A program made the translations under genes and the position numbers. Positions 1 through 64,000 of a DNA stretch of 64,000 nt are shown in pieces. The notes beneath the pieces are model-generated. The model was given only the letters and a program-made list of their open reading frames with translations, was not told where the DNA came from and did not search any database. The DNA comes from Burkholderiales bacterium. Lineage in GTDB: Bacteria; Pseudomonadota; Gammaproteobacteria; Burkholderiales; SG8-41. How positions within the stretch are numbered: the first letter of the stretch is position 1; the number at the start of each line of letters is the position of its first letter. The stretch lies in assembly GCA_019744975.1 (NCBI GenBank), contig JAIETP010000018.1:1371-65370 (forward strand), written 5' to 3'.

Positions 1-2
1 GT

Positions 3-320
3 TATTTTGTGCCCGAGACCTGCCACAAGTCGCATCCCGTCACCGGCACGGTGTGTATCAGCGCCGCCTGCGCGATTCCCGGCACCATTGCCGCGCAGAT
101 CGCGCCGCTGAAGCCGGCGCCGCAGGGCATGGTCAAGATCGAACATCCCTCGGGCCTGATTCTGATCGATCTCGACGCCAATTTCACGAACGGCAAACAG
201 GAGTTGCGCCGTGCCGCGCTGGTGCGCACTGCGCGGCGGATTTTTGAAGGCAGCGTGATGGTGCCGTCGCAAATCTGGGCGGGCAAGGCTGCGGCCAAGC
301 GGGTATCAGTTGCGGCCTGA
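3..320 (+). CDS. PrpF/GalD-family isomerase (methylaconitate isomerase / 4-oxalomesaconate tautomerase fold), C-terminal fragment; gene starts left of the window
   Basis: Frame is open to the window edge. The C-terminal sequence '..CHKSHPVTGTVCISAACAIPGTIAAQI..' resembles the catalytic-Cys region of PrpF-fold isomerases (recognised from memory). Confidence 0.55.
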   Translation, partial: YFVPETCHKSHPVTGTVCISAACAIPGTIAAQIAPLKPAPQGMVKIEHPSGLILIDLDANFTNGKQELRRAALVRTARRIFEGSVMVPSQIWAGKAAAKRVSVAA

Positions 321-330
321 GCAAATGACT

Positions 331-412
331 GTTCACCCTTCGACAGGCTCAGGGCGAACGGTTGGTTTTGAGTGCCGTTCGTGGTGATGCTGAGCCCTGT
401 CGAAGCATCGAA
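331..412. repeat. REP/MITE-like imperfect hairpin element ('FDRLRANG'-type repeat), copy 1
   Basis: Arm 'cccttcgacaggctcagggcgaacgg' (336-361) pairs imperfectly with 'ccgttcgtggtgatgctgagccctgtcgaag' (375-405). A related copy lies at 47131-47225. Intergenic. Confidence 0.7.
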
Positions 413-436
413 CCACCAACACGACTCAGCTGATAT

Positions 437-1711
437 ATGTCGGTAGCTATTATCGGCGGCGGTTACGCCGGCATGGCCGCGGCGGTGGAACTCGCCGCGC
501 GCGACATTCCGGTCACGGTGTTTGAAGCCGCGCCCGCACTCGGCGGCCGCGCGCGGCGCGTGACCCTCAACGACACTGCGCTCGACAACGGTCTGCATAT
601 CCTGATCGGCGCGTACTCGGAAACGCTGCGCCTGATCGAGAAGGTCGCATCGAAACGCGACCATTTCCTGCGGCTGCCGTTGACGCTGAATATTCACAAT
701 CGTTTCAGCCTGCGCGCGCCGAAGCTCCCTGCGCCACTGCATGTGGCCTGGGCACTGCTGACGGCAGAGGGCCTGAGCAGCACCGACAAACGCGCCGCCG
801 CAGGCTTCATGCAGGCGATGAAAAAACGCGGTTACCGCCTCGAACATGACTGCACAGTCGCCACCTTGCTTGCGGATAATTCGCAAGTATATGATTTAAT
901 TGAATATTTATGGTCTCCGCTGTGTGTCGCCGCGCTGAACACCCCCATGCAACGCGCTTCGGCGCAGGTCTTTCTCAATGTATTGCGTGACAGCCTCGGC
1001 GCCGGCCGCGCAGCGAGTGATCTGCTGCTGGCACGCATGGATCTCACCGCACTGTTTCCGAAACCGGCCGCGGATTATGTGCGGGCACGCGGTGGCCAGG
1101 TCGAAGCCGGCGCCACGGTTGAAGGCGTGACGCCGGATGGCAAGGGATTCAGCCTGCAAGTGCAAGGACATCAGCGGCACTTTGATCAGGTGATCTGCGC
1201 CGTCGCGCCACATCGCGCCGCCGACCTGCTCGCTGACATTCCCGCGCTCGCACCCGCGCGCCGGCAGATCGCAGCATTGCAGTACGAACCCATCCATTCC
1301 ATCTGGCTGCAGTTCGACGGCCGCCTTACCCTGCCCTCACCGATGATCGGCATCAGCGACAGTCCGGCGCAGTGGCTGTTCGACCGCGAGGCGATCTGCG
1401 GCCAGCGCGGCCTGATCGGCGCGGTGATCAGCGCATCCGGAGAACAAGTCGGTGAAACACAGGACGCGCTGGCGCAACGTGTGGTCGCCGATCTTGCAAA
1501 AAATTTCGGACCGCTGCCGCCGCTGCAATGGCATCGCGTGATCGCGGAAAAACGCGCGACCTTCAGTTGTACGCCGGACCTCGCCCGCCCTGCTGCCGTG
1601 ACCGCCTGTAAAAACTTTTTTCTCGCGGGTGATTACGTGGCCAGCGACTACCCCGCAACCATTGAGGCCGCGGTGCGCAGCGGGGTCACCGCGGCATGCC
1701 TGATTGAGTAA
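437..1711 (+). CDS. FAD-dependent amine-oxidase/phytoene-desaturase family protein, HpnE-like (hydroxysqualene dehydroxylase-like)
   Basis: N-terminal dinucleotide fold 'VAIIGGGYAGMAAAVELA..VTVFEAAPALGGRAR'. C-terminal 'FLAGDYV..YPATIEAAVRSG'. 424 aa. No hpnC/hpnD neighbours. Confidence 0.6.
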   Translation: MSVAIIGGGYAGMAAAVELAARDIPVTVFEAAPALGGRARRVTLNDTALDNGLHILIGAYSETLRLIEKVASKRDHFLRLPLTLNIHNRFSLRAPKLPAPLHVAWALLTAEGLSSTDKRAAAGFMQAMKKRGYRLEHDCTVATLLADNSQVYDLIEYLWSPLCVAALNTPMQRASAQVFLNVLRDSLGAGRAASDLLLARMDLTALFPKPAADYVRARGGQVEAGATVEGVTPDGKGFSLQVQGHQRHFDQVICAVAPHRAADLLADIPALAPARRQIAALQYEPIHSIWLQFDGRLTLPSPMIGISDSPAQWLFDREAICGQRGLIGAVISASGEQVGETQDALAQRVVADLAKNFGPLPPLQWHRVIAEKRATFSCTPDLARPAAVTACKNFFLAGDYVASDYPATIEAAVRSGVTAACLIE

Positions 1712-1754
1712 ATAGCAGTCGAACAGCTTCAGGAGCACAGCGCAAGGGGCGGCT

Positions 1755-2414
1755 TCAGTTTGTTCGATTGCAGTTCGTCATTAGTGCGCTGGTCATTCTT
1801 AAATTCACTAATGATCCTGTTTTTTTATAAATGTTGAAATCAAAAATATTCGGCCCGATATTGACCGTCGTACTCTCTCTTCCGGTTACCACTTCGCCAA
1901 AGCTGTCATGGGCAAAGCTGAAGGAAATCGAGCATGCGTAGCTGGCGACGCCTTTGTTGGTAACATAAATGAAGATCGAACTTCCAGGAGTTGAAGTGCG
2001 AAACGTTGGCATTGACGAGATGGGAGCGGGGGCGGCTTTTGATTTTGATTGGCACTTGTCAATAATAGCCGCGGCGTTATTGCAAACATTTCCCGTGTGA
2101 CATGAAACCCAATCCCCGACGGTATTACCTGAAGGGTCCACGCATTTTGTTTCCGTATCAATTTTCGGATTTACGACATAACTCCACCCCCCCTTCTTTT
2201 CCCCATATCGAATTTCGCATCTTTCGATAATGGAGTTGCCGTTGTGACATGTCCCGTCGTCCCGGCAAGACCGCCATCCTCCAACCGGGACTCCTGAAGG
2301 ATTGATGCACTGAGTCTCGTGATCTTTTTGAGGATTGACTCGATAACTCCAGCTCTGTGCGTCAACCGGAAATATCAAAACAAGAAAACCAATAAATATA
2401 AATGGGTTAATCAT
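1755..2414 (-). CDS. Secreted Cys-rich orphan protein: two tandem 46-aa four-Cys modules plus a C-terminal beta-rich domain
   Basis: ORF 1755..2489. The internal Met at 2414 gives a signal peptide 'MINPFIFIGFLVLIFPVDA|QS'. Modules 'WSYRVNPQKDHETQC..ERCE' and 'WSYVVNPKIDTETKC..DKCQ' share 23 of 46 positions by hand alignment. Lies in the low-GC islet. Confidence 0.6.
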   Translation of the reverse strand: MINPFIFIGFLVLIFPVDAQSWSYRVNPQKDHETQCINPSGVPVGGWRSCRDDGTCHNGNSIIERCEIRYGEKKGGWSYVVNPKIDTETKCVDPSGNTVGDWVSCHTGNVCNNAAAIIDKCQSKSKAAPAPISSMPTFRTSTPGSSIFIYVTNKGVASYACSISFSFAHDSFGEVVTGRESTTVNIGPNIFDFNIYKKTGSLVNLRMTSALMTNCNRTN

Positions 2415-2503
2415 TGCCCTATACATTTGCATCCCCCCGAAAAACAAGACAGCTATCAATAAAACTTTACCATTTACCGGAACATCCAAAACTTTTCAGT
2501 GAA

Positions 2504-2779
2504 TTAGCTTTCGCATTTCCCCATAGGGACAAAATGCCAGAATGCGTTACTTTGCTCCCCGATCCTTTTACATTCCTCTTCGCCGAGACCATCCCAGTCA
2601 AAGCATATCCGCTGCCCATTTCGGGTAGTAACATAACAAGCACCCGAAAAAAGGCTGGATGCGTCATTATTATTGCCCGGAGACATTTTTTCCTGTTTGA
2701 TTTTCTCAGCAACATCATTTACTAATTGCACTTCAGATTGATTGGAACTCATTTTCTGGCCTTTTTGGATTGTTGCCAT
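2504..2779 (-). CDS. Small Cys-rich orphan protein (about 82-91 aa, no signal peptide), hydrophilic N-part plus 4-Cys C-part
   Basis: Part of ORF 2504..3040. A GC hairpin at 2912-2932 interrupts the long version, so the start was moved to Met at 2779 (or 2752). C-part is 'ACYVTTRNGQRICFDWDGLGEEECKRIGEQSNAFWHFVPMGKCES'. The start is uncertain. Confidence 0.4.
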   Translation of the reverse strand: MATIQKGQKMSSNQSEVQLVNDVAEKIKQEKMSPGNNNDASSLFSGACYVTTRNGQRICFDWDGLGEEECKRIGEQSNAFWHFVPMGKCES

Positions 2780-2911
2780 TACCAAGTTAAGCTTCCATCT
2801 TTCTCGCAATCTAGTTTCATAAAATAATTTTCGATTCCCGATGCATTTTGATTTTTCTGAAAGTATTTGGTATGTATTTTCCTCATCATAAATCAATTGA
2901 GAAAAATGAAT

Positions 2912-2938
2912 CGCCCCGAGTTTTGAGGGGCGTCTTTT
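2912..2938 (+). terminator. GC hairpin with T tail (candidate intrinsic terminator) inside the low-GC islet
   Basis: 'cgcccc-gagttttga-ggggcg' followed by 'tctttt'. The reverse strand also has a delayed T run. Confidence 0.4.
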
Positions 2939-3246
2939 CGCAGCGAGATGGCCGATCACAGACTTCCAGTCCGTCATATTGACTTGTGACATTGACGCCG
3001 TCAGGCGGGAAAATCCCGTCCCGTTGATCCAAACCCCCACCCCTTTTCCAGATGAGAGATGAATTTAAAGGGAGGTAGTCCGCAGGGAACGAAGCCTCGG
3101 GGACTTGCTTCCGGAGAATCCAAAATCTCAAAGCAGCGCAGGCAGAGTCCGTAAAATGATAAGCCCTCCCCATTATGATGCGCTCCATTCGGTCTACGTA
3201 CAGACGCGGCGTTATAATCGAAGTACTTTCATCGCAGGAGTGAAAC

Positions 3247-4902
3247 GTGTCTGAACGCGAAGCCATGGAGTACGACGTCGTCATCGTCGGCGCAGGTCCC
3301 GCCGGTCTCGGCGCAGCGATCCGCATGAAGCAACTGGCGGCGGCCTTCGGCAAAAACCGTGAAGTCAGCGTCTGCGTACTGGAAAAAGGCTCCGAGGTCG
3401 GTGCGCACATTCTCTCCGGCGCGGTGATGGACCCGCGCGCACTGAATGAACTGATCCCGGACTGGAAGCAAAAAGACGCGCCGCTGAATGTCCCGGTCAG
3501 CGAAGACCGTTTCATGTTCCTCACCGAAACCGGCGCACTCAAGGTGCCCGGCGCGCTGCTGCCCGCCTGTTTCCAGAACCACGGCAACTATGTCGTCAGC
3601 CTCGCCAATGTCACGCGTTGGCTGGGCCAGCAGGCTGAAGGCCTGGGCGTGGAAATTTTCCCCGGCTTTGCCGCCGCGGAAGTGCTGTTCGATGAGAACG
3701 GTGCCGTCCGCGGTGTCGCCACCGGCGATATGGGTGTCGGGAAGGATGGGCAACCGACGGATGCGCACCAGCCGGGCATGGAGTTACACGCCAAATACAC
3801 CTTTTTCGCTGAAGGCTGCCGCGGCCACCTCGGCAAACAGCTGCAGGAAAAATTCAAGCTGCGTGAAGGCGCCGATCCGCAGGTCTATGGCATCGGTCTG
3901 AAGGAACTCTGGGAAATCAAGCCGGAGAAACACCAGCCCGGCCTGGTGATCCACACCGCCGGCTGGCCTCTGCAAAGCGACACCTACGGCGGCTCGTTTT
4001 TTTACCACCTTGAAGACAATATGGTCGCCATCGGGTTTGTCGTCGGCCTCGGTTACAGCAATCCTTATTTGAGTCCATACGAGGAATTCCAGCGTTACAA
4101 AACGCATCCGGCCATCAAGTCATTCCTCGAAGGCGGGAAACGCATCGCCTACGGTGCGCGGGCGATTTCCGCCGGCGGCCTGCAGTCACTGCCGAAACTC
4201 ATCTTCCCCGGCGGCTGCCTGATCGGCGACGATGCCGGTTTTCTCAATGCCTCGCGCATCAAGGGCAGCCATGCCGCGATCAAGTCGGGCATGCTGGCGG
4301 CGGAAGCGGCCTTCGATGCGCTGGCCGTTGAAACACCGGCGGCGGAACTGACCGCCTATCCAGAATCCTTCAAGTCGAGCTGGCTGCACGAGGAACTTTA
4401 CCGCGCGCGCAACTTCAAACCGTGGATGAGCAAAGGCCTCTACACCGGCACGCTGATGGTGGGCATCGACCAGGTGCTGTTCCGCGGCAAGGCGCCATGG
4501 ACGCTGCACCACGACCATTCGGACCACGAAACGCTGCAGCGCAAGACTGAATGTACGCCGATCGATTATCCGAAACCCGATGGCGTGATCACCTTCGACC
4601 GCATGTCTTCGGTATTCATTTCCAATACCAACCACAACGAAGACCAGCCGGTGCACCTGACGCTGAAGGACGCGTCGGTACCGGTCAATGTCAACCTCGA
4701 ACTCTATGACGCGCCGGAGCAGCGTTACTGCCCGGCCGGCGTCTACGAGATCGTGCGTGATGACAACGGGGCCAATCCACGGCTGCAGATCAACGCGCAG
4801 AACTGCGTACACTGCAAGACCTGTGACATCAAGGACCCGACGCAGAACATCGTCTGGGTCACACCTGAGGGTGGCGGCGGCCCGAATTACCCGAACATGT
4901 AA
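3247..4902 (+). CDS. Electron-transfer flavoprotein-ubiquinone oxidoreductase (ETF-QO)
   Basis: GTG start with 'aggag' RBS. '[18 protein letters not shown]' FAD fold. C-terminal 4Fe-4S region '[12 protein letters not shown]' and '[12 protein letters not shown]' tail typical of ETF-QO. Confidence 0.95.
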
Positions 4903-4961
4903 CATCTCCAAGGTAAAAATGGCGACCCGCCCTTTATAATCGGCGGGCAGACAATCCATCC

Positions 4962-5801
4962 ATGATCAAACCCCCGCCTCCAGGCACACGCAAGGACGTC
5001 ACCAACGGTGATGCGGTTTACCTGCGCGCGATCACCGAAAACATCCTCGGCTGGTCGGAACCCAAGGCACGCCTGATCAAGGCACTGGCCAACGACGATT
5101 TCCTGCTGTTTGCCCAGCGCATCATGGCGCTCAAGCCAGGACTGCAGGGTCAGCCTTTCCTCGAAATCCTGCTGCGTCTGCGCGAAGAAGAAGACAACAT
5201 GCTGCCGCCCGGCGGATTTTTCCCGGTGGCGGAAGCGCTGAACATGCTGGAAGACATCGACCGCTGGGTCATGCGGCACACCATCGCCTGGTGCGCCCTG
5301 TCGGCGGAGGACGCAGATGCGCCAATGTGCTGCGTCAACCTGTCGAGCGATGCACTGCTCAATCCGGGTTTTTCCGTTTACGTACGCTCACAGCTCAAAC
5401 ACCAGCGCGTGGCCGGCAGCAGGCTGTGTTTTGAAATCACCGAACCCGACGCCATCGCCCACCCAGAGGCCGCGCTGCAGTTCATCCGTGCGCTGAAGCC
5501 GCAGGGCTGCCGCTTCACGCTGGACAATTTCGGCAGTGTGAAAGTATCCTTCGCGCACATCAAGGACCTGCCCATCGATTACCTGAAAATCGACGGCAGC
5601 ATCATCCAGAACATCATCACCAGCCCCAGCGACCTCGCGCGTGCGCGCGCGATCAGCCTGACCTGTCAGCGCCTGGGCATCCGCGCCATTGCGCAAAGCG
5701 TCGAAGGCAAGGCCGTGCTGGCCAAGCTGACTGAAATCGGTTTTGACTATGCGCAGGGCTTCGGCATCGCGCATCCCGGTCCGCTGACCAAGGCGCGCTG
5801 A
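4962..5801 (+). CDS. Stand-alone EAL-domain protein (c-di-GMP phosphodiesterase family)
   Basis: Motifs 'FLEILLRL', 'CCVNLS', 'CFEITE', 'LDNFGSV', 'YLKIDGS', 'QSVEG', 'AQGFG'. The DDFG motif reads DNFG. Confidence 0.85.
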   Translation: MIKPPPPGTRKDVTNGDAVYLRAITENILGWSEPKARLIKALANDDFLLFAQRIMALKPGLQGQPFLEILLRLREEEDNMLPPGGFFPVAEALNMLEDIDRWVMRHTIAWCALSAEDADAPMCCVNLSSDALLNPGFSVYVRSQLKHQRVAGSRLCFEITEPDAIAHPEAALQFIRALKPQGCRFTLDNFGSVKVSFAHIKDLPIDYLKIDGSIIQNIITSPSDLARARAISLTCQRLGIRAIAQSVEGKAVLAKLTEIGFDYAQGFGIAHPGPLTKAR

Positions 5802-5827
5802 GCGGCATCAACAAACTCATCAGCCCG

Positions 5828-5969
5828 GCCATGCATCAATGGCCGAAAGCCTGCTTAACAGGCCATGCATCAACGGCCGAAAGCCTGCTTATCCGCCAGG
5901 CCACGCATCAACGGCCGAAAGCCTGCTTAACAGGCCAGGCATCAATGGCCGAAAGCCCACTCATCCGCC
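5828..5969. repeat. Tandem repeat, 4 copies, period 34/37 bp
   Basis: Units 'ggcca(t/c/g)gcatcaa(t/c)ggccgaaagcctgctta..' start at 5828, 5862, 5899 and 5933. Each contains the hairpin ggccat-gcatca-atggcc. The last unit overlaps the 3' end of the CHI-like gene. Confidence 0.9.
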
Positions 5970-6557
5970 GAGCATGCCCTTCTTCAGGTCGTTGTCGGCG
6001 GGTTTGTCGCCCAGCCAGACGCGCAGCAATGCGCGGTTGAAATCTTCACCGGCGATCGTGGTTTTTACCGCGCCGTTGATGGTGATCCGCGTACCGCTGC
6101 CCGGCACGCTACCTGGAAGATAGTCGATCAGGATCACGTCGCCGCGTTTCGCAATCTTCACCGCGTCGAACACCGCACGCAGTTGTTTCACCTGCGCATC
6201 CAGCTTCGCCAGCGCGTCCACGGCATTGTTGTTTTTCAATCCGTCTTCCAGCGCATCGGCAAACTGGTCGGCAGGCACATCACGCAGCATGTGCAGTTCG
6301 ACACGTTTGGCACCGGCGTCGTTGATGACGGCGCTGGCTGAGCTGGTTTTTTTCTGCACATACAGCGCGCCGACATAAACGCGGAACATGAAGCGGGTGC
6401 GCAACCCTGCGCCGTTCAGCACCAGCTCAGTACCACCATCGGTAACACGCACGCTGTCCGGCAGTTTGACACCTTCAAACTCCGCTGCGGGCACAGCGAG
6501 GGGCAGCAGCGCCAGAATAAATATCATAAGTAATTGTTTTAATTCATATTTATTCAT
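5961..6557 (-). CDS. Chalcone-isomerase-like family periplasmic protein
   Basis: Start chosen at '[26 protein letters not shown]' (signal peptide, RBS 'aagggggg'). '[21 protein letters not shown]' is typical of bacterial CHI-like proteins. Confidence 0.75.
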
Positions 6558-6596
6558 GACACCCCCCTTCCGTAAGACTGAGTTACATCGACTCAA

Positions 6597-7796
6597 TTAC
6601 ATCGCTTCAAATACGCCGGCAGCGCCCATACCAGTGCCGATGCACATGGTGACCATGCCGTATTTCTTTTTTGTGCGGCGAAGCCCGTGCAACAACGTCG
6701 CGACACGGATCGCACCGGTGGCCCCCAGCGGATGGCCCAGCGCAATCGCACCACCCAGCGGATTGACCTTCGCCGGATCCAGTCCGAGTTCGCGGATCAC
6801 CGCCAGCGACTGCGCGGCAAAGGCCTCGTTCAGTTCAATCCAGTCCAGCGCGTCCTGCGTCAGCCCCGTCTGCTGCAGCACTTTGGGAATCGCCTTCACC
6901 GGGCCGATGCCCATCACATCCGGCGGCACCCCCGCCACGGCATAACCGAGGAAACGGCCCAACGGTTGAAGGTTATAACGTTTCAGTGCGGCTTCACTCA
7001 TCAACACCACGGCACCGGCGCCGTCCGACATTTGCGAGCTGTTGCCCGCGGTGACGCTGCCCTTTGCAGCGAAGGCCGGTTTCAGTTTGGCCAGGCCTTC
7101 AGGAGAGGTCTCGCGGCGCGGGCCTTCATCCTCGGTAGCCTGCCGGGTTTTGACCCTGATTTCGCGCGCGGCAAGGTCGGGCAGGTGTTCATTGATGGTG
7201 TACGGACTCATTTCCGCCTTGAATTCGCCGCTGTCGATGGCACGCAATGCACGGCGATGGCTTTCCGCGGCGAACAGGTCCTGATCCTCGCGGCTGACTT
7301 TCCAGCGCTCGGCGACGCGTTCTGCGGTGATGCCCATGCCATAAGCAATCGCAAAATTTGCGTCTTTCTCGAATATCGCCGGACTGAAGGTCGGCTTGTT
7401 GCCGCCCATCGGCACCATGCTCATGCTTTCGGTGCCGGCGGCGATCATCACGTCGGCTTCGCCCAGGCGGATCCGCGCCGCGGCATCAGCCACGGCCTGT
7501 ACGCCGGAGGAACAGAAACGGTTGATGGTCAGGCCCGGCACGGTATCGGGGAATCCGGCGAGCAACAGGCTGATGCGCGCCACATTCATGCCCTGCTCGC
7601 CCTCGGGCATCGCGCAACCGGTGATCACATCGCCGATTTCGTTGAGGTCCAGCCCCGGACATTGCGCCACCGCGCTTTTCAGCACATGCGCCAGCAGGTC
7701 ATCGGGCCGCGTGTTTTTGTACATGCCGCGCGGCGCCTTGCCCACCGCGGAACGGGTGGCGGCGACGATGTAGGCGTCTTGTACTTGCTTTGCCAT
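6597..7796 (-). CDS. fadA: Acetyl-CoA C-acyltransferase (3-ketoacyl-CoA thiolase)
   Basis: '[12 protein letters not shown]' active-site Cys region. 'NEAFAAQ' and '[14 protein letters not shown]', 'CIGTGMG' C-terminal thiolase signatures. Start MAKQVQDAY with RBS. Confidence 0.95.
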
Positions 7797-7808
7797 GGAT
7801 AACCTCAC

Positions 7809-7964
7809 TTTACAATCGGTGAAAAGTGAACGGGTGAACGAGTGAGCCCCCTCTCCCCAACCCTCTCCCCCGGTGACGGGGGAGAGGGAGAATTTCGGGG
7901 TTACCCGTTCACCCGTTCACTTTTCACCCGTTCACGCCTCATACCAGATTCACCCGTTCACTAG
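7809..7964. repeat. Composite nested inverted-repeat element (octamer arms plus GC hairpin), copy 1, filling the gap between the fadB-like gene and fadA
   Basis: Left arm 'gtgaaaagtgaacgggtgaacgagtga' (7819-7845) is the reverse complement of 7903-7929 with 1 mismatch. Inner hairpin ccctctccccc (7861-7871) pairs with gggggagaggg (7878-7888). An extra 'cacccgttcac' lies at 7951-7961. Confidence 0.9.
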
Positions 7965-10451
7965 TTAGTTCCTAAGCGGCTTACCCGTCTTCAGCATCTG
8001 CTCAATCCGGGCCTGCGTCTTCTCCGTCGCAATCAATTCCATGAAATGCCGGCGCTCGAGGTCGAGAAACCACTGTTCGTCGACCAGGCTGCCGCCTTCG
8101 ATGTCGCCGCCGCACATGACCGTCGCGACCTTGGTACCGATCAGATAATCGTGCTCCGAGATATGGCCGCCGGCGCGCATGTTTTCCATGAAGGCGCGAA
8201 TCGTTGAGATGCCGCTGCGCCCCAGCGCCGGGATCGCCCTGGCGCGCAGCGGCGGCCGGTATCCGGCTGCCGCCATCGCGCGGACTTCAGCCTTGGCGAT
8301 TTCGAGCAGTTCAAAACGGTTCATGATGACGCGATCCGTCGCGCGCAGGAAACCGAGTTCGCGCGCATGTTCCGCGCTGCGCGCGACTTCGGCCATCGCC
8401 ACTGCCTTGAAATACTTTTGCAGGAAGGGTGAACTGTCGCCACCCTTGGCATCGGCCGCGGCACGCATCGCAAATTCCTTGCAGCCGCCCCCCGCCGGCA
8501 GCAGGCCGACGCCGGCCTCGACCAGACCCATGTAACTTTCCAGTGTCGCCACCGCGCGGTCGCAATGCATCACGAACTCGCAGCCTCCCCCCAGCGCCAG
8601 GCCGTCGACCGCGGCCACGGTCGGTACCATCGAATACTTGAGCATTTGCGTGGTGATCTGAAACTGCTCGACCAGGTGTTCGACTTCGGCGAGTTTGCCG
8701 GCCATCAATTGATCGGCGACACCCATTTGCCGCGCCGCTTTCAGCGCCAGCGATTCGGCTTCGCGCTTCATGCTTTTGAACAGTTTGCCCAGGGCCGACG
8801 GCGGCGCAGGCGGCGCCTTGCTGCCGCTGGATTTTTTCAGATTGGCGCCGACCGAAAACGGCGGCTCGGTCTGCCATACCACGAGGCCGATGTAATTGTG
8901 TTCGGCTTCGGCGATGGCCTGTTGTACCCCCTGCAGTACATCGTCGCCGATGGCATGCATGCGACTCTTGAAACTGACAATCGCGATGTCATCCCCGGTG
9001 TGCCAGCAACGCACGCCGTCGGTTTCGAAAATGGTGGTGCCGTATTTGCGTTCCTCTCCGAGCAGTTTGTCCGGGAAAGGCTGACGTTTATAGACAGCCA
9101 GGGCTGAACGCGGTTGATAGCGGTTGCTCTCCGGCGCATAGGAGCCGTCGGGGCGGTGCACACCCGTGCGCGCCGGATCCATCACCCAGGCCGGCAGCGG
9201 CGTGTTGACCATGGCCTTGCCCGCAGCGATGTCCGCGGCGATCCAGCTCGCCACCTGCTGCCAGCCGGCGGATTGCCAGATTTCAAACGGCCCGGTATCC
9301 CAGCCGAAACCCCAGCGGATCGCGAAGTCGAGATCGCGGGCGTTGTGTGCAATCGACGCGAGGTGCAGTGCGCAGTAATGGAAGGAGTCGCGGAAAATGG
9401 ACCAGATGAACTGCGCCTGCGGGTGATCCGAGGCATGCAATTGCGCAAAACGTTCCGCGGGATTCTTGTTTTTGAGGATTTCGACGACGGCCTCGTCGGC
9501 TTTGCCGTCGGATACGCGATAAGCACCGGTTTTGAGGTCGATGACCTGAATGTCCTTGCCGACTTTCTGGTACACGCCCTTGCGCGTTTTTTGTCCCAGC
9601 GCGCCCTGATCAATCAACTTCTGCAACCACGCCGGCACGCCGTAATATTTGTGCCAGGGGTCCTCGGGCAGCGTGTCGCGCATGGTGTGCACGACATGGG
9701 CAAAAGTGTCGAGACCGACCACGTCAGCGGTGCGGAAAGTCGCGCTGCGCGGCCGCCCGATCAGCGATCCGGTCAGCGCATCGACGGTATCAAAGCCGAT
9801 GCCGAGGCGTTCGGCATGATGAATGGTCGCCAGCATCGAAAAAACGCCGACGCGGTTGGCGATGAAGTTCGGCGTGTCCTTGGCGCGGATCACACCCTTG
9901 CCCAGCGTGGTGACGAGAAAACGTTCGAGGTCGTCGAGAATGCCGGCGTCGGTACCGGTGCAGGCGATCAGTTCGACGAGGTGCATGTAACGCGGCGGAT
10001 TGAAAAAATGCACGCCGCAGAAACGGTGGCGCTGTTTCTCGGGAAAAGCGCCCGCCAGTTTGTTGATCGACAGGCCCGAGGTGTTGCTGGCGAAAATGGT
10101 GTGTTCGCCGAGGTACGGCGCGACCTTGTGGTAGAGGTCCTCCTTCCAGTCCATGCGTTCGGAGATCGCCTCGATGACGATGTCGCAATCGCGCAGCAGA
10201 TCGAGGTGCTGGCCGTAATTCGCGGGTTCGATCAGGTCGGCGCGGTCCCGGGTGGCCAGCGGACTCGGTTCGAGTTTTTTCAGGTTGGCGACGGCCTTCA
10301 GCACATTGCCGTTGGGGTCACCCTCCTTCGCCGGCAGTTCGAACAGGATGACCGGGACATTGGCGTTGACGAGATGCGCGGCAATCTGGGCGCCCATGAC
10401 ACCGGCACCCAGCACGGCCACCTTGCGCACCATCAGGGGATGAGCGGGCAT
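7965..10451 (-). CDS. Bifunctional 3-hydroxyacyl-CoA dehydrogenase / enoyl-CoA hydratase (dehydrogenase N-terminal, crotonase C-terminal; FadN-type order)
   Basis: Start moved to 'MPAHPLMVRKVAVLGAGVMGAQIAAH' (RBS 'aggag'). Rossmann fold at the N-terminus. 'GLALGGGCEFVMHCD' crotonase motif in the C-terminal third. Confidence 0.9.
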   Translation of the reverse strand: MPAHPLMVRKVAVLGAGVMGAQIAAHLVNANVPVILFELPAKEGDPNGNVLKAVANLKKLEPSPLATRDRADLIEPANYGQHLDLLRDCDIVIEAISERMDWKEDLYHKVAPYLGEHTIFASNTSGLSINKLAGAFPEKQRHRFCGVHFFNPPRYMHLVELIACTGTDAGILDDLERFLVTTLGKGVIRAKDTPNFIANRVGVFSMLATIHHAERLGIGFDTVDALTGSLIGRPRSATFRTADVVGLDTFAHVVHTMRDTLPEDPWHKYYGVPAWLQKLIDQGALGQKTRKGVYQKVGKDIQVIDLKTGAYRVSDGKADEAVVEILKNKNPAERFAQLHASDHPQAQFIWSIFRDSFHYCALHLASIAHNARDLDFAIRWGFGWDTGPFEIWQSAGWQQVASWIAADIAAGKAMVNTPLPAWVMDPARTGVHRPDGSYAPESNRYQPRSALAVYKRQPFPDKLLGEERKYGTTIFETDGVRCWHTGDDIAIVSFKSRMHAIGDDVLQGVQQAIAEAEHNYIGLVVWQTEPPFSVGANLKKSSGSKAPPAPPSALGKLFKSMKREAESLALKAARQMGVADQLMAGKLAEVEHLVEQFQITTQMLKYSMVPTVAAVDGLALGGGCEFVMHCDRAVATLESYMGLVEAGVGLLPAGGGCKEFAMRAAADAKGGDSSPFLQKYFKAVAMAEVARSAEHARELGFLRATDRVIMNRFELLEIAKAEVRAMAAAGYRPPLRARAIPALGRSGISTIRAFMENMRAGGHISEHDYLIGTKVATVMCGGDIEGGSLVDEQWFLDLERRHFMELIATEKTQARIEQMLKTGKPLRN

Positions 10452-10611
10452 GGGGATGACACTCCTGAAAGACGCTTGCTGAAAAGCGTGCTGAAAACGT
10501 GAAATGATTCTAGCACCAGTTTGCAGCAGGCCTGTGCAGAAAGCAGGCAAAAAGCGGCGGACAAAAAAACGGGCGGCCCGCAGGCCGCCCGCTGTCGGTT
10601 GCTGCCGGTGG

Positions 10612-11898
10612 TCAGAAGTTGTAGCTCGCCTGCGCGCTCAGGATATGTACGCTGGGATCCTTGTAATTACCCACCACATTGCCCTGCCCGCCAACGCCGA
10701 GACCGCCCATACGGTTGATCGGTGCATCCTTGATGAACAGGTAGGCATAACCGAAGTCCAGTGTCAGCTGCTTCGAGGCCTGGTACTTGCCGCCGATGGC
10801 CAACCAGGTGCGGTCGTTGTCGGGCAGCGTCACGGTGCGATGCTGGTTGGTCACGGGGCTCTTGTCGTAGGCCACGCCGAGTTTCAGCATGAAATCGTTG
10901 CGCATCTGGTAATTGGCACCGACACCGATGCGGTAGGTGTCCTTGAATTCAAAATCAAAACGGGCGGTCTGGCTGCCGGCGGCACCCAATGCCCAGGTTG
11001 AACCCGCGATCACCGGCACCTGCTTGATCGTGCTCCATCGGGTCAAGGTAATGTCGCCCAGCATTTGCCATTTGGGATCCACCTGGTGCGAAATTCCCCA
11101 CGACAGGGTGTCCGGCACCCTGGCGGTCGCGCTGATCGGGGTTGACGCCGTGCCAATCCCGGGAATACCTCTCACTACAGCCGTGCCCTTCAGCTCGTGT
11201 TTGATTGACGAACGGTACGCAAGCCCGATGCGGGTTGCCGGAGACAGGTTGAACATTGCACCAAGGTTGAAGCCGAAGCTGTTGTCGTCCATTTCCAGCT
11301 TGCTCTGGGCCTCGACACCGATGAATGAGGAACGGTTAACCTCTACCTCCGCATGCTGAAAACTGATACCGGCACCCAGTGAAACCACATCGTTCAACTT
11401 GTAGGCGATGCTGGGGTTGATGTCGATGGTCTTGATCTCGGCTTTCTGCGATTGGAAGCGGCCAACCCAGCCACGGTCGTAATCAGTGGCCAGGCCGAAG
11501 GGCACACTGACACCAACACCGACCCACCACTTCGGATCAATCTGCCAGGACAGATAGGCATTGGGCACCACATTCAAACCGCCGGCATCACCGCCATTGC
11601 CCGCGGGTGAGGGCAAACCACCGGGCGCCGCTGAAGCACCGGCATTGCTGAATTCGGAAGACGGCCGGATCAGGTTGATCGCGCCGGAGACCTGTCTGCC
11701 CGACAACCGCGTCATGCCGGCCGGATTGAAAAATATCGTGCTCGCGTTTTCCGCGGCCGCCGCCTGCCCGGCATAGGCATTGCCGAGGCCACTGGCGTTC
11801 TGCTCCATCAACTGGAAGCCCGAGGCTGCAGCCTGTCCAGCCATGGCAGCCAAAGCCGCAGAAACAGATAAGCCTATGATTTTATTTGAATATTTCAT
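10612..11898 (-). CDS. fadL: FadL/TodX-family outer-membrane long-chain fatty acid / hydrophobic compound channel
   Basis: Signal peptide 'MKYSNKIIGLSVSAALAAMAGQAAA'. 'SGFQLMEQNASGLGNAYAG' N-terminal hatch motif. C-terminal '..SAQASYNF'. Confidence 0.9.
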   Translation of the reverse strand: MKYSNKIIGLSVSAALAAMAGQAAASGFQLMEQNASGLGNAYAGQAAAAENASTIFFNPAGMTRLSGRQVSGAINLIRPSSEFSNAGASAAPGGLPSPAGNGGDAGGLNVVPNAYLSWQIDPKWWVGVGVSVPFGLATDYDRGWVGRFQSQKAEIKTIDINPSIAYKLNDVVSLGAGISFQHAEVEVNRSSFIGVEAQSKLEMDDNSFGFNLGAMFNLSPATRIGLAYRSSIKHELKGTAVVRGIPGIGTASTPISATARVPDTLSWGISHQVDPKWQMLGDITLTRWSTIKQVPVIAGSTWALGAAGSQTARFDFEFKDTYRIGVGANYQMRNDFMLKLGVAYDKSPVTNQHRTVTLPDNDRTWLAIGGKYQASKQLTLDFGYAYLFIKDAPINRMGGLGVGGQGNVVGNYKDPSVHILSAQASYNF

Positions 11899-12009
11899 AA
11901 CCTTCTCCTTGGTAAACGACTTGGTCGTTGGCATGGCTGTCGCGATGGTTCGCAATCTGGAAACATATTACCCGTCACTGCGCTGATTTCAATGGAAAAT
12001 GCATCGGTC

Positions 12010-12429
12010 TCAGGCAACCTGTGGCGGGGAAACCACACGTGGCTTGCGGTTGTTGTCTACGGCAACATAGGTCAGCACTGCTTCGGTGACCTGGACACAC
12101 TCCTCGCGCTCGGGGCGGCGCTGCGCATACACCTGCACTTCAACGGTAATCGAGGTCCGCCCCACCTTGACCACTTCGGCGTAAAAACTGACCACATCGC
12201 CGACAAACACCGGCTGCCGGAACACAAAGGAATTGACCGCAACCGTGGCCACCCGGCCCTGCGCCAGGCGAATCGCGGGGATGCTGCCGGCGAGATCAAC
12301 CTGGGCCATGATCCAGCCGCCGAAGATGTCGCCCGTGTAATTGGCATCCGAAGGCATCGGAATCACCCGCAATGCGGGTTGTTTGCCTTCGGGCAAGGTG
12401 GTCTTGCCCTCCCGTTCGTCATCACTCAA
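12010..12429 (-). CDS. Acyl-CoA thioesterase, YciA-like hotdog fold
   Basis: 'MPSDANYTGDIFGGWIMAQVDLAG' matches the YciA-type motif. TTG start as given by the track. Confidence 0.85.
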   Translation of the reverse strand: MSDDEREGKTTLPEGKQPALRVIPMPSDANYTGDIFGGWIMAQVDLAGSIPAIRLAQGRVATVAVNSFVFRQPVFVGDVVSFYAEVVKVGRTSITVEVQVYAQRRPEREECVQVTEAVLTYVAVDNNRKPRVVSPPQVA

Positions 12430-12440
12430 TCGTCACCCCT

Positions 12441-12468
12441 CACCTAATCACCTAATCACCTAATCACC
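12441..12468. repeat. 8-bp tandem repeat 'cacctaat' x3.5 (minus strand 'taggtgat', SD-like)
   Basis: Read directly at 12441-12468. Lies in the 43-bp gap between the acyl-CoA ligase stop and the thioesterase start. Confidence 0.95.
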
Positions 12469-12472
12469 GACC

Positions 12473-14278
12473 TCAGTGCCCAGCATACATGCCGTCGATT
12501 TCGGCGTTGAATTTTTCCATGACCTTGGCCCGTTTCAGTTTCATCGTCGGCGTCAGCAGCCCGTTTTCCACGGTCCAGGGATCCAGCGTCACGGTCACCC
12601 GTCGCACCTGCGCATAACCCGGAAACTCGGTGATCTGCGCCGCGATACGCTTGAGTATGGCTTTTTCCGCCTGCGCGGAGCGCGGTGCACCGCCATCGAG
12701 GCCCGATGCCGCCGCAAGTTTCTGCCAGTGGTCGGCGTTCAGCACCGTCATCACCGTGAGGAAGGGTTTGCCCTCGCCGAGCAGCATCACCTGATCAAAC
12801 AGTGGATCGCGGGCAATCGCCGCCTCCATGTCGCCAGGCGGTACTTTTTCGCCGTTGGACAGCACGATCACATCCTTCAGCCGTCCGGTAATGAACAAAT
12901 GGCCCTGGTCGCCGAGGCGTCCGGTATCGCCGGAGTTGAGCCAGCCGTCAGGCTGGATCATCGCCCTGGTGGCTTCTTCATTGCCCCAGTAACCGAGCAT
13001 CACGTTGGGCCCCTTGATCATCACCGCGCCCTTGTCGCCGATTTTGACCTGGACTCCGGGTATTGGCTGACCGACGCTTGCCGGAATGTTGTGGTCGGGA
13101 CAGTTGGCCGTGGCGATGGGACTGGTCTCGGTAAGCCCATAACCTTGCAGGATCGGCAGTCCGAGGCCGATGAAAATTTTCGAGATGTCGGCCGACAGTG
13201 CGGCACCACCCGACAAGGCATAACGCAGGCGTCCGCCGAGACGCGCCAGCACCTTGGCCGCGACCAGCTTGTTGAGCGCCGGCCACAGCAGGAACGACGG
13301 CAGCCACGGCCCGCGGCCCTGCGCGTGTTCAAAACGCGCATAACCGACCGCTGCAGCCAACAGGAACAGTTTTTTGCGCAGCGGCGAACCTTCATCCAGC
13401 TTGGCGCGGATGGTGCCCCAGATGCGCTCATAAATGCGCGGCACCGAAATCAGCATCGTCGGGCGGATGGTCTGCAGGTCTTCGCCGAGCTGCTGGATCG
13501 AGCGCGCATAGGCGGTGGTCGAACCCGCCATCACCGTCAGGTAATAGCCGCAGGTGCGCTCAAAGGTGTGTGACAGCGGCAGGAAGGACATGAAAATGTC
13601 GTCATGTCCGGTGGCCAGCACGCTCAACGCGGCTTCGGTGTTCGACAGGATGTTGGTATGCGACAGCATCACGCCCTTGGGCCGGCCGGTGGTGCCGGAA
13701 GTGTAGACGATGGTCGCCAGCGTGCCGCCGTCGCGCGCCAGGTGCCGGGTCGCGCCGCCGTCATCCGGCAGCCAGTCGCCGATCCATTTCAGGCGCACAT
13801 CGCTGCCCGCTGCCGGCGCAGCATTGACGCTGAGAAAACGCACTACAGCGCCCAACTGGCCAATCACCTCCTGCAGACCCTGCCATTGCTCCTGGCCGTC
13901 GATCAGCAGCACCTTGCAGCCGGCGTTGTTGATGATATAGGCAACGTTGTCGCAGCGATCCTGGGTATACAGCGGCACCACCACCAGCCCGAGGCCCAGT
14001 GCAGCCTGGTCGAAGACCACCCATTCCGGCGAATTGCGCAGCATCACCGCGACGCGGTCGCCGGCTTGCAAACCTTCGCTTTCCAGCGCCGCCTGCCAGC
14101 GCGCGATCTGGCGGTCGATCTGCGCCCAGGTGTAATCGCGCCAGTTGCCGTGCTGCTCGTTGTAGGCCTTGTAGGCAACGATGTCCGGCGTGCGTTTCAC
14201 GCGTTCGCGAAACAGGCCGTCGAGCGTGCCCGCTGCCGCCATCGGAATGACGTGCGATGTATCGTTGTTTTTATTCAT
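12473..14278 (-). CDS. fadD: Long-chain acyl-CoA synthetase (AMP-forming)
   Basis: AMP-binding signature 'YTSGTTGRPKGVMLSH'. 'GYGLTETS', 'GWLNSGDTG', 'PTMKLKR'. 601 aa. Confidence 0.9.
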   Translation of the reverse strand: MNKNNDTSHVIPMAAAGTLDGLFRERVKRTPDIVAYKAYNEQHGNWRDYTWAQIDRQIARWQAALESEGLQAGDRVAVMLRNSPEWVVFDQAALGLGLVVVPLYTQDRCDNVAYIINNAGCKVLLIDGQEQWQGLQEVIGQLGAVVRFLSVNAAPAAGSDVRLKWIGDWLPDDGGATRHLARDGGTLATIVYTSGTTGRPKGVMLSHTNILSNTEAALSVLATGHDDIFMSFLPLSHTFERTCGYYLTVMAGSTTAYARSIQQLGEDLQTIRPTMLISVPRIYERIWGTIRAKLDEGSPLRKKLFLLAAAVGYARFEHAQGRGPWLPSFLLWPALNKLVAAKVLARLGGRLRYALSGGAALSADISKIFIGLGLPILQGYGLTETSPIATANCPDHNIPASVGQPIPGVQVKIGDKGAVMIKGPNVMLGYWGNEEATRAMIQPDGWLNSGDTGRLGDQGHLFITGRLKDVIVLSNGEKVPPGDMEAAIARDPLFDQVMLLGEGKPFLTVMTVLNADHWQKLAAASGLDGGAPRSAQAEKAILKRIAAQITEFPGYAQVRRVTVTLDPWTVENGLLTPTMKLKRAKVMEKFNAEIDGMYAGH

Positions 14279-14301
14279 CCTGCATCCTCCTTGCCGAAGC
14301 G

Positions 14302-15123
<822 letters not shown>

Positions 15124-15139
15124 TGTTTATTTTCCTCAT

Positions 15140-15925
15140 TTACCTGCCTTTGAACAGCGGTTTTCGTTTGTCGGCAAAAGCGGTGACGCCCTCGGCAAAA
15201 TCCGCCGTTGCCGCGCAGCGCGCGAATGCCAGCGCCTCGGCATCAAGATGCACGGCCAGCCCGTCAAGCAGCGCGCGGTTGGCCAGCGCCTTGGTTTCGG
15301 CATGGGCGCGCGCCGGCCCCGCCGCCAGGCGCCGCGCCAGTTTTTCGACCTCAAGGGACCATTGGTCCATCGCAATCACGCGATTGACCACACCGAGGCC
15401 TCGCATGATTTCAGCATCCACTGTATCGGCCAGCAACATCAGCTCCATCGCCTTCTGGTACCCGGTCAATCGCGGCAAAAACCAGGTCGCTCCCCCGTCG
15501 GGGCTGGTGCCGATGCGGCTGTAGGCCAGCGAAAACTGCGTACCCGCCGCGGCCAGCACCAAGTCGCAGGCGAGCATGATGCTGACACCGGCGCCGGCAA
15601 CTGCGCCATGCACGGCGGCGATCACCGGTTGCTGCGCGCGACGCAAGGCGAGGATGCCGTGGTGCAGTTCAGCCGCCAGCTCCGGCACCAGCGCGGCCAT
15701 CGCGGCGACATTGTCACGGAACATCGCGACGTCACCACCGGCGACAAACCCCGGACCGGCACCGCGCAGCACGATGACCCGCACCGCAGAATCACCTGTC
15801 GCACGTTCGCAGGCTGCGCGGAAGGCGCGAATCATGTCCGCGTCCAGCGCGTTCATCACCGCCGGGCGGTTGAAGGTGATGGTGGCAATACCCTCACTGA
15901 CTGCGTAGAGCATGACGCTCATCAT
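15140..15925 (-). CDS. Enoyl-CoA hydratase/isomerase family protein
   Basis: 'ITFNRPAVMNALD', 'GAGPGFVAGGDV', 'AAVHGAVAGAG'. Start overlaps the fadE stop (ATGATGA). Confidence 0.9.
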   Translation of the reverse strand: MMSVMLYAVSEGIATITFNRPAVMNALDADMIRAFRAACERATGDSAVRVIVLRGAGPGFVAGGDVAMFRDNVAAMAALVPELAAELHHGILALRRAQQPVIAAVHGAVAGAGVSIMLACDLVLAAAGTQFSLAYSRIGTSPDGGATWFLPRLTGYQKAMELMLLADTVDAEIMRGLGVVNRVIAMDQWSLEVEKLARRLAAGPARAHAETKALANRALLDGLAVHLDAEALAFARCAATADFAEGVTAFADKRKPLFKGR

Positions 15926-18432
15926 TTACGCGCCAACGCCTCGAACGTAACCGGCTGCGTGGTCTGATGTATTTCCGATTTGCCGAAGTCTTTCGGAAAA
16001 TCATCGACCATGATCACTTTGCGCCGCAGTTCTGCAGCGCGCTTCAGCAGATCAGCTTCTGCCTGCGTGATCACGCCCGCCTTTAATCCTGCAGCAGCAA
16101 TCTGGTCTGCGAAGCCGCGTTTGATGCGCCCTGCCTGCTGCGCCTGGCGCAGCTTGGCCTCCACCGGTTCGGCGGCGATCACCGCCACCAGCGCCGACTC
16201 CAGCGTGCGCACCGGATCGTTTTCATTTTCGGAAATGAACACGCCACGCGTCAGCCGGTCGCGCGTCGGCCCCGGCGTCATCATCAATCCGACCACCTCG
16301 TGCCCCAGTGGATCGCGCGGTGGCGCGAACTCGCGACCATAAGGCATCAGCAGCGGGAAGATGAGTCCCCGCAGCAGCCAGGACACGACCGGCCAGGGCA
16401 GGTTTTCGAAAATCGAATAAAACGCCTCTTCGATGCGGTACAGGCAATCGAGCAGTCCCCAGCGCACCAGCGGCAGGTCGGCCTGCGGGCGGCCGTCGTC
16501 TTCGTAACGTTTCAGCACGGCGGAGGCCAGATACAACTGGCTCAGCACATCACCCAATCGGGCTGAAAGACGCTCCCTTCGTTTCAACGATCCGCCGCAG
16601 AGGAACATCGCCATGTCGGCGGTCAGCGCGAATCCGCTCGAAAGCCGCGTCAGCTGCTGGTAATAATGTTTCAGCTCCGGCGCGCCGCCGGGCACTGCTG
16701 TCAGTCGGGCGCCGGTCATGCCCATCCACAACACCCGCGCCACGTTGGACAGCGTAAATGCGATATGGCCGAAAAACGCGCGGTCGAAATCGCGCAATGC
16801 CTTTTGCGGGTCTTTTTCGCGCGTCGCCTCAATCTCTTTCAACACAAAGGGATGGCCGCGGATCGCGCCCTGGCCGAAAATGATCATGGTCCGGGTCAGG
16901 ATGTTCGCGCCCTCGACGGTGATCGCGATCGGCGTCTGCATATAGGCACTGGCAAGGTAATTGTTTGGCCCCATGCAGATGCCCTTGCCACCATGCACAT
17001 CCATCGCATCGTTGATGACCTGGCGACCGCGCTCGGTGAGGTGGTATTTGACGATGGCCGAGATCACCGATGGTTTTTCGCCGAGGTCCACGGCACCGGC
17101 GGTCATCACCCGCGCCGCATCCATCACATAGACATTGCCGGCGATGCGCGCCATCGCTTCTTCAACACCTTCAAACTTGCCGATCGACAGCTTGAACTGC
17201 TGGCGCACACGACCGTAAGCACCGGTAGTCAATGTCGACAACTTCGAAATACCCACGCCGTTGGCCGGCAGCGAAATCGAACGCCCGGCAGCGAGGCAGT
17301 TCATCAGCATTTTCCAGCCCTCACCCACCTGCGCCACGCCGCCGATCACGTACTCCATCGGGATGAATACATCCTTGCCCCAGTTCGGGCCGTTCATGAA
17401 GGTCGCGGTCATCGCGCGATGGCGGCGGCCAATGTGCACGCCCGGCATGTCGGTGGGCACCAGCGCCAGCGTGATGCCGATGTCGCCCTGCTCATTTCCC
17501 CTCTCACCCAGCAGGTGATCAGGATCGTAGAGTTGAAAGGCCAGACCGAGCAAGGTCGCAATCGGGCCCAGCGTGATGTAGCGTTTTTCCCAGGTCAGGC
17601 GGATGCCCAGCACATCGGGCTTGCCTTGCCATTCACCTTTGCACACGATGCCGAAATCCGGAATGCCGCCGGCATCCGAGCCGGCTTCCGGGCTGGTCAA
17701 CGCAAAACAGGGCATCTCGATGCCCTTGGCCAGCCGCGGCAGGTAATAGTCTTTCTGCTCCTTGGTGCCGTAATGCAGCAGCAATTCCGCGGGCCCCAGC
17801 GAGTTGGGCACCATCACCGACACCGCGGCCGTACCGCTGCGCGTGGTCAGCTGCATCACCACCTGTGAATGCGCCAGCGCGGAAAAACCCTTGCCGCCAT
17901 ATTCCTTGGGAATGATCATGCCGAGGAAGCCGTTGTCCTTGATGAACTGCCAGACCTGCGGCGGCATGTCACTGGCTTCGTAGGTGACTTCCCAGTCACT
18001 CAACATTTCGCAGAGTTCGTGCAGCGGGCCCTTGATGAAGGCCTGCTCTTCCGCAGTCAGCCGCGGTTTGGGATAGGCCAGCAGTTTGCTCCAGTCGGGT
18101 TTACCGCTGAACAATTCGCCGTCCCACCACACGGTACCGGCTTCCAGCGCCTCCTGTTCGGTCTGCGACACTGCGGGCAGAATACGGCGGAACAGTTTCA
18201 GCAGCGGCGCGCCGGCCACCGCACGCCGCAGCGGCGACGGGATCGCCAGCAGCGAGATCACGACCAGCAGCACCCAGGCAGTGGTCAGCAAACCTTGCGG
18301 CCACAAGGGGCAATAGGTCAGCCCGCCCAGCGCGGCGGCATACACCACCGTCCACACCAGCGCCGGCACGCGGTGATAGGCCAGGAACCAGGCCACCGCG
18401 ACCGCGGCGAGCAGCGTCAACAGGACAAACAT
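15922..18432 (-). CDS. fadE: Large membrane-anchored acyl-CoA dehydrogenase (FadE type)
   Basis: 836 aa. N-terminal TM helices, central ACAD domains and a long C-terminal extension, as in E. coli FadE. Confidence 0.9.
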   Translation of the reverse strand: MFVLLTLLAAVAVAWFLAYHRVPALVWTVVYAAALGGLTYCPLWPQGLLTTAWVLLVVISLLAIPSPLRRAVAGAPLLKLFRRILPAVSQTEQEALEAGTVWWDGELFSGKPDWSKLLAYPKPRLTAEEQAFIKGPLHELCEMLSDWEVTYEASDMPPQVWQFIKDNGFLGMIIPKEYGGKGFSALAHSQVVMQLTTRSGTAAVSVMVPNSLGPAELLLHYGTKEQKDYYLPRLAKGIEMPCFALTSPEAGSDAGGIPDFGIVCKGEWQGKPDVLGIRLTWEKRYITLGPIATLLGLAFQLYDPDHLLGERGNEQGDIGITLALVPTDMPGVHIGRRHRAMTATFMNGPNWGKDVFIPMEYVIGGVAQVGEGWKMLMNCLAAGRSISLPANGVGISKLSTLTTGAYGRVRQQFKLSIGKFEGVEEAMARIAGNVYVMDAARVMTAGAVDLGEKPSVISAIVKYHLTERGRQVINDAMDVHGGKGICMGPNNYLASAYMQTPIAITVEGANILTRTMIIFGQGAIRGHPFVLKEIEATREKDPQKALRDFDRAFFGHIAFTLSNVARVLWMGMTGARLTAVPGGAPELKHYYQQLTRLSSGFALTADMAMFLCGGSLKRRERLSARLGDVLSQLYLASAVLKRYEDDGRPQADLPLVRWGLLDCLYRIEEAFYSIFENLPWPVVSWLLRGLIFPLLMPYGREFAPPRDPLGHEVVGLMMTPGPTRDRLTRGVFISENENDPVRTLESALVAVIAAEPVEAKLRQAQQAGRIKRGFADQIAAAGLKAGVITQAEADLLKRAAELRRKVIMVDDFPKDFGKSEIHQTTQPVTFEALARK

Positions 18433-18545
18433 CGTGATACCTCCGCCGGGATAACGCGGCGCCGGACAGCAGCTAGCAGATCAGCGACGCGCGGGCCGGT
18501 TCAAAAAAACCGGTGCCATGTCTTTGAATTCGAGCATACACGCCG

Positions 18546-18563
18546 GGTTGTCTCGCGACAACC
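18546..18563. promoter_or_regulatory. 18-bp palindrome GGTTGTC-tcgc-GACAACC upstream of fadE (candidate operator)
   Basis: Perfect 7-bp arms read directly. Located about 115 bp upstream of the fadE ATG and abutting AT-rich motif copy a. Confidence 0.4.
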
Positions 18564-18598
18564 AAGATAAGTATTTGATTTTATTAATTATTTTATAC
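18564..18598 (-). repeat. AT-rich dispersed motif, copy a (core 18567-18585, reverse orientation)
   Basis: Minus strand reads 'gtataaaataattaataaaatcaaatacttatc'. Contains aATCAAatacTTA. Confidence 0.85.
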
Positions 18599-18626
18599 GG
18601 CTGCGGGTGACACTGAAATGACTCGT

Positions 18627-19094
18627 TCAGCGCTTGACCCTGGCGGTAATCATCATCAATTCGGCCAGATGTTTTTGCGCCTGCGCGATTTCTTCCGGGC
18701 TGGCCGGTCCGACCGGCTTGCCCTCGAGGCGTTTCATCGACATCGCGGCTTTGCCGGTTTTGTCGAAGGACGCCATGATCGCAACCGTTGCACCGGATTT
18801 TCCCGGTGCGGGATAACGATCCTGTTTGTAATGCAGCAAGGCGCCGGCATTGAAGAAAAATTCATTTTTCTCGATCATGCCCGCGTTTTCGGCCATTTCC
18901 TCGCGGATCATTTTTAATTCGCTGCCGCTCCAGTATGCGCCGAAGGTCGAGGACCGCGTCGCATCCTTCCATTGGTGTTCCGTACGCTCCATCGCCGGCG
19001 CCGCGGGTCTGGCGGGCGACTGCGCCGGTGCATGACCGGCAATAAAACAAAAAAATCCGGCTGCCAGGACAGGCAGCGCTTGCAAACGAATCAT
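18627..19094 (-). CDS. Hypothetical secreted protein
   Basis: ORF 18627..19115. Signal-like 'MIRLQALPVLAAGFFCFIAGHAPAQS'. No family recognised. Confidence 0.5.
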   Translation of the reverse strand: MIRLQALPVLAAGFFCFIAGHAPAQSPARPAAPAMERTEHQWKDATRSSTFGAYWSGSELKMIREEMAENAGMIEKNEFFFNAGALLHYKQDRYPAPGKSGATVAIMASFDKTGKAAMSMKRLEGKPVGPASPEEIAQAQKHLAELMMITARVKR

Positions 19095-19233
19095 CACGGG
19101 ATTATTCCAAGTCAACAGCGACCCATCGGGGAAATTTCAGATGCGACCTGCCATCTTTAGCAGAACAGGCCGCGGCCCGACAAGGCATTTTTCACACCGG
19201 AGGGCTCCGGCGCTGAAGCGCTAACGCGCCACC

Positions 19234-19512
19234 TTATTTTGCGATCTTGCCCAGCAGGGTGGTCACGTCAGTTTGGTTATTCACCATCTGCTCCGGAAAC
19301 ACCACGGTGATCGCATTGGTCGGACAGATCGACTGGCACAGCCCGCAATACCAGCATTCGTCCGGGTATTTGATCACCGGTAGCGTCTCGCGGTTGTCTT
19401 CTTCCTTGTAGATCAGGTCGCCGGGGCAAATCCAGTCGCAGAGATTGCACTTGACGCAGGTCTCGGGATTGATGCGGATCGGATTGAACACTTCTTTTTT
19501 CAGCGCAGCCAT
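19234..19512 (-). CDS. 2x[4Fe-4S] ferredoxin-type small subunit, AprB-like
   Basis: 'CVKCNLCDWICP' and 'CWYCGLCQSICP'. Start MAALKK with RBS 'gaggag', 10 bp after the flavoprotein stop. Confidence 0.8.
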   Translation of the reverse strand: MAALKKEVFNPIRINPETCVKCNLCDWICPGDLIYKEEDNRETLPVIKYPDECWYCGLCQSICPTNAITVVFPEQMVNNQTDVTTLLGKIAK

Positions 19513-19522
19513 GGGCCTCTCC

Positions 19523-21250
19523 TCAAGCCGCCACGGTCGCATTGCCGCGACTGAACGCGGCTGACAGCGGCTGATCCGTGGATAAAGTGCGGGTCAGCGG
19601 CCCGTTCGCGCCGCGCTCGACAATGACAAACTTGCGCCAGTTCACATCATCGGTCTGCGGATAGTCCATGCGAAAGTGTGAGGAGCCGGTGCGTGTCTCC
19701 TGGCGCGCCAGCGACGCGGTGGCCATGATCTCGGCGTTCATGCGGATGTTTTTGGCTTCATGCACACGCATCAGGCCGTGCAAGTCATCGGCCTTCAGCG
19801 TCGGCTCGCGTTTGGCCAGCGCAGACAAGGTATCAAGCGCCAGCCTGAGCCCCTGCTCGTTGCGGCGCACCCCCACATAATCACTGACCGTCTGCCGAGT
19901 GCTGTCTTCATACTCTTTCCATGGCAAACCGTCCGTTTGCTGCAGATGCGCCACGGCGCGCGCGCGCACCTCATCCAGCGTTTTGCGATCGACCTCGGGC
20001 AAGGCACCGGGCGTCGCGCGAATGCGCTGCACCACACCTTCGCCGGCAATGTGTCCCAAGACCGCGGCGCCCGAGATGCCGCCGCTGACTGTCGCGCAAT
20101 CACCGGCGGCAAACAGGCCTTCGACCGCGGTTTCACCATGGGTATCGACCGCCAGGCCGCTGCCGCGGAAATACACACCGCTGCGGCGGATGCTCAGTTC
20201 GGATACCGAGACCTCGACCAGTTCCTCGCGGAAATTGACGCCCTTCTGCTGGTAATAAGCCGGCAAGGTGTAACGGTCGACCTGCAGCGTGTGCTCCATA
20301 CGATCCAGCATGTCCTGCGGCAGGTGGCGGCAGTCGAGATAGATCGGACCATTGCCGAGCAGGTATTCATTGATCACGCCGTCGGCAATCACCGCGCGGC
20401 GTGCGTTTTCTCCCTTTTTGTCATACTTGAACATGAAACGTTCGCCGGCCTTGTTGACAAAATACGCGCCAAGGCTGACCAGCGCATTCAGGCCCTGGCA
20501 GGAAAACCCCTTGGGCGTCAGCGTCGCCTCCACCGATTCCATGTTGGCCAGCGCGGCACCGGCGTGGTAACCCATCGCCTGCGCATCCCCGGTGTTGTAC
20601 GGGATATGCCAGGAATCAAAGGCAAGGCCGGAGGCGTTCTGCGAAATGCGGTTGACGTCACCCGCGGCGAGTACCACTGCTTTGGCGCGAATCACCGTCC
20701 ACTCGCCCGTGCGGAAATTGAAGGCAATGGCACCATAGGCGCGGTTGTCCTTCACCAGTAACTGGACGACCATGGTCCGCATCAGCACCGTGGCCTTGCC
20801 CTTGCGCACCCGTTCACCGAGATGTTTCTTGAAATCGGTGCCGTCGAAATTGATGTGGTACGTCCCGGGCAGGCCGAAGGAACGCAGGCGGTAATAATCC
20901 CCCGTCTGGCGGTCCCTGAAGTCGACGCCCATGGCTTCGATTTTGCGGAATATGCGCGGCATTTCACGGATCACCCGCCCGGCGACCGCCATGTCGACGA
21001 TGCCGTCGGTCAGTTCGGGCACGTGTTTCAACAGAAACTCCGGCGTATCCCACTCCGGCCCGGAATCCATGATGGTCAGGTAATGGTCAACGCCGCAGCC
21101 GATGCTGCCGCAGTGATCAAGGATTTTTCCCTTCTCGCAGACCACCACCTTCAGCCCGGCTTCCAGCGCCGGAATTGCGGCCATGCTGCCGGCCACGCCA
21201 CCACCGACCACCAGCACATCGGTATCCAGCCGCAAAAAATCATCCGTCAT
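19523..21250 (-). CDS. FAD flavoprotein of the succinate dehydrogenase / fumarate reductase / AprA superfamily
   Basis: 'DVLVVGGGVAGSMAA', 'LFAAGDCA', 'TRTGSSHFRMDYPQTDD' (compare SdhA/AprA 'R.D[YF]P'). Start at MTDDFLRL chosen over the upstream GTG. Confidence 0.8.
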   Translation of the reverse strand: MTDDFLRLDTDVLVVGGGVAGSMAAIPALEAGLKVVVCEKGKILDHCGSIGCGVDHYLTIMDSGPEWDTPEFLLKHVPELTDGIVDMAVAGRVIREMPRIFRKIEAMGVDFRDRQTGDYYRLRSFGLPGTYHINFDGTDFKKHLGERVRKGKATVLMRTMVVQLLVKDNRAYGAIAFNFRTGEWTVIRAKAVVLAAGDVNRISQNASGLAFDSWHIPYNTGDAQAMGYHAGAALANMESVEATLTPKGFSCQGLNALVSLGAYFVNKAGERFMFKYDKKGENARRAVIADGVINEYLLGNGPIYLDCRHLPQDMLDRMEHTLQVDRYTLPAYYQQKGVNFREELVEVSVSELSIRRSGVYFRGSGLAVDTHGETAVEGLFAAGDCATVSGGISGAAVLGHIAGEGVVQRIRATPGALPEVDRKTLDEVRARAVAHLQQTDGLPWKEYEDSTRQTVSDYVGVRRNEQGLRLALDTLSALAKREPTLKADDLHGLMRVHEAKNIRMNAEIMATASLARQETRTGSSHFRMDYPQTDDVNWRKFVIVERGANGPLTRTLSTDQPLSAAFSRGNATVAA

Positions 21251-21348
21251 TTGAGTCCCGTCGCGCGATGTCGCGCATGTTTCCACATGCTAAGGGGGCA
21301 CCGCGGGTAAAACCAGTGACGCGATGGTGTTTTTTCAGGACTTTCCAG

Positions 21349-22254
21349 CTATCGCGTAATGGCCTGCACGCGAAACTGGCGCGGTGAGACCGCGTAACGC
21401 TGGCGGAAACGTCGCGCGAAGTACGCTTCATCTGCAAAACCCACGGCCGAGGCGATGTCACCGATGCGCTGCGTGGTGTGCGCCAGCAACTCGCAGGCTT
21501 TTTCCATGCGTCGCTCGGTCACCAGATCGACGAAGGTTTTGCCGGTTTCCTTCTTGATCAGATGCGCGAGGTAGTTCGGCGACAAATCGGCGGCTGTGGC
21601 GGCATCCGCCAGTTGCAGACGGCGGCCGAGGTTTTCACGCACATGGCGCATCAACCGCGCCAGCGCATCGCGGCGGCTGGTGCGCTGTGCCTGCCCTGCC
21701 GCCAGCCGCGTGAGGCCACGTTCGTGGGCACGGCACACGGTGCCGATCAGCAGCAGCAGGTGGCCGCGGATCAGTTCCTGCGAACCATAACGGCGGCGCA
21801 GGTTTTCCGCCTGCATCTGCCGGCAGGCTTCCTGCGCCAGCTTGAGGTTCGCGCCGCCGAGTTTGAAATCGAGGTATTCCTGGAACAGGAACGGCGCCAG
21901 TTCGGGGGCGCGCCGCAAGGGCACGTCCTCGAGGTCGAGCGGATCGACGTCGAGCTCCGGACGCAGGAAATTCAGGTTAAAGCTGATGACGTAGAACTTC
22001 GAGCGCGGCGGATGTGGCACGCGGTGCACCCGGTACGGCAGCACAAAACTGAGGCCGCCGGGGCCCAAGGGGCGCGTCGTGGCCGCAATGTGCTGCTCGG
22101 TGCGCCCCGCCAGGTTCAGCTGGATCTGGAAATACTCGTGGCGATGCGCCTCGGCGATGCGCGTGACGCTGGTCTGGTCACGGATGCTGAAATCGGGGCC
22201 GGCTGCACGATCCGCGAGCGCATAAGTCGTGATTGCCCGCGTCGTCGCTGCCAT
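21349..22254 (-). CDS. AraC-family transcriptional regulator (cupin-like N-domain plus HTH)
   Basis: C-terminal 'ADAATAADLSPNYLAHLIKKETGKTF..IASAVGFADEAYFARRFRQRY'. Start moved to MAATTRAIT. Confidence 0.85.
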   Translation of the reverse strand: MAATTRAITTYALADRAAGPDFSIRDQTSVTRIAEAHRHEYFQIQLNLAGRTEQHIAATTRPLGPGGLSFVLPYRVHRVPHPPRSKFYVISFNLNFLRPELDVDPLDLEDVPLRRAPELAPFLFQEYLDFKLGGANLKLAQEACRQMQAENLRRRYGSQELIRGHLLLLIGTVCRAHERGLTRLAAGQAQRTSRRDALARLMRHVRENLGRRLQLADAATAADLSPNYLAHLIKKETGKTFVDLVTERRMEKACELLAHTTQRIGDIASAVGFADEAYFARRFRQRYAVSPRQFRVQAITR

Positions 22255-22285
22255 ACCGGCCCCGTCCTGCTTACTGGCGCATTGA

Positions 22286-23347
22286 TTACTGAATATCCTT
22301 GACCGCGGCGACCAGGATCGGGGCCAGGCTGGCACTGCTTTTCGCCAGTTCGGTGATCCGCTTCTGCTGCGTGACGCCGTCCATCGGTGACACCAGTCGC
22401 TCGTTCTTTTTCGATTCGGCGAGCAGTTCCGGATCACTCAGCGCCGCGGTGACCACGGCGCGGAAGGCGGCGATGGCCTGCGGATCCATGTTGGGCGGGC
22501 CGATGTAGCTGCGGTGTGTTTCCAGGATGGTTGCCATGGCCTGCACGGTGGCGCGTTTTGCAGCCGGCACGATATTCGTCGCAATCGGAATCTGCGGATA
22601 GTCCGGGGATGGCTGCGAGGTCACCATCAGAATCGGGTTTTTGTCGCCGGAGCGGATCGGCCCCAGCGATTCGCTCCAGCCGGTGATATGGCCGTCGCCG
22701 TCGCCCTTGATCACCGCCAGCGAAGTGTCGGCATTGCCCTCGTAACCCGTCACCGCCTTGACCTTGAAGCCCAGTGCATCACCGAGCACGGCCATGGTGT
22801 AGAAGTCCTCGTCGGTGCCCTGCGAGGGATACACAAACGGACGTTTCAGTTTCTGCACGTCCTGGATGGTCTTGATCGCCGACTTGCCGCCGACGCACAG
22901 CACCCGCGGCTCGCTGGTCACCCGACCGAGGTAGTTGAACTTGACCGGATCAAGCGACTGCGCACCGGGACTGCCGGCCAGCGGTGCGAGGAGCAGCGTC
23001 GACACATTGCCGAAAAAGATTTCCGGACTGCCGGGTTTGACGCGCCAGATGTGGTTGGCCGCCTTCAGGCCGCCACCGCCCGGCATGTTGACGATGCGCA
23101 CTTCGCGCGCGCCGCTGTGTTTCTGCAGGTACGGCTGCAGCAGGCGGGCAAACCGCGTATGTCCGCCGGAGGCGCCGCCGGCGACATTGATGATGATGAC
23201 CTTGTCCTTGTAATAACCACCGCCGGCCTGGGCAAACACCCGGCCCGGCATGCTCATGACCACCGGCGCCATGGCACCTGCGAACATCAGTTTTCTGCGC
23301 GTTTTTTCAACTTCGTTTTCGACTGCGTTTTCGATTTTGTTTTTCAT
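22286..23347 (-). CDS. tctC: Tripartite tricarboxylate transporter substrate-binding protein (Bug/TctC family)
   Basis: 'IVNMPGGGGLKAAN'. About 350 aa with an N-terminal signal. Adjacent to tctB and tctA. Confidence 0.8.
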   Translation of the reverse strand: MKNKIENAVENEVEKTRRKLMFAGAMAPVVMSMPGRVFAQAGGGYYKDKVIIINVAGGASGGHTRFARLLQPYLQKHSGAREVRIVNMPGGGGLKAANHIWRVKPGSPEIFFGNVSTLLLAPLAGSPGAQSLDPVKFNYLGRVTSEPRVLCVGGKSAIKTIQDVQKLKRPFVYPSQGTDEDFYTMAVLGDALGFKVKAVTGYEGNADTSLAVIKGDGDGHITGWSESLGPIRSGDKNPILMVTSQPSPDYPQIPIATNIVPAAKRATVQAMATILETHRSYIGPPNMDPQAIAAFRAVVTAALSDPELLAESKKNERLVSPMDGVTQQKRITELAKSSASLAPILVAAVKDIQ

Positions 23348-23371
23348 TGCGGTCTCCTCCGGTATCAGATT

Positions 23372-23881
23372 TTATTGGAACAGCGGCGCCAGCAGGCCAT
23401 GATACGGCTGCATTTGCAGCGCCACCACGAACAACAGGTACAACGAAACCGTCAGCACGGCAGCATAGACCAGGCTGAGCCGCCATGAGCAGTAACGTGT
23501 CACCATGAAATAACCCGCGGTAAACAGGAAGGCTGCCGGCATCACCCCCGCGGCAAAAGTCAGCGCCAGCAGCACGGCGATCATGCCGTAAGCGGCCGCC
23601 TCCCCTTGCCGGGACGGTTTTTTCACGGGTGCCGCGGGCGTCTCAGCTGCGGGAATCGTCGGTGCCTGCACCGAGATCATGTCCATCTGCAGTTCCTCCG
23701 GCGAACCGAAGTTGTGCCAGGCCATCTGGATCAGCGTCAGCACGATGCCAAAGACTGCCAGCGGCAACGGGATCATCCGCGCGCGCGGCCCGAAATCCTG
23801 GCACAACACAATGACACCGGCAAAAAACGCCAGCAGCAGCACGGAAGCCACATTCTCCTGGGCATGGCGGCTGATCTTCAT
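23372..23881 (-). CDS. tctB: Tripartite tricarboxylate transporter small membrane protein TctB
   Basis: Start 'MKISRHAQENVASVLLLAFF' overlaps the tctA stop by ATGA. Four predicted hydrophobic helices. The upstream part of ORF 23372..24304 is tctA out-of-frame. Confidence 0.75.
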   Translation of the reverse strand: MKISRHAQENVASVLLLAFFAGVIVLCQDFGPRARMIPLPLAVFGIVLTLIQMAWHNFGSPEELQMDMISVQAPTIPAAETPAAPVKKPSRQGEAAAYGMIAVLLALTFAAGVMPAAFLFTAGYFMVTRYCSWRLSLVYAAVLTVSLYLLFVVALQMQPYHGLLAPLFQ

Positions 23882-25380
23882 GGCGCAGCCGCTCCGGCAG
23901 CCTGCCTGCGTTTGCGCCGCCAGTTGCGCACGAAGGGCAGCGCCGCGGTCACCAGAACGAACAGCAGCATCGCCAGCGCAATCGGCCGCTCGAGCAGGAA
24001 ATCGCGGCCATACAGCGTCAGCGAAATGTGCAGATTGCGCTCGATCATCACCGCCAGCACCATGCCGATGACAAAATTCGCCCGCGAATAATGGTATTTG
24101 TCCATCAGGTAACCGACGATGCCGAACACCGCGGCCACCACCACATCCTCGATGTGGCCGCGCGTGGCATAGGCGCCGACAAAACACACCGCCAGTACGA
24201 TGGGCACCATCAGATTGGCCTGCAGCGAAGGCAACCGCGCCAGCCAGGGCGTGATGCCGAGACCGATGACCGTCACCGCGATGTTGGCAATGACAATGAT
24301 CCATACCATGCTGAACACCAGGTCGAGATTCTTGGTCAGCATGTCCGGGCCCGGCACCACGCCGAGGCCGATGAATGCCACCAGCAGGATCGCCATGCTC
24401 TCGCCACCCGGAATGCCGAAGGCCAGCGTCGGCATCAGGCCGCCGCCTTCATTGGCGCCCATGGTCGCGTCAGGTGCGATCACGCCTTCAACCGCACCTT
24501 TGCCAAAACGCTCCGGCGTTTTCGAGGTCTGCACCGCCTGGGCATAAGCCGCGAGTCCGGCAACGCTGGCGCCGACGCCCGGCAGCACACCGATCCACAG
24601 CCCGAGCAGGCTGGAACGTGCCACCAGCCACCAATGCCTGAACGCATCCTGCACACCCTGCCATACGGTGCTTTCCTCCTTGACCAGCGAGCGGTCGACG
24701 ATGGGCGTTCCCTTGATCGCGAGCTTCATCATTTCCGACACTGCAAAGAGGCCGATCATCGCCACCGGGAAGGAAATGCCGTCCATCAGGAATTCGCTGC
24801 CGAAGGTGAAACGCGGGGTTGCGGTCACCACATCCATGCCGATGAAGGCCACCAGCACGCCGAGCACGCTGGCGGTGAGGCCTTTCATCAGCGAGCCTTC
24901 ACTGAAAGTGGCGATCACGGTCAGCCCCCACAGCGCCATCATCAGGTATTCGCTCGGTCCGAGGGCGAGGATCACCGGGCGGATCAGCGGGATGCACAAG
25001 GCGAGGAAAATCGCGCCGATGATGCCGCCGAGCAAAGCACCGGTGGCGGAAGCCGCCAGCGCGCGTTTGGCCTGGCCTTTTTTGGTCATCGGATATCCGT
25101 CAAAACACAGCGCGAGTCCCTTGGCCGAACCCGGCACGCTGAACAGGATACTGGTCACCGAATCGCCCCAGATGGTCGCGATATGCGCGCCGAGCAGCAG
25201 CGCCAGCGTCGCCGCGGTTTCAAAGCCGTAGGTGAAGGGCAGCAGCAGCGCCATCGCCACCACGCCGCCGAGACCCGGCAGGATGCCGATGACCAGCCCG
25301 TAGACCACGCCGATCAGCATGAACAGCAGTGCCTGCGGCGTCAGCAGCGCCGTCAGGCCGGCCAGGATGGCTTCAATCAT
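23878..25380 (-). CDS. tctA: Tripartite tricarboxylate transporter large permease TctA
   Basis: 500 aa polytopic. 'GILPGLGG' N-terminal motif typical of TctA. Confidence 0.9.
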   Translation of the reverse strand: MIEAILAGLTALLTPQALLFMLIGVVYGLVIGILPGLGGVVAMALLLPFTYGFETAATLALLLGAHIATIWGDSVTSILFSVPGSAKGLALCFDGYPMTKKGQAKRALAASATGALLGGIIGAIFLALCIPLIRPVILALGPSEYLMMALWGLTVIATFSEGSLMKGLTASVLGVLVAFIGMDVVTATPRFTFGSEFLMDGISFPVAMIGLFAVSEMMKLAIKGTPIVDRSLVKEESTVWQGVQDAFRHWWLVARSSLLGLWIGVLPGVGASVAGLAAYAQAVQTSKTPERFGKGAVEGVIAPDATMGANEGGGLMPTLAFGIPGGESMAILLVAFIGLGVVPGPDMLTKNLDLVFSMVWIIVIANIAVTVIGLGITPWLARLPSLQANLMVPIVLAVCFVGAYATRGHIEDVVVAAVFGIVGYLMDKYHYSRANFVIGMVLAVMIERNLHISLTLYGRDFLLERPIALAMLLFVLVTAALPFVRNWRRKRRQAAGAAAP

Positions 25381-25681
25381 GCAGCGGACCTTTTGCGCTT
25401 CCGTGCTGGCGGCTTGAACAGATCAGCAATCGGGCTCCTCCCATGTCTGCTGTTGCCGCGATGCGTTTGTTCTGCAATTTTTCCGGCAACAGTGGCGCGA
25501 CTTTACAGCAAGGTGCGCCAATCCGACTACCGCGACGGGCTCAACCGGCATGAACCATTTTGGTAAAACGCCGATGTGAACACCCCCGGTGCGGGTAATG
25601 ACACGGGTAACGATCCGGTACCATCCCGCGCGTCCGCGATGTGGCGGACCGGATCCGCCGGCGGAGCATAAACGGCTCTAC

Positions 25682-26179
25682 TTAAAGCAAGATCGGGCGG
25701 TTGCCGAGTTCGTCGGGATTGTCACCCGTCGCCGGAAAATGCCGCGTCAGCAACCCGGTGATCTGCCGGATCCCCTCAAGCAGACCCGCCTCAAAACGGT
25801 GCTCCCGGAATTCCAGTTCGATGCTGCGGCAGATCGCCTCCCACTGCGCCTGCGTCACCCGTGCGTTGATACCGCGGTCGGCCACGATCTCGATGTCGCG
25901 ATCGGCATGGTTGATATAGAGCAGCACACCGCTGTTGGCGGCGGTGTCCCACACGCCGAGTTCGGCAAAAACCTCGCAGGCCCGCTCCCGCGGACTCTGG
26001 CCACGCAGCAGCGGGCCAAAATCAAGGCTGGCTTCGATCACGACGCGCAATTCGCCGCGATGCAACTGTTCGCTGCGTTTCACGGCGTCCTCGATGCGGG
26101 CCATCACCGCCGGTGAAAACGTGCGGCGCGTCAGCCACGGGGGCAGCAGCAGGTGTTTGATCAGGCGTTTTATTTTCAC
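25682..26179 (-). CDS. TPM-domain protein (third gene of the LemA-TPM-TPM cluster)
   Basis: GTG start at 26179, one nt after the upstream stop. 'GELRVVIEASL..GVLLYINHADRDIEIVADRGI'. Confidence 0.75.
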   Translation of the reverse strand: MKIKRLIKHLLLPPWLTRRTFSPAVMARIEDAVKRSEQLHRGELRVVIEASLDFGPLLRGQSPRERACEVFAELGVWDTAANSGVLLYINHADRDIEIVADRGINARVTQAQWEAICRSIELEFREHRFEAGLLEGIRQITGLLTRHFPATGDNPDELGNRPILL

Positions 26180-26180
26180 G

Positions 26181-27047
26181 TCACCAGCTCCCCGATGCGC
26201 CACCGCCGCCAGAGCGACCGCCGCCGCCACCGAATCCACCGCCTCCGCCGCCGGAAGACCACGAGCCGCCGCCGCCCGATCCACCGTAAGCGCCGCCGAA
26301 AGACCCTTTCGCACCGGCAAAAAGACTGAAGACGAAGGCAATGACGCCGGCGATCGACGCACCGATCACACTGCTGAACACCAGCCAGATGATGAAACCA
26401 AAAAGCCCCGCCATGATCCCGGCAGCAGCCAGCTGGCCGACCGCCGCACGCAGTCCGAGGTTGATCACGTTGAAGAGCACAAAGCCGGCCAGCAGCCATT
26501 CCGGATTGAACGACAGGCCCGCCCGCCCTTTTTGCGAAGCAGCGACCGGCGGCAAGGCCTCGCCGTCAATCACCGCCATGATGCGCGAGACGCCGGCGAC
26601 AACGCCGGCGGTAAAATCCCCGCGTTTGAACTGCGGCACGATATCGTCGCTGATGATGCGTTTCGCTGTTGCATCAGTCAGCGCGCCTTCGAGCCCGTAA
26701 CCAACCTCGATGCGCAATTTGCGGTCATCCTTGGCAATGACCAGCAACACGCCGTCGTCGATGCGTTTGCGCCCCGGCTTCCATTTTTCAAAAGCCCTTA
26801 CGGCGTATTGTTCGATGGTTTCGGGCTGCACCGTGGGCAGCATCAATACGGCGATCTGGGCACCCTTTTTCGCTTCAAAAGCAGCGAGCCGCCGGTCGAG
26901 TTCGGCTATGCTCGCCGCGGACAGGGTGCCGGTCAGGTCGGTGACACGCGCCTGCAGCGGAGGCACCGCCACCTCCGCGAATGCGGTCAATACCGAAAAA
27001 CACAAGAATGCCGCGGTGATGAGTGCGCGCGGCAGGAGCACGGACAT
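26181..27047 (-). CDS. TPM-domain protein, YgcG-like, with TM segments and a Gly-rich tail
   Basis: 'LQARVTDLTGTLS..AQIAVLMLPT', 'LLVIAKDDRKLRIEVGYGLEG', C-terminal 'GGGGSWSSGGGGGGFGGGGG'. Confidence 0.85.
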   Translation of the reverse strand: MSVLLPRALITAAFLCFSVLTAFAEVAVPPLQARVTDLTGTLSAASIAELDRRLAAFEAKKGAQIAVLMLPTVQPETIEQYAVRAFEKWKPGRKRIDDGVLLVIAKDDRKLRIEVGYGLEGALTDATAKRIISDDIVPQFKRGDFTAGVVAGVSRIMAVIDGEALPPVAASQKGRAGLSFNPEWLLAGFVLFNVINLGLRAAVGQLAAAGIMAGLFGFIIWLVFSSVIGASIAGVIAFVFSLFAGAKGSFGGAYGGSGGGGSWSSGGGGGGFGGGGGRSGGGGASGSW

Positions 27048-27050
27048 GGA

Positions 27051-27770
27051 TTACTTGCCCGCCGGCACCGTGTACTCGTTGGGAGGGCTGGATGGCGCGC
27101 TCGACGGACTGACCGGCGCAGGTGCTGCGGCAGGTTTGCCGAAATCGACTTTCGGCGGCTTGCTGATTTCCTTTTCGTTCTCGACCGTGAACTGCGGCTT
27201 TTCCTTGTGGCCGAACATCATCGCCGTCAAGTTGCTCGGGAACGAGCGCACGACAACGTTGTACTCGCGCACCGAGTCGATGTAACGCTTGCGCGCCACG
27301 GTAATTCGGTTTTCGGTGCCCTCCAGCTGCGCCTGCAGATCACGGAAATTGGCGTCGGACTTGAGTTGCGGATAGTTCTCGGCGACAACCAGCAGCCGCG
27401 ACAGCGACGAGGATAATTCGCCCTGCGCCTGCGCAAACCGCGCAAATGCCTGCGGATCATTGACCAGTTCCGGCGTGGCCTGGATGGAGCCCACCTTGGC
27501 GCGGGCGTTGGTGACACCCAGGAGTACGTCGCGCTCCTGCGCGGCAAAACCCTTCACGGTCTCGACCAGATTCGGAATCAGGTCGGCGCGGCGCTGGTAC
27601 TGGCTGAGCACTTCCGCCCAGCTCGCCTTGACCTGCTCATCCGTCGTTTGCAGCGTGTTGTAGCCGCAGCCGCCGGAGAATGCGGAAAACACCAATAAAA
27701 TCAACAGGGAAAATCGATTATTCAAAGCGTGTTTATTCGCAGCGATCTCATTCACAGCGTTTGTGTTCAC
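27051..27770 (-). CDS. lemA: LemA-family lipoprotein
   Basis: GTG start at 27770 with 'ggagg' RBS. Lipobox 'AFSGGCG'. 'WAEVLSQYQRRADLIPNLVETVKG'. Confidence 0.85.
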   Translation of the reverse strand: MNTNAVNEIAANKHALNNRFSLLILLVFSAFSGGCGYNTLQTTDEQVKASWAEVLSQYQRRADLIPNLVETVKGFAAQERDVLLGVTNARAKVGSIQATPELVNDPQAFARFAQAQGELSSSLSRLLVVAENYPQLKSDANFRDLQAQLEGTENRITVARKRYIDSVREYNVVVRSFPSNLTAMMFGHKEKPQFTVENEKEISKPPKVDFGKPAAAPAPVSPSSAPSSPPNEYTVPAGK

Positions 27771-27801
27771 AGTGACCTCCAGTTTCAGGTTTGGCCGCGG
27801 T

Positions 27802-28581
27802 TTAAATGGGGGCAAGCGCAGCCGATTGCAAGCGCTGCATGGTCTCAACCGCGAAACACAAATCCTCCCACGCTTTCGACTTGTCCGACAGCGTGCGCAG
27901 CAGGTAGGCCGGATGATAGGTGACGAGCAACGGGATTCCGCGATAGGCGTGCTGCTGCCCGCGCAGACTGGCAATGCTGGCATCGCGCCCGAGCAGGTTG
28001 ACCGCGGCCACCTTGCCGAGCGCAATGATCAGTTTCGGCTGAATCAGTTCGATCTGCCGCTGCAGGTAGCCACTGCAGGCCTCGGCCTCTTCCGGCTGCG
28101 GATTGCGGTTGCCGGGCGGACGGCATTTGACGATGTTGGCGATATAAACATTGGCGCCGCGTTTGAGCGCAATCGCCGCCAGCATGTTGTCGAGGAGTCT
28201 GCCCGCCTGTCCGACAAAGGGTTCGCCCTGCGCATCCTCATCCGCACCCGGGCCTTCGCCGACAAACAGCCAGTCGGCATTTTCATCGCCGACACCGAAT
28301 ACGGTCTTGTTGCGTTTCTGGTGCAGGACGCAGGCCGTGCAATCCGCGACACAGGCTTTCAGTGCCGGCCAATCCATGCCGGCAACCGGACCCGGATCGC
28401 CGCCACGGGCAACAACCGGCGCTGCGGGTTCACGGGCAGTCAGCGCCGCTGCCGTATCAGCCGCGACCGCAATCTCCGCCTGTGGCGCGTCACGCAACCG
28501 CCATACCGGGCTGATGCCGATTTCCTTCAGCAGTTCATCACGGTGCATATTCTGGCCATCAGTCATATCAAGGCGCGGCAT
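27802..28581 (-). CDS. udg: Family-4 uracil-DNA glycosylase (4Fe-4S type)
   Basis: '[21 protein letters not shown]', '[13 protein letters not shown]', 'TYHPAYLLR'. Confidence 0.9.
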
Positions 28582-28675
28582 GAAGTATTACCGCACGTCC
28601 CTCTCATCCGGTAGCGGCACGAAGTATTGCCGCACGTCCCTCTCATCCGGTAGCGGCACGAAGTATTGCCGCCAA
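28577..28675. repeat. 39-bp tandem repeat, 2.5 copies, filling the rimI-udg gap and containing the udg start codon
   Basis: Units start at 28582, 28621 and 28660 ('gaagtatt(a/g)ccgcacgtccctctcatccggtagcggca(c/t)'). Confidence 0.95.
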
Positions 28676-28677
28676 TC

Positions 28678-29142
28678 CTACTCAAGCTTTTTTTCCATGG
28701 TGACCGCGTCTTCGCGCGCGGCACCCGCCGGATAATAACCCCGGCGCTGGCCGATTTCGGCGAAGCCATGCTGTGCATACAGAGCGCGGCCGGCGGCATT
28801 CGACTCCCGCACCTCAAGGTAAATCGTCTGCGCAGCGTAATCCCGCGCCAGCTTGACGACAAAACGCAGCAGTTCGCTGCCCAGTCCCCGGCGCTGCAGC
28901 GGCAAAGCGATGCTCAGGTTCAGCAGGTGCGCCTCCCCCGCCGCGATCATCACCACGCTATAACCGGCCACGCGGCCTTCGCGCTCCAGTATCCAGCAGT
29001 GATACCCCGCCTCCAGTGAATCAGTAAAGTTGCCGATGGTCCACGGGTGGGTGTACACGCTGCGCTCGATCGCCTCGACGGCGGTCAGGTCCTGCGCCAC
29101 CATGCGCCGGAACCGCGGCATGTCATCGAGTTGCGCGCTCAT
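28678..29142 (-). CDS. rimI: Ribosomal-protein-alanine N-acetyltransferase
   Basis: GNAT motif '[11 protein letters not shown]'. '[20 protein letters not shown]'. ATGA overlap with tsaB. Confidence 0.9.
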
Positions 29143-29810
29143 CGCTCCGCCGTTTTCAGCGCCACTTTTTCACGGATATAGAGCGGCGCGGCTTCCTCGG
29201 CACGGATCCCGCGCCCGGCGGCAAACAGCGGCGCTGCCAGTCGCGCCATGTCGCCGGCGTGCGGATACACACCGTCATCGATGGCAGCCAGGGCGGCGCC
29301 ATAACGCTGCCGCAACACATCACGGTATGCCGCAAAGCCGCCGCCACATCCCGTCCATCCCTTGCCCTGCAGTTCCGGCGCCGCCGCCGGCGCACAGACC
29401 CGCGGCGCCGATACCTCGATATAAGCATCGCCCTGGCGCACATAGGTCGCGTGATAAATCTCCTGCATCCGCGCATCAAGACAGCACACCACCTTTGCCG
29501 CACCACAGGCCAGCGCCATTGCGTGCAGGGTGCCGATGCCGGCCAGCGGAATATCCGCAGGAAACGCCAGCCCCTGTGCCACGGCACAGGCGATGCGCAA
29601 CCCGGTGAAGGAACCCGGACCCTGCCCGTAAGCGATGCCGTCGATCACGGACAGCCGCAGGCCGCCTTCGGCCAGCACGCTATCCACCATGCCGGTCAGC
29701 ATGGCCGAATGCGCCTGCCCGGCACGCACCGCATGCTCATGCACGACACCGCCCCGCCACAGGGCGACGCTGCAATGTTCCGTAGAAGTGTCCAGCGCGA
29801 GAATATTCAT
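29139..29810 (-). CDS. tsaB: tRNA t6A37 threonylcarbamoyl-transfer complex protein TsaB (YeaZ)
   Basis: 'MNILALDTSTEHCSVAL', 'GQGPGSFTGLRIA'. Confidence 0.9.
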   Translation of the reverse strand: MNILALDTSTEHCSVALWRGGVVHEHAVRAGQAHSAMLTGMVDSVLAEGGLRLSVIDGIAYGQGPGSFTGLRIACAVAQGLAFPADIPLAGIGTLHAMALACGAAKVVCCLDARMQEIYHATYVRQGDAYIEVSAPRVCAPAAAPELQGKGWTGCGGGFAAYRDVLRQRYGAALAAIDDGVYPHAGDMARLAAPLFAAGRGIRAEEAAPLYIREKVALKTAER

Positions 29811-29950
29811 GTTTAGACTGCGTCTACGGCAGATTGTAGCCGACGCACCGCCTGATCATCTCATCCCGGCACAGCGATGCCGCATGACCTGCGTTATACT
29901 GCCCGCTGGTTTTATTCCACTGACAAATTAGAGAGTTACAGGACCTATCG

Positions 29951-30268
29951 ATGAGAGCCATATTAACCACGCTTGGGGCGTTTCTGGTCGGCGGGCTGAT
30001 ACTTCTCGGCATCGGCGGCATCGCCTATCACCTGTTCCGCGAAGACGGCTGGTTTTCACAGGGTTTGGGCGCCCTGTGGCGGGCGCAGTATCAGGCGCCG
30101 GTAATGACCATCATCCTGATCATCGCCGCGATTTTCGTGGCCAAGAGCCTGTACAGTGCACAGATCGGCGGCAAACGCGAAAGCAAAATTCCCGATTTTG
30201 TGCTGTTCGCCTTTATCGCCACCGGCATTTTCTTTCTGGGCCGACTGATCACCACCGGCGAGATCTGA
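29951..30268 (+). CDS. Small membrane protein (3 predicted TM helices), hypothetical
   Basis: 105-aa ORF with hydrophobic segments. No family recognised. Confidence 0.55.
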   Translation: MRAILTTLGAFLVGGLILLGIGGIAYHLFREDGWFSQGLGALWRAQYQAPVMTIILIIAAIFVAKSLYSAQIGGKRESKIPDFVLFAFIATGIFFLGRLITTGEI

Positions 30269-30333
30269 ACCGCGGTGTGCGCCGGACGCAATAATAATTT
30301 TCTTGTAAACCCGACCTTACGGAGCATGACACC

Positions 30334-30684
30334 ATGAGCGACATCAAACGATTCAACAGCGACAAACGCCTGTCACGCGCCGTCACCCATGGCAACGTGG
30401 CCTACCTTGCCGGCATCACCGCCGATGACCGCAGCAAAGGCATGCGCGAACAGACCGCGGAAATCCTCGCCAAGATCGATGCCATGCTCAAAGCCGCGGG
30501 CACCGACAAATCAAAACTGCTCTCTGCCGTGATCTGGATCAGCGACATGCGCGCAAAACCGCAGATGGACGAAGCGTGGGCAGCCTGGGCCGATCAGCAG
30601 AATCTGCCGGCGCGCGCCTGCGTCGAGGCGCGGCTGGGTACGCCGGACACGCTGGTGGAAATCATGGTGCAGGCGGCCAGATAG
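30334..30684 (+). CDS. RidA/YjgF-family protein
   Basis: 116 aa. 'VAYLAGITADD', 'ARACVEARL' C-terminal motif. Confidence 0.8.
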   Translation: MSDIKRFNSDKRLSRAVTHGNVAYLAGITADDRSKGMREQTAEILAKIDAMLKAAGTDKSKLLSAVIWISDMRAKPQMDEAWAAWADQQNLPARACVEARLGTPDTLVEIMVQAAR

Positions 30685-30785
30685 GGACGGGGCGAATAAG
30701 GCATCGCCTGGCTTTAAGGACGCGGCGAAGAAATCGTCGCCTGGCATTTATAGGAACGCGGCGAAGACTTCATCGCCTGACCTTA
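30682..30785. repeat. Tandem repeat, 3 copies, period 34-35 bp, each with a ggcga..tcgcc hairpin
   Basis: 'tagggacggggcgaataaggcatcgcctggcttta' / 'aggacgcggcgaagaaatcgtcgcctggcattta' / 'taggaacgcggcgaagacttcatcgcctgacctta'. Confidence 0.9.
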
Positions 30786-30830
30786 AAACCTCACGGCATC
30801 AACTCACGGTCATTGACGGGCCTGAAAAAC

Positions 30831-30857
30831 AAAAGCGGCGCTTGATGCGCCGCTTTT
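30831..30857. terminator. Bidirectional intrinsic terminator
   Basis: aaaa-gcggcgc-ttgat-gcgccgc-tttt. Lies between convergent ridA (+) and the DGQHR gene (-). Confidence 0.85.
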
Positions 30858-30876
30858 GTTTTGCAAAGAACGGGTT

Positions 30877-32013
30877 TCAGCTCTTGGCGGCGCGCGCCTT
30901 GGATTTGATTTCGATGCCGGCCCACTTTGCGAGATCGCGGTGGATGCGGGTGACCCGCTCGGTCTGGCCCTTGGCCGGGAACCGTTCGTAAAACCCGTCG
31001 CCCTTGAACTGGGCGCGTTGCGCCGTCCACGGCGCCAGACGGTCTTCCCAGCGCTTGATGCGGCCCTGCGCCGGTTCAGCATCCGTGCGCGCGAGGTCGG
31101 CGCACACCCGGATCATCGCCTTCAGCGCCACCGGTTTGGTGACCTGGTAGGCATCGTGTCCCCAGGCGTCGCCCCACACCTTTTGCGCCGCCTTCAGGAA
31201 ATCACGGATGATTTCGTAAAAACGCTCGCTCTCGCGATACAGGTTGCTGGTACGGCTGATCTTGCGCCAGTCGCCACTGATCCAGCGGTGCAGTTCATTG
31301 AACAACTCCGCCTGCAGGATCCACTTGTCCTTCTGGCTGCGCCCGCCCAAGCGGTTGATGCGGTAGCGCAGGGGACTGTCGCCCTCGGTGTAGAGGTCCT
31401 CCACCATGCGCGCGGCAAACCGTTTATCGGGGTCGGCCCAGGATACACGCTCGTAGAGATCGACCAGATGGCTTTTGTTGATGCGCGTCGGCGTCGAATT
31501 GATGATGACGAACATTTCCGCGGCAAAATCCTCGCTGCGGCCGTCGAAAATCACGCAGGGCACATTGATCGATGAGGCTTCGGCCGGATGTTCCTGTAAA
31601 TAGAACTTCAGTGCCGCCAGCCGGTGCTGCCCGTCGATGATCAGGTATTTCGAGGCGGGCTCGCCGAGATTGCCGATGGCGTCCTGGCCCGACAACGCGC
31701 TGAAGCGCAGTTCGTCGGAAGTGAAGAGCAGGACCGTGCCGGGAATCGGCGGTTGGTTGACCGCCATTTCGTAGAAGTTGCGCAACTGGCGCACCTTGGA
31801 TTTCGACATCTGGCGCTGAAACGCTTCATCGGTGCGTTCAACGCGTGAAATGAACTGGGCGATTTCATCATGCTGGGGCAGATTCTGCGGAGCGATTTCC
31901 TCACCATCGCCATAAAAGCGACTGATGAAGCGCACACGCTCCAGCACCTCTTTTGCCGGATAACTCGCAAAATAAAAAACACTGTCTTTTTGTCTGATGC
32001 GTGTTGCCAGCAT
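30877..32013 (-). CDS. DGQHR-domain protein (DndB-like, ParB/Srx-fold superfamily), orphan
   Basis: 'KYLIIDGQHRLAALKF' (the DGQHR motif) and 'FVIINSTPTRINKSHL'. 378 aa. No dnd/dpd/ssp partner genes nearby. Confidence 0.8.
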   Translation of the reverse strand: MLATRIRQKDSVFYFASYPAKEVLERVRFISRFYGDGEEIAPQNLPQHDEIAQFISRVERTDEAFQRQMSKSKVRQLRNFYEMAVNQPPIPGTVLLFTSDELRFSALSGQDAIGNLGEPASKYLIIDGQHRLAALKFYLQEHPAEASSINVPCVIFDGRSEDFAAEMFVIINSTPTRINKSHLVDLYERVSWADPDKRFAARMVEDLYTEGDSPLRYRINRLGGRSQKDKWILQAELFNELHRWISGDWRKISRTSNLYRESERFYEIIRDFLKAAQKVWGDAWGHDAYQVTKPVALKAMIRVCADLARTDAEPAQGRIKRWEDRLAPWTAQRAQFKGDGFYERFPAKGQTERVTRIHRDLAKWAGIEIKSKARAAKS

Positions 32014-32160
32014 GATGCCAGATCCCCTTTAGTCTTGTTGTAAGTACTTGGCGCATCGCGGAAATTCGGGTTTCCACAGGACGCCGCATGGGTTGCGACT
32101 GTCATTCTAGCGTTCGCTAATGGGGAAAAGCGAGGCTGGTCAGGCTTCGGGGCTGGTGGG

Positions 32161-32200
32161 TAAAATAATAATCAATTAAATCAAATACTTATAACAAAAT
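32161..32200 (+). repeat. AT-rich dispersed motif, copy b (core 32173-32192)
   Basis: 'taaaataataatcaattaaatcaaatacttataacaaaat'. Confidence 0.85.
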
Positions 32201-32248
32201 GATTGATGCCTCATTGATACCCATGTCATTACCGATAACGACATACCG

Positions 32249-33403
32249 CTATGCGCGAACGAATCCGACAGGCTGAAACCGGCCGCCCAAGGCCTGTTCG
32301 CTTGATACCCCCCACCACCCGCCCAGCACGGTCGCGTAAAGATCGCGAAAATCCACGGCATGCGCGAGATTGCCGTTGCGGTCGAGGCGGTTCAGTTCCG
32401 GCGGCTTTCCGTACCAACCACCGCGCACCCGCCCGCCCATCGCAAAATGTGCACCGGCTGTGCCGTGGTCAGTACCGCCACTGCTGTTTTGCGCGGCACG
32501 GCGACCAAATTCGGAATAGGTCATCACCAGCGCGGTATCCCAGCGCCGCAACTCCAGCAGCGCCGCCTTCAACGCCACCAGCCCTCCGGCCAGCTCCTGC
32601 AGCAAACGCGCGTGCGTGACTAACTGGCCTCGATGGGTATCAAAACCACCCAGGCTGATTTTTACTGCAGCGACACCGGACTGCGCGGCGATGACTTGCG
32701 CCGCGGTGCGCACCGCGTTGCCGAACGCGCCGGCCGGAAACACAGTGCTGAAATTATGGCCCGTGGACAAACCTGCCGCGGCCTGTGCTACTTCGCGTTC
32801 AACCTTAAGAATATGCGCCAACGCACCGCCACCCGCCGCAGTGGCCGCAGGTTGCGCAAATCGAGCCTGTCGCAGGAATTGTTCCGTATTGGTGATGGCC
32901 ACCGCACGCGCGCCGCCGGCAAACGGCCCCATGGCGCCGCTGCCCACCACCACGCCGTCGGCGGCATATTCCCGCGGCGCCGGTGACGCCTTGAACGACC
33001 GGGCCAGCCAGCCGTCCTGCAGATATTCGTTGCTGCGCGACGCAGTGTCCCAGATTTCAATGGAACGGAAATGCGACAGGTTCGCATCCGGATAACCCAC
33101 GCCCTGCACAATTGCCAGTTCACCCGCCTGCCACAGCGCCAGCAAGGGCTGCAGCGCCGGATGCAGGCCGGTGGCGGCATCCAGCGCCAGCACCTGTTCG
33201 CGCGGAATCGCCAGTTGCGGCCGCAGCGCGTAATACGCCGGATCGGCAAACGGAATGATTGTGTTCAAACCGTCATTGCCGCCCTGCAGCTCGACCATCA
33301 CCAGCACATTGCCGTAACCGGTCGCGGCCTGCGCCGGAGACACCCCCCAGGCCACCGATACCGTTGCCGCGCCGGCCGTTGCCAGAAATTCGCGTCTGTT
33401 CAT
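32249..33403 (-). CDS. DUF1501-family protein (Tat-exported, sulfatase-like fold)
   Basis: Tat signal 'MNRREFLATAGAATVSVAWGVSPAQA'. 'GGFDTH', 'SEFGRR', 'GTDHG' motifs. Confidence 0.85.
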   Translation of the reverse strand: MNRREFLATAGAATVSVAWGVSPAQAATGYGNVLVMVELQGGNDGLNTIIPFADPAYYALRPQLAIPREQVLALDAATGLHPALQPLLALWQAGELAIVQGVGYPDANLSHFRSIEIWDTASRSNEYLQDGWLARSFKASPAPREYAADGVVVGSGAMGPFAGGARAVAITNTEQFLRQARFAQPAATAAGGGALAHILKVEREVAQAAAGLSTGHNFSTVFPAGAFGNAVRTAAQVIAAQSGVAAVKISLGGFDTHRGQLVTHARLLQELAGGLVALKAALLELRRWDTALVMTYSEFGRRAAQNSSGGTDHGTAGAHFAMGGRVRGGWYGKPPELNRLDRNGNLAHAVDFRDLYATVLGGWWGVSSEQALGGRFQPVGFVRA

Positions 33404-33418
33404 TTGCGGTCCTCCGCT

Positions 33419-34837
33419 TTATTTCAACTGGTAGGCGGCATCCTGCACCGCAAGTCGCAACGCAGCCAGATTCCGCCCCGGCACCACCGTCACCGGCCGC
33501 GTCGCAAACACCACACGCTGCCAGTCATCGCCCTGGCTGCCGTCGAACTGGCGAAACCAGGCGACATCATCAAACTGCAGGTCACTCATCGGACCGCCGC
33601 GCGCATTACCCGCCATCACCACCCTCTGCATCGCAGGTTCGGATTCGCTGCCGCGAAACACGTTTTCGAGGAATTGCCGGCGCGACAACAAGGTGGTCGC
33701 ATTGATCCATGCCTCACCACCGGGCCAGCCCTTGACGTTCGGCGGCGCGAACAGATCCTGGCCCAGACGTCCGACCGTCAGCACGTATGGCAGGGGATCA
33801 GCCACCGCCATGCGGAACTGGCGCAGGGTACCTACCACCAGATCAACCGGCGACTTGACCAGATTGCCGCGATAACGCGGCGCGTAAAACGCATCCGCGG
33901 TCAGCAACTCGCGCAGCGCGGCGCGGATGTCGTAAGCGCTGCTTCTGAAAACGCCGGCAATGCGCCGCACCTCAGCCACGTCGGGTTCCGTCGACACAAA
34001 CTCCCGCCATAATTTGGCGACAATGAATTCGGCGGTTTCCGGGCGCGCCAGCAGGATGCCCAGCACTGCGTTACCGTCATGCGGGCCGCTGATGCCGAGC
34101 ACGGTTTTGACGCCGTCATCGTGCAGCGCGGGGCGAAACAGGAATTCACCGGTATCGCGGTCTATGCTCCAGCCGGTGAAGGCTCGTGCCGCTTCCTTGA
34201 CATCCTGTTCGCTGTAACGTCCTTCGCCCAGTGTGAACAGCTCCATCAGCTCGCGCGCAAAATTTTCATTGGGCTGGCCCTTGCGGCTGGCCGCACCGTC
34301 CAGATAGATCAGCATCGCCGGATCTCGCGCCATGGCCTGCAGCAGTTCGCGGAAATTACCCAGCGCATGCCGGCGCAGTGTCATGTGCTGCCGGTACATC
34401 AGCTGCGGCATGCGCACCTTGCGCAGGCTGGAAGTGAAATGGTTGTGCCAGAACAGCACCATTTTTTCGGTCAACGGCGTAATCGTGGTCAGCATTTCCG
34501 CCATCCACCACATTTTCAGGTCGCGCCCCTCGCTGACCAGACGGCGCTGGTATTCCTTGCGCTCCGCGTCACTCATCAGCGCCGGGCGCTGCGGCGGTTC
34601 ATAAGGCGCCTGCGTCCAATCCGGCGCAGCTGTCGCGGGCGGCCTGTCCGTCCAGCCCAGCAAACGCGCCACCGCGGCCTCGCGCGTCAGTTGCGCGAAC
34701 TCTCTGATTTCCGGCGTGTTGGCGGCAAACCCGGTGCGGTTCAGCAGATGCCGGGCATCATCAAAACCCAGCGGACGCGCCAGCGCCGGCAAAGTCGCCA
34801 GTGCGCACAACACAACGGTGAGCGCGCGCCACAACAT
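33419..34837 (-). CDS. DUF1800-family protein
   Basis: 'HLLNRTGF', 'FWHNHF', 'ELMELFTLG' motifs typical of DUF1800. Start is either ATG 34837 or GTG 34870. Confidence 0.8.
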   Translation of the reverse strand: MLWRALTVVLCALATLPALARPLGFDDARHLLNRTGFAANTPEIREFAQLTREAAVARLLGWTDRPPATAAPDWTQAPYEPPQRPALMSDAERKEYQRRLVSEGRDLKMWWMAEMLTTITPLTEKMVLFWHNHFTSSLRKVRMPQLMYRQHMTLRRHALGNFRELLQAMARDPAMLIYLDGAASRKGQPNENFARELMELFTLGEGRYSEQDVKEAARAFTGWSIDRDTGEFLFRPALHDDGVKTVLGISGPHDGNAVLGILLARPETAEFIVAKLWREFVSTEPDVAEVRRIAGVFRSSAYDIRAALRELLTADAFYAPRYRGNLVKSPVDLVVGTLRQFRMAVADPLPYVLTVGRLGQDLFAPPNVKGWPGGEAWINATTLLSRRQFLENVFRGSESEPAMQRVVMAGNARGGPMSDLQFDDVAWFRQFDGSQGDDWQRVVFATRPVTVVPGRNLAALRLAVQDAAYQLK

Positions 34838-34844
34838 GCCGGGC

Positions 34845-35399
34845 TCAGGTTTTACCCGCAGCCTTCGCACCCTGGTGCGCCTTGCGTGCGGCGCTCATTT
34901 CTTCGCGCGACAACTGGCCGTCCTTGTTGGCATCGATCATGTCAAAATGACGCGCCAGCCGCGGCATGCCTTTTTCGGCCTCGGCGCGCGACAGGCTGCC
35001 GTTGCCGTCGGCATCACTTTTCTTGAAATGTTCAGCTGCGCGTGCCTGGTGTTCCTGGCGGCACTTTTCCGGATCAGCCTTGCAGGCTTCGCGGCGCTGC
35101 TCCATCTTCGCCTTCATCTCCTTGCACTTCTCCGGATTCTGCGCGCACATTTTTTCGCGCATCACCGCCTGCTCCTGGCGGCATTTCTCCGGGTCCGCCT
35201 TGCAGGCTTCGCGGCGCGCCTGCATCGCGGCCCTGCATTTTTCCGGGTCGGCCTTGCACATCTCACCCATCGCGCCGTGACGACCGTACGGCGGTTTGGC
35301 GCCTTCACCGGTGATGGTCGCGCCCGGCACGCCCTCGGCGGCAAAAACCGGTAACGCAATGAGCATCGAAACAAAAAGCAGTTTGTTGATTTTCATCAT
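34845..35399 (-). CDS. Periplasmic EF-hand protein with CxxxPEKC(R/K) repeats
   Basis: Signal peptide 'MMKINKLLFVSMLIALPVFA'. 3x 'CKADPEKCR' plus 'CAQNPEKCK'. Two EF loops 'DADGNGSLSRAE' and 'DANKDGQLSREE'. Confidence 0.8.
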   Translation of the reverse strand: MMKINKLLFVSMLIALPVFAAEGVPGATITGEGAKPPYGRHGAMGEMCKADPEKCRAAMQARREACKADPEKCRQEQAVMREKMCAQNPEKCKEMKAKMEQRREACKADPEKCRQEHQARAAEHFKKSDADGNGSLSRAEAEKGMPRLARHFDMIDANKDGQLSREEMSAARKAHQGAKAAGKT

Positions 35400-35423
35400 T
35401 TAATCCTTTGAAAACTGTCGGGT

Positions 35424-35714
35424 TCAGCGCTCGCGGGGCCTGTAGATTTCCCGCCGCGCCTTGTCCAGGTCGCGGTGCAAACCGCGGCGCTCTTCATCGT
35501 TGAGCCGTTGCGGGCGCTCCTGCCGCTGATTGCGTTCCGGCTGGCCGGCATCCCGCTGGCGCTGCGCTCCCCGGTCATAACGATCGGGACGCTCCTGCGC
35601 CGCGTGCAATTCGCGCCACGGTCCGGCAGCCGCCGGTCCTGCCTGCAGGGCCACCACCGCCAGCAGAACTGTCGCCCAAAAAGCGGTCCGCTGAATTGTC
35701 GATCCGCGTTTCAT
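35424..35714 (-). CDS. Small basic periplasmic protein (Arg/Gln/Glu-rich), hypothetical
   Basis: 'MKRGSTIQRTAFWATVLLAVVALQAGPAAA' signal. 'LNDEERRGLHRDLDKARREIY'. Divergent from the response regulator gene. Confidence 0.6.
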   Translation of the reverse strand: MKRGSTIQRTAFWATVLLAVVALQAGPAAAGPWRELHAAQERPDRYDRGAQRQRDAGQPERNQRQERPQRLNDEERRGLHRDLDKARREIYRPRER

Positions 35715-35867
35715 GCCCCACACTCCATTGAATGATTTCCGCCAGTATGCCGGAGATCGCCTTGTTTACCACGTCACTGCTCACGCCCCGGTGGAGCGTT
35801 GCAGCCATCTTTATCAATTCCTGTAACCAGGGTGTTTCTGACGACCACTATTATGTAAGCAGTTGTT

Positions 35868-35961
35868 GCGCGGGCGGGTCTGCCGCGCCGACGTTCATCC
35901 TGCACGGGCGGGCCTGCCGCGCCGCCATGACCCAATGCTACGCGGGTGCCTGCGCCCGCGG
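35868..35961. repeat. GC-rich direct repeats, 3 units, period 34-37 bp
   Basis: 'gcgcgggcgggtctgccgcgccg' (35868), 'gcacgggcgggcctgccgcgccg' (35902), 'tacgcgggtgcctgcgcccgcgg' (35939). Confidence 0.8.
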
Positions 35962-36030
35962 GGTGGCCGTTTTGTAAGAGATTGTTTCAAAGGCATGGCC
36001 AGCCGCTGCCGAACTGGGTACGATGATGCC

Positions 36031-36765
36031 ATGACACAACCTGCACAGTTCAAAACCCGGATCCTGGTGGTCGACGACGACGCCCGGCTGCGCGATCTGC
36101 TCAACCGTTACCTCAACGAGCAGGGTTACGCCGTGCGCGTGGTCTCCGACGCGGTGGAAATGAACCGCCAGCTCGGTCGTGAACGTTACGACCTGATGAT
36201 CCTCGACCTGATGCTGCCCGGCGAAGACGGCCTGTCGATCTGCCGGCGGCTGCGCGGCGGCGGCGAAATGATGCCGATCATCATGCTCACCGCCAAGGGT
36301 GACGACGTCGATCGCATCGTCGGCCTCGAAATCGGCGCCGACGATTACATGCCCAAACCCTTCAACCCGCGGGAACTGGTGGCGCGCATCCAGGCCGTGC
36401 TGCGCCGGCAGCCGCCGGCGCCGCCGCCGGGCGCGCCGGGCGCCGCGGCGCAGGTCGTCGAATTCGGTGAATTCCGTTTCAACCTCGGCACCCGCACTCT
36501 GACCAAAGCCGGCACTGATGTGACACTGACCACCGGTGAATTCGCGCTGCTCAAGGTACTGGTCGAGCATCCACGCACACCGTTGTCGCGCGACAAACTG
36601 ATGGAAATGGCGCGCGGCCGCGAATTCGGCGCTTTCGACCGCTCAATCGACGTGCAGATTTCGCGACTGCGCAAAATCATCGAACCCGATGCCGCGAAGC
36701 CGGCGTTCATCCAGACCGTCTGGGGCTTCGGATACGTCTTCATCCCGGACGGAAAAGCTCAGTAA
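36031..36765 (+). CDS. OmpR-family response regulator
   Basis: 'RILVVDDDARLRDLL', 'DLMLPGEDG', winged-helix 'IQTVWGFGYVF'. Start moved to MTQPAQFK. Confidence 0.9.
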   Translation: MTQPAQFKTRILVVDDDARLRDLLNRYLNEQGYAVRVVSDAVEMNRQLGRERYDLMILDLMLPGEDGLSICRRLRGGGEMMPIIMLTAKGDDVDRIVGLEIGADDYMPKPFNPRELVARIQAVLRRQPPAPPPGAPGAAAQVVEFGEFRFNLGTRTLTKAGTDVTLTTGEFALLKVLVEHPRTPLSRDKLMEMARGREFGAFDRSIDVQISRLRKIIEPDAAKPAFIQTVWGFGYVFIPDGKAQ

Positions 36766-36770
36766 TCGCG

Positions 36771-38087
36771 ATGCGCCTGTGGCCACAAACCCTGCTGTGG
36801 CGCACCGTGCTGCTGATCGCGGCACTGCTGGTCGTCGCCCACCTTACCTGGCTGCAGATTTTCCGCGCTTCGGAAATCGAACCCCGCGCACTGCAGGCCG
36901 CGCAGCAGGTGGTCAGCGTGGTCAACCTGACACGTGCGGCACTGGTCACCGCCGAACCCGCCCGCCGTTTTGCGCTGCTCAACGAACTGGCGGAGCGTGA
37001 AGGTATCCAGGTCTACTCAGGTGATCCGGCTGAAGCCTCGCCTCCGCTGCCCGAACGGCAGTTCCTGCGCATCATGGAACGCCGGCTGCGCCAGGACCTG
37101 GGACCGCAGACACGGCTCGCCCTCGAACGTGAAGGCATCAAGGGCGTATGGGTCAGTTTCCGCATCGACAGCGAGGAATTCTGGGTGTTGCTGCCGCGTT
37201 CACGCATTGAGCGCAATGAACCATTGCGCTGGATCGGCTGGGGCGCGCTGGTGCTGGTACTGGCGCTGATCGGCGCGTTCCTGGTCGTTGCACGCATCAA
37301 TCGCCCGCTGCGCGAACTGACCCGTGCAGCGGAACAACTGGGCCGCGGCGCGACCCCGCCGCGCATCGCCGAGACCGGCCCGGTGGAAATCCGCACGCTG
37401 GCGCATGCCTTCAACAACATGGCCGCCGACATCCAGCGCCAGGATGAAGAACGCGCGCTGCTGCTCGCCGGCGTATCCCACGACCTGCGCACGCCGCTGG
37501 CGCGCATCCGGCTCGCGCTGGAAATGCTCGATGACCGCGGGGCGTCCGACCTGAAGGCAGGCGTCACACAGGACATCGGCGACATCGACACCGCGATCGG
37601 CCAGTTCCTTGATTTCGCGCGCCCGATCGATGCCGAAACCGTGACGACCGATACCGACCTCAATGCACTGGTGCAGGCGGTCGTTGAACGTTATACGCGC
37701 CACGGCAGGACGGTGCGCTTCACACCGGCGCCGCTGCCGCAACTGCCGCTGCGGGTGCAGGCCATGCAGCGGCTGCTGACCAACCTGATCGACAACGCCT
37801 TGCACCACGGCGGTGATGTCGTGGACATCAGCACCGGAGTCGATGGAAAAATGACGTATCTCGAGGTGCTGGATCGCGGCCCCGGCATTCCGGAAGCCGA
37901 CGCAGAGCGCATGCTGCAGCCGTTCACCCGGATGGACAGCGCACGCTCCACCAGCGGCACCGGCCTGGGACTTGCCATCGTTGACCGCATTGCCCGCCTG
38001 CATCGCGGCATGGTGAAACTTTTACCGCGGCAAGGCGGCGGATTGTGTGCCCGCGTGGAACTACCGTCAGCGCCGCAGGCGGAATGA
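36771..38087 (+). CDS. EnvZ-like sensor histidine kinase (2 TM, HAMP, HisKA, HATPase)
   Basis: H-box 'GVSHDLRTPLARI', N-box 'LIDNALHHG', G-box 'GTGLGLAIV'. Confidence 0.9.
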   Translation: MRLWPQTLLWRTVLLIAALLVVAHLTWLQIFRASEIEPRALQAAQQVVSVVNLTRAALVTAEPARRFALLNELAEREGIQVYSGDPAEASPPLPERQFLRIMERRLRQDLGPQTRLALEREGIKGVWVSFRIDSEEFWVLLPRSRIERNEPLRWIGWGALVLVLALIGAFLVVARINRPLRELTRAAEQLGRGATPPRIAETGPVEIRTLAHAFNNMAADIQRQDEERALLLAGVSHDLRTPLARIRLALEMLDDRGASDLKAGVTQDIGDIDTAIGQFLDFARPIDAETVTTDTDLNALVQAVVERYTRHGRTVRFTPAPLPQLPLRVQAMQRLLTNLIDNALHHGGDVVDISTGVDGKMTYLEVLDRGPGIPEADAERMLQPFTRMDSARSTSGTGLGLAIVDRIARLHRGMVKLLPRQGGGLCARVELPSAPQAE

Positions 38088-38546
38088 AGTATTGCGCAGG
38101 CGGATCGACAATACCCGCGCCATCGCAAACAGGAAGTCGCGCGCCAGCGCCGGATCGTCTTCACCAAAGCGCGTGAACGCTTCGAACGGCAGCAGCAGCA
38201 AGGTGCTGTCGGCGACCGCCCAGACATTGGCCGAACGCGGCTGGCCGTCAAAAAAGGATTGTTCTCCGAGAACGCTGCCGGCACTGATACGTGCCAGTGA
38301 GGTCATCGTGACACCATCGACCTGGGTCACGCCCACTTCCAGTGATCCGGCCGCGACCAGGTACAAGGTGCGATCCGCGGCACCGCGCTGGATAACGAAT
38401 TCGCCCGCCCGAAACGGGCGCGCCGTCGTATGCAGCAGCAGTTTTCCCCACTGCTCATCACCCCAGTGCGGCAATGCCAGTGCATCGGGCATGGCGCGGT
38501 CGGATTCCGCGCACACAAACACTGAAGCCCAGTCCGCACCATTCAT
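38067..38546 (-). CDS. Stand-alone cyclic-nucleotide-binding-domain protein
   Basis: 'FRAGEFVIQRGAADRTLYLVAAGSLEV..GSVLGEQSFFDGQPRSANVWA'. Its 3' end overlaps the kinase 3' end by 21 bp (convergent). Confidence 0.75.
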   Translation of the reverse strand: MNGADWASVFVCAESDRAMPDALALPHWGDEQWGKLLLHTTARPFRAGEFVIQRGAADRTLYLVAAGSLEVGVTQVDGVTMTSLARISAGSVLGEQSFFDGQPRSANVWAVADSTLLLLPFEAFTRFGEDDPALARDFLFAMARVLSIRLRNTSFRLRR

Positions 38547-38654
38547 GATCGCGCTTTCGGTTGTAGACTGCAGGAAGCCGATTATAGGCCGCCCCTCCGT
38601 CTCCCGCCCCTTTTACCCCCGGCCCTTAATCCCGGTCTTTTGTCGCCGGATTAT

Positions 38655-39149
38655 TCACGGCTGACGCGTGGCGCGGGAGGCAATCAGCGCCACCGCCTCG
38701 GCAACGATGCCCTCGCCACGGCCGACCAGCCCCAGTTTTTCCGCGGTCTTGGCCTTGACGTTGATGCTGTCCACCGCCACCCCCAGATCGGCGGCAATGT
38801 TGGTGCGCATCGCGGCAATGTGCGGTGCCATTTTCGGCGCCTGCGCGATGATCGTCGAATCGACATTGACCACCACGTAACCCTGTTCGCCGAGTAACCG
38901 TGCCACCGCGCGCAGCAGCTCACGACTGTCGACGCCTTTGTAACGCGGATCGGTATCGGGAAAATGTTTGCCGATGTCGCCCAGCCCGGCGGCGCCGATC
39001 AGCGCATCGCAGATCGCATGCAGCAGCACATCCGCATCGGAATGTCCGGCGAGACCCCGCTCGAAGGGAATATTCACGCCGCCGATGATCAGTTTGCGCC
39101 CGGCGACCAGCGCATGTACGTCAAAACCCTGTCCGATACGCATATTCAT
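38655..39149 (-). CDS. ispF: 2-C-methyl-D-erythritol 2,4-cyclodiphosphate synthase
   Basis: '[12 protein letters not shown]', '[12 protein letters not shown]', '[10 protein letters not shown]'. ATGA overlap with ispD. Confidence 0.95.
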
Positions 39150-39838
39150 CCACGCTCTTTCAATATGAGTTCCGCCAGCGCCAGGTCTTCAGGATAAGTG
39201 ACTTTGAAATTGCCCGCGCTGCCCGCCACCAGTTTCGGTTTTGCGCCGGTCTGCTCGACAGCGCTGGATTCATCGGTCACAGCCGCGATGTCAGCACGGC
39301 GCAAGGCTTCAATCAGCACCCGGTAACGGAACATCTGCGGTGTCTGCGCGCGCCACAGGTGGTCGCGTGTCTCCGTCTGCAGTACTTCACCGCCGGCATT
39401 GGCCCGCTTCAGCGTATCAGCCACCGGCACCGCCAGCAGACCCCCGGTTTCACTGTCACCGATCTCCGCGATCAACCGGTCGATGTCCGTCGCCTGCAGG
39501 CAGGGCCGCGCTGCATCATGCACCAGCACCCAGTCCGCAGCGTCAATCGCATCATTCGCTGCGAGCAGGCCGTTGAACACGCTGGCGGCGCGGGTTTCGC
39601 CGCCGCAGTACAGTGCTCTGAGCTTGGAACCGCAGGCACTCCAGTCGAGGGTGTTGAAACGCCGGTCATCCGGTGACAGCACGATGAATACCTGTTCGAT
39701 ACGTGCATGCGCACACAGGGTATGCACCGCATGCTGCAGCAGGGGCTTGCCGGCCAGCAACGCATATTGCTTGGGCATTTCGGTCTGCATGCGGGAACCG
39801 CTGCCGGCGGCAGGGATGATTGCGACGTAACGCGGCAT
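39146..39838 (-). CDS. ispD: 2-C-methyl-D-erythritol 4-phosphate cytidylyltransferase
   Basis: '[12 protein letters not shown]', 'VLVHDAARP'. Start is ATG 39838 or 39901 (Thr-rich extension). Confidence 0.9.
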
Positions 39839-39958
39839 GTCCAGGGTTGTCGTAGAAGTTGTCGTAAAATCGGTGACACTGATTGTATCAGCCGCGCTCA
39901 TTCAGCCAGCGACACTCAGAAACGCCGCGCAACGCCGGGAGTACGCAAGTCAGGAAGT

Positions 39959-40525
39959 ATGCAAACCACCATGTTCGAACATCAAGGGCACATCCTGCTG
40001 CCGCTCGCCCGCGCCGCCATCGCACGCGAACTGGGCATTGCAACGCCGGCACCCGCCACTGCTGAAGCTTGGCTGCAGCAACCCGGCTCGACCTTCGTCA
40101 CGCTGACCCGCGACAAACAGTTGCGCGGCCGTAACGGCAGCTTGATTCCGGTGCGCCCCTTGCGCGAAGACGTCACCGCGAATGCCGTCGCCGCCGCCTT
40201 CCGCGATCTGCGCTTCCAACCGCTGACCGCCGCAGAACTGGAAATGACCCGCGTCGAAGTCAGCGTGCTCTCTGCCCTGAAACCCCTGGTCGCGAACAAC
40301 GAAGCCGCGGTGCTGGCGCAGTTGCGCGCCGGCATCGATGGCCTGGTGTTCCGTTACGGCCACCACCACAGCACTTTTCTCCCGGAAGCCTGGTCCCAGT
40401 ACGCGGAACCGGAGGAATTCCTGGCACAGCTCAAATACAAGGCGGGATTGCCGCCGGATTTCTGGGATGCTGCAATCGAACTGCAGCGCTACACCGTCGA
40501 TTGCTGGCGCGAAGAGGATTTATGA
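39959..40525 (+). CDS. AMMECR1-domain protein (variant lacking the conserved Cys)
   Basis: Overall AMMECR1 pattern ('FVTL..QLRG..GS', 'AAFRDLRFQPL', 'VEVSVLS', 'STFLPEAW'), but the usual LRGCIG reads LRGRNG. Confidence 0.7.
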   Translation: MQTTMFEHQGHILLPLARAAIARELGIATPAPATAEAWLQQPGSTFVTLTRDKQLRGRNGSLIPVRPLREDVTANAVAAAFRDLRFQPLTAAELEMTRVEVSVLSALKPLVANNEAAVLAQLRAGIDGLVFRYGHHHSTFLPEAWSQYAEPEEFLAQLKYKAGLPPDFWDAAIELQRYTVDCWREEDL

Positions 40526-40538
40526 ATGGTTTTGCCTG

Positions 40539-40580
40539 TTATATAAATATCAATAAAATCAAATACTTATAACATAACGT
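40539..40580 (+). repeat. AT-rich dispersed motif, copy c (core 40551-40570)
   Basis: 'ttatataaatatcaataaaatcaaatacttataacataacg'. Ends about 30 nt before the transporter ATG. Confidence 0.85.
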
Positions 40581-40600
40581 ATCCGCCGCCCCTATTCCCC

Positions 40601-42220
40601 ATGATCAGTCTCTGGCACTGGCTGGACCGCAACATCCTCTCCCTCGGCCGCGAAATGCGGCTCTCGTACCTGCCGCCGTTGATGGTCTACATGGCCGCCG
40701 GCATCTCCGGACTGACCGGCATCGTCGGCACTTTTTTCGTCAAGGATTACCTCGGCCTGTCGGCCGCCTTCCTCGCCGCGCTCGGCTTCTGGGCGGGCGT
40801 ACCGTGGGCATTAAAAATGCCGCTGGGACACCTGGTCGACCTGATCTGGCGCTGGAAAAGCCTGATGGTGTTTTTCGGCGCCGGCATGATCGCCGCCAGC
40901 CTCGGCATCATGGTGGGTTTGCTCACGGATCGTGAGGCGATGAGCGCAATACTGCCGCCGGGGGCGTGGTATGTCACCAGCGTGTTGCTCGCCGCCGTCG
41001 GTTATGTGGTGCAGGACGTTGTCGCCGATGCGATGACCGTCGAGGCCGTGCCGCGCGTCGACGAGCATGGCCAACCCATCAGTCCAGCACAACGCAAGCT
41101 GATGAACACCACCATGCAGACCCTGGGCCGCGTCGCCATCATCGGCGGCAGCGTGCTGGTGGCGCTGATCAACATCTATGTCTTCAGCGGCACACAGGCC
41201 TTGCCGGAAGAACAGAAGGTAGACCTCTACCGCCTCATTTACCAGATGGCGATGGTCATCCCAATGATCTCAGTCGCTGGCGTATTGATCGCGATGGCAC
41301 TCAAACACCGCGCCACTCAACGCCTGCGCGCCCAGGGCCGCAGTGCCGCCGAAATCGAAACCCTGCTGAGCGGACGCAGTGAAACCACATCGCCGAACTG
41401 GTGGATTCTCGGCGGCAGCCTGGTGTTTGTCGCCTTCACGCTGGGCATGGGTTTCAGCAATGTGCCGTACAACCAGGAAATCATATTCGCCGGCTCGTTC
41501 AGCATCATCGCCTTCCTGCTGCTGCGGCTGACGCGGGAACTTGATGCCGACGTGCGCTCGACGCTGCTCGGCACGGTGATTGTCATTTTCGTATTCCGCG
41601 CCATTCCCGGTGCCGGCGAAGGCGTCACCTGGTGGTTCATCGACGAACTGAAATTCGACCAGCAGTTCATCTCCGTGCTGTCGCTGATCGGCTCGGTGCT
41701 GACTCTCGCCGGCATGTTCCTGTTCCGCCGTTTCATGGCCGATCATTCGATCGCCTACGTCGTCGGTTTCCTGACGCTGCTCGGCGGCCTCTTGTCGCTG
41801 CCCTATGTCGGCATGTATTTCGGCCTGCACCAGTGGACCGCGGCGGTCACCGGCGGCGTGGTCGATGCCCGCTTCATTGCGCTGGTCAACACCGCGCTGG
41901 AGTCACCGCTGGGCCAGATCGCGATGATCCCGATGCTGGCCTGGATCGCCAACTCCGCGCCAGCCCACCTCAAAGCCACCTATTTCGCGGTGATGGCCTC
42001 GTTCACCAATCTCGCGCTGTCGGCCTCCGCACTCGGCACCAAGTATCTCAACCAGATTTATATCGTGTCGCGCGAGGTCAAGGACAAGACCGGCGCGGTT
42101 ACCGTGCCGGCCGATTACAGCCAGCTCGGTGAACTCCTGATCGTGCAGCTGATCATAGGCGTAGGGGTGCCGTTCGCCGCCATTGGGCTGATCCGTGTAT
42201 TGCGGCTGCGCAGCGCATAA
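40601..42220 (+). CDS. Polytopic membrane transporter, MFS-like (BT1 / folate-biopterin-transporter-like)
   Basis: 539 aa with about 12 hydrophobic segments. The family call is from overall pattern only. Confidence 0.55.
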   Translation: MISLWHWLDRNILSLGREMRLSYLPPLMVYMAAGISGLTGIVGTFFVKDYLGLSAAFLAALGFWAGVPWALKMPLGHLVDLIWRWKSLMVFFGAGMIAASLGIMVGLLTDREAMSAILPPGAWYVTSVLLAAVGYVVQDVVADAMTVEAVPRVDEHGQPISPAQRKLMNTTMQTLGRVAIIGGSVLVALINIYVFSGTQALPEEQKVDLYRLIYQMAMVIPMISVAGVLIAMALKHRATQRLRAQGRSAAEIETLLSGRSETTSPNWWILGGSLVFVAFTLGMGFSNVPYNQEIIFAGSFSIIAFLLLRLTRELDADVRSTLLGTVIVIFVFRAIPGAGEGVTWWFIDELKFDQQFISVLSLIGSVLTLAGMFLFRRFMADHSIAYVVGFLTLLGGLLSLPYVGMYFGLHQWTAAVTGGVVDARFIALVNTALESPLGQIAMIPMLAWIANSAPAHLKATYFAVMASFTNLALSASALGTKYLNQIYIVSREVKDKTGAVTVPADYSQLGELLIVQLIIGVGVPFAAIGLIRVLRLRSA

Positions 42221-42270
42221 TAGGAGTCAACTCAAGCTCAAGAGTACGCCCGCGAACGCCCGACAACACC

Positions 42271-42828
42271 ATGGACCTGCGCGAACTGCCCCGCACCGAT
42301 CCCGGCACCACGGACCTCGTCCTGCGCGCCGTGGCCTTTGCCGCGCACAAACACCGCGACCAGCGGCGCAAGGACAAGGAAGCCTCGCCCTACATCAACC
42401 ACCCGATTGAACTCGCCCATGTGTTGTGGGACGAAGGTGAAGTGCGCGACCCGCTGGTGATCGCCGCGGCGCTGCTGCACGATACTCTGGAGGACACCGA
42501 AACCTCGTGGCAGGAATTGCGCGGCGAATTCGGCGAGGAAATCGCCGACATCGTGCTCGAAGTCACCGACACCAAATGGATCCGCAAGGAACTGCGCAAG
42601 CGCCTGCAGGTTGCCAGGGCCAGACACTCCAGCGAACGGGCACGGCTGGTCAAACTCGCCGACAAGATCTGCAACGTGCGCGACCTCGGCACCCGCGCAC
42701 CCGAAGGCTGGTCGCTGGAACGCAAACGCCAGTACTTTGACTGGGCAAAGGAGGTGGTCGACCGGCTGCGCGGCACGCATGCCGAACTGGAACGCCGCTT
42801 TGACGAAGTTTACGCGTTAAGACCCTGA
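42271..42828 (+). CDS. HD-domain (p)ppGpp pyrophosphohydrolase-like protein (Mesh1/SpoT-N small alarmone hydrolase type)
   Basis: 'AAHKHRDQRRKD..PYINHPIELA', 'AALLHDTLEDT', 'VKLADKICN'. Confidence 0.8.
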   Translation: MDLRELPRTDPGTTDLVLRAVAFAAHKHRDQRRKDKEASPYINHPIELAHVLWDEGEVRDPLVIAAALLHDTLEDTETSWQELRGEFGEEIADIVLEVTDTKWIRKELRKRLQVARARHSSERARLVKLADKICNVRDLGTRAPEGWSLERKRQYFDWAKEVVDRLRGTHAELERRFDEVYALRP

Positions 42829-42834
42829 GATTCA

Positions 42835-42993
42835 GTGAACAGTGAACGGGTGAACGAGTGAATACCCCTCTCCCCAGCCCTCTCCCCGTGCAACGGGGAG
42901 AGGGAGCACACCACGGGATTTCCCGTTCACCCGTTCACCCGTTCACCCGTTCACCCGTTCACCCGTTCACCCGTTCACCCGTTCACCCGTTCA
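42835..42993. repeat. Composite element copy 2: degenerate 'gtgaacNg' octamers, GC hairpin, then 9 perfect tandem 'cccgttca' octamers
   Basis: Left arm 42835-42862. Hairpin ccctctccccg (42878-42888) pairs with cggggagaggg (42894-42904). Octamer array 42922-42993 (72 bp). Confidence 0.95.
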
Positions 42994-43053
42994 CCAAATT
43001 TGATGAGTGTGCGATAGTCGCGGTTCTTTTCAAACACCGCACATTGCAAAGCC

Positions 43054-44136
43054 ATGAAAATCACCCACGCCAGCACCGTCCTTGTCGCCCTCCCCCATGA
43101 TGAACCGCTCGCCGACGGCCCGACCACGCCCGGCTCGAAAAACTTCATCGCGCTGAAACTCGGTACCGACCAGGGCGTCGAAGGCCTGGGTTTCACCTTT
43201 TTCGGCGGAGCGCTCGACAGTGCACTGTTCGCCGCCGTCGAATCCTTCGCCGCGCTGACCATCGGCGAAGACCCGCGGCGCATCGAAGCCATCATCCACA
43301 AGCTGCGCACCGCAGCGGCAAGCGCCGGTCCCGGCGGCATCATGACGCTGGCACTGTCGGCGATCGACATCGCGTTGTGGGACATCAAGGGCAAGGTACA
43401 CAACCAGCCGGTATCGGCCCTCGCTGGCGGCCACCGCAACCGCATCAACACATACGCCAGCGGCGCACTGATGCGCCACTTCCCGCTGGCACACCTCGAA
43501 AAAGCGGCGGTGCTGCTGAAAAGCCGCGGCTTCAAACAGATGAAAACCCAGCTGGCCCTCCCCGGGGACACCAATCCGGTGAAGGAAGTTGAACACATCC
43601 GCGTGATCCGCGAAGCCGTCGGTTACGAAACCGACCTGATGTGCGACATCAACCAGCGCTGGGACGTGCGCCAGGCGATTTCCATCGGCAGGCAGGTCGA
43701 TCAGTTCCGCCTGTTCTGGCTGGAGGATGTTACGGCCTCGGACGATTACGCCGGCATCGCACGAGTCGCCGATGCGCTGGACACACCCATCGCCGGTGGC
43801 GAATACCTCTACGGCATCGCGCCGTTTCGCCAGATGCTCGAGGCGCGTTCAGTCGACATCGTCATGATCGATGTGCTGCGCGCCGGCGGCATCACGCAAT
43901 GGCTGAAAATCGCCGGCATGGCCGAAGCCTTCAACCTGCCGGTGGTCAGCCACCTCGCTCCGGAAATCCATGTACACCTGGTGTCAGCGATACCCAACGG
44001 CCTGACCGTGGAATACATGCCCTGGTCGTCGCGGCTGTTCCGCGACGTGCCGCAACCGAAAGACGGACAGTTGACGGTACCGCAACGTCCGGGTCTGGGT
44101 CTTGAGTTTGATCCCAAGGTGGTGAAGTTCAAATAA
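43054..44136 (+). CDS. Mandelate racemase / muconate lactonizing enzyme family protein (enolase superfamily)
   Basis: 'AIDIALWDIKGK', 'LMCDINQRW', 'WLEDV', 'IAGGE' metal ligand pattern. Confidence 0.85.
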   Translation: MKITHASTVLVALPHDEPLADGPTTPGSKNFIALKLGTDQGVEGLGFTFFGGALDSALFAAVESFAALTIGEDPRRIEAIIHKLRTAAASAGPGGIMTLALSAIDIALWDIKGKVHNQPVSALAGGHRNRINTYASGALMRHFPLAHLEKAAVLLKSRGFKQMKTQLALPGDTNPVKEVEHIRVIREAVGYETDLMCDINQRWDVRQAISIGRQVDQFRLFWLEDVTASDDYAGIARVADALDTPIAGGEYLYGIAPFRQMLEARSVDIVMIDVLRAGGITQWLKIAGMAEAFNLPVVSHLAPEIHVHLVSAIPNGLTVEYMPWSSRLFRDVPQPKDGQLTVPQRPGLGLEFDPKVVKFK

Positions 44137-44156
44137 ACGCTGCGGCAAAACAAAAG

Positions 44157-44189
44157 CAAAAGGGGCGGAAGATTCCGCCCCTTTTTTTG
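44157..44189. terminator. Bidirectional intrinsic terminator
   Basis: aaaa-aggggcgg-aagatt-ccgcccct-ttttttt between convergent genes. Confidence 0.85.
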
Positions 44190-44207
44190 TCACTGCACGG
44201 CAAACAA

Positions 44208-45194
44208 TTACTGGACCTTGATGCCGGCGCTTTTCACCACTTCCGACCACTTTTTCATATCGGCAAGCATGAACTGGCGGAACTCCTCCGGGGAATTGGT
44301 CACAGCCTCGGAGCCGTTGTTTTCGGCGACCTTGCCGAATTCCGGCGATTTGACATAGCTCGCGATCTCGGCATGGATCTTGGTCAGCAGCGGCTTGGGC
44401 AATTTGGCCGGAGCAACCACGCCGTACCAGCCGACCACCGAGAACCCCGGCAGCACCTCAGCCAAGGCCGGCACATCCGGCGCCGCCTTGATGCGCTGCG
44501 GACCGCTCACCGCAATCGCGCGCAGCTTGCCGGCGCGCACCTGGCCGAATGCACCGGTCAGCCCCATGAAGTTGTAGTGATATTCGCCGCTGATCAGGGC
44601 GATGGCCGCCGGACCGGTACCTTTGTAGGGAATATGCTGGCCCTTGGTACCGGACATCAGCTTGTAGAGTTCACCGGCCAGATGTCCACCGCTGCCGATG
44701 CCGGCCGAACCGAAATTAATCTGGTCCTTGGTGGTCTTGCTCCACTGCACAAAATCCTTGGCGTTTTTCGCCGGGTGCGATGGGTTGACAACCAGCAGCA
44801 GCCCACCCGCGGTCATCTGCGTGATCGGCGTGAAATCGTTCACCGGGTGGTAGGGCAGCTTGGGCAGCAGCGCTGCGTTGACCGTATGCTGATGGTAGGG
44901 GATCAGCAGCGTGTAACCATCCGGCGCCGCCTCCTGGACGATTTGCGCGCCATTGACGCCGGATGCGCTGCCGCGGTTGTCAACGATGGCCTGCTGTTTC
45001 CAGGCTTTCGACAAATGGTTCGCCAGAAGTCTCGCCAGGAAATCGGTGGTGCCGCCGGGCGCCGCGGGTGTCACGATGCGCACCGGACGACTCGGATAGG
45101 CATCCGCAGCCTGCGCGGGCGCCATCGGCATGGCAATGCCCAGCGCAGCCAGCAGCAATGGAAATGTTTTGCGATAACCTGAGATAAACTGCAT
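44208..45194 (-). CDS. Bug-family (TctC-like) periplasmic solute-binding protein, orphan
   Basis: 'YPSRPVRIVTPAAPGGTTDFLARLLA' hallmark of Bug proteins. 328 aa. Confidence 0.85.
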   Translation of the reverse strand: MQFISGYRKTFPLLLAALGIAMPMAPAQAADAYPSRPVRIVTPAAPGGTTDFLARLLANHLSKAWKQQAIVDNRGSASGVNGAQIVQEAAPDGYTLLIPYHQHTVNAALLPKLPYHPVNDFTPITQMTAGGLLLVVNPSHPAKNAKDFVQWSKTTKDQINFGSAGIGSGGHLAGELYKLMSGTKGQHIPYKGTGPAAIALISGEYHYNFMGLTGAFGQVRAGKLRAIAVSGPQRIKAAPDVPALAEVLPGFSVVGWYGVVAPAKLPKPLLTKIHAEIASYVKSPEFGKVAENNGSEAVTNSPEEFRQFMLADMKKWSEVVKSAGIKVQ

Positions 45195-45398
45195 TGCTTC
45201 CTCCTTATTTTATGTATGTGTATTGCGGGTTGAAGAATACCGCATAGTGGATGTCATTGCACCCGCAACATCCTCCTCCGGAGAGCGCGCATGAACCCCG
45301 CCTCCTCGTATTGACAGTATTGCGCGCGCCCGGTTCAATCTTCTGATCGGCGTACAATCGGCATGCCCGATCCGGGCTTTTGCCTGCACACACCTGCC

Positions 45399-46079
45399 AT
45401 GTCCCTGCCCCACCGAACTATTTTCCGTTGCCCGGTTTTTTGTTGCCTGGCCGTCGCAGCCCTCCTGCTGCCGCTGCCGGCGCTGTGCTCGTCCGAGGCC
45501 CTGATCGCGGCCGCCGAACGCGGCGATACCGCCGCGGTACGCCAGATGCTCGATGCCGGCACTGCCGTCAACGGACGTGATGACCGCGGCCGCAATGCCG
45601 TGCTCGCCGCCACCCAGGAGGGACATGTCGCTACCGCGCGACTGCTGATCGAACGCGGCGCCGACGTCAATGCCAAGGATTCCATCCACGACAGCGCATT
45701 CCTGCTCGCCGGTGCGCGCGGCCACACCGAGATCGTGCGCCTCGCACTGGCAGCCGGCGCCAATCTCGCCAGCACCAACCGCTACGGCGGCACCGCGCTG
45801 ATTCCCGCCTGCCATTACGGCCATGTCGACACGGTGCGCCTGCTGGTGAAATCCGGCATCAACCTCAACCATGTCAACAACCTCGGCTGGACCGCGCTGC
45901 TGGAGGCCATCATCCTCGGCAGCGGCGGCCCCGCGCACATCGAAATCGTCCGCCTGCTGATCGAACACGGCGCCAACGTCAACCTCGGCGACCGCGATGG
46001 CGTACGTCCGCTGGCCCATGCCACGCAACGCGGCCAGGACGCCATCGTCCGCTTGCTGCTGCGCGCGGGCGCACGCTAA
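45399..46079 (+). CDS. Secreted ankyrin-repeat protein
   Basis: Signal 'MSLPHRTIFRCPVFCCLAVAALLLPLPALCS'. About 6 ANK repeats ('G.TALI.A...GH...V.LL...GA..N'). Confidence 0.8.
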   Translation: MSLPHRTIFRCPVFCCLAVAALLLPLPALCSSEALIAAAERGDTAAVRQMLDAGTAVNGRDDRGRNAVLAATQEGHVATARLLIERGADVNAKDSIHDSAFLLAGARGHTEIVRLALAAGANLASTNRYGGTALIPACHYGHVDTVRLLVKSGINLNHVNNLGWTALLEAIILGSGGPAHIEIVRLLIEHGANVNLGDRDGVRPLAHATQRGQDAIVRLLLRAGAR

Positions 46080-46208
46080 CTGCCCACTATTTGGCCGCCT
46101 GCGCACGGCCGGCCTCGGACGTAATACCATCTGCACTGGAGCGTGGCGGCCCGCGCTGCCGCAATACAACAACCGCAGCACGACAAACTTTTCCGGAACA
46201 ACATCGCC

Positions 46209-47108
46209 ATGAACACCAGTCATCCCCGCCTCGGCCTGCTCGGTTTCGGCGAAGCCGCCGGCCGCCTCGCCAGGGATTTTTCGCAAGCCGGGTTCACCAG
46301 CATTCTCGGTTACAGCCGCAGCGGCGCCAGGGCGCAACCCGGCGACCTCGTCCACCGGCGCGCACAGGCGGCTGGCGTGACCCTGGTCAAGACCGTCGGC
46401 ACGCTGGCGAAAAAATCCGACATCATCATTGCGATGACGCCGGGCAAGTCCGCGCTGCCGGCGCTGAAAAAAATCCGCAAATACCTGCGCCCCGATCACC
46501 TCTATGTCGACGCCAGCAGCAACTCGGCGCACAACATGGAACAGGCCGCGGCGCTGGTCGGCAACGCCGCAAAATTTGTTGACGCCTCGATCATGGGTCC
46601 GGTGGATCTGATGGGCATCAAGGTGCCCTTCGTCGCCAGCGGCCCGCATGCCGCGGCGTTCCGCGACCTGATGACGCCGCACGGCATGGTGATCAATGTC
46701 GTCGGCGCCAACCCCGGCGACGCCAGCGCGATGAAGCTGATCCGCAGCGTGCTGATGAAAGGGCTGGCGATGCTGCTGCTCGAAACCATGGAAGCCGCGC
46801 AGCGCCGCAACATCCTCGATGCGGTGATCGAAGACTCGTCGGTCACATTCAACGAAATTCCGTTCCAGAAAATCATCAAGCGTTACGTCGGCGGCACCGC
46901 GGTGCACTGCGAGCGGCGCATCCACGAAATGAAGGAATGTCTGGAACTGCTGCAGGGCATGGGCTCCACCGACCGCGCGACCAAGGCGACCATCGCCATG
47001 CTGCGTGACATGGTCAAAATGGGCATGCCGCAGCAATTCAAGGTCGAGCCCGACACCATCCATCCGGTCATTGACGCCCTGATCGCCGCGCGCGCGAAAG
47101 CCGCCTGA
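46209..47108 (+). CDS. NAD(P)-binding 6-phosphogluconate-dehydrogenase-like oxidoreductase
   Basis: 'RLGLLGFGEAAGRLA' Rossmann fold. Start moved to MNTSHP. The long antisense ORF 45210..47117 is rejected. Confidence 0.7.
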   Translation: MNTSHPRLGLLGFGEAAGRLARDFSQAGFTSILGYSRSGARAQPGDLVHRRAQAAGVTLVKTVGTLAKKSDIIIAMTPGKSALPALKKIRKYLRPDHLYVDASSNSAHNMEQAAALVGNAAKFVDASIMGPVDLMGIKVPFVASGPHAAAFRDLMTPHGMVINVVGANPGDASAMKLIRSVLMKGLAMLLLETMEAAQRRNILDAVIEDSSVTFNEIPFQKIIKRYVGGTAVHCERRIHEMKECLELLQGMGSTDRATKATIAMLRDMVKMGMPQQFKVEPDTIHPVIDALIAARAKAA

Positions 47109-47130
47109 TCCTGACAATCAACACACATAA

Positions 47131-47225
47131 AACCGTTCGGGCTGAGCCCTTCGGCGAGCTAAGGACAGGCCCTGTCGAAGCCCTGTCGCCCTTCGACAAG
47201 CTCAGGGCGAACGGGGTTGGTTTGT
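47131..47225. repeat. REP/MITE-like element ('FDKLRANG'-type), copy 2
   Basis: 'cccttcgacaagctcagggcgaacgg' (47189-47214) matches 336-361 with 1 mismatch. Partner arms at 47133-47180. Confidence 0.75.
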
Positions 47226-47247
47226 CGCCAACCAGAAATATCTCCAC

Positions 47248-47273
47248 AATCCATCAAACTGCATTGATGGATT
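47248..47273. promoter_or_regulatory. Perfect 10-bp inverted repeat AATCCATCAA-actgca-TTGATGGATT, 13 nt upstream of the CDF transporter ATG
   Basis: Read directly. Candidate operator or 5'-UTR hairpin. Confidence 0.45.
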
Positions 47274-47286
47274 ACCAAGTAAACGC

Positions 47287-48228
47287 ATGAGCACCCCGCA
47301 GCACCACGATCACGGCCACACACATCACGGCCATGCGCATCACAGCCATGATACTGCCCTGCCCGGCCATGGCCGCGCCTTCGCCATCGGCATTGCGCTG
47401 AATATCGCGTTTGTCATCATCGAAGCCTATTACGGCTGGGTCACCGGTTCGCTGGCGCTGCTGGCGGATGCCGCGCACAACCTCGGCGATGTCGGCGGCC
47501 TGCTGCTGGCCTGGGCCGCCTTCGCCGCGGCGCGGTTGCGGCCCGATGATCGCCATACCTATGGCTGGCGCCGCGGCTCCATCCTCGCCAGTTTCATCAA
47601 TGCGGTGATCCTGCTGGTCGCCATGGGTTCGCTGGGTTGGGAAGCCGTGCGGCGTTTCCAGGAACCCTCACCGGTGGAAGCCGGCACGGTGATGATCGTG
47701 GCGGCAATCGGCGTGCTGATCAATGCCGCGACCGCCGCACTGTTCATGGCCGGACGCAAGGAAGACCTGAACATCCGAGGTGCTTTCATGCACATGGCCG
47801 CCGACGCGCTGGTCTCCGTCGGCGTGGTGATCGCCGGAGCACTCTACCTGTGGCAGGGCTGGACCTGGATTGATCCGCTGACCAGCCTGATCATCGCGCT
47901 GGTGGTGGTCGTCGGCACCTGGTCGCTGTTCAAACAATCACTGCACCTGCTGTTCGACGGCGTGCCCGAACACATCAAGCTGCCGGAAGTGCGCGACTGC
48001 CTGCAGGCCATCGCCGGCGTCGCCTCGGTGCACGACCTCCACGTATGGGCGATGAGCACCGCGGAACCCGCCCTGACCGCGCACCTCGTCACCCGCGGCG
48101 AGCGCGGCGCGGATGCCATCCTGCAGGAAGCACAACACACGCTGCACCAACGTTTCGGTATCAACCATGTCACGTTGCAGATTGAAGCGGAAGCCTGTGC
48201 CGCGGCTTGTGCGCCTGGTCACAGCTGA
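47287..48228 (+). CDS. Cation diffusion facilitator family metal exporter (CzcD/ZitB-like)
   Basis: His-rich N-terminus 'HHDHGHTHHGHAHHSH'. 'SLALLADAAHNLGD', 'HMAADALVS'. Confidence 0.9.
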   Translation: MSTPQHHDHGHTHHGHAHHSHDTALPGHGRAFAIGIALNIAFVIIEAYYGWVTGSLALLADAAHNLGDVGGLLLAWAAFAAARLRPDDRHTYGWRRGSILASFINAVILLVAMGSLGWEAVRRFQEPSPVEAGTVMIVAAIGVLINAATAALFMAGRKEDLNIRGAFMHMAADALVSVGVVIAGALYLWQGWTWIDPLTSLIIALVVVVGTWSLFKQSLHLLFDGVPEHIKLPEVRDCLQAIAGVASVHDLHVWAMSTAEPALTAHLVTRGERGADAILQEAQHTLHQRFGINHVTLQIEAEACAAACAPGHS

Positions 48229-48249
48229 TCCATTGCCGTCGGAAACCTG

Positions 48250-49092
48250 ATGGCCATCGACGTGATGCTCGCGGTATTGCTCGGCGCGCTGCTGCACGCC
48301 GTGTGGAACGCGATGATCCGCGGCTCGGCAGACCGCACGCTGGATACCATGCTGGTGGTTGCCGGCGCAGGCTTCATCATGATCTGCGCGCTGCCTTTTG
48401 TTCCGCTGCCCGCAGCCGCCAGCTGGCCGTACCTGATCACCTCCGGCATCATCCACGTCGCCTATTTCCTGCTGGTCGCACTGTCATACCGTCACGGCGA
48501 GTTGAGTTTTGTCTATCCGATCATGCGCGGCTCGGCACCCGCGATCTCGGCCATCGCCGCGGCATTGCTGCTCGCCGAAATACCCGCCGCCGGCGGCTGG
48601 CTGGGCGTGGCGCTGATCTGCGCCGGCGTCATGTTGCTGGCCGGTGACTCCTGGCGCAGCGGATCTTTCCATGGTCGCGCCGCATTGTTCGCCATCGGCA
48701 CCGCAGGCGTGATTGTTGTGTACACCCTCGTCGATGGCATCGGCGTGCGTTTGTCGCAACATGCGGCGAGTTATACCGGCTGGGTATTCCTGCTGACCGC
48801 GCTTCCGCTGCTGTTGATTTTCCTCGCACGTGATCGCGCAGGCACCATCACCTACCTGCAACAACACTGGCGGCGCGGACTGTTCGGCGGCGCCTGCACC
48901 CTCGCCTCGTATGCACTGGCCTTGTGGGCGATGACCCGGGCACCGATTGCGCTGGTTGCGGCGCTGCGTGAAACATCCGTGGTGTTCGCGGTGCTGATTG
49001 CCGCGATCGTGCTGCGCGAACGCATCACCCGCATCCGTTACCTGTCGATATTGATCGTCACCGCCGGCGCCGCAGCCATCAAACTGGCGTAA
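48250..49092 (+). CDS. EamA/DMT-superfamily transporter
   Basis: 10 hydrophobic segments over 280 aa, two EamA-like halves. Confidence 0.75.
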   Translation: MAIDVMLAVLLGALLHAVWNAMIRGSADRTLDTMLVVAGAGFIMICALPFVPLPAAASWPYLITSGIIHVAYFLLVALSYRHGELSFVYPIMRGSAPAISAIAAALLLAEIPAAGGWLGVALICAGVMLLAGDSWRSGSFHGRAALFAIGTAGVIVVYTLVDGIGVRLSQHAASYTGWVFLLTALPLLLIFLARDRAGTITYLQQHWRRGLFGGACTLASYALALWAMTRAPIALVAALRETSVVFAVLIAAIVLRERITRIRYLSILIVTAGAAAIKLA

Positions 49093-49100
49093 TGCCCGCG

Positions 49101-49140
49101 AAATAACAATAAGTATTTGATTTTATTGATATTTTTATAT
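49101..49140 (-). repeat. AT-rich dispersed motif, copy d (core 49109-49128, reverse orientation)
   Basis: Minus strand 'atataaaaatatcaataaaatcaaatacttattgttattt'. Lies between convergent gene ends. Confidence 0.85.
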
Positions 49141-49148
49141 CGCTCATT

Positions 49149-50270
49149 TCACCCATCGCCGAGGCGCATGCCGAGCGTCGCGGCCTGCCGCTGTTCATAA
49201 CTTTTACGCGCGGCGTCGTGCTGCTGGCCGATGATGCCGCCGCGCACCGTGCCCTTGCCTATGGCTTTGTAGAGTACCTTCCAGCTCTGCGGCAGTTGAT
49301 CACCATCCGGGGGCGCCAGCCACAGACGAAACAACAAACGTTTTTGCGCCGGATCCTCGTGATCGGTGAAATCGGTACGCGAATGCAGCGTGACATGGCT
49401 GTTGATGATCTGCAGATCACCCGGCTGCAGCCACATCGAATGCGCGAGGTCGGCACGGCGCACCAGTGCATCAAAGGCCTCCAGCGCCGCCCAGTGCTGC
49501 ATGGACAATTGCGGCACACCGTCGAGTTTCTGCGCCGAGGTCACGCGATTGCGATTCCATTTGCTGAACAGTTTTCCGTCTCGCGTATCGAAAACCGGAT
49601 GCGGATAGGACGGCGCCTCATCCGGCGCCTGCTCACCCTGCCGGCTGAAATGAATCGGCTGATGCAGATAATCGGCGAGCTCCGGATGTTCACGCCGCAT
49701 CGCATGCCAGGCCGCCACCGAACTGGTGGTGATGCTCATGCCGCCGGAGGCTGCCCTGTTGTAACAGCTCAGCGCAACCACGTCGGCGGAATCGGTATGG
49801 AAATCCAGCTCGGCATTCGAGTTGTAACCGCGGCCGGTACCGGTGCGGTAGGCGTTGCCGGCGTCGCGCACCGCGGAAATGTAATGACTCTGCTTGCCCT
49901 GCGGCCGGCCGACACCGTGGTGCAGACCGATGCCCCAGGTCAGGATCTCGAAATCTTTTTCGTCGAGCCCCTCGCGCGGCAGGCCGCGGATCAGCGCCAC
50001 ACCACGCCCGTGCTGCATTTCGGCGAAGGCCGCGGCAAGCACCGGACCGGCGCTGCCCGGATCAAAATCCTCTCGGCGGTAATCAAACAGTGTTTTGTCG
50101 CGGTCCAGTGCGCGGGTCAGCGCCGCAACGAGGTCGCAGCGCGCGCGGTCATCGAGGACGAACAACCAGCGCGGCCGGTCGGCTTCGAATTCAGCCGCAG
50201 TCCATGCGGCCGGTGTGTCGTGTAACTGGAAAGTCACCCGGGTAGGGTGGGCAAAGCGAAGCGTGCCCAC
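49149..50270 (-). CDS. TauD/TfdA-family Fe(II)/2-oxoglutarate dioxygenase
   Basis: 'LDFHTDSAD' (HxD), 'LHSRTDF', 'RLLFRLW'. The GTG start at 50270 lies inside a REP-like hairpin; an alternative GTG is at 50237. Confidence 0.8.
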   Translation of the reverse strand: MGTLRFAHPTRVTFQLHDTPAAWTAAEFEADRPRWLFVLDDRARCDLVAALTRALDRDKTLFDYRREDFDPGSAGPVLAAAFAEMQHGRGVALIRGLPREGLDEKDFEILTWGIGLHHGVGRPQGKQSHYISAVRDAGNAYRTGTGRGYNSNAELDFHTDSADVVALSCYNRAASGGMSITTSSVAAWHAMRREHPELADYLHQPIHFSRQGEQAPDEAPSYPHPVFDTRDGKLFSKWNRNRVTSAQKLDGVPQLSMQHWAALEAFDALVRRADLAHSMWLQPGDLQIINSHVTLHSRTDFTDHEDPAQKRLLFRLWLAPPDGDQLPQSWKVLYKAIGKGTVRGGIIGQQHDAARKSYEQRQAATLGMRLGDG

Positions 50271-50282
50271 GCGAAAGAAACG

Positions 50283-51212
50283 TTACTCCACCAGCGCCAT
50301 CACAAAATCGCTCTTGGCTGCCGAACAGTCCGGGCAGAACCAGCTCTCCGGCACATCCTCCCAGGGCGTGCCCGGTGCGACGCCGTCGTGCGGCATGCCC
50401 TGGGCTTCGTCATAGACGAAGGCACACAGCATGCATTGCCAGACCCGGGTACCGGGTGCGCCCCTGGCGGTCTGCGGCACAGCGGCAGCCTGCGCAATCG
50501 CACGCGGGAAATGCAGCACCAGCACATCGAGTCCTTCGGCGCCGGCGACCAGTTCGAACGGCCCCTCCTGCGGCTTCACGAAAGCCACCGACAGCGCCTT
50601 GTATTCCCTGCCTTCGTAATGCAGGCTGCCGCGGACGATGATCAGGTACTGGCCGTTGCTGCCTGACGGATCGGGGGCCAGTGCATGCGTGTTCGGCGCC
50701 ACGCTCATCGAGTAACTGGCGAGTCCCTCCTCGTCCTTCAGTTCGGCAAAGGTATGCAATGCCGCATCGGGTGTGGTCGGTTCGAATTTCGGTAATTCAG
50801 TCGCCTGCCAGGGCTTGCGGTTTTCCAGCGATTTCAGTTTGGCCATCGTTTGCGGATCGTCCAGGTACTGCGCACCAGGATCCTTCTGCGCACGCAGCGT
50901 GAGGAAACCCATTTGCCGGCCAAACACGATGGGGCCGTACGGCGTATGGCGGCGGGAAAAATGCACCGCATTGACCTGCAGCTGATGTTTGCCGAGCACA
51001 CCATCGCCGCTGACAATGACCTGATACTGGTCGTTATCGTGGAAATGCGAACGGATCTCGCGGCCCGGAGTGCCTTCGACCAGGAAAGCCTGGGCCGTCA
51101 CCGGATCGTTCGGATCGGGATCGATGAAAGGCGTGCGCCACGCAGTGCCGGTCGGGACCTGGCGCTCCTTGCGCTGTGCTTTGACGTCATCGAACGAGGC
51201 GATCTGGGGCAT
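50283..51212 (-). CDS. Bicupin-rubredoxin fusion protein
   Basis: Cupin 1 '[15 protein letters not shown]', cupin 2 '[15 protein letters not shown]', C-terminal rubredoxin '[33 protein letters not shown]'. Start MPQIASF with RBS 'aggag'. Confidence 0.75.
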
Positions 51213-51319
51213 GGCGGACTCCTGCTGCAAACGGGTGATGACAATGGCGCCCATTATAGTGGCCGCGACGGCCGCAGCGCTGCGCATCAATCAATATATG
51301 GACACTCCCTGCGCCCTGC

Positions 51320-52477
51320 TCAGGCCAGCCGGCCGCCCAGGCGTTCGGCCAGCCAGTCCGCCACCAGATTCGCGCCGACCTGGCGATTGTCCTCCTGGCA
51401 GTGGTCGCTGCCGCCGTCATGCGCGGTGAGGATTTTCAGCGTCTTGTCCGCGGAGCCCACGATCCCGATCAGGCGCTGCGCGAATTCCAGCGGCACGATG
51501 TTGTCGTTTTCGCCGTGGATGCAGTAGAACGGACAGCGGATTTTTTCCGCGACGCCGGCCAGCCGGTAGTTTTCGAGTTTTTTCATGCACGCCTCCATGT
51601 CGGGCATGCCGAGCACCCAGGGCAACTGGAAGGACGGCGCCGATATTTTCGTGCCGCCGCTCTCCATGATCCTGCGCCGCCGCACCCAGGCCTCGTGATA
51701 ATCAAAATGCCCACCCCAGGCCACGCAGGCGGCGAAACGCGGCTCCAGCGCCGCCGCGCGCGGCGCGTAATAACCGCCCATGCTGAAACCCATCACCGCG
51801 ATGCGTTTGGCATCAACGTCACCGCGGCCGGCCAGAAAATCGTACGCCGCCCGCGCCGGCACCTCGTAATCATGGCGGCTGGGAATGCCCTGCAGCCGCA
51901 GCGCCTCGCCCTGCCCCGGACCGTCGATCGCCAGCACATGGATGCCGCGGCGGGTGATCTCCGCGCCGCCGAACAGCACACTCATCTCCTTCGCGTTGTC
52001 CAGGCCGTCGAACATCACCACCGCCGGTGCGGCACCGGTGACATCCGCCTTGTAGAACCAGGCCGGCAGTGTCGTGCCCTCGAAGGGCACTTCGACCCGC
52101 GCGATCGTCGGATAACGCCGCGCGATGCCCTTGGCGAAACAGCGCAGGCAGCTGCGATAGGTATCCCATTTGCGCTCCGAAGGCGCGATAAAGCGTTCAC
52201 CGCAGAAATAATAAATCGCGGCGCGCAGATAATAACTGCCGGCGGTCAGCGGGTGGCCTTCGCGTTCGGCGGCATCGGCAAAACCCTCCACCCGCTGCGC
52301 CATCGCCGTCCACTCCTGCCACCAGCGCTCGTTGTCGCCGACATGCGCCTTCAGTTTCTGCCCGACCTGGTCGATCTCGCCAATCGCCGCCGCACCCCAG
52401 GTCTGCATCTCGATGCCGAACATCATGCCCTGCGACCACATGTGGTTGCCGGGGAAATACTCGAACCAGTGACTCAT
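51320..52477 (-). CDS. Alpha/beta hydrolase with N-terminal helical domain (FrsA / 2,6-dihydroxypseudooxynicotine-hydrolase-like)
   Basis: Nucleophile elbow 'GFSMGG', 'HGENDNIVP', long helical N-domain. Confidence 0.7.
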   Translation of the reverse strand: MSHWFEYFPGNHMWSQGMMFGIEMQTWGAAAIGEIDQVGQKLKAHVGDNERWWQEWTAMAQRVEGFADAAEREGHPLTAGSYYLRAAIYYFCGERFIAPSERKWDTYRSCLRCFAKGIARRYPTIARVEVPFEGTTLPAWFYKADVTGAAPAVVMFDGLDNAKEMSVLFGGAEITRRGIHVLAIDGPGQGEALRLQGIPSRHDYEVPARAAYDFLAGRGDVDAKRIAVMGFSMGGYYAPRAAALEPRFAACVAWGGHFDYHEAWVRRRRIMESGGTKISAPSFQLPWVLGMPDMEACMKKLENYRLAGVAEKIRCPFYCIHGENDNIVPLEFAQRLIGIVGSADKTLKILTAHDGGSDHCQEDNRQVGANLVADWLAERLGGRLA

Positions 52478-52499
52478 TGCCGCTTACTCCCTGTTGTCA

Positions 52500-52685
52500 T
52501 CAACGGATTTCCAGAGACAGCATATACCGCTGCACCCGCCCCTCGCGCATCACATCCGCGCCGGGTGCCACGTCCACCGTGTAGCGGTCGCTACAGGGCA
52601 GACGGCCCTGCCAGCGCAGACCTTCGGCATTCAGCGGCGCACCGTATTCCTCGCCACGGCAGGAATACAGCGTCATTGTCAGCAT
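52500..52685 (-). CDS. Small hypothetical protein (about 58-72 aa) leading the hydrolase operon
   Basis: ORF 52500..52718. G/C-rich third positions. Stop lies 22 bp before the hydrolase start. Start is ambiguous (52718 GTG, 52685 or 52676 ATG). Confidence 0.35.
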   Translation of the reverse strand: MLTMTLYSCRGEEYGAPLNAEGLRWQGRLPCSDRYTVDVAPGADVMREGRVQRYMLSLEIR

Positions 52686-52787
52686 GCCCTTGTCACCGCC
52701 GACGGGCGTCAAGGTCACATTGGCCTGCTCACGGTGCCGCGCACAGTGCCCGCGACTTCTCCGGGGCGGAAGCGGCGGGATGCAAAA

Positions 52788-53354
52788 TCAGCGCCCGAAC
52801 AATCCGCGCAATGCGTTCACCGCATCGATAGCCTGCTTCGCGGTATCCGGCTCTGCAGGCGCTTTGGCCGCCGGCGCCGCGGGCGCGGTTGAGGATGTTG
52901 CGGCTTCGGAGCCCGCCGCTGCGGCGCTTGCAGGCTGCGCGGGGGCAACTGCGGGAGCCGCAATCTTTTTCTGATTCATGAAATACATGATCTCCACCGA
53001 TCCATTGCTGTCATTCAGGATCGGAACACCGGCTTCACGCCTGCCCGGGCCGTTGTAATAGGCGCGCACATCGGCCATCGAAGCGCGGACCAGGTAGACA
53101 TACACCATGGGCTTGCCCTGGTTCTCCGCGGTTTTCTCGCCGGAACGCCTGCTGTCCAGTTTTGCCCCCGGGTACGGTGCGCCGCCGAGAGTGTCCGCGG
53201 AGGGCGGAGATTTGGCGATGCGCGCGGCCCAGTCACGTTCCTCTTTCGCGGATGCCACATAGTCGGCCCTTGAGAGCGGACTGGCGACCAACAAGCTCGC
53301 CGCTATGAATATCAAAGCAGCCCGTACGACTGCGCCTAGTATGATAATTTTCAA
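52788..53354 (-). CDS. Hypothetical secreted protein with Ala/Pro-rich C-terminal region
   Basis: In-frame TTG at 53354 with RBS 'agggg' gives the signal peptide 'MKIIILGAVVRAALIFIAASLLVASPLSRA'. The longest ORF starts at GTG 53405. Confidence 0.55.
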   Translation of the reverse strand: MKIIILGAVVRAALIFIAASLLVASPLSRADYVASAKEERDWAARIAKSPPSADTLGGAPYPGAKLDSRRSGEKTAENQGKPMVYVYLVRASMADVRAYYNGPGRREAGVPILNDSNGSVEIMYFMNQKKIAAPAVAPAQPASAAAAGSEAATSSTAPAAPAAKAPAEPDTAKQAIDAVNALRGLFGR

Positions 53355-53425
53355 GGCATGCCCCTGATTGTAAGTAACGTTCAATTTTTGCTTCCGAGAA
53401 AACACTTACACTGAACCCATTTTAT

Positions 53426-54616
53426 TTATTGCTTTGGTTCGACCACATACTTAAGAAAAACCGAAGCGCTACCGTCCTGACACCCCACTCCCCGCCCCTC
53501 AGCTCCAGTGACAGCAAACCCCACCCTAGCCCCTTCGTTTGCGACTTGTGTTTGAAGTAAGTTAAGCACGAGATTAGTCGCCATGGAAACGCTCACTTGA
53601 GCACCGATAACCTTTTCATTTGTTCTCGCCGCAAGCGGAATAAAAAGAACGCCATCACGAGACTCCCCGCAGCGAACATTAAAATAAGATGCGGGGATTG
53701 GTGCTGTTCGGAGTTCAAGAAGTTCTGCGTTTATCCCCGGATCACTTGCCGTATGCAATCTTAACCCCCCCGTAGCAGCCAATAAACGGCCAGCCTCACT
53801 TTGGGCAAACTTAAAAGCGTGAACAAAATAAGTATACGACTCGGCTGATCGACTTGCTGGTCTTACCATAGTGGAATGATTTGCCAGAGAGGCCCGCGGA
53901 TTTGTCGTGCAGAGAAAAGATGCGCTGTGTTGCGGAACAATTACCCTACCAGCAACCATACCCTCAACCTCATAAGCACAGAAAGACCAAATTCTCTGCG
54001 GATAACGTGTATTTGGATTTTCCGCTGTAGAAAGCCATCGCCGCGAATATGCCGCAACGTCAGATTCCCGCGCAAAGGGCTTAAGGTTATTAAATTGAGG
54101 ATTGGCACTTACTGCCGCTGCAAGGCCCGCCAAATCAGCGCCCGCCGATGGAGTCCCATAAAAGTAAATCATCGGGACCTTTGTAGCCGGTATCTGAAGC
54201 TGCGTAAGCATGTCTCGAACAATTAACCCGCCCATGCTGTGTGTCAAAAAATAAATCTTTTCATGCTCTTGAATGACACCCTGCGCGTTAAGCTCATCGG
54301 CCAGTTTTCTGGCCACCTCCTCCACGTTCTGTGCAACTCCAGTTTTTGGTGAATAAAAACTGAATACCCATACATTCGCAGAAGAAAATTGTGAATCCAA
54401 CCGTATCAAGTCCGGCCAATAAGCCCCAGTCGCCGTGTTAGTCCAAGTATCTCTTGCGTCACCAGTCACGCCGTGCACGAAAATGATTACGTTTCGACGA
54501 CTTTTATCAAACTGCACATAACTGCTCGCCCCAGCAGATTGCGCATGAACTTTCTGCACAGAACACGGCATAGTGGCCATTAAAATTGTGATGAATACGT
54601 AAATTGCACGACTCAT
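53426..54616 (-). CDS. Secreted alpha/beta-hydrolase (lipase/esterase, PGAP1/DUF676-like) with unknown C-terminal domain
   Basis: Signal 'MSRAIYVFITILMATMPCSVQKVHA'. 'VIIFVHGVTGD', nucleophile elbow 'THSMGG'. Lower-GC patch (28/60 GC in line 53941-54000). Confidence 0.7.
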   Translation of the reverse strand: MSRAIYVFITILMATMPCSVQKVHAQSAGASSYVQFDKSRRNVIIFVHGVTGDARDTWTNTATGAYWPDLIRLDSQFSSANVWVFSFYSPKTGVAQNVEEVARKLADELNAQGVIQEHEKIYFLTHSMGGLIVRDMLTQLQIPATKVPMIYFYGTPSAGADLAGLAAAVSANPQFNNLKPFARESDVAAYSRRWLSTAENPNTRYPQRIWSFCAYEVEGMVAGRVIVPQHSASFLCTTNPRASLANHSTMVRPASRSAESYTYFVHAFKFAQSEAGRLLAATGGLRLHTASDPGINAELLELRTAPIPASYFNVRCGESRDGVLFIPLAARTNEKVIGAQVSVSMATNLVLNLLQTQVANEGARVGFAVTGAEGRGVGCQDGSASVFLKYVVEPKQ

Positions 54617-54748
54617 GGATACCCTCCCCCGAGAAAGCCATTATTGCTAAGCATAATGCGAAATATAAAATATATATGCGCACACTTAATACAAATACCA
54701 TGCAATTTTTGAACAAGCCATTGATAGGAAAAAATAAATTCCGATTAG

Positions 54749-55873
54749 TTATCTCACTTCCAACCGTGCCACCACCCCATCCCGCTCATCCGTCAGCAAA
54801 TATACAAACCCGTCCGGCCCCACCCGCACATCGCGGATGCGCCCGATTACATCCTTGATCAGCCGCTCTTCGCGCAGCACCTTCTCGCCGTCGAGTTCCA
54901 GCCGCACCAGCATTTCATCCCGTAGCGCCCCGACCAGCAGATTGCCTTTCCAGTTGGGAAATTTATCGCCGGTATAGAAGGCCATGCCCGAGGGTGCGAT
55001 CGACGGCACCCAGACCTTCAGCGGCTGCTCCATGCCGGGTTTGCTGTTGCCTTCGCCGATCTTGGTGCCAAAACCGTAATTGACGCCGTAGCTGATCACC
55101 GGCCAGCCGTAGTTGCGCCCGGAACGCATCACGTTCACTTCATCACCGCCCTGCGGGCCGTGTTCGTGGGTCCACAGTTCGCCGGTCTGCGGATGCAGCG
55201 CCGCGCCCTGCATGTTGCGGTTGCCCAGCGTGAATTTTTCCGGCTTGGTACCTTTCTGTTTCGCGAAGGGATTGTCAGTCGGCACCCGGCCGTCGTCGTG
55301 CAGCCGGATCACCGAGCCGGCATGGTCGTCGAGTTTTTGCGCGCGCGGCATGTCGCCGCGGTCGCCGAGCGTGAGATACACATAACCCTTGCGATCAAAC
55401 ACGATGCGTCCGCCGAAGTGCTGGCCGCTGCGGGTTTTGGGTTCCATGCTGAACAGTACTTGCACGTTGGTCAGCCGGTAACCCTCCAGCTTGCCGCGTG
55501 CCAGCGCCGTGCCCCAGCCACCCGGGCCAGGTGCGCTGTAAGCAATATAGATCCAGCCGTTGTCTGCATACTGGGGATGCAGCACCACATCGAACAATCC
55601 GCCCTGCCCGCTGGCAACGATCTCCGGCAAACCTTCCACCGGTTTGGGATCCAGCTTGAAATCGCGGCCGACTATGCGCAGACGACCCGCGCGCTCGGTG
55701 ACCAGCATGCGGCCGTCGGGCAGGAAGGCGATGGACCAGGGATTTTCCAGGCCGCGCGTCAGTGTGACCACGCGGAAGGCGTGTTTTTCGGACTGGATGG
55801 TTTGCGCCGTGGCGGCAATCGTCCACGACAAAGTCAACAACAGAATTGCAACAGAAAGCAGACGATTTGTCAT
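54749..55873 (-). CDS. PQQ-dependent soluble sugar dehydrogenase (YliI/Asd-like beta-propeller)
   Basis: 'GLENPWSIAFLPDGRMLVTERAGRLR', 'GLFDVVLHPQY', 'HFGGRIVF', 'NYGWP'. Confidence 0.9.
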   Translation of the reverse strand: MTNRLLSVAILLLTLSWTIAATAQTIQSEKHAFRVVTLTRGLENPWSIAFLPDGRMLVTERAGRLRIVGRDFKLDPKPVEGLPEIVASGQGGLFDVVLHPQYADNGWIYIAYSAPGPGGWGTALARGKLEGYRLTNVQVLFSMEPKTRSGQHFGGRIVFDRKGYVYLTLGDRGDMPRAQKLDDHAGSVIRLHDDGRVPTDNPFAKQKGTKPEKFTLGNRNMQGAALHPQTGELWTHEHGPQGGDEVNVMRSGRNYGWPVISYGVNYGFGTKIGEGNSKPGMEQPLKVWVPSIAPSGMAFYTGDKFPNWKGNLLVGALRDEMLVRLELDGEKVLREERLIKDVIGRIRDVRVGPDGFVYLLTDERDGVVARLEVR

Positions 55874-55939
55874 GGTTTGTTCCGATAATGCAGCGAGATG
55901 CCGCGTTTATAATAGCGCCCTTTCGTAAGACGGCTTCAG

Positions 55940-58900
55940 ATGCATTCTGTTCAATTACCCGCACCGGGGCAGCGCGCAAGCACTGCACTGCTGCAGGGTT
56001 CGAGTGATGCCCCGGCGCTCGCCGCGCTGGCGGCCCGTGCACGTCCATTGCTGGTGATTACCGAGTCGGCCTGGCAGGCACAACGCCTGTTGCAGGAGAT
56101 TCCCTTCTTCGCGCCGCAGTTGCGCGTGCACCTGCTGCCCGACTGGGAAACCCTGCCCTACGACCAGTTCTCGCCGCATCATGATCTGGTGTCGGAACGG
56201 CTGGCGACGTTATGCCAGATGGTGCGCGGCGACTTCGACATCGCGCTGGTGCCGGTGACCACGGCCCTCTATCGGATGGCGCCGGTGGATTACATCACCG
56301 CCAATACCTTTTATTTCCGCCAGGGCGCAAAACTCGGCGCCGATGCGCTGCGCCATCAACTGGTGCTGGCCGGTTACAACCATGTCACCCAGGTGGTCGC
56401 GCCCGGCGAATACAGTTTCCGCGGCGGACTGATCGACCTCTATCCGATGGGCAGTCCGCTGCCCTATCGCATCGACCTGTTCGATGAGGTCATCGACTCC
56501 ATCCGCAGCTTCGACATCGACAGCCAGCGTTCGATCATCAAGGTGCCGGAAGTGCGCTTGCTGCCGGCGCGTGAATTCCCGCTGGATGCAGACGCACAGA
56601 AATATTTCCGCCAGCGTTTCCGCGAACGTTTTGAAGGGGACCCGTCGCGCAGCAAGGTCTACAAGGATATTTCGAAAGGCATCCCCACCGCGGGCATCGA
56701 ATATTTCCTGCCGCTGTTTTTTGACAACACCGCGCTGGTCACCGATTACCTGCCGAAAAACACAACACTGTGCCTGCGCCCCGGTGTCAGCGAGGCCATC
56801 GATGAATTCTGGGCCGACACGCGCGGCCGGCATGCGATGGTGCGCGGCGACCTCGCCAATCCGGTGCTGCCGCCGCAGGAATTGTTCCTGACCGAAGACG
56901 CGTTTTTCGGTGCGATCAAACCCTTTGCGCGTATCGATCTCTCTACTGCTACTGCAGCGATGGCGGGCTCACCCGCAGAGACGGCTGAAAATATCAATAA
57001 AATCAATAACTTATATGATATCTCCGCCACTGCCTCACTGCCATTGCTGAACGTCGAGCGCCGCGCCGACGATCCGCTGCACCGGCTGCGCGACTTCGTG
57101 AAGAATTTTGACGGCCGTGTGCTGGTGCTCGCCGAAAGCCCGGGCCGCCGCGAAACCATGCTCGAATATTTCGCGGAATACGATCTGAAACCCGCGCAGG
57201 CCGCTGACTATGCGCAGTTCAATGCGAGTGATGCGCCATTTGTATTAAGCGTTGCTCCATTACAAACCGGCTACATCGACACCGCTGCACGTGTCGCAGT
57301 CATCACCGAAAACGAACTCTACGCGGCACAGGTGCGCCAGCGCGCGGCGCGCGATGCCAAACGCACCGCCCCGGAAAACATGCTGCGCGACCTGTCCGAG
57401 GTCAAGATCGGCGATCCGGTGGTGCACGAAACCCACGGCATCGGTCGTTATGTCGGCCTGCAGACGCTGGACCTCGGCGAAGGAACAACTGAATTCCTGA
57501 CGCTGGAATACGCCAACAACGACAAGCTCTACGTCCCGGTCTCCAGCCTGCACCTGATCAGCCGTTACAGCGGCGCATCGGCGGAACAGGCGCCGCTCCA
57601 CCAGCTCGGCAGCGGGCAATGGGACAAGGCAAAGAAAAAAGCCGCGGCCCAGGTGCGCGATACTGCCGCCGAACTGCTCGCACTGTATGCGCAGCGCGCA
57701 GCGCGCGAGGGTTATGCCTTCAGCCTGAAACAGCACGACTACGAAGCCTTTGCCGAAGGTTTTCCGTTTGAAGAAACCCCGGACCAGGCCGCGGCAATCA
57801 CCGCCACGCTCGACGACCTCAAAAGCAGCAAACCGATGGACCGCCTGGTCTGCGGTGATGTCGGTTTCGGCAAAACCGAAGTGGCATTGCGCGCCGCTTT
57901 TGTCGCGGTCGCCGACGGCAAGCAGGTCGCCGTGCTGGTGCCGACGACGCTGCTCGCCGAGCAGCATTTCAACACCTTCTCCGACCGTTTTGCCCAGGTG
58001 CAGGATGCGTGGCCGGTCAAAATCGCCGAGTTTTCGCGTTTCCGTTCCACCAGCGAAACCAATGAAGCGTTGGCCGGCATTGCCGAGGGCCGCGTCGATA
58101 TCGCCATCGGTACGCACAAGCTGATCAGCCGTGACATCAAGTTCAAAAACCTCGGCCTTGTCATCATCGACGAGGAACACCGCTTTGGCGTGCACCAGAA
58201 GGAGCGGCTGAAGGCGCTGCGCGCCGAAGTTGATGTGCTGACACTGACCGCAACGCCGATTCCGCGCACACTGGCGATGTCGCTGGAAGGCCTGCGCGAC
58301 TTTTCGGTGATCGCCACTGCGCCGCAGCGCCGCCTCGCGATCAAGACTTTTGTTGCGCGTTTTGCCAAGTCGCTGATCCGCGAAGCGGTGCTGCGCGAAC
58401 TGAAACGCGGCGGCCAGGTGTATTTCCTGCACAACGACATCGACACCATCCGCAACATCGAGGAAGAACTGACGCGGCTGCTGCCGGAGGCGCGGGTGCG
58501 CATTGCCCACGGCCAGATGCGCGAACGTGATCTTGAACTTGCGATGCGGGATTTTTATCAGGGCCGTTTCAATGTATTGCTGTGCACCACCATCATTGAA
58601 ACCGGCATCGACATCCCCACCGCCAACACCATCATTATCAATCGCGCTGATCGTTTCGGCCTGGCGCAGCTGCACCAGTTGCGTGGCCGGGTCGGCCGTT
58701 CGCATCACCAGGCTTATGCCTATCTGCTGCTGCCCGACGAAGGCAACATCACCACGGGTGCAAAAAAACGCCTGGAAGCGATCCAGGCGATGGAGGAACT
58801 CGGTTCCGGATTCTTCCTCGCCATGCACGACCTTGAAATCCGCGGCGCCGGCGAAGTGCTGGGCGATTCACAATCGGGCGAGATGCAGGAAATCGGCTTC

Positions 58901-59413
58901 AACCTGTATTGCGCGATGCTCGACACTGCAGTCAAGGCATTGAAGGCCGGCAAGGAGCCGGACTTGAATGCCCCGCTCGGCGTCACCACCGAGATCAATC
59001 TGCACGCCCCCGCCCTGCTGCCCGACGCCTACTGCAGCGATGTACATGAACGGCTGGTGCTCTACAAACGGCTGGCCAACTGCGGCACTGATGACCAGCT
59101 GCAACTGCTGCAGGAAGAGCTGATCGACCGTTTCGGCGACCTGCCCGATCCGACACGCATCCTGATCGACAGCCACCGCCTGCGCATCCACGGCAAACCG
59201 CTGGGGATTGCGCGTATCGACGCCAGCGACAATGCGATTCAGTTGCAGTTCGTGCCCAACCCGCCGATAGACCCGATGAAAATCATCAAGCTGATCCAGA
59301 CCCGGCGCAATTACAAACTCGCCGGCCCGGACCGCTTGCGCATCGACATCAAAATCCCGGAACTTAAAGCGCGTGTCGCCGAGATCCGCAAGGTGTTTGC
59401 CGAACTGGCCTGA
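55940..59413 (+). CDS. mfd: Transcription-repair coupling factor
   Basis: 1157 aa. 'DRLVCGDVGFGKTEVA' Walker A, 'IIDEEHRFG' DEEH box, 'TATPIPRT', 'LHQLRGRVGRS'. Confidence 0.97.
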   Translation: MHSVQLPAPGQRASTALLQGSSDAPALAALAARARPLLVITESAWQAQRLLQEIPFFAPQLRVHLLPDWETLPYDQFSPHHDLVSERLATLCQMVRGDFDIALVPVTTALYRMAPVDYITANTFYFRQGAKLGADALRHQLVLAGYNHVTQVVAPGEYSFRGGLIDLYPMGSPLPYRIDLFDEVIDSIRSFDIDSQRSIIKVPEVRLLPAREFPLDADAQKYFRQRFRERFEGDPSRSKVYKDISKGIPTAGIEYFLPLFFDNTALVTDYLPKNTTLCLRPGVSEAIDEFWADTRGRHAMVRGDLANPVLPPQELFLTEDAFFGAIKPFARIDLSTATAAMAGSPAETAENINKINNLYDISATASLPLLNVERRADDPLHRLRDFVKNFDGRVLVLAESPGRRETMLEYFAEYDLKPAQAADYAQFNASDAPFVLSVAPLQTGYIDTAARVAVITENELYAAQVRQRAARDAKRTAPENMLRDLSEVKIGDPVVHETHGIGRYVGLQTLDLGEGTTEFLTLEYANNDKLYVPVSSLHLISRYSGASAEQAPLHQLGSGQWDKAKKKAAAQVRDTAAELLALYAQRAAREGYAFSLKQHDYEAFAEGFPFEETPDQAAAITATLDDLKSSKPMDRLVCGDVGFGKTEVALRAAFVAVADGKQVAVLVPTTLLAEQHFNTFSDRFAQVQDAWPVKIAEFSRFRSTSETNEALAGIAEGRVDIAIGTHKLISRDIKFKNLGLVIIDEEHRFGVHQKERLKALRAEVDVLTLTATPIPRTLAMSLEGLRDFSVIATAPQRRLAIKTFVARFAKSLIREAVLRELKRGGQVYFLHNDIDTIRNIEEELTRLLPEARVRIAHGQMRERDLELAMRDFYQGRFNVLLCTTIIETGIDIPTANTIIINRADRFGLAQLHQLRGRVGRSHHQAYAYLLLPDEGNITTGAKKRLEAIQAMEELGSGFFLAMHDLEIRGAGEVLGDSQSGEMQEIGFNLYCAMLDTAVKALKAGKEPDLNAPLGVTTEINLHAPALLPDAYCSDVHERLVLYKRLANCGTDDQLQLLQEELIDRFGDLPDPTRILIDSHRLRIHGKPLGIARIDASDNAIQLQFVPNPPIDPMKIIKLIQTRRNYKLAGPDRLRIDIKIPELKARVAEIRKVFAELA
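56987..57022 (+). repeat. AT-rich dispersed motif, copy e, in-frame inside mfd (core 56995-57014)
   Basis: 'gaaaatatcaataaaatcaataacttatatgatatc' encodes ENINKINNLYDI within an Ala/Ser/Thr-rich linker. Confidence 0.8.
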
Positions 59414-59429
59414 GTTGGGCTGACAGCGC

Positions 59430-60275
59430 CTAAGCCGCGATGCTGCCGCGCTGCGGCGGCAATAATTCGCCGGTGACGGCATTGATGCCAAAACCGGGCT
59501 CGGCAATCAGCACCTTGGCTGCCGGCAGTGCCTTGCTCACCGCCGCGGCAAATTCGGGCCACGGATGCGAAGTCACACCCATCATTTCATGGAATTTGTC
59601 GTGCGGCGGATAGAGGATCACCATTTTCGGGTTGAGCGCCGCCGCGCCACGCGCCACATCAGCCATGAAGTCGAGCTGCATGCCGGCGAGCAGCACATCG
59701 GTGCGGAAACGTTTGCCCAGCGCCGTGATCTCGGCGTCGGTCATCTTGGTGTTGAAACCCTCGTTGTAGTTCAGGATGGTCAGCCCGCCCGGCAGCTCGA
59801 CGTGGTAACCGGTGTACGGCGAATAAAACGGCGCATTGGTCGCGCTGCTCCAGGCCCAGGCGAGCTGGGTCGCATTGCCGTGGAACACCGCTTTCGACAG
59901 CGCCTTCACCAGGTTGATGTCGCGGTGTTTCCAGTGGAACGAACTGACCTTGAATCCCGGCAACTGCTGCACACCCTTGATGTCCACCGTCACCAGTTTT
60001 TCGCGCGAAATGCGGCTGCGCCAGCTGAGGAAATCGGTGACCGAACGCGGGCCGATCACCGTCGCTCCCGTGCGTTTGGCGATCACCGGCACATCGAGAA
60101 AATGCTCCTCGTGACCGTGGGTCACACAGATGTATTTGGCATGCCGGAAATCCTCCAGTCCGAACCACTGCGCGCCGCAGTAGTGACGGAAGAAGGGATC
60201 GAAAAACAGCGCGCCGTCCGGCGTCTCGATCGACAGGCTTGACCAGCCGAAGTAGCGGATGATCGGATCGTTCAT
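59430..60275 (-). CDS. MBL-fold metallo-hydrolase
   Basis: 'YICVTHGHEEHFLD' (HxHxDH variant HGHEEH). Start moved to MNDPIIRYF with RBS 'gagga'. Confidence 0.75.
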   Translation of the reverse strand: MNDPIIRYFGWSSLSIETPDGALFFDPFFRHYCGAQWFGLEDFRHAKYICVTHGHEEHFLDVPVIAKRTGATVIGPRSVTDFLSWRSRISREKLVTVDIKGVQQLPGFKVSSFHWKHRDINLVKALSKAVFHGNATQLAWAWSSATNAPFYSPYTGYHVELPGGLTILNYNEGFNTKMTDAEITALGKRFRTDVLLAGMQLDFMADVARGAAALNPKMVILYPPHDKFHEMMGVTSHPWPEFAAAVSKALPAAKVLIAEPGFGINAVTGELLPPQRGSIAA

Positions 60276-60303
60276 GATGTTGTCCTCGATAAAAGACCGG
60301 TGC

Positions 60304-60771
60304 TCAGGCCTTGATTTCGAAAGTGGCGTCGACTTCGACCGCGGCATTCGCCGGCAACGTCGCCACACCCACTGCAAAGCGCGCATGGCGCCCGGCATCG
60401 CCGAAGATTTCAACCATCAAATCAGAAGCACCATTCACACATTTCGGCGCATCGTAAAAATCCGGCGCGACGCAGACAAAGCCGCCGAGGCGCAGCACGC
60501 GGTTGACCTTGTTCAGGCTGCCGCCGCAGGCCGCCTTCAATTGCGCGATGATATTCAGCGCGCACAGCCTTCCGGCACGGTAGCCGTCATCCACCGTCAG
60601 CTTGTCGCCGACGCGGCCCTGTACGCCGACCTTGCCGCCATCGAGCGGCAGTTGCCCCGATACGAAGACCAGATTGCCGGACACCGTGTAACCGACGTAG
60701 TTGCCCACCGGCGCCGCCGCCTGCGGCAGCGTGATGCCCAGCTCCTGAACCCGCTTGTCATAATCAGCCAT
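60304..60771 (-). CDS. RidA/YjgF/UK114-family protein (second paralog)
   Basis: 'GNLVFVSGQLP', 'RFAVGVATLPANAAVEVDATFEI'. Start MADYDKR with RBS. Confidence 0.8.
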   Translation of the reverse strand: MADYDKRVQELGITLPQAAAPVGNYVGYTVSGNLVFVSGQLPLDGGKVGVQGRVGDKLTVDDGYRAGRLCALNIIAQLKAACGGSLNKVNRVLRLGGFVCVAPDFYDAPKCVNGASDLMVEIFGDAGRHARFAVGVATLPANAAVEVDATFEIKA

Positions 60772-60872
60772 GCTTGCGTCCTCTTCCTTGGTTGTTGCGT
60801 CAATCCATATTTTAATAATATTGCTGGCGGCCGCCACTCACGCGACAGCCGCCTTCAATCCCAAGACCAGGC

Positions 60873-62018
60873 TCAGGCACCGCGCCCGAAATAATGGACG
60901 TAGGCCGCGGCCTGGCCGACCTGCACTTCGTTATGCCAGAACATCACCCGCTTCGCCCAGCTCATCTGCGAAGCAACCACCTTGGCGAACAGCGGATTCT
61001 CCGCCGAACGGCGCTTGATCACCGCGTTCCAGGCCTTGAGCTGCGCATCAAGGATCGGTCGCGGCGTCTTGTAGATGCGCAGCTTCGCGTTCTTTTTCAG
61101 TTCCAGGTAATCCTGCGACATGCGGTTCATCGATTTCCAGGTCATGTCGGCGCTGGCCGCCTGCGAAGCAAGCTTCAGCACGGTCTTCAGGTCGTCGGGC
61201 AGCGCTTCATAACGCTTGCGGTTGACCATCACCTCGCAGAAGTTGTTGGCCATGTGGTAGCTCTGCTGCAGGTAAAACCTGGCCACGTCCGGAAAACCCA
61301 TGATGCGGTCGTCCGAGGCGCTGGCGAACTCGGCGCCGTCAAGCAGGCCGCGGTCGAGTGCCGGCACGATGTCGGGCGGCGCCATCTGCACCGCCGACAC
61401 CCCCAGTTCCTTGAACATGTCCACCGCGAGGCCCGCGGTGCGGAACTTGAGACCCTTCAGATCGGCCGTGGCCTTGATCTCCTTCTTGAACCAGCCCATG
61501 GGCTCGCAGGGCACCGGCGCAAACAGAAAGCTCACCACATCGAGCTGCGCCGCAGCCTGCACTTCGGCATACAGCTCCCTGCCGCCGCCGTATTCGATCC
61601 AGCCGAGCAGCTGGTTGCCGTCCATGCCAAAATCGGGACCGGCGCCAAACAGGCCGAAGGCGGTGTTTTTGCCAAACCAGAAACCGGGCAGACCGTGCCC
61701 GCCGTCGATGACGCCCTTGCTGGTGGCGTCAACGATCTGCAGCGCCGGCACCACCGCACCGGCAGGCAGCATGTCGATCTTGAGGCGGCCACCGGAGAGT
61801 TCGAACACTTTTTTGGTCCAGTCGACGGCAAATTCCTGGTACAGGAACTTCGCCGGCCAGGTGCTCTGGAAACGCCAGTTGATGGCGGTCTGGGCACGGG
61901 CAATCGCCGGAAAACCGAGCGCTGCGGTGCCGGTGGCGGCTGCGGCGCCGAGGAAACGGCGTCGCGCCGGACGTGTTGCGCCCGGCTTGTTGTCTTGTTT
62001 CGAGTCGTGCTGTGTCAT
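60873..62018 (-). CDS. TRAP-transporter DctP-type solute-binding protein with Tat signal; no DctQ/DctM in the window
   Basis: 'RRRFLGAAAATGTAALGFPAIARA'. 'WRFQSTWPAKF', 'GWFKKEIK' typical of the COG4663-type subfamily. Confidence 0.8.
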   Translation of the reverse strand: MTQHDSKQDNKPGATRPARRRFLGAAAATGTAALGFPAIARAQTAINWRFQSTWPAKFLYQEFAVDWTKKVFELSGGRLKIDMLPAGAVVPALQIVDATSKGVIDGGHGLPGFWFGKNTAFGLFGAGPDFGMDGNQLLGWIEYGGGRELYAEVQAAAQLDVVSFLFAPVPCEPMGWFKKEIKATADLKGLKFRTAGLAVDMFKELGVSAVQMAPPDIVPALDRGLLDGAEFASASDDRIMGFPDVARFYLQQSYHMANNFCEVMVNRKRYEALPDDLKTVLKLASQAASADMTWKSMNRMSQDYLELKKNAKLRIYKTPRPILDAQLKAWNAVIKRRSAENPLFAKVVASQMSWAKRVMFWHNEVQVGQAAAYVHYFGRGA

Positions 62019-62299
62019 GGGTCTGCTCTCCGTTTAAATGGGCCGCAATTCCTCCAGTACCACTCGGGTTGTATTGTTTTGCCGGAAACAACCTGTCCCG
62101 TATGCTGCCGCAAAGTATCCTTACAGGAAACCATTGAGTCAACAGAATCCTGTATTATTGTTTTGCACCTGCCGTTTATCACTCTTGAATTGCCTTGCGG
62201 TGGTGCAGTGCATTATTTTTAACGCACCAAAAAAGTTTCTTTTGAGGAAACAACGCCCTAAAAGGGGGCGACTACAGCGCTAGCCACGGGAGCCGGCCC

Positions 62300-62926
62300 A
62301 TGCACTTCGGAATTTTCATTTACGACGGCGTTGAGCCGATCGACCTTGCCACCTTCGGCGTGTTGTCGATGGCACGCCGTGTCGCGCCGCAGTTGCGCAT
62401 CTCGACCGTCGCACCGGCACCGGGGCCAGTGCGTCTGGCCAATGATCTTGAAGTCCATGCCAATTTCGGTGTCGCCAATGCGCCGGCCTTCGATGCGCTG
62501 ATTGTCACCGGCGGCCCGGGCTGGGAAGCCCAGTGCAAACAAGCGCCGACGCTGGAATACCTGCGCCGTGCCGCGCGACCGGACACCATCGTCGCATCGG
62601 TCTGCACCGGCGGCATGATTCTCGCCGCCAGCGGCGTGCTGAACGGACTCGGCGCCACCACCAAAAAAGAAGTGATCGAAGGCCGTGAAGTGCCGCCGCT
62701 GCAGCGCCTGCGCGATGAATACCCGAAGGTTGATGCAAAAACCGCGCTGCTGGTGGACAGCGGCCACATCATCACCGGCGGCGGCGTTACACTGTGCATC
62801 GACCTGACGCTGCACCTGCTCGAACGCCTGCTGGGGGCGGAAGTCGCTGCAGAAACGGCACGCATCATGGAATACACGGCGGCCCGTGCCGCCAACCGCC
62901 TTCAACTGCAAACCATCGTCTGCTGA
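62300..62926 (+). CDS. DJ-1/PfpI-family protein
   Basis: 'ALIVTGGPG', nucleophile elbow 'ASVCTGGMILAASG'. Confidence 0.8.
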   Translation: MHFGIFIYDGVEPIDLATFGVLSMARRVAPQLRISTVAPAPGPVRLANDLEVHANFGVANAPAFDALIVTGGPGWEAQCKQAPTLEYLRRAARPDTIVASVCTGGMILAASGVLNGLGATTKKEVIEGREVPPLQRLRDEYPKVDAKTALLVDSGHIITGGGVTLCIDLTLHLLERLLGAEVAAETARIMEYTAARAANRLQLQTIVC

Positions 62927-62931
62927 ACCAC

Positions 62932-63540
62932 ATGACTGCCAATCCTGCAGCCACCGCCTCCGCCACCGACATCGAACGTCATATCGGCAGCCGCGTCGCC
63001 GCGCTGCGCGGCGGGCGCAGCCTGACCCAGGAGCAGCTCGCCGAAGCCATCGGCGTGACCAAGGGTTATGTCTCCAAAATCGAGAACGGGCATATCGTGC
63101 CGCCGATCGGCACGTTGGTGAAAATCGCCCATGCGCTGCAGGTCGAGGTTACCGAATTCCTCAAGGCCAGCGGTGACGGTTACGAAGATGCGGCCAGCAT
63201 CGTGCGTGTCGATGAACGCCAGCCGGCGGTGCGCGGCGCCAGCGCCTTCGGTTACGACTACATCAGCCTTGCCCATAAAAAACGACACAAACACATGGAG
63301 CCCTTCCTGTTTTCGTTCCCGACCGACATCAGCACCGACGTGCGTTTCGAGCATGAGGGCGAGGAATTCCTGTTCATCCTCAGCGGACGTGTCGAATGGG
63401 AAATGATCATGGACGGTGAGTCAAAAAAATGGGTGCTCGAAACCGGCGACAGCCTGTATTTTGAATCGCGCATACCCCATCGCGGCCGCGGGCTGGGCGC
63501 GAATGCCAAGGCGCTGATCGTGATCTACACGCCGGCGTAA
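62932..63540 (+). CDS. XRE-family HTH regulator with C-terminal cupin domain
   Basis: 'LTQEQLAEAIGVTKGYVSKIENG' HTH. Cupin 'HEGEEFLFILSGRVEW..GDSLYFESRIPH'. Confidence 0.85.
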   Translation: MTANPAATASATDIERHIGSRVAALRGGRSLTQEQLAEAIGVTKGYVSKIENGHIVPPIGTLVKIAHALQVEVTEFLKASGDGYEDAASIVRVDERQPAVRGASAFGYDYISLAHKKRHKHMEPFLFSFPTDISTDVRFEHEGEEFLFILSGRVEWEMIMDGESKKWVLETGDSLYFESRIPHRGRGLGANAKALIVIYTPA

Positions 63541-63595
63541 AACACGGCTGCCCCCGCCACGTTTGCGCTAGACTGAAAAAAATCGGGGAACCTCC

Positions 63596-64000
63596 ATGAA
63601 ACCGTTGCTTCCGTATTTCATCCGCTCAGCACTGTTCGTTCTGGCGCTGGCGCTGCCGTTTGCAGCCTCCGCCCAGCCCTCGCCGCCCGTCATCGGCATC
63701 GTCATCATGCACGGCAAGGGCGGTTCACCCGATGGACTGGTCAGAACCCTCGCCGCCGGTCTGGAACAAAAGGGATATCAGGTTGCCAACCTGGAAATGC
63801 CCTGGTCACGCAAACGCGCTTATGACAAGGATGTGGCTGCGGCAGAACAGGAAGTCGGCACCGCGTTGAATGAACTGCGCGGCAAAGGTGCCAAAAAACT
63901 GTTTGTCGCCGGACACAGCCAAGGTGCCGTGTTCGCGCTGCATTACGCCAGCAAACATCCGCTCGACGGTCTGATCATCATCGCGCCCGGCGGCAATGTG
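63596..64000 (+). CDS. Secreted alpha/beta hydrolase, N-terminal fragment (runs off the right edge)
   Basis: Own translation: 'MKPLLPYFIRSALFVLALALPFAASA..IVIMHGKGGSP..FVAGHSQGAVFAL'. Not in the ORF track because there is no stop codon in the window. Confidence 0.65.
   Translation, partial: MKPLLPYFIRSALFVLALALPFAASAQPSPPVIGIVIMHGKGGSPDGLVRTLAAGLEQKGYQVANLEMPWSRKRAYDKDVAAAEQEVGTALNELRGKGAKKLFVAGHSQGAVFALHYASKHPLDGLIIIAPGGNV

What the first reader, a model, noticed from the sequence alone, without database searches (positions are those of the whole stretch)
42835..43053. Nine perfect 8-bp tandem repeats in a composite element between the HD-hydrolase stop and the enolase-family start
'cccgttca' repeats 9 times without a mismatch (42922-42993, 72 bp). 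On the other side of a GC hairpin (42878-42904) lie 3-4 degenerate inverse octamers ('gtgaacagtgaacgggtgaacgagtgaa', 42835-42862). The left arm and hairpin are homologous to the element between the fadB-like gene and fadA at 7809-7964, which has only about 4 interrupted right-arm units.

Perfect short-unit arrays are slippage-prone. An 8-bp step is not a multiple of 3 and rotates promoter elements by about 0.76 of a turn. The array ends 60 bp before the ATG at 43054. It could therefore act as a phase-variable or tunable promoter spacer, or as an iteron-like protein-binding array.
Basis: partly seen in the sequence, partly recalled or inferred. Interest (0 to 1): 0.6.

Follow-up and report, generated by a model that had tools for sequence, protein, structure and literature searches.

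The report
Repeat-armed hairpin element between two genes
The nine perfect 8-base repeats are real, but they are the over-grown arm of one copy of a hairpin-forming repeat scattered through this genome, not a promoter spacer; such elements are known but unexplained, and here they share their arms with small four-helix-bundle genes.

Summary
Observation confirmed. CCCGTTCA x9.2 is perfect at 42922-42995. It faces 3.5 inverse units at 42835-42862 across a GC hairpin, and the copy at 7809-7964 is homologous.

Interpretation mostly not supported. The array is the right arm of one of about 20-30 dispersed palindromes, (GTGAACGN)n-core/loop-(NCGTTCAC)m.
- 19 of 20 paired copies lie between co-directional genes, 3-60 nt from the stop and start codons.
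- The genome holds 212 intergenic arrays of 7-9-nt units in at least 8 unit families. 86 of 87 palindromes have the purine-rich arm 5'.
- A motif conserved across the genus, the likely promoter or operator, lies downstream of the array.
- Three near-clonal assemblies show 9 units. A species about 15% diverged keeps 9 identical units (72/72) plus one degenerate unit.
- Closer relatives carry a different heptamer-armed palindrome, or nothing, in the same spacer.
- All four PF05635 four-helix-bundle genes of this genome sit in loops of such palindromes. One has GTGAACG arms.

Best reading: a gene-less relative of the cassettes known from 23S rRNA intervening sequences. It is tolerated in transcribed spacers because it folds out as a hairpin (a possible RNase III substrate), and one arm was expanded by slippage.

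The parts
42271..42828 (+). Upstream gene: small HD-domain protein, resembling the hydrolase domain of SpoT/RelA. Its stop codon lies 6 nt before the element.
   Evidence: Pfam HD_4/HD; NCBIfam partial spoT_relA match below cut-off.
42835..42862 (.). Left, purine-rich arm: 3.5 octamer units GTGAACA GTGAACGG GTGAACGA GTGAA.
   Evidence: One near-strain (L135, 94.7% identical) has one unit fewer.
42866..42904 (.). Nested GC-rich REP-like module: a direct copy CCCCTCTCCCC followed by the stem-loop CCCTCTCCCCG-tgcaa-CGGGGAGAGGG.
   Evidence: It is the only helix kept in the centroid fold. 8 of 10 strict copies in the genome lie inside GTGAACG-family elements, in either orientation. 38/39 identical to G012.
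42905..42921 (.). Spacer holding the decayed right half of the family core (cacgggatttcc, compare CGGGGTTACC).
   Evidence: Comparison of about 30 copies. Only 10/17 identical to G012.
42922..42993 (.). Right, pyrimidine-rich arm: 9 perfect units CCCGTTCA (= NCGTTCAC). About 5.5 units have no partner in the left arm.
   Evidence: 72/72 identical to G012. 9 units in L132 and L138.
43008..43022 (+). Conserved palindromic motif TGTGCGATAGTCGCG, a candidate extended -10 (TGcGATAGT) or operator of the downstream gene. It lies downstream of the array.
   Evidence: Conserved at the same distance from the ATG in species with and without the element. The role is inferred. The scan tool flags it only as a weak hairpin plus T-run.
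43054..44136 (+). Downstream gene: enolase-superfamily protein of acid-sugar dehydratase type.
   Evidence: Pfam MR_MLE_N/MR_MLE_C; best NCBIfam match L-talarate/galactarate dehydratase, below cut-off.
7819..7961 (.). Second copy of the same family in the window. It fills the fadB-like/fadA intercistronic gap.
   Evidence: The orthologous copy in G009 has different unit numbers.

Best explanation
The array is the expanded 3' arm of a gene-less foldback element. The family reads (GTGAACGN)n - GGTAACCCCG...CGGGGTTACC core or loop - (NCGTTCAC)m, and this copy has a REP-like GC hairpin nested in its loop. It belongs to a class of intergenic palindromes whose arms are tandem 7-9-nt units. The gene-bearing relatives of this class are the PF05635 four-helix-bundle cassettes, the architecture known from ORF-bearing 23S rRNA intervening sequences.

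Shown here:
- It is a dispersed family.
- It sits almost only in short spacers between co-directional genes.
- The purine-rich arm always comes first.
- Unit numbers and even unit families turn over between species at the same gaps.
- One gene-bearing copy with the same arms exists in this genome.

Inferred:
- The element is transcribed with its neighbours and folds into a long hairpin that brings the upstream stop and the downstream region together. That is why it is tolerated inside operons.
- A stem of about 27 bp would be an RNase III substrate, as shown experimentally for the Coxiella intervening sequence.
- The 9 perfect units arose, and are kept uniform, by slipped-strand mispairing within one arm. 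This leaves about 44 nt of C-rich repeat without a partner.

It is not part of the downstream gene's promoter geometry.
For: Family and context:
- About 30 copies with shared arms and a shared unique core. Counts of GTGAACGNGTGAAC are 82 in G000, 48 in G009 and 0-15 in other species of the genus.
- 19/20 paired copies lie between co-directional genes against a 69% baseline, P about 0.006, at 3-60 nt from stop and start where the gene calls are sound.
- 8 of 10 strict GC hairpins lie inside family copies, so the composite spread as a unit.

Class level:
- 212 intergenic arrays of period 7-9. 140 have an inverted partner, against 20/214 arrays in coding sequence.
- 86/87 palindromes have the purine-rich arm first, across at least 9 unit families.

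Gene link:
- All 4 PF05635 genes of G000 lie in loops of such palindromes. Each has a different unit family, and one has GTGAACG arms.
- The same holds for 30/30 genes inspected in the genus, and by eye for most of 27 loci across the phylum.

Structure and slippage:
- RNA fold z = -7.3. The MFE structure makes up only 0.3% of the ensemble, because the left arm can pair in many registers.
- Arms covary at an orthologous locus: GTGAACG/CGTTCAC against GTGAAGAA/TTCTTCAC and GTGAATG/CATTCAC.
- Unit-number differences and 12% indel columns in orthologous arms.
- The array is 72/72 identical between G000 and G012, while other non-coding columns are 90/113 identical; P about 8e-8 under neutrality.

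Support from elsewhere:
- An RNase III gene is present.
- Print: RNase III excises the Coxiella IVS at a 28-bp stem that contains strain-variable tandem heptamers (PMC4990558). G-rich heptamer arrays of Xanthomonas and Nostoc follow the same placement rules, and most of those examined in Xanthomonas citri (Xac) are transcribed (PMC4692102).
Against:
- No transposase, target-site duplication or observed movement supports mobility. The four Y1_Tnp genes are not flanked by these repeats.
- The same count of 9 perfect units in two species about 15% apart fits selection on the array as well as slippage-driven homogenisation. Slippage alone would predict drift in number.
- Arms in general are no more conserved than flanking coding DNA (86.8% against 89.5%), so constraint on ordinary copies is weak.
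- This copy lies upstream of a gene that seems to have its own promoter or operator. It may therefore be a 3'-UTR element rather than intercistronic.
Confidence: 0.6

Rival explanations
1. Binding platform for a cognate protein. The tandem units, as RNA or single-stranded DNA, would be bound one unit per subunit by the ring-shaped PF05635 four-helix-bundle protein encoded in the GTGAACG-armed cassette of the same genome (contig C24:5262-5703). Gene-less copies such as this one would be trans targets. The 9-unit arm would offer unpaired sites.
For: - Each of the 4 PF05635 genes of G000 has arms of a different unit family. All four families also have gene-less arrays in G000, about 34, 30, 13-15 and 6 arrays; a fifth of those arrays or fewer can be the cassettes' own arms.
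- At the same locus, protein divergence tracks the arm family. Cassette proteins are 58-68% identical, while the genus is about 83-93% identical in DNA in flanking genes measured at other loci.
- The closest solved structure, 2GSC, has 5 chains in the entry. It is described as a toroidal homopentamer in PMC4990558. Arms typically have 3-5 units.
- The array and GC hairpin are perfectly conserved against about 20% divergence nearby.
Against: - No binding data exist.
- At least 3-4 unit families in G000 (GGTGACT, CGCCAAGA, CACAGAG) have no gene-bearing copy.
- Many genomes with such palindromes have no PF05635 gene, for example G002 (98% complete) and G011 (100%).
- Co-occurrence of the GGTRAGC arrays with a cognate-armed gene is imperfect. 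G003 has 122 hits and no such gene. G009 and G017 have the gene and only 2-4 hits.
- In Coxiella the protein seems not to be made (PMC4990558).
Confidence: 0.2
2. Phase-variable or tunable promoter spacer. Gain or loss of 8-bp units by slippage would change promoter geometry or upstream contacts, and so switch or tune the enolase-family gene.
For: - A perfect 72-bp array is intrinsically prone to slippage.
- The last unit (TTCACC) lies 17 nt upstream of a -10-like GATAGT preceded by TG (read).
- Several independent assemblies break inside the array. This could reflect length heterogeneity, but is also what a repeat longer than the assembly k-mer produces.
Against: - Adding or removing units does not change the spacing between the last unit and the -10-like motif.
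- No consensus promoter spans the array.
- The conserved motif lies downstream of the array and is present without any array in many species.
- All three resolved assemblies have 9 units, and G012 has 9 perfect units.
- The family prefers co-directional gaps and housekeeping neighbours.
- The same conclusion was reached in print for the analogous Xanthomonas and Nostoc arrays (PMC4692102).
Confidence: 0.06
3. Transcription-polarity element. The unpaired C-rich tail, (CCCGUUCA) x about 5.5, would act as a Rho loading site. Together with the hairpin it would end transcription of the upstream operon before the separately regulated downstream gene.
For: - The array has 50% C and 12.5% G, and about 44 nt have no partner.
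- The three longest arrays of this family (10, 9 and 7 units) are all the C-rich arm in the mRNA sense.
- The downstream gene keeps its own conserved upstream motif.
Against: - Across all unit families, long arrays are C-rich or G-rich in the sense strand equally often: 3 against 4 at 6 or more units, 11 against 10 at 4.5 or more.
- The 10-unit and 7-unit arrays end 7-8 nt before the start codons of hisF and an exonuclease gene inside apparent operons, where termination would be harmful.
- There is no experimental basis.
Confidence: 0.06
4. Purely neutral mutational debris. A hairpin-forming repeat with no effect on the host, whose arm expanded by chance. The apparent conservation would reflect recent homogenisation only.
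For: - Ordinary arms evolve about as fast as flanks, with many indels.
- Whole unit families are exchanged at the same gap between species, and many species have an empty gap.
Against: - 72/72 and 38/39 identity of array and hairpin against 79.6% nearby.
- The strict purine-first rule (86/87) and the placement rules show that at least what is tolerated is strongly filtered.
Confidence: 0.08

Closest known systems
Intergenic G-rich heptamer arrays of Xanthomonas and Nostoc (GGGNATC; Rehm et al. 2015, PMC4692102). More broadly, the 5-11-nt 'long simple sequence repeats' that Mrazek et al. 2007 noted in Burkholderia, as cited in PMC4679880.
   Same: - Tandem units of 7-8 nt, 2-26 copies, spread over the genome.
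- Preferred between aligned ORFs and under-represented between divergent ORFs.
- The purine/G-rich strand lies within 50 bp after a stop codon, and its complement just upstream of the next ORF.
- Unit number and sequence differ between close relatives at the same loci.
- Neighbours are housekeeping genes, so phase variation was judged unlikely.
- Inverted pairs able to form stem-loops are mentioned.
   Different: - The unit here is an octamer that cannot form a G-quadruplex.
- Here the inverted pairing is the rule (140/212 arrays).
- Each family has a unique core.
- The link to PF05635 genes is not made in that paper.
Cyanobacterial STRR (short tandemly repeated repetitive) heptamer hairpins, for example between hupS and hupL (PMC2670836).
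   Same: - Tandem 7-nt units able to form a hairpin in an intercistronic spacer.
- Several unit families per genome.
- Function unknown; mRNA stability or translational coupling have been proposed.
   Different: Different phylum and units. No comparative evidence in that source for exchange of unit families at orthologous gaps.
ORF-bearing intervening sequences of 23S rRNA (Coxiella burnetii IVS with S23p; Warrier et al. 2016, PMC4990558) and the PF05635/TIGR02436 four-helix-bundle cassettes.
   Same: - A stem made of terminal inverted repeats that contain tandem heptamers, whose number varies between strains.
- The same architecture, with GTGAACG arms, surrounds a PF05635 gene in this genome.
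- RNase III cleaves the Coxiella stem.
   Different: - The element studied here has no ORF.
- It lies between protein-coding genes, not in rRNA.
- Its cleavage is untested.
REP/REPIN elements with their RAYT transposase (Bertels and Rainey 2011, PMC3116915).
   Same: Short palindromic intergenic repeats in inverted pairs, dispersed in tens of copies, with lineage-specific sequence.
   Different: - The arms here are tandem arrays of variable length.
- No Y1 transposase gene is flanked by them.
- Several families coexist, and four of them are tied to a non-enzymatic four-helix-bundle gene.
TAACTGA heptamer direct repeats of marine Beggiatoaceae (MacGregor 2015, PMC4679880).
   Same: - 2-6 or more tandem units within a few nucleotides of start codons.
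[quoted passage not shown]
- Also found inside ribosomal-protein operons; compare the copy between rpsJ and rplC in G066.
   Different: Those are almost all direct repeats in one orientation (169 direct sets, one indirect). Here inverted pairs dominate.
Phase-variable SSRs in promoters or 5' UTRs (for example the AGAT repeats upstream of Moraxella uspA2, as summarised in PMC4679880).
   Same: A perfect short-unit array upstream of a gene.
   Different: - Not between promoter hexamers.
- Not next to a surface or contingency gene.
- No strain variation seen in the resolved assemblies.

Membership tests
Intergenic 7-9-nt tandem arrays (STRR / LSSR / Rehm-type heptamer repeats) | Head-to-tail units of 5-11 nt, longer than chance allows, in non-coding DNA | tested here: met
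   9.2 perfect octamers. Expected 0.01 pattern hits against 11 observed.
Intergenic 7-9-nt tandem arrays (STRR / LSSR / Rehm-type heptamer repeats) | Many dispersed arrays of the same unit in one genome | tested here: met
   82 two-unit hits in G000; 34 TRF arrays of this unit.
Intergenic 7-9-nt tandem arrays (STRR / LSSR / Rehm-type heptamer repeats) | Preference for gaps between aligned ORFs; purine-rich strand just after the stop codon | tested here: met
   19/20 co-directional. 86/87 purine-rich arm first. This copy starts 6 nt after the stop.
Intergenic 7-9-nt tandem arrays (STRR / LSSR / Rehm-type heptamer repeats) | Unit number varies between relatives at the same locus | tested here: inconclusive
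   Met for the family. For this array: 9 in three near-clonal assemblies and 9 perfect + 1 degenerate in G012. The left arm is one unit shorter in L135.
Intergenic 7-9-nt tandem arrays (STRR / LSSR / Rehm-type heptamer repeats) | Transcribed | not testable with these tools
IVS-type PF05635 four-helix-bundle cassette | Two inverted arms made of tandem short units that can form a long stem | tested here: met
IVS-type PF05635 four-helix-bundle cassette | PF05635 ORF in the loop | tested here: not met
   The loop is 59 nt and has no ORF. A gene-bearing copy with the same arms lies elsewhere in the genome, at C24:5262-5703. The element is therefore filed as a gene-less relative, not as a cassette.
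IVS-type PF05635 four-helix-bundle cassette | Excision by RNase III at the stem | not testable with these tools
   Only the presence of an RNase III gene was checked.
REP/REPIN with RAYT | A single-copy Y1 (RAYT) transposase gene flanked by the repeats | tested here: not met
   4 PF01797 genes. None has GTGAAC units or any inverted 7-9-nt arrays nearby.
MITE | Defined terminal inverted repeats, target-site duplication, parent IS | tested here: inconclusive
   Arms decay outward without sharp ends. Filled and empty sites were compared but no duplication could be recognised. No parent transposase was found.
Phase-variation (contingency) SSR | Array between the -35 and -10 hexamers or inside an ORF, so that unit number switches expression | tested here: not met
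   No hexamer pair spans it. The conserved motif is downstream. The array is outside any ORF.
Phase-variation (contingency) SSR | Unit number polymorphic within and between strains | tested here: inconclusive
   No variant count in the resolved assemblies. Read-level test impossible.
Iterons | 17-22-bp direct repeats next to a replication initiator gene or origin | tested here: not met
   8-bp units. Neighbours are an HD-domain gene and an enolase-family gene. About 30 chromosomal copies.
Rfam RNA families | Match to a curated covariance model | tested here: not met
   Only two chance-level hits, far below the gathering scores.

The most novel reading that the evidence does not exclude
The gene-less repeat-armed palindromes of this genome, including this 9-unit array, and the four PF05635 four-helix-bundle cassettes would be two halves of one system. 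Each cassette would encode a ring-shaped protein that recognises its own 7-9-nt unit, one unit per subunit, on RNA or single-stranded DNA. The dispersed gene-less copies would be its trans targets, comparable to MITEs for a transposase or REPINs for a RAYT. That would give a function to two long-unexplained things at once: short tandem heptamer/octamer arrays in bacterial intergenic DNA, and the '23S rRNA intervening-sequence protein' family. This genus would offer four matched protein-repeat pairs to test.
Probability: 0.2. Interest if true: 0.85.

Novelty: new member of a known kind. Interest (0 to 1): 0.5.

Why it matters
Taken alone, the array is an ordinary, if extreme, member of a class of intergenic heptamer/octamer repeats seen since 1990 in cyanobacteria and later in Xanthomonas, Burkholderia and Beggiatoaceae. 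Their function is still unknown.

What this locus and genome add:
1. Rules that any explanation must meet: co-directional gaps only, purine-rich arm first in 86 of 87 palindromes, and exchange of whole unit families at the same gap between species only 8-15% apart.
2. A one-genome set of four matched pairs: a four-helix-bundle gene inside arms of unit X, and gene-less elements with unit X at other sites in the same genome.
3. An array kept letter-perfect across species while its surroundings diverged by 20%.

Together these turn a vague puzzle into bench experiments: binding of each protein to its own unit against foreign units, and RNase III cleavage of the stems. For annotation, the lesson is that such perfect arrays upstream of genes should not be read as phase-variation switches by default.

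Tried and rejected
1. RAYT/REPIN model. Four PF01797 genes were found, but none has these repeats in its flanks. Rejected.
2. Rho loading (rut) model based on strand bias. Long arrays of all families are C-rich or G-rich in the sense strand equally often. Not supported.
3. Target-site duplication. Filled, empty and differently filled orthologous sites were compared at 8 loci. No duplication was recognisable, because the arms decay outward and the empty sites are too diverged.
5. Strain comparison by exact-protein look-up. It returned only near-clonal contigs (99.4-100%), plus two more distant ones that break before or inside the array. Contig breaks in the array are uninformative, because the repeat is longer than typical assembly k-mers.
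6. The metagenome scan with the downstream protein gave only an empty site at 93% amino-acid identity and more distant relatives.
7. Rfam: no family.
8. Consensus promoter scan: none.
9. Strict co-occurrence of a gene-less unit family with its cognate-armed PF05635 gene across 40 genomes of the genus. It is imperfect, so the cognate-system idea stays a minority reading.
10. Literal sequence search of the unit in the paper library gave only a chance hit. Elhai et al. 2008 on small dispersed repeats in Nostoc is not held.
Full report
OBSERVATION

The sequence is as described. Tandem Repeats Finder reports period 8, 9.2 copies, 100% matches and no indels at 42922-42995, with consensus CCCGTTCA. 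The raw sequence agrees. A two-unit pattern occurs 11 times in the window against 0.01 expected from shuffles.

Upstream lie 3.5 inverse units (42835-42862). Next comes a direct copy CCCCTCTCCCC (42866-42875), then the stem-loop CCCTCTCCCCG-tgcaa-CGGGGAGAGGG (42878-42904), then a 17-nt spacer. The HD-domain gene stops at 42828, and the enolase-superfamily gene starts at 43054. The element at 7809-7964 has the same arms and the same GC hairpin.

As RNA the stretch folds at -77.7 kcal/mol, against -48.3 +/- 4.0 for shuffles. The best structure makes up only 0.3% of the ensemble, and the centroid keeps only the GC hairpin. The short left arm can pair with the long right arm in many registers.

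A DISPERSED FAMILY

The window lies in a 3.69-Mb, 60.5% GC draft genome of 44 contigs (G000), an uncultured member of the Burkholderiales (record titles of relatives).

About 30 places in the genome have the same design: (GTGAACGN)n, then a core GGTAACCCCG...CGGGGTTACC with a short loop or an insert, then (NCGTTCAC)m. Arms have 1-10 units. The pattern GTGAACGNGTGAAC occurs 82 times in G000, 48 in G009, 15 in G001, 12 each in G012 and G229, and 0-3 in the other 35 species of the genus. Among 200 genomes from the rest of the order, the three-unit pattern GTGAACGNGTGAACGNGTGAAC is found in only two, with 4 hits and 1 hit. Those copies have the same architecture; one lies between rpsJ and rplC.

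Eight of the ten strict CCCTCTCCCC...GGGGAGAGGG hairpins of G000 lie inside copies of this family, in either orientation. The composite therefore multiplied as a unit.

With a home-made gene caller, 19 of 20 paired copies lie between co-directional genes. The baseline is 69% of all gaps, giving a binomial P of about 0.006. Most copies fill the gap, starting 3-18 nt after a stop codon and ending 3-60 nt before the next start. The few larger distances are gene-caller misses.

The two other long arrays of the family are:
- 10 units in the hisA-hisF gap, ending 7 nt before the hisF ATG.
- 7 units ending 8 nt before an exonuclease gene.

THIS SPACER IN OTHER GENOMES

Exact-protein look-ups found contigs from other samples.
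- L132 (99.97% identical) and L138 (100%) resolve the array with 9 units.
- Four contigs break inside it, and one more (L134) ends in the GC hairpin just before it.
- L135 (94.7%) lacks one left-arm unit.

These are near-clonal, so they say little about long-term stability. The breaks are what a 72-bp repeat does to short-read assemblers.

Among species of the genus:
- G012 has the same element with 9 perfect units plus one degenerate unit.
- G001, G002, G007, G009, G019, G022 and G024 have a heptamer-armed palindrome of the GGTGAYT type that reaches the ATG. G003 has only a right-arm array of heptamers. In G009 an array of at least 22 GGTGATG units breaks the assembly.
- G021 has a GTGCAAA-type palindrome.
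- G023 has no recognisable palindrome and has lost the conserved motif; I did not classify it.
- G004, G006, G008, G010, G011, G013, G015, G016, G017, G018 and the metagenome contig L140 have no element. G020 has no element and no recognisable motif.

Species without an element (G020 excepted), and also G000 and G012, keep a motif TGTGCGAT(A/T)(G/T)TCGCG about 35-45 nt before the ATG. In G000 it lies at 43008-43022, downstream of the array.

G009 and G022 are closer to G000 in the flanking genes (90-93% identity) than G012 is (85-87%). So the GTGAACG element is either old and was replaced in G009 and G022, or it was gained twice.

In the G000/G012 alignment:
- array: 72/72 identical;
- GC module: 38/39;
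- left arm: 31/36;
- spacer: 10/17;
- the 60 nt after the array: 49/60.

Taking the 79.6% identity of the other non-coding columns as the neutral rate, 72 unchanged bases have P of about 8e-8. Either the array is under selection, or slippage keeps it uniform.

TURNOVER AT OTHER GAPS

G009 is collinear with G000 at about 91% identity. Of its 17 family copies, 16 could be paired with a single G000 interval.
- 12 of these G000 intervals hold a counterpart of the same family, with arms differing by 1-2 units, loops replaced, and the GC hairpin inverted in several.
- In 2 the G000 units have drifted to GTGAAGGN.
- In 1 a different family (CGCCAAGA) occupies the gap, and in 1 an unrelated 600-bp insert.

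Over 13 orthologous pairs, arm columns are 86.8% identical with 12% indel columns. Flanking coding DNA is 89.5% identical. Ordinary arms are therefore not strongly conserved.

Conversely, seven gaps that carry the GTGAACG family in G000 were read in G009, G012, G022 and G001, as far as each gap was recovered. Most carry another family there; some are empty and a few carry the same family. In the hisA-hisF gap, G009 and G001 have CACAGAG 9-mers, G012 has GAGGATT, and G022 has GGTGACT/GGTAATT.

THE GENERAL CLASS IN THIS GENOME

G000 has 212 mostly intergenic arrays of period 7-9 with at least 2.5 copies. 140 of them have an inverted partner within 250 bp, against 20 of 214 arrays in coding DNA. 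At least eight unit families exist: GTGAACGG, GGTGATTA, GAGGATT, GATGAGT, GGTGACT, CGCCAAGA, CACAGAGNN and ACAGGATG. The array studied here is the third longest in that list, which by a gene-caller artefact omits the 10-unit hisA-hisF array.

In 86 of 87 palindromes the purine-rich arm comes first. Because a palindrome reads alike on both strands, this is an intrinsic rule of the class, not a matter of orientation.

164 of 208 arrays with two called neighbours lie in co-directional gaps.

LINK TO FOUR-HELIX-BUNDLE GENES

One family copy has a 388-bp loop (C24:5262-5703, between nadK and recN). The loop encodes a 121-aa TIGR02436/PF05635 'four helix bundle' protein, whose GTG start is the last GTG of the left arm.

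All four PF05635 genes of G000 lie in loops of such palindromes, each with a different unit: GTGAACG, GTGATTA, GAGGATT and GATGAGT. All four units also have gene-less arrays in G000.

All 30 genes inspected in 17 species of the genus are framed in the same way, as are most of 27 loci across the phylum. The purine-rich arm lies upstream of the ORF, and the downstream pyrimidine-rich arm is often expanded to 9-14 units.

At one and the same locus, cassettes with proteins only 58-68% identical have different arm families. Flanking genes measured at other loci in the genus are about 83-93% identical in DNA. This points to exchange of whole cassettes.

The closest solved structure is 2GSC of Xanthomonas, with five chains in the entry.

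Earlier notes of this scan describe the same gene-in-repeat-hairpin design in many phyla. I reached it independently and used those notes for pointers to the literature.

WHAT IS IN PRINT

- Rehm et al. 2015 (PMC4692102) describe G-rich heptamer arrays in Xanthomonas and Nostoc with the same placement rules, unit-number variation between close relatives, and housekeeping neighbours. Most of the arrays they examined in Xanthomonas citri (Xac) are transcribed. They judged phase variation unlikely.
- STRR heptamer hairpins sit between hupS and hupL in cyanobacteria, function unknown (PMC2670836).
- TAACTGA repeats lie just upstream of start codons in Beggiatoaceae. That paper also cites Mrazek 2007 for 5-11-nt repeats in Burkholderia (PMC4679880).
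- The Coxiella 23S rRNA intervening sequence has a 28-bp stem with strain-variable tandem heptamers around an S23p (PF05635) ORF. RNase III excises it in vitro (PMC4990558).

No paper found by these searches links the gene-less arrays to the gene family.

HOW IT MOST LIKELY WORKS

Shown:
- A dispersed, structured family confined to transcribable spacers.
- A fixed arm polarity.
- Slippage-type changes in unit number.
- Exchange of families at the same gaps.
- A gene-bearing relative in the same genome.

Inferred:
- The element is transcribed with its neighbours and folds out as a hairpin. Stop and start regions stay close, so operon function survives the insertion.
- The stem of about 27 bp is a plausible RNase III substrate. 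The gene for RNase III is present.
- The purine-first rule is inherited from cassettes in which the purine-rich arm supplies the Shine-Dalgarno-like leader, and here even the start codon, of the loop ORF.
- The 9-unit arm is a slippage expansion, of the kind common in the downstream arm of cassettes.

I could not decide whether the perfect conservation of the array reflects selection (for example as a binding platform) or homogenisation.

A promoter-spacer switch is not supported.
- The last unit always keeps the same distance to the -10-like TGcGATAGT, whatever the unit number.
- The conserved motif lies downstream of the array.
- The class avoids divergent gaps.
- No count other than 9 was seen.

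An array bound by a protein stays possible, but with the PF05635 protein as the candidate rather than a replication initiator.

LIMITS

- No reads or transcriptomes could be consulted.
- Gene calls outside the window are my own crude calls.
- Relatedness among species was judged from about 450 nt of flanks.
- No mechanism of movement was found. No transposase is associated and no target-site duplication was seen.

Noticed in passing
window 43008-43022: Palindromic motif TGTGCGATAGTCGCG upstream of the enolase-family gene. It is conserved across the genus at a fixed distance from the ATG. One variant keeps the symmetry by changes on both sides (GCCATAGTGGC in L007/G008). It is a candidate operator or extended -10, and the scan tool also flags it as a weak hairpin plus T-run.
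   Followed up: partly
G000 contig C24:5262-5703 (outside the window); also C9:55407-55712, C7:129669-129986, C20:31589-31882: All four PF05635/TIGR02436 four-helix-bundle genes of the genome lie in loops of tandem-repeat-armed palindromes. Each has a different unit family, and each of those families also has gene-less copies in the genome.
   Followed up: yes
window 12440-12468: TCACCTAA x3.6 perfect array (family GGTGATTA/AGGTGATT, Shine-Dalgarno-like on the other strand). It belongs to a second unit family of the same class.
   Followed up: partly
G009 contig C18 end and contig C8 start (L106, L107): At the orthologous spacer the closest relative has a (GGTGATG)n array of at least 22 units. 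It ends one contig and starts another, so its true length is unknown.
   Followed up: partly
G000 contig C9:100339-100487: The longest array of the genome: 21.3 heptamers alternating GTGACTG and GTAACTG. It starts at the stop codon of a membrane-protein gene and faces only 2-3 inverse units. It lies upstream of two small genes that look like a toxin-antitoxin pair.
   Followed up: no
G000 contig C1:25153-25313: A 10-unit GTGAACGG array in the hisA-hisF gap ends 7 nt before the hisF ATG, with no Shine-Dalgarno sequence between. Several other copies likewise abut start codons without a recognisable ribosome-binding site.
   Followed up: partly
G000 C4:58217-58359, C31:760-916; G009 L118: A roughly 30-nt insert (tctgcttcgcttcaagtgtKcccttgac) is nested inside units or loops of several GTGAACG-family copies.
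   Followed up: no
window 5815-5969, 28575-28672, 30685-30779: Longer-period tandem repeats: 34/72 bp x2-3.7, 39 bp x2.5 at 96% identity, and 33 bp x2.8 (TRF). They are unrelated to the octamer family.
   Followed up: no
G000 C2:209429-210397 and three other loci: Four IS200-like Y1_Tnp (PF01797) genes. One encodes a 322-aa protein with a C-terminal extension. None is flanked by the repeat families studied.
   Followed up: partly
G066 contig C25:380-680 (L223): A genome of a different family of the order carries a GTGAACG-armed palindrome between rpsJ and rplC in the S10 ribosomal-protein operon. The family therefore has a patchy distribution outside the genus.
   Followed up: partly

What the first reader, a model, noticed from the sequence alone, without database searches (positions are those of the whole stretch)
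56987..57022. AT-rich motif copy sits in-frame inside mfd, encoding ENINKINNLYDI in a variable linker
Within an otherwise GC-rich essential-type gene, 36 nt read 'gaa aat atc aat aaa atc aat aac tta tat gat atc'. The stretch is flanked by Ala/Ser/Thr-rich low-complexity sequence ('STATAAMAGSPAETA' .. 'SATASLPLL'), upstream of the conserved 'VERRADDPL' block.

The nucleotide sequence matches the dispersed intergenic core at 18/20. This indicates either insertion of the element into a tolerant linker without breaking the frame, or a DNA-level site (for example IHF binding) maintained inside a coding region.
Basis: partly seen in the sequence, partly recalled or inferred. Interest (0 to 1): 0.6.

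Follow-up and report, generated by a model that had tools for sequence, protein, structure and literature searches.

The report
IHF-type DNA site written into mfd
A 33-base AT-rich stretch inside the DNA-repair gene mfd is a genuine copy of a genome-wide family of probable binding sites for the DNA-bending protein IHF, and evolution has frozen its "silent" codon positions across a whole genus, so one stretch of DNA carries both a protein code and a DNA-binding code.

Summary
Window 56987-57022 lies in frame in mfd (55940-59413, +). It encodes ENINKINNLYDI in a predicted disordered linker between the UvrB-homology module and domain D3.

The stretch scores 45 bits on a 33-bp matrix of a dispersed family with 342 copies in this 3.7-Mb genome (2 in a reversed-sequence control). 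The family has an A-tract, an 8-bp spacer and WATCAANNNNTTR, which is the layout of a full IHF site.

All 16 same-genus mfd genes read carry the block with AT-rich codons. Across the 14 in the codon alignment, silent positions are frozen (AAT 14/14, AAA 14/14, TTA 14/14) while flanking codons vary freely. The one freely varying triplet falls in the N4 spacer.

Copies in murD, nuoG, purD (antisense) and polA (another frame) behave the same way in 22-25 species. This excludes peptide-level and rare-codon explanations.

None of the 27 copies embedded deep in G000 genes has another site within 3 kb, so they follow the family's spacing rule.

A second lineage carries its own antisense copy about 25 codons further into mfd.

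The genome encodes IHF alpha and beta but no HU, and the two motif-bearing lineages are the only ones sampled that lack HU.

IHF binding itself is inferred, not shown.

The parts
55940..59413 (+). mfd (transcription-repair coupling factor), 1157 aa
   Evidence: ORF list and translation. Full-length match to E. coli Mfd structures 6x26 and 2eyq at E = 0.
56942..57052 (+). Coding sequence of the variable linker (residues 335-371) between the UvrB-homology module (D1a-D2-D1b) and D3
   Evidence: The alignment to E. coli Mfd is gapped here. Linker length is 10-57 aa in other Burkholderiales and 31-77 aa in the genus. AlphaFold gives pLDDT below 50 for residues 339-359, flanked by confident domains.
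56985..57017 (+). 33-bp embedded site CTGAAAATATCAATAAAATCAATAACTTATATG, a full member of the dispersed AT-rich family
   Evidence: Weight-matrix score 45.0 bits, against a family threshold of 30 bits with 2 control hits. It is the only site within mfd plus or minus 1.5 kb. The nearest site upstream is 7.9 kb away, and none follows before the contig end.
56987..56992 (+). Upstream A-tract GAAAAT (codons Glu350, Asn351)
   Evidence: GAA 11/11 and AAT 11/11 among genus sequences that keep these residues. It corresponds to family positions -6 to -1, AAAAAW.
57001..57013 (+). Core AATCAATAACTTA, matching WATCAANNNNTTR
   Evidence: Read directly from the sequence. Across the 14 aligned genus mfd genes, codons AAA, A[A/T]C, AAT and TTA are frozen, and the triplet inside N4 (codon 357) varies freely.
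49110..49130 (-). Nearest neighbouring family copy (intergenic, 59 bits)
40549..40569 (+). Family copy (intergenic, 57 bits)
32171..32191 (+). Family copy (intergenic, 52 bits)
18568..18588 (-). Family copy (intergenic, 55 bits)
6527..6547 (-). Family copy overlapping a start codon (ATGAATTAAAACAATTACTTA), 44 bits
884..904 (-). Family copy embedded antisense in another gene (36 bits)

Best explanation
The AT-rich block is a double-stranded DNA site that belongs to a genus-wide family of about 340 sites per genome. The sites are dispersed and keep apart from one another. The block is kept by purifying selection at the nucleotide level inside the mfd reading frame.

Its architecture is that of a full-length IHF site: a 6-bp A-tract, an 8-bp A/T-rich spacer, then WATCAA-N4-TTR. 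The most likely ligand is the IHF alpha/beta heterodimer, which in this lineage is the only DNABII protein because no HU gene is present.

The site sits in the one part of Mfd that tolerates almost any sequence, the disordered linker between the UvrB-homology module and D3. The protein therefore simply reads the site as E-N-I-N-K-[IN]-N-x-L.

Shown:
- family membership;
- in-frame position in a disordered, length-variable linker;
- conservation across the genus, with frozen silent positions;
- the same behaviour of embedded copies in four other genes, in other frames and on the other strand;
- embedded copies obeying the family's spacing rule;
- presence of ihfA and ihfB, and absence of HU.

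Inferred:
- that IHF is the protein that binds;
- that the family's job is architectural (regularly placed sharp bends that organise the chromosome) rather than gene-specific regulation.

The origin of the mfd copy is unresolved. It could have arisen by insertion of extra linker DNA or by point substitutions in a drifting linker. At least the polA and purD copies arose by substitution without any indel.
For: (1) Family membership. The copy scores 45 bits. There are 342 genome sites at 30 bits or more against 2 in the control.

(2) The family acts as duplex DNA, not as RNA or a promoter.
- There is no orientation bias in tandem intergenic regions (108 same, 103 opposite).
- Copies occur in convergent regions (59), divergent regions (36) and tandem regions (211).
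- Copies lie closer to stop codons than to start codons.
- There is no Rfam hit, no significant RNA fold and no inverted repeat.

(3) Conservation across the genus. All 16 genus mfd genes read carry the block. None of the 13 outgroup genera readable, nor the roughly 40 further Burkholderiales whose linker could be parsed, has it at this place.

(4) Nucleotide-level constraint.
- Codon counts are GAA 11/11, AAT 11/11, AAT 14/14, AAA 14/14, AAC 11/11, AAT 11/12 and TTA 14/14.
- In the other conserved Leu columns of the same alignment, TTA is 0.6% of Leu codons.
- Flanking codons use 3-4 synonymous codons each.
- Third-position entropy is 0.52 in the block and 1.44 in flanking linker windows.
- That value is the lowest among the 52 windows with equal or higher amino-acid variability.

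(5) The constraint pattern matches the IHF consensus. The A-tract, CAA and TTR are fixed. Only TTA or TTG occurs, never CTN, in mfd (15 + 1) and in nuoG (13 + 11). The triplet inside N4 varies freely.

(6) Independence of frame and strand.
- murD VKNINKINxI is kept in 25 genomes.
- nuoG EIFNKNNxL is kept in 24 genomes.
- In purD (antisense copy) CAA and ATT are each fixed in 22/22 genomes.
- polA (frame +2, aga att tta tca ata aaa aca ata) is near-invariant in 24 genomes.
- Motif-less outgroups encode the same polA and purD segments with GC-normal codons and no length change.

(7) Embedded copies count as sites. 0 of 27 has another site within 3 kb, against a Poisson expectation of 33% within 2 kb (p = 2e-5). 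For the whole family, the gap CV is 0.71 against 0.95-0.98 in the nulls, and gaps under 2 kb are 2.6% against 15-18%.

(8) IHF alpha (NF001401, 166 bits) and IHF beta (NF001222, 156 bits) are encoded in the canonical pheT and rpsA contexts. There is no third DNABII gene.

(9) Phyletic link. The genus and G031, the only other lineage with the family, have at most 2 DNABII genes. All 15 motif-less genera have 3-5, including an HU-like gene.

(10) An independent second case. Genus g8 keeps an antisense copy about 25 codons downstream in mfd in 6 of 6 genomes.
Against: - No binding data exist. IHF is assigned only from a consensus and a phyletic correlation.
- 38% of family members, and most genus mfd copies, have AACAA instead of ATCAA, a departure from the textbook consensus.
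- Family positions that IHF is not known to read (the AATAAAA between the A-tract and the core, and TAC within N4 in intergenic copies) are more conserved than IHF recognition alone would predict. A modified specificity or a second factor is therefore possible.
- There is no clear reason why the site must lie inside mfd. Intergenic gaps of 66, 132 and 281 bp exist within a few kb, and embedded copies are not significantly enriched in long genes (p about 0.12).
- Four genus mfd copies score below 30 bits on the G000 matrix (21.7-29.9), so the site may be decaying in some species.
- Spacing statistics rest on my own crude gene calls and on a draft assembly of 44 contigs.
Confidence: 0.67

Rival explanations
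1. The site is real and selected at the DNA level, but the ligand is not IHF. It could be another sequence-specific nucleoid or segregation protein. It could also be an intrinsic DNA-shape signal (a narrow minor groove or static bend) that matters in itself.
For: - The family consensus is much longer and sharper than WATCAANNNNTTR, with about 28 informative positions including AATAAAA and TAC.
- 38% of copies carry AACAA rather than ATCAA.
- The even spacing is reminiscent of architectural or segregation motifs.
Against: - All three IHF determinants are present at the canonical geometry.
- In the embedded copies the only freely varying triplet is inside N4, and Leu is restricted to TTR.
- IHF alpha and beta are encoded, and the family co-occurs with loss of HU.
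- No other candidate protein was identified.
Confidence: 0.17
2. The block is a relic of an in-frame insertion of a small mobile repeat (like Rickettsia palindromic elements or other MITEs) into a tolerant linker. It has no present DNA-level function, and its conservation is merely inherited.
For: - The genus linker is about 15-20 residues longer than the usual 13-22 in other Burkholderiales.
- The same linker has taken in GC-rich palindromic repeats in frame in at least six genus species and in one outgroup.
- In-frame repeat insertions are documented in Rickettsia (PMC10969869).
Against: - Silent sites elsewhere in mfd have diverged (third-position identity 0.65-0.83 between pairs), while the block's silent sites are invariant.
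- The family has no terminal inverted repeats, no target duplication and no similarity beyond 33 bp.
- The polA and purD copies carry no indel relative to motif-less outgroups, and the murD copy shows no length change within the genus.
- Embedded copies obey the spacing rule.
Confidence: 0.05
3. The constraint is translational or on the peptide. Either a cluster of rare codons (TTA, AAT, AAA) slows the ribosome between two Mfd domains to aid folding, or the N/K-rich peptide itself is functional.
For: The block lies exactly at a domain boundary and uses the rarest Leu codon.
Against: - It does not explain a 45-bit match to a family of mostly intergenic, orientation-free sites.
- The same nucleotides are frozen in polA (a different frame, peptide RILSIKTISY) and in purD (antisense, QVIDFIDKN).
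- Rare-codon selection would not fix AAC at codon 355, nor allow TTG but never CTA.
Confidence: 0.04
4. The site has a job specific to mfd. Protein bound at it acts as a roadblock to RNA polymerase inside mfd. Mfd releases roadblock-stalled polymerase, so the gene would limit its own expression by negative feedback.
For: - Two lineages independently keep a site within about 100 bp of the same place in mfd, whereas g8 lacks the g1 copies in polA and purD.
- Mfd is the main terminator of roadblock-stalled RNAP in E. coli (PMC4132739).
Against: - About 27 other genes in this genome carry embedded copies.
- In G031 sites lie every 2.5-3 kb around mfd, so a 3.4-kb gene would be hit anyway.
- The two copies have opposite orientation.
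- No expression data exist.
Confidence: 0.06
5. The block is an assembly or binning artefact.
For: Reads could not be inspected. The genome is a draft of 44 contigs.
Against: - The frame is intact.
- The closest relative has the same block with one base changed.
- Sixteen independent assemblies carry it at the same codon position.
Confidence: 0.01

Closest known systems
Full-length IHF sites of the phage lambda attP H' type (A-tract plus WATCAANNNNTTR), and the ~2,300 chromosomal IHF motifs of E. coli mapped by ChIP-exo (PMC9104697)
   Same: - It has the same three sequence elements at the same spacing.
- A/T-rich flanks that narrow the minor groove are associated with high occupancy in E. coli.
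- The sites act as duplex DNA without orientation preference.
- IHF alpha and beta are encoded in the canonical pheT and rpsA contexts.
   Different: - The site here is far more sharply defined, with about 28 informative positions.
- Copies keep apart from each other.
- In E. coli, IHF occupancy is enriched upstream of transcription units and is thought to avoid gene bodies. Here about 8% of copies are written into reading frames and kept there for the life of a genus.
- Binding has not been tested.
Rickettsia palindromic elements (RPEs) and other MITEs inserted in frame into genes (reviewed in PMC10969869)
   Same: A member of a dispersed repeat family is translated as part of a housekeeping protein, at a surface or linker position that tolerates it.
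   Different: - RPEs are about 150 bp, palindromic and mobile, and they create indels.
- This site is 33 bp with no inverted repeat or target duplication.
- In polA and purD it overlies existing codons without any change in length.
- Its silent positions are under selection.
RIP/RIB elements of E. coli (an IHF site flanked by REP palindromes) and IHF sites inside Neisseria Correia elements (from established knowledge; Correia IHF site in PMC10969869)
   Same: It is a repeated IHF-type site in a bacterial chromosome. In six genus relatives the mfd site is directly followed by a GC-rich REP-like hairpin, and two of ten such hairpins in this genome adjoin a site.
   Different: In the window genome the mfd copy and most family members have no flanking palindrome. 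The site is not carried by a larger repeat.
Dual-use codons, meaning transcription-factor or nucleoid-protein sites inside coding sequence that constrain synonymous positions
   Same: Protein code and DNA-binding code overlap, with suppressed synonymous change.
   Different: Here the signal is unusually clean. It is seen for one defined 33-bp site in five genes, in three frame or strand arrangements, across 22-25 species.

Membership tests
IHF binding site (canonical full-length type) | Core matching WATCAANNNNTTR | tested here: met
   AATCAATAACTTA at 57001-57013. Most genus orthologues have AAACAAT-NNN-TTA, with one departure (T to A).
IHF binding site (canonical full-length type) | A/T-tract about 8 bp upstream of the core | tested here: met
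   GAAAAT at 56987-56992, then the 8-bp spacer ATCAATAA, then the core. The family consensus is AAAAAW-ATCAATAA-AWCAA.
IHF binding site (canonical full-length type) | Evolutionary constraint on the specified positions and freedom in N4 | tested here: met
   In mfd, nuoG, murD, purD and polA the variable triplet lies in N4. The TTR codon is only TTA or TTG in mfd and nuoG. murD keeps ATA instead.
IHF binding site (canonical full-length type) | Host encodes IHF alpha and beta | tested here: met
   NF001401 at 165.9 bits (cut-off 111) and NF001222 at 156.3 bits (cut-off 115), found next to pheT and rpsA.
IHF binding site (canonical full-length type) | Specific binding and sharp bending by IHF | not testable with these tools
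   This needs EMSA, footprinting or ChIP.
Dispersed AT-rich site family of this genus | Weight-matrix score above the family threshold | tested here: met
   45.0 bits, against a threshold of 30 bits (342 hits, 2 in the control).
Dispersed AT-rich site family of this genus | Mutual exclusion from neighbouring sites | tested here: met
   The nearest site is 7.9 kb away. 0 of 27 embedded copies has a neighbour within 3 kb.
Dispersed AT-rich site family of this genus | Orthologous conservation across the genus | tested here: met
   Present in 16 of 16 genus mfd genes read, and 12 of these score 30 bits or more on the G000 matrix.
MITE or RPE-like mobile repeat inserted in frame | Terminal inverted repeats or palindromic structure | tested here: not met
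   No inverted repeat in 56900-57110. RNA fold z = -1.68.
MITE or RPE-like mobile repeat inserted in frame | Clean indel relative to orthologues, with target-site duplication | tested here: inconclusive
   The linker is about 15-20 aa longer than usual, but some outgroups have linkers of similar length with unrelated sequence. No duplication was seen.
MITE or RPE-like mobile repeat inserted in frame | Copies share sequence over the whole element, including its ends | tested here: not met
   Information content falls to zero outside about 33 bp.
Mfd (transcription-repair coupling factor) | Full-length similarity to solved Mfd, including the UvrB-homology module, RID and translocase | tested here: met
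   6x26 and 2eyq at E = 0, aligning query 10-1156 to chain 14-1142.

The most novel reading that the evidence does not exclude
In two HU-less lineages of uncultured Burkholderiales, IHF has taken over bulk chromosome architecture. It does so through a dedicated array of over-specified 'super-sites' that must be placed at regular intervals. The pressure is strong enough that sites are written into the reading frames of housekeeping genes (mfd, polA, murD, nuoG, purD and others) and held there for the life of a genus.

The mfd site, acquired independently in both lineages, may in addition act as a protein roadblock at which Mfd terminates transcription of its own gene.
Probability: 0.25. Interest if true: 0.8.

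Novelty: new variant of a known kind. Interest (0 to 1): 0.62.

Why it matters
IHF sites and in-frame repeats are both known. A single, sharply defined nucleoid-protein site that is kept inside coding sequence across a genus is an unusually clean natural example of two overlapping codes. The protein sequence bends to fit the DNA signal: His to Ile, Lys to Ser and Val to Ile in polA, and a whole linker in mfd.

This has three consequences.
- It gives a direct comparative read-out of which bases of the site matter.
- It shows that the site array is under strong selection in its own right.
- Together with the absence of HU, it suggests a different way of organising a bacterial chromosome that could be tested in any cultured member of the group.

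It also warns annotators that odd N/K/I-rich patches with rare codons in these genomes are DNA signals. They are not sequencing errors or horizontally acquired pieces.

Tried and rejected
- **Internal promoter.** The scan found only two weak minus-strand matches, one overlapping the block's 3' end, and the TATGAT after the site is not conserved in relatives. Rejected.
- **RNA element.** There is no Rfam match and no significant fold, and the family shows no orientation bias. Rejected.
- **Promoter or RBS role for the family.** Copies are commoner per region in convergent gaps and lie nearer to stops than to starts. Rejected.
- **Embedded sites fill otherwise oversized gaps.** The merged gap around embedded sites (19.3 kb) equals that around other sites (18.4 kb). 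No support.
- **Embedded sites prefer long genes.** Not significant (p about 0.12).
- **Clean 12-codon indel.** Not demonstrable, because the linker is too variable in outgroups.
- **The GC-rich hairpin after the site in relatives belongs to the window's copy.** It is absent from the window genome's mfd. Only about 10 such hairpins exist in G000, and 2 of them lie next to a site.
- **First scripts.** Early versions picked wrong frames or ORFs for some loci and were redone.
- **Earlier-findings look-ups.** Searches by words and by sequence returned nothing.
Full report
**1. The observation**

The 36 bases gaa aat atc aat aaa atc aat aac tta tat gat atc stand at window 56987-57022. They lie in frame in the only long ORF of the region, 55940-59413 (+), 1157 aa. 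That ORF is Mfd. It aligns over its whole length with the solved E. coli Mfd structures (6x26, 2eyq; E = 0).

The block encodes residues 350-361 (ENINKINNLYDI). Local GC falls to 37-47% in a 61% GC window.

The 20-mer differs at 2 of 20 positions from intergenic copies at 40549 and 49111. Five matches with up to 3 mismatches occur in the window, and none occurs in 100 shuffles.

**2. The family it belongs to**

The whole assembly is 3.69 Mb in 44 contigs at 60.5% GC. In it the 21-mer ATCAATAAAATCAAATACTTA has 26 exact copies and 161 copies with up to 2 mismatches.

The conserved part is about 33 bp: wwAAAAAW-ATCAATAAAA[T/A]CAAATACTTA-TAAw. Position 10 is T in 61% of copies and A in 38%. Information content drops to zero outside this stretch.

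A softened weight matrix finds 342 sites at 30 bits or more, against 2 in the reversed-sequence control. The mfd copy scores 45.0 bits.

The family behaves as duplex DNA rather than as a promoter or an RNA.
- In tandem intergenic regions it points with the genes 108 times and against them 103 times.
- It occurs in 59 convergent, 36 divergent and 211 tandem regions.
- It lies closer to stop codons (median 13-24 bp) than to start codons (53-62 bp).

The sites also avoid one another.
- The mean gap is 10.1 kb.
- The coefficient of variation is 0.71, against 0.95-0.98 in two nulls (0 of 1000 nulls as low).
- Gaps under 2 kb make up 2.6%, against 15-18% expected.

The layout is a 6-bp A-tract, an 8-bp A/T spacer, then AATCAA-N4-TTA. 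This is the layout of a full-length IHF site (WATCAANNNNTTR plus an upstream A-tract; established knowledge; compare PMC9104697). Earlier AI notes of this scan reached the same reading for other windows. I used them as leads and re-derived the census, the spacing and the consensus myself.

**3. Where the block sits in the protein**

In the alignment to E. coli Mfd the region is gapped. It lies after the UvrB-homology module: the N-terminal fragment structure 2b2n ends at query residue 332.

Among other Burkholderiales the segment between R-[IV]-[DE]-L and [VI]-[ED]-R-R-A is 10-57 residues long, usually 13-22. In the genus it is 31-37 residues, or up to 77 where further DNA has been taken in.

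An AlphaFold model built from 31 sequences gives pLDDT below 50 for residues 339-359. These lie between a confident strand (330-336) and a confident D3 domain. The block is therefore in a disordered inter-domain linker that tolerates changes in length.

**4. Relatives**

All genus mfd genes that cover the region carry the block. That is 14 plus L047 and L031, at 85-97% protein identity. The 13 outgroup genera readable do not have it at this place. Neither do the roughly 40 further Burkholderiales whose linker could be parsed, including the nearest outgroups at 69-72% identity.

The motif family itself is present in all 25 genus genomes. Outside the genus it is present in only one other genus of 16 sampled (G031).

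**5. The decisive point: silent positions are frozen**

Codon usage in the block, across the 14 aligned genus sequences:

| Codon | Count |
|---|---|
| GAA | 11/11 |
| AAT | 11/11 |
| (codon 352) | variable |
| AAT | 14/14 |
| AAA | 14/14 |
| AAC | 11/11 (ATC in the window genome and its closest relative) |
| AAT | 11/12 |
| (codon 357) | free: GAT, AAC, GAG, GTG, GAC, AAT, TAC, TAT, AAG |
| TTA | 14/14 |

- In the 112 conserved Leu columns of the same alignment, TTA is 23 of 1505 codons, and 14 of those 23 are this one column.
- Flanking codons use three or four synonymous codons each. Thr364, for example, is ACT 3, ACC 4, ACA 3, ACG 3.
- Mean third-position entropy is 0.52 in the 9-codon block, 1.44 in adjacent linker windows and 0.70 gene-wide.
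- The block's value is the lowest among the 52 windows whose amino-acid variability equals or exceeds that of the block.
- Elsewhere in the gene, third positions of identical residues agree in only 65-83% of cases between pairs.

L047 has TTG instead of TTA, so the constraint is TTR, not one particular codon. The conserved bases are the A-tract, CAA and TTR. The freely varying triplet is inside N4.

**6. It is not special to mfd, to one frame or to one strand**

Forty-two sites lie wholly inside my ORF calls. About 27 lie deep inside well-supported genes. The host genes include oxoprolinase, a UvrA-like protein, HrpA, PolA, NuoG, GlmS, MurD, RlmL-like, LigA, PurD, TruB and NuoM.

I followed four of them through the genus.

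| Gene | Arrangement | Sequence kept | Genomes |
|---|---|---|---|
| murD | sense | gta aaa aat atc aat aaa atc aat NNN ata | 25 |
| nuoG | sense | gaa ata ttc aat aaa aac aat NNN tt[a/g] (TTA 13, TTG 11, CTN 0) | 24 |
| purD | antisense | caa gtn att gat ttt att gat aaa aat (CAA 22/22, ATT 22/22) | 22 |
| polA | frame +2 | aga att tta tca ata aaa aca ata ag/ct ta[t/c] | 24 |

In motif-less outgroups the same polA and purD segments have the same length and ordinary GC-rich codons. G035 polA, for example, reads cgt cac ctg gat gtg acg acg atc aag tac.

These sites were therefore written onto existing codons by substitution, and they changed some residues on the way. This excludes a peptide-level or rare-codon explanation. 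It also shows that a mobile insertion is not required.

None of the 27 deep-embedded sites has another site within 3 kb. The Poisson expectation is 33% within 2 kb (p = 2e-5). Embedded sites thus count as sites for whatever sets the spacing.

**7. A second, independent copy in mfd**

G031 belongs to another family. In an Mfd tree it groups with a motif-less genus rather than with this genus (single-gene tree).

It has a 43-bit copy on the antisense strand, written over S-Q-L-I-N-F-I-D-N-F-N with no indel. This is about 25 codons downstream of the position used in this genus. All six genomes of that genus keep it as caa cta att gat ttt att gat aat ttt. That genus lacks the polA and purD copies of the present genus.

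Around G031 mfd the sites lie 2.5-3 kb apart. A 3.4-kb gene is therefore likely to receive a site, which tempers the surprise.

**8. The candidate ligand**

The genome has exactly two DNABII genes.
- IHF alpha lies after pheT (NF001401, 165.9 bits).
- IHF beta lies after rpsA (NF001222, 156.3 bits).

No HU-like gene was found. Across 41 relatives, the genus and G031 have at most two DNABII genes. The exceptions are G011 (8% contaminated) and G015. All 15 motif-less genera have three to five. I checked the best-scoring copy in three of those genera, and it is HU-like.

The site family and the absence of HU therefore go together. Whether this reflects one event or two needs a proper species tree.

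**9. Explanation and its limits**

Most likely, the block is a functional, IHF-type DNA-bending site of a chromosome-wide array. It was placed in the one part of mfd that can encode almost anything.

The following are shown by the data:
- the block is a member of the site family;
- it lies in frame in the disordered, length-variable linker;
- it is under nucleotide-level constraint;
- that constraint is independent of frame and strand;
- embedded copies obey the spacing rule;
- the genome encodes IHF but has no HU gene.

The following are inferred:
- binding by IHF;
- an architectural role for the family.

The following remain unresolved:
- how the mfd copy arose (the linker is 15-20 residues longer than usual, so extra DNA may have come in);
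- why a site is kept inside mfd when intergenic gaps of 66-281 bp lie within a few kb.

Points against a plain IHF reading:
- the AACAA variant is frequent (38% of the family);
- bases that IHF is not known to read are strongly conserved.

**10. Comparison with what is known**

- **E. coli IHF motifs.** E. coli has about 2,300 IHF motifs, nearly all bound. They are enriched upstream of transcription units and are thought to avoid gene bodies (PMC9104697).
- **IHF sites in repeats.** Repeated IHF sites occur in Correia elements (PMC10969869) and in the RIP/RIB elements of E. coli (established knowledge).
- **In-frame repeats.** In-frame repeat insertions are best known from Rickettsia palindromic elements (PMC10969869).

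The present case shares the site architecture with the first two and the in-frame translation with the third. It differs from all three in two ways. It is a short, non-palindromic, non-mobile site. It is also maintained by selection inside reading frames across a genus. I therefore file it as a new variant of a known kind.

A bolder reading is that the mfd site doubles as a roadblock at which Mfd terminates its own transcript. This rests on the known role of Mfd at protein roadblocks (PMC4132739) and on the two independent mfd copies. I give it low odds.

Noticed in passing
G000 C43:6942-7208 and C12:18-287 (outside the window); relatives G001-G040: Only two DNABII genes (ihfA, ihfB) are present and no HU. 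Among 17 genera of the order, the two lineages that carry the AT-rich site family have at most 2 DNABII genes, and the 15 without the family have 3-5, with an HU-like best hit in the three genera checked.
   Followed up: partly
L021/L242 (G031 C28:28279-31701), about 1.1 kb into mfd; L243-L247: A second lineage (genus g8) keeps its own embedded copy of the site in mfd. It is antisense, written over SQLINFIDNFN without an indel, about 25 codons downstream of the position used in this genus. It is conserved in 6 of 6 genomes.
   Followed up: yes
L006, L009, L025, L026, L029, L031 (mfd linker of genus relatives); L057 (outgroup): Directly after the AT-rich site, six relatives carry in-frame insertions of 60-120 nt. 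These contain a GC-rich hairpin CCCTCTCCCCGC-nnn-GCGGGGAGAGGG, translated as PSPQPSPRLRGEG. An outgroup has a similar insert (PSPFMGEG) in the same linker. The linker is a hotspot for in-frame repeat insertion.
   Followed up: partly
window 7861-7888 and 42878-42904 (C17:9231-9258, 44248-44274); 8 more in G000: This is a composite repeat. The same CCCTCTCCCC hairpin is flanked on both sides by arrays of the heptad GTGAACG in inverted orientation. Two of the ten hairpins in the genome lie within 50 bp of an AT-rich site.
   Followed up: no
window 6527-6547 (-); G000 C10:13804, C1:13069, C2:207370, C3:144787, C1:188787: Several copies of the site overlap start codons (ATGAATAAAATCAAATACTTA). They supply the N-terminus M-N-K-I-K-Y-L of apparent signal peptides.
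   Followed up: no
G000 C1:218979 (polA), C26:5521 (murD), C4:217583 (nuoG), C18:26583 (purD), C13:45368 (glmS), C5:111710 (ligA), C8:83327 (truB), C14:59125 (hrpA), C15:60087 (uvrA-like), C6:169685 (oxoprolinase): About 27 further copies are embedded deep in housekeeping genes, in every frame and on either strand that stays open. Four were followed through the genus and are conserved with frozen silent positions.
   Followed up: partly
L032 (DATICE010000185.1), mfd linker: The nearest outgroup (71-72% Mfd identity) has an unrelated linker expansion containing a tandem duplication, gtt tca agt tcc aag ttt caa gtt tca agt tcg.
   Followed up: no
L031, L057, L106 record titles: Some public MAG records of this betaproteobacterial group carry implausible organism names (Bordetella parapertussis, Chitinophaga pinensis, Bifidobacterium sp.) although their Mfd is 60-90% identical to this one. 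These are probably labelling errors.
   Followed up: no
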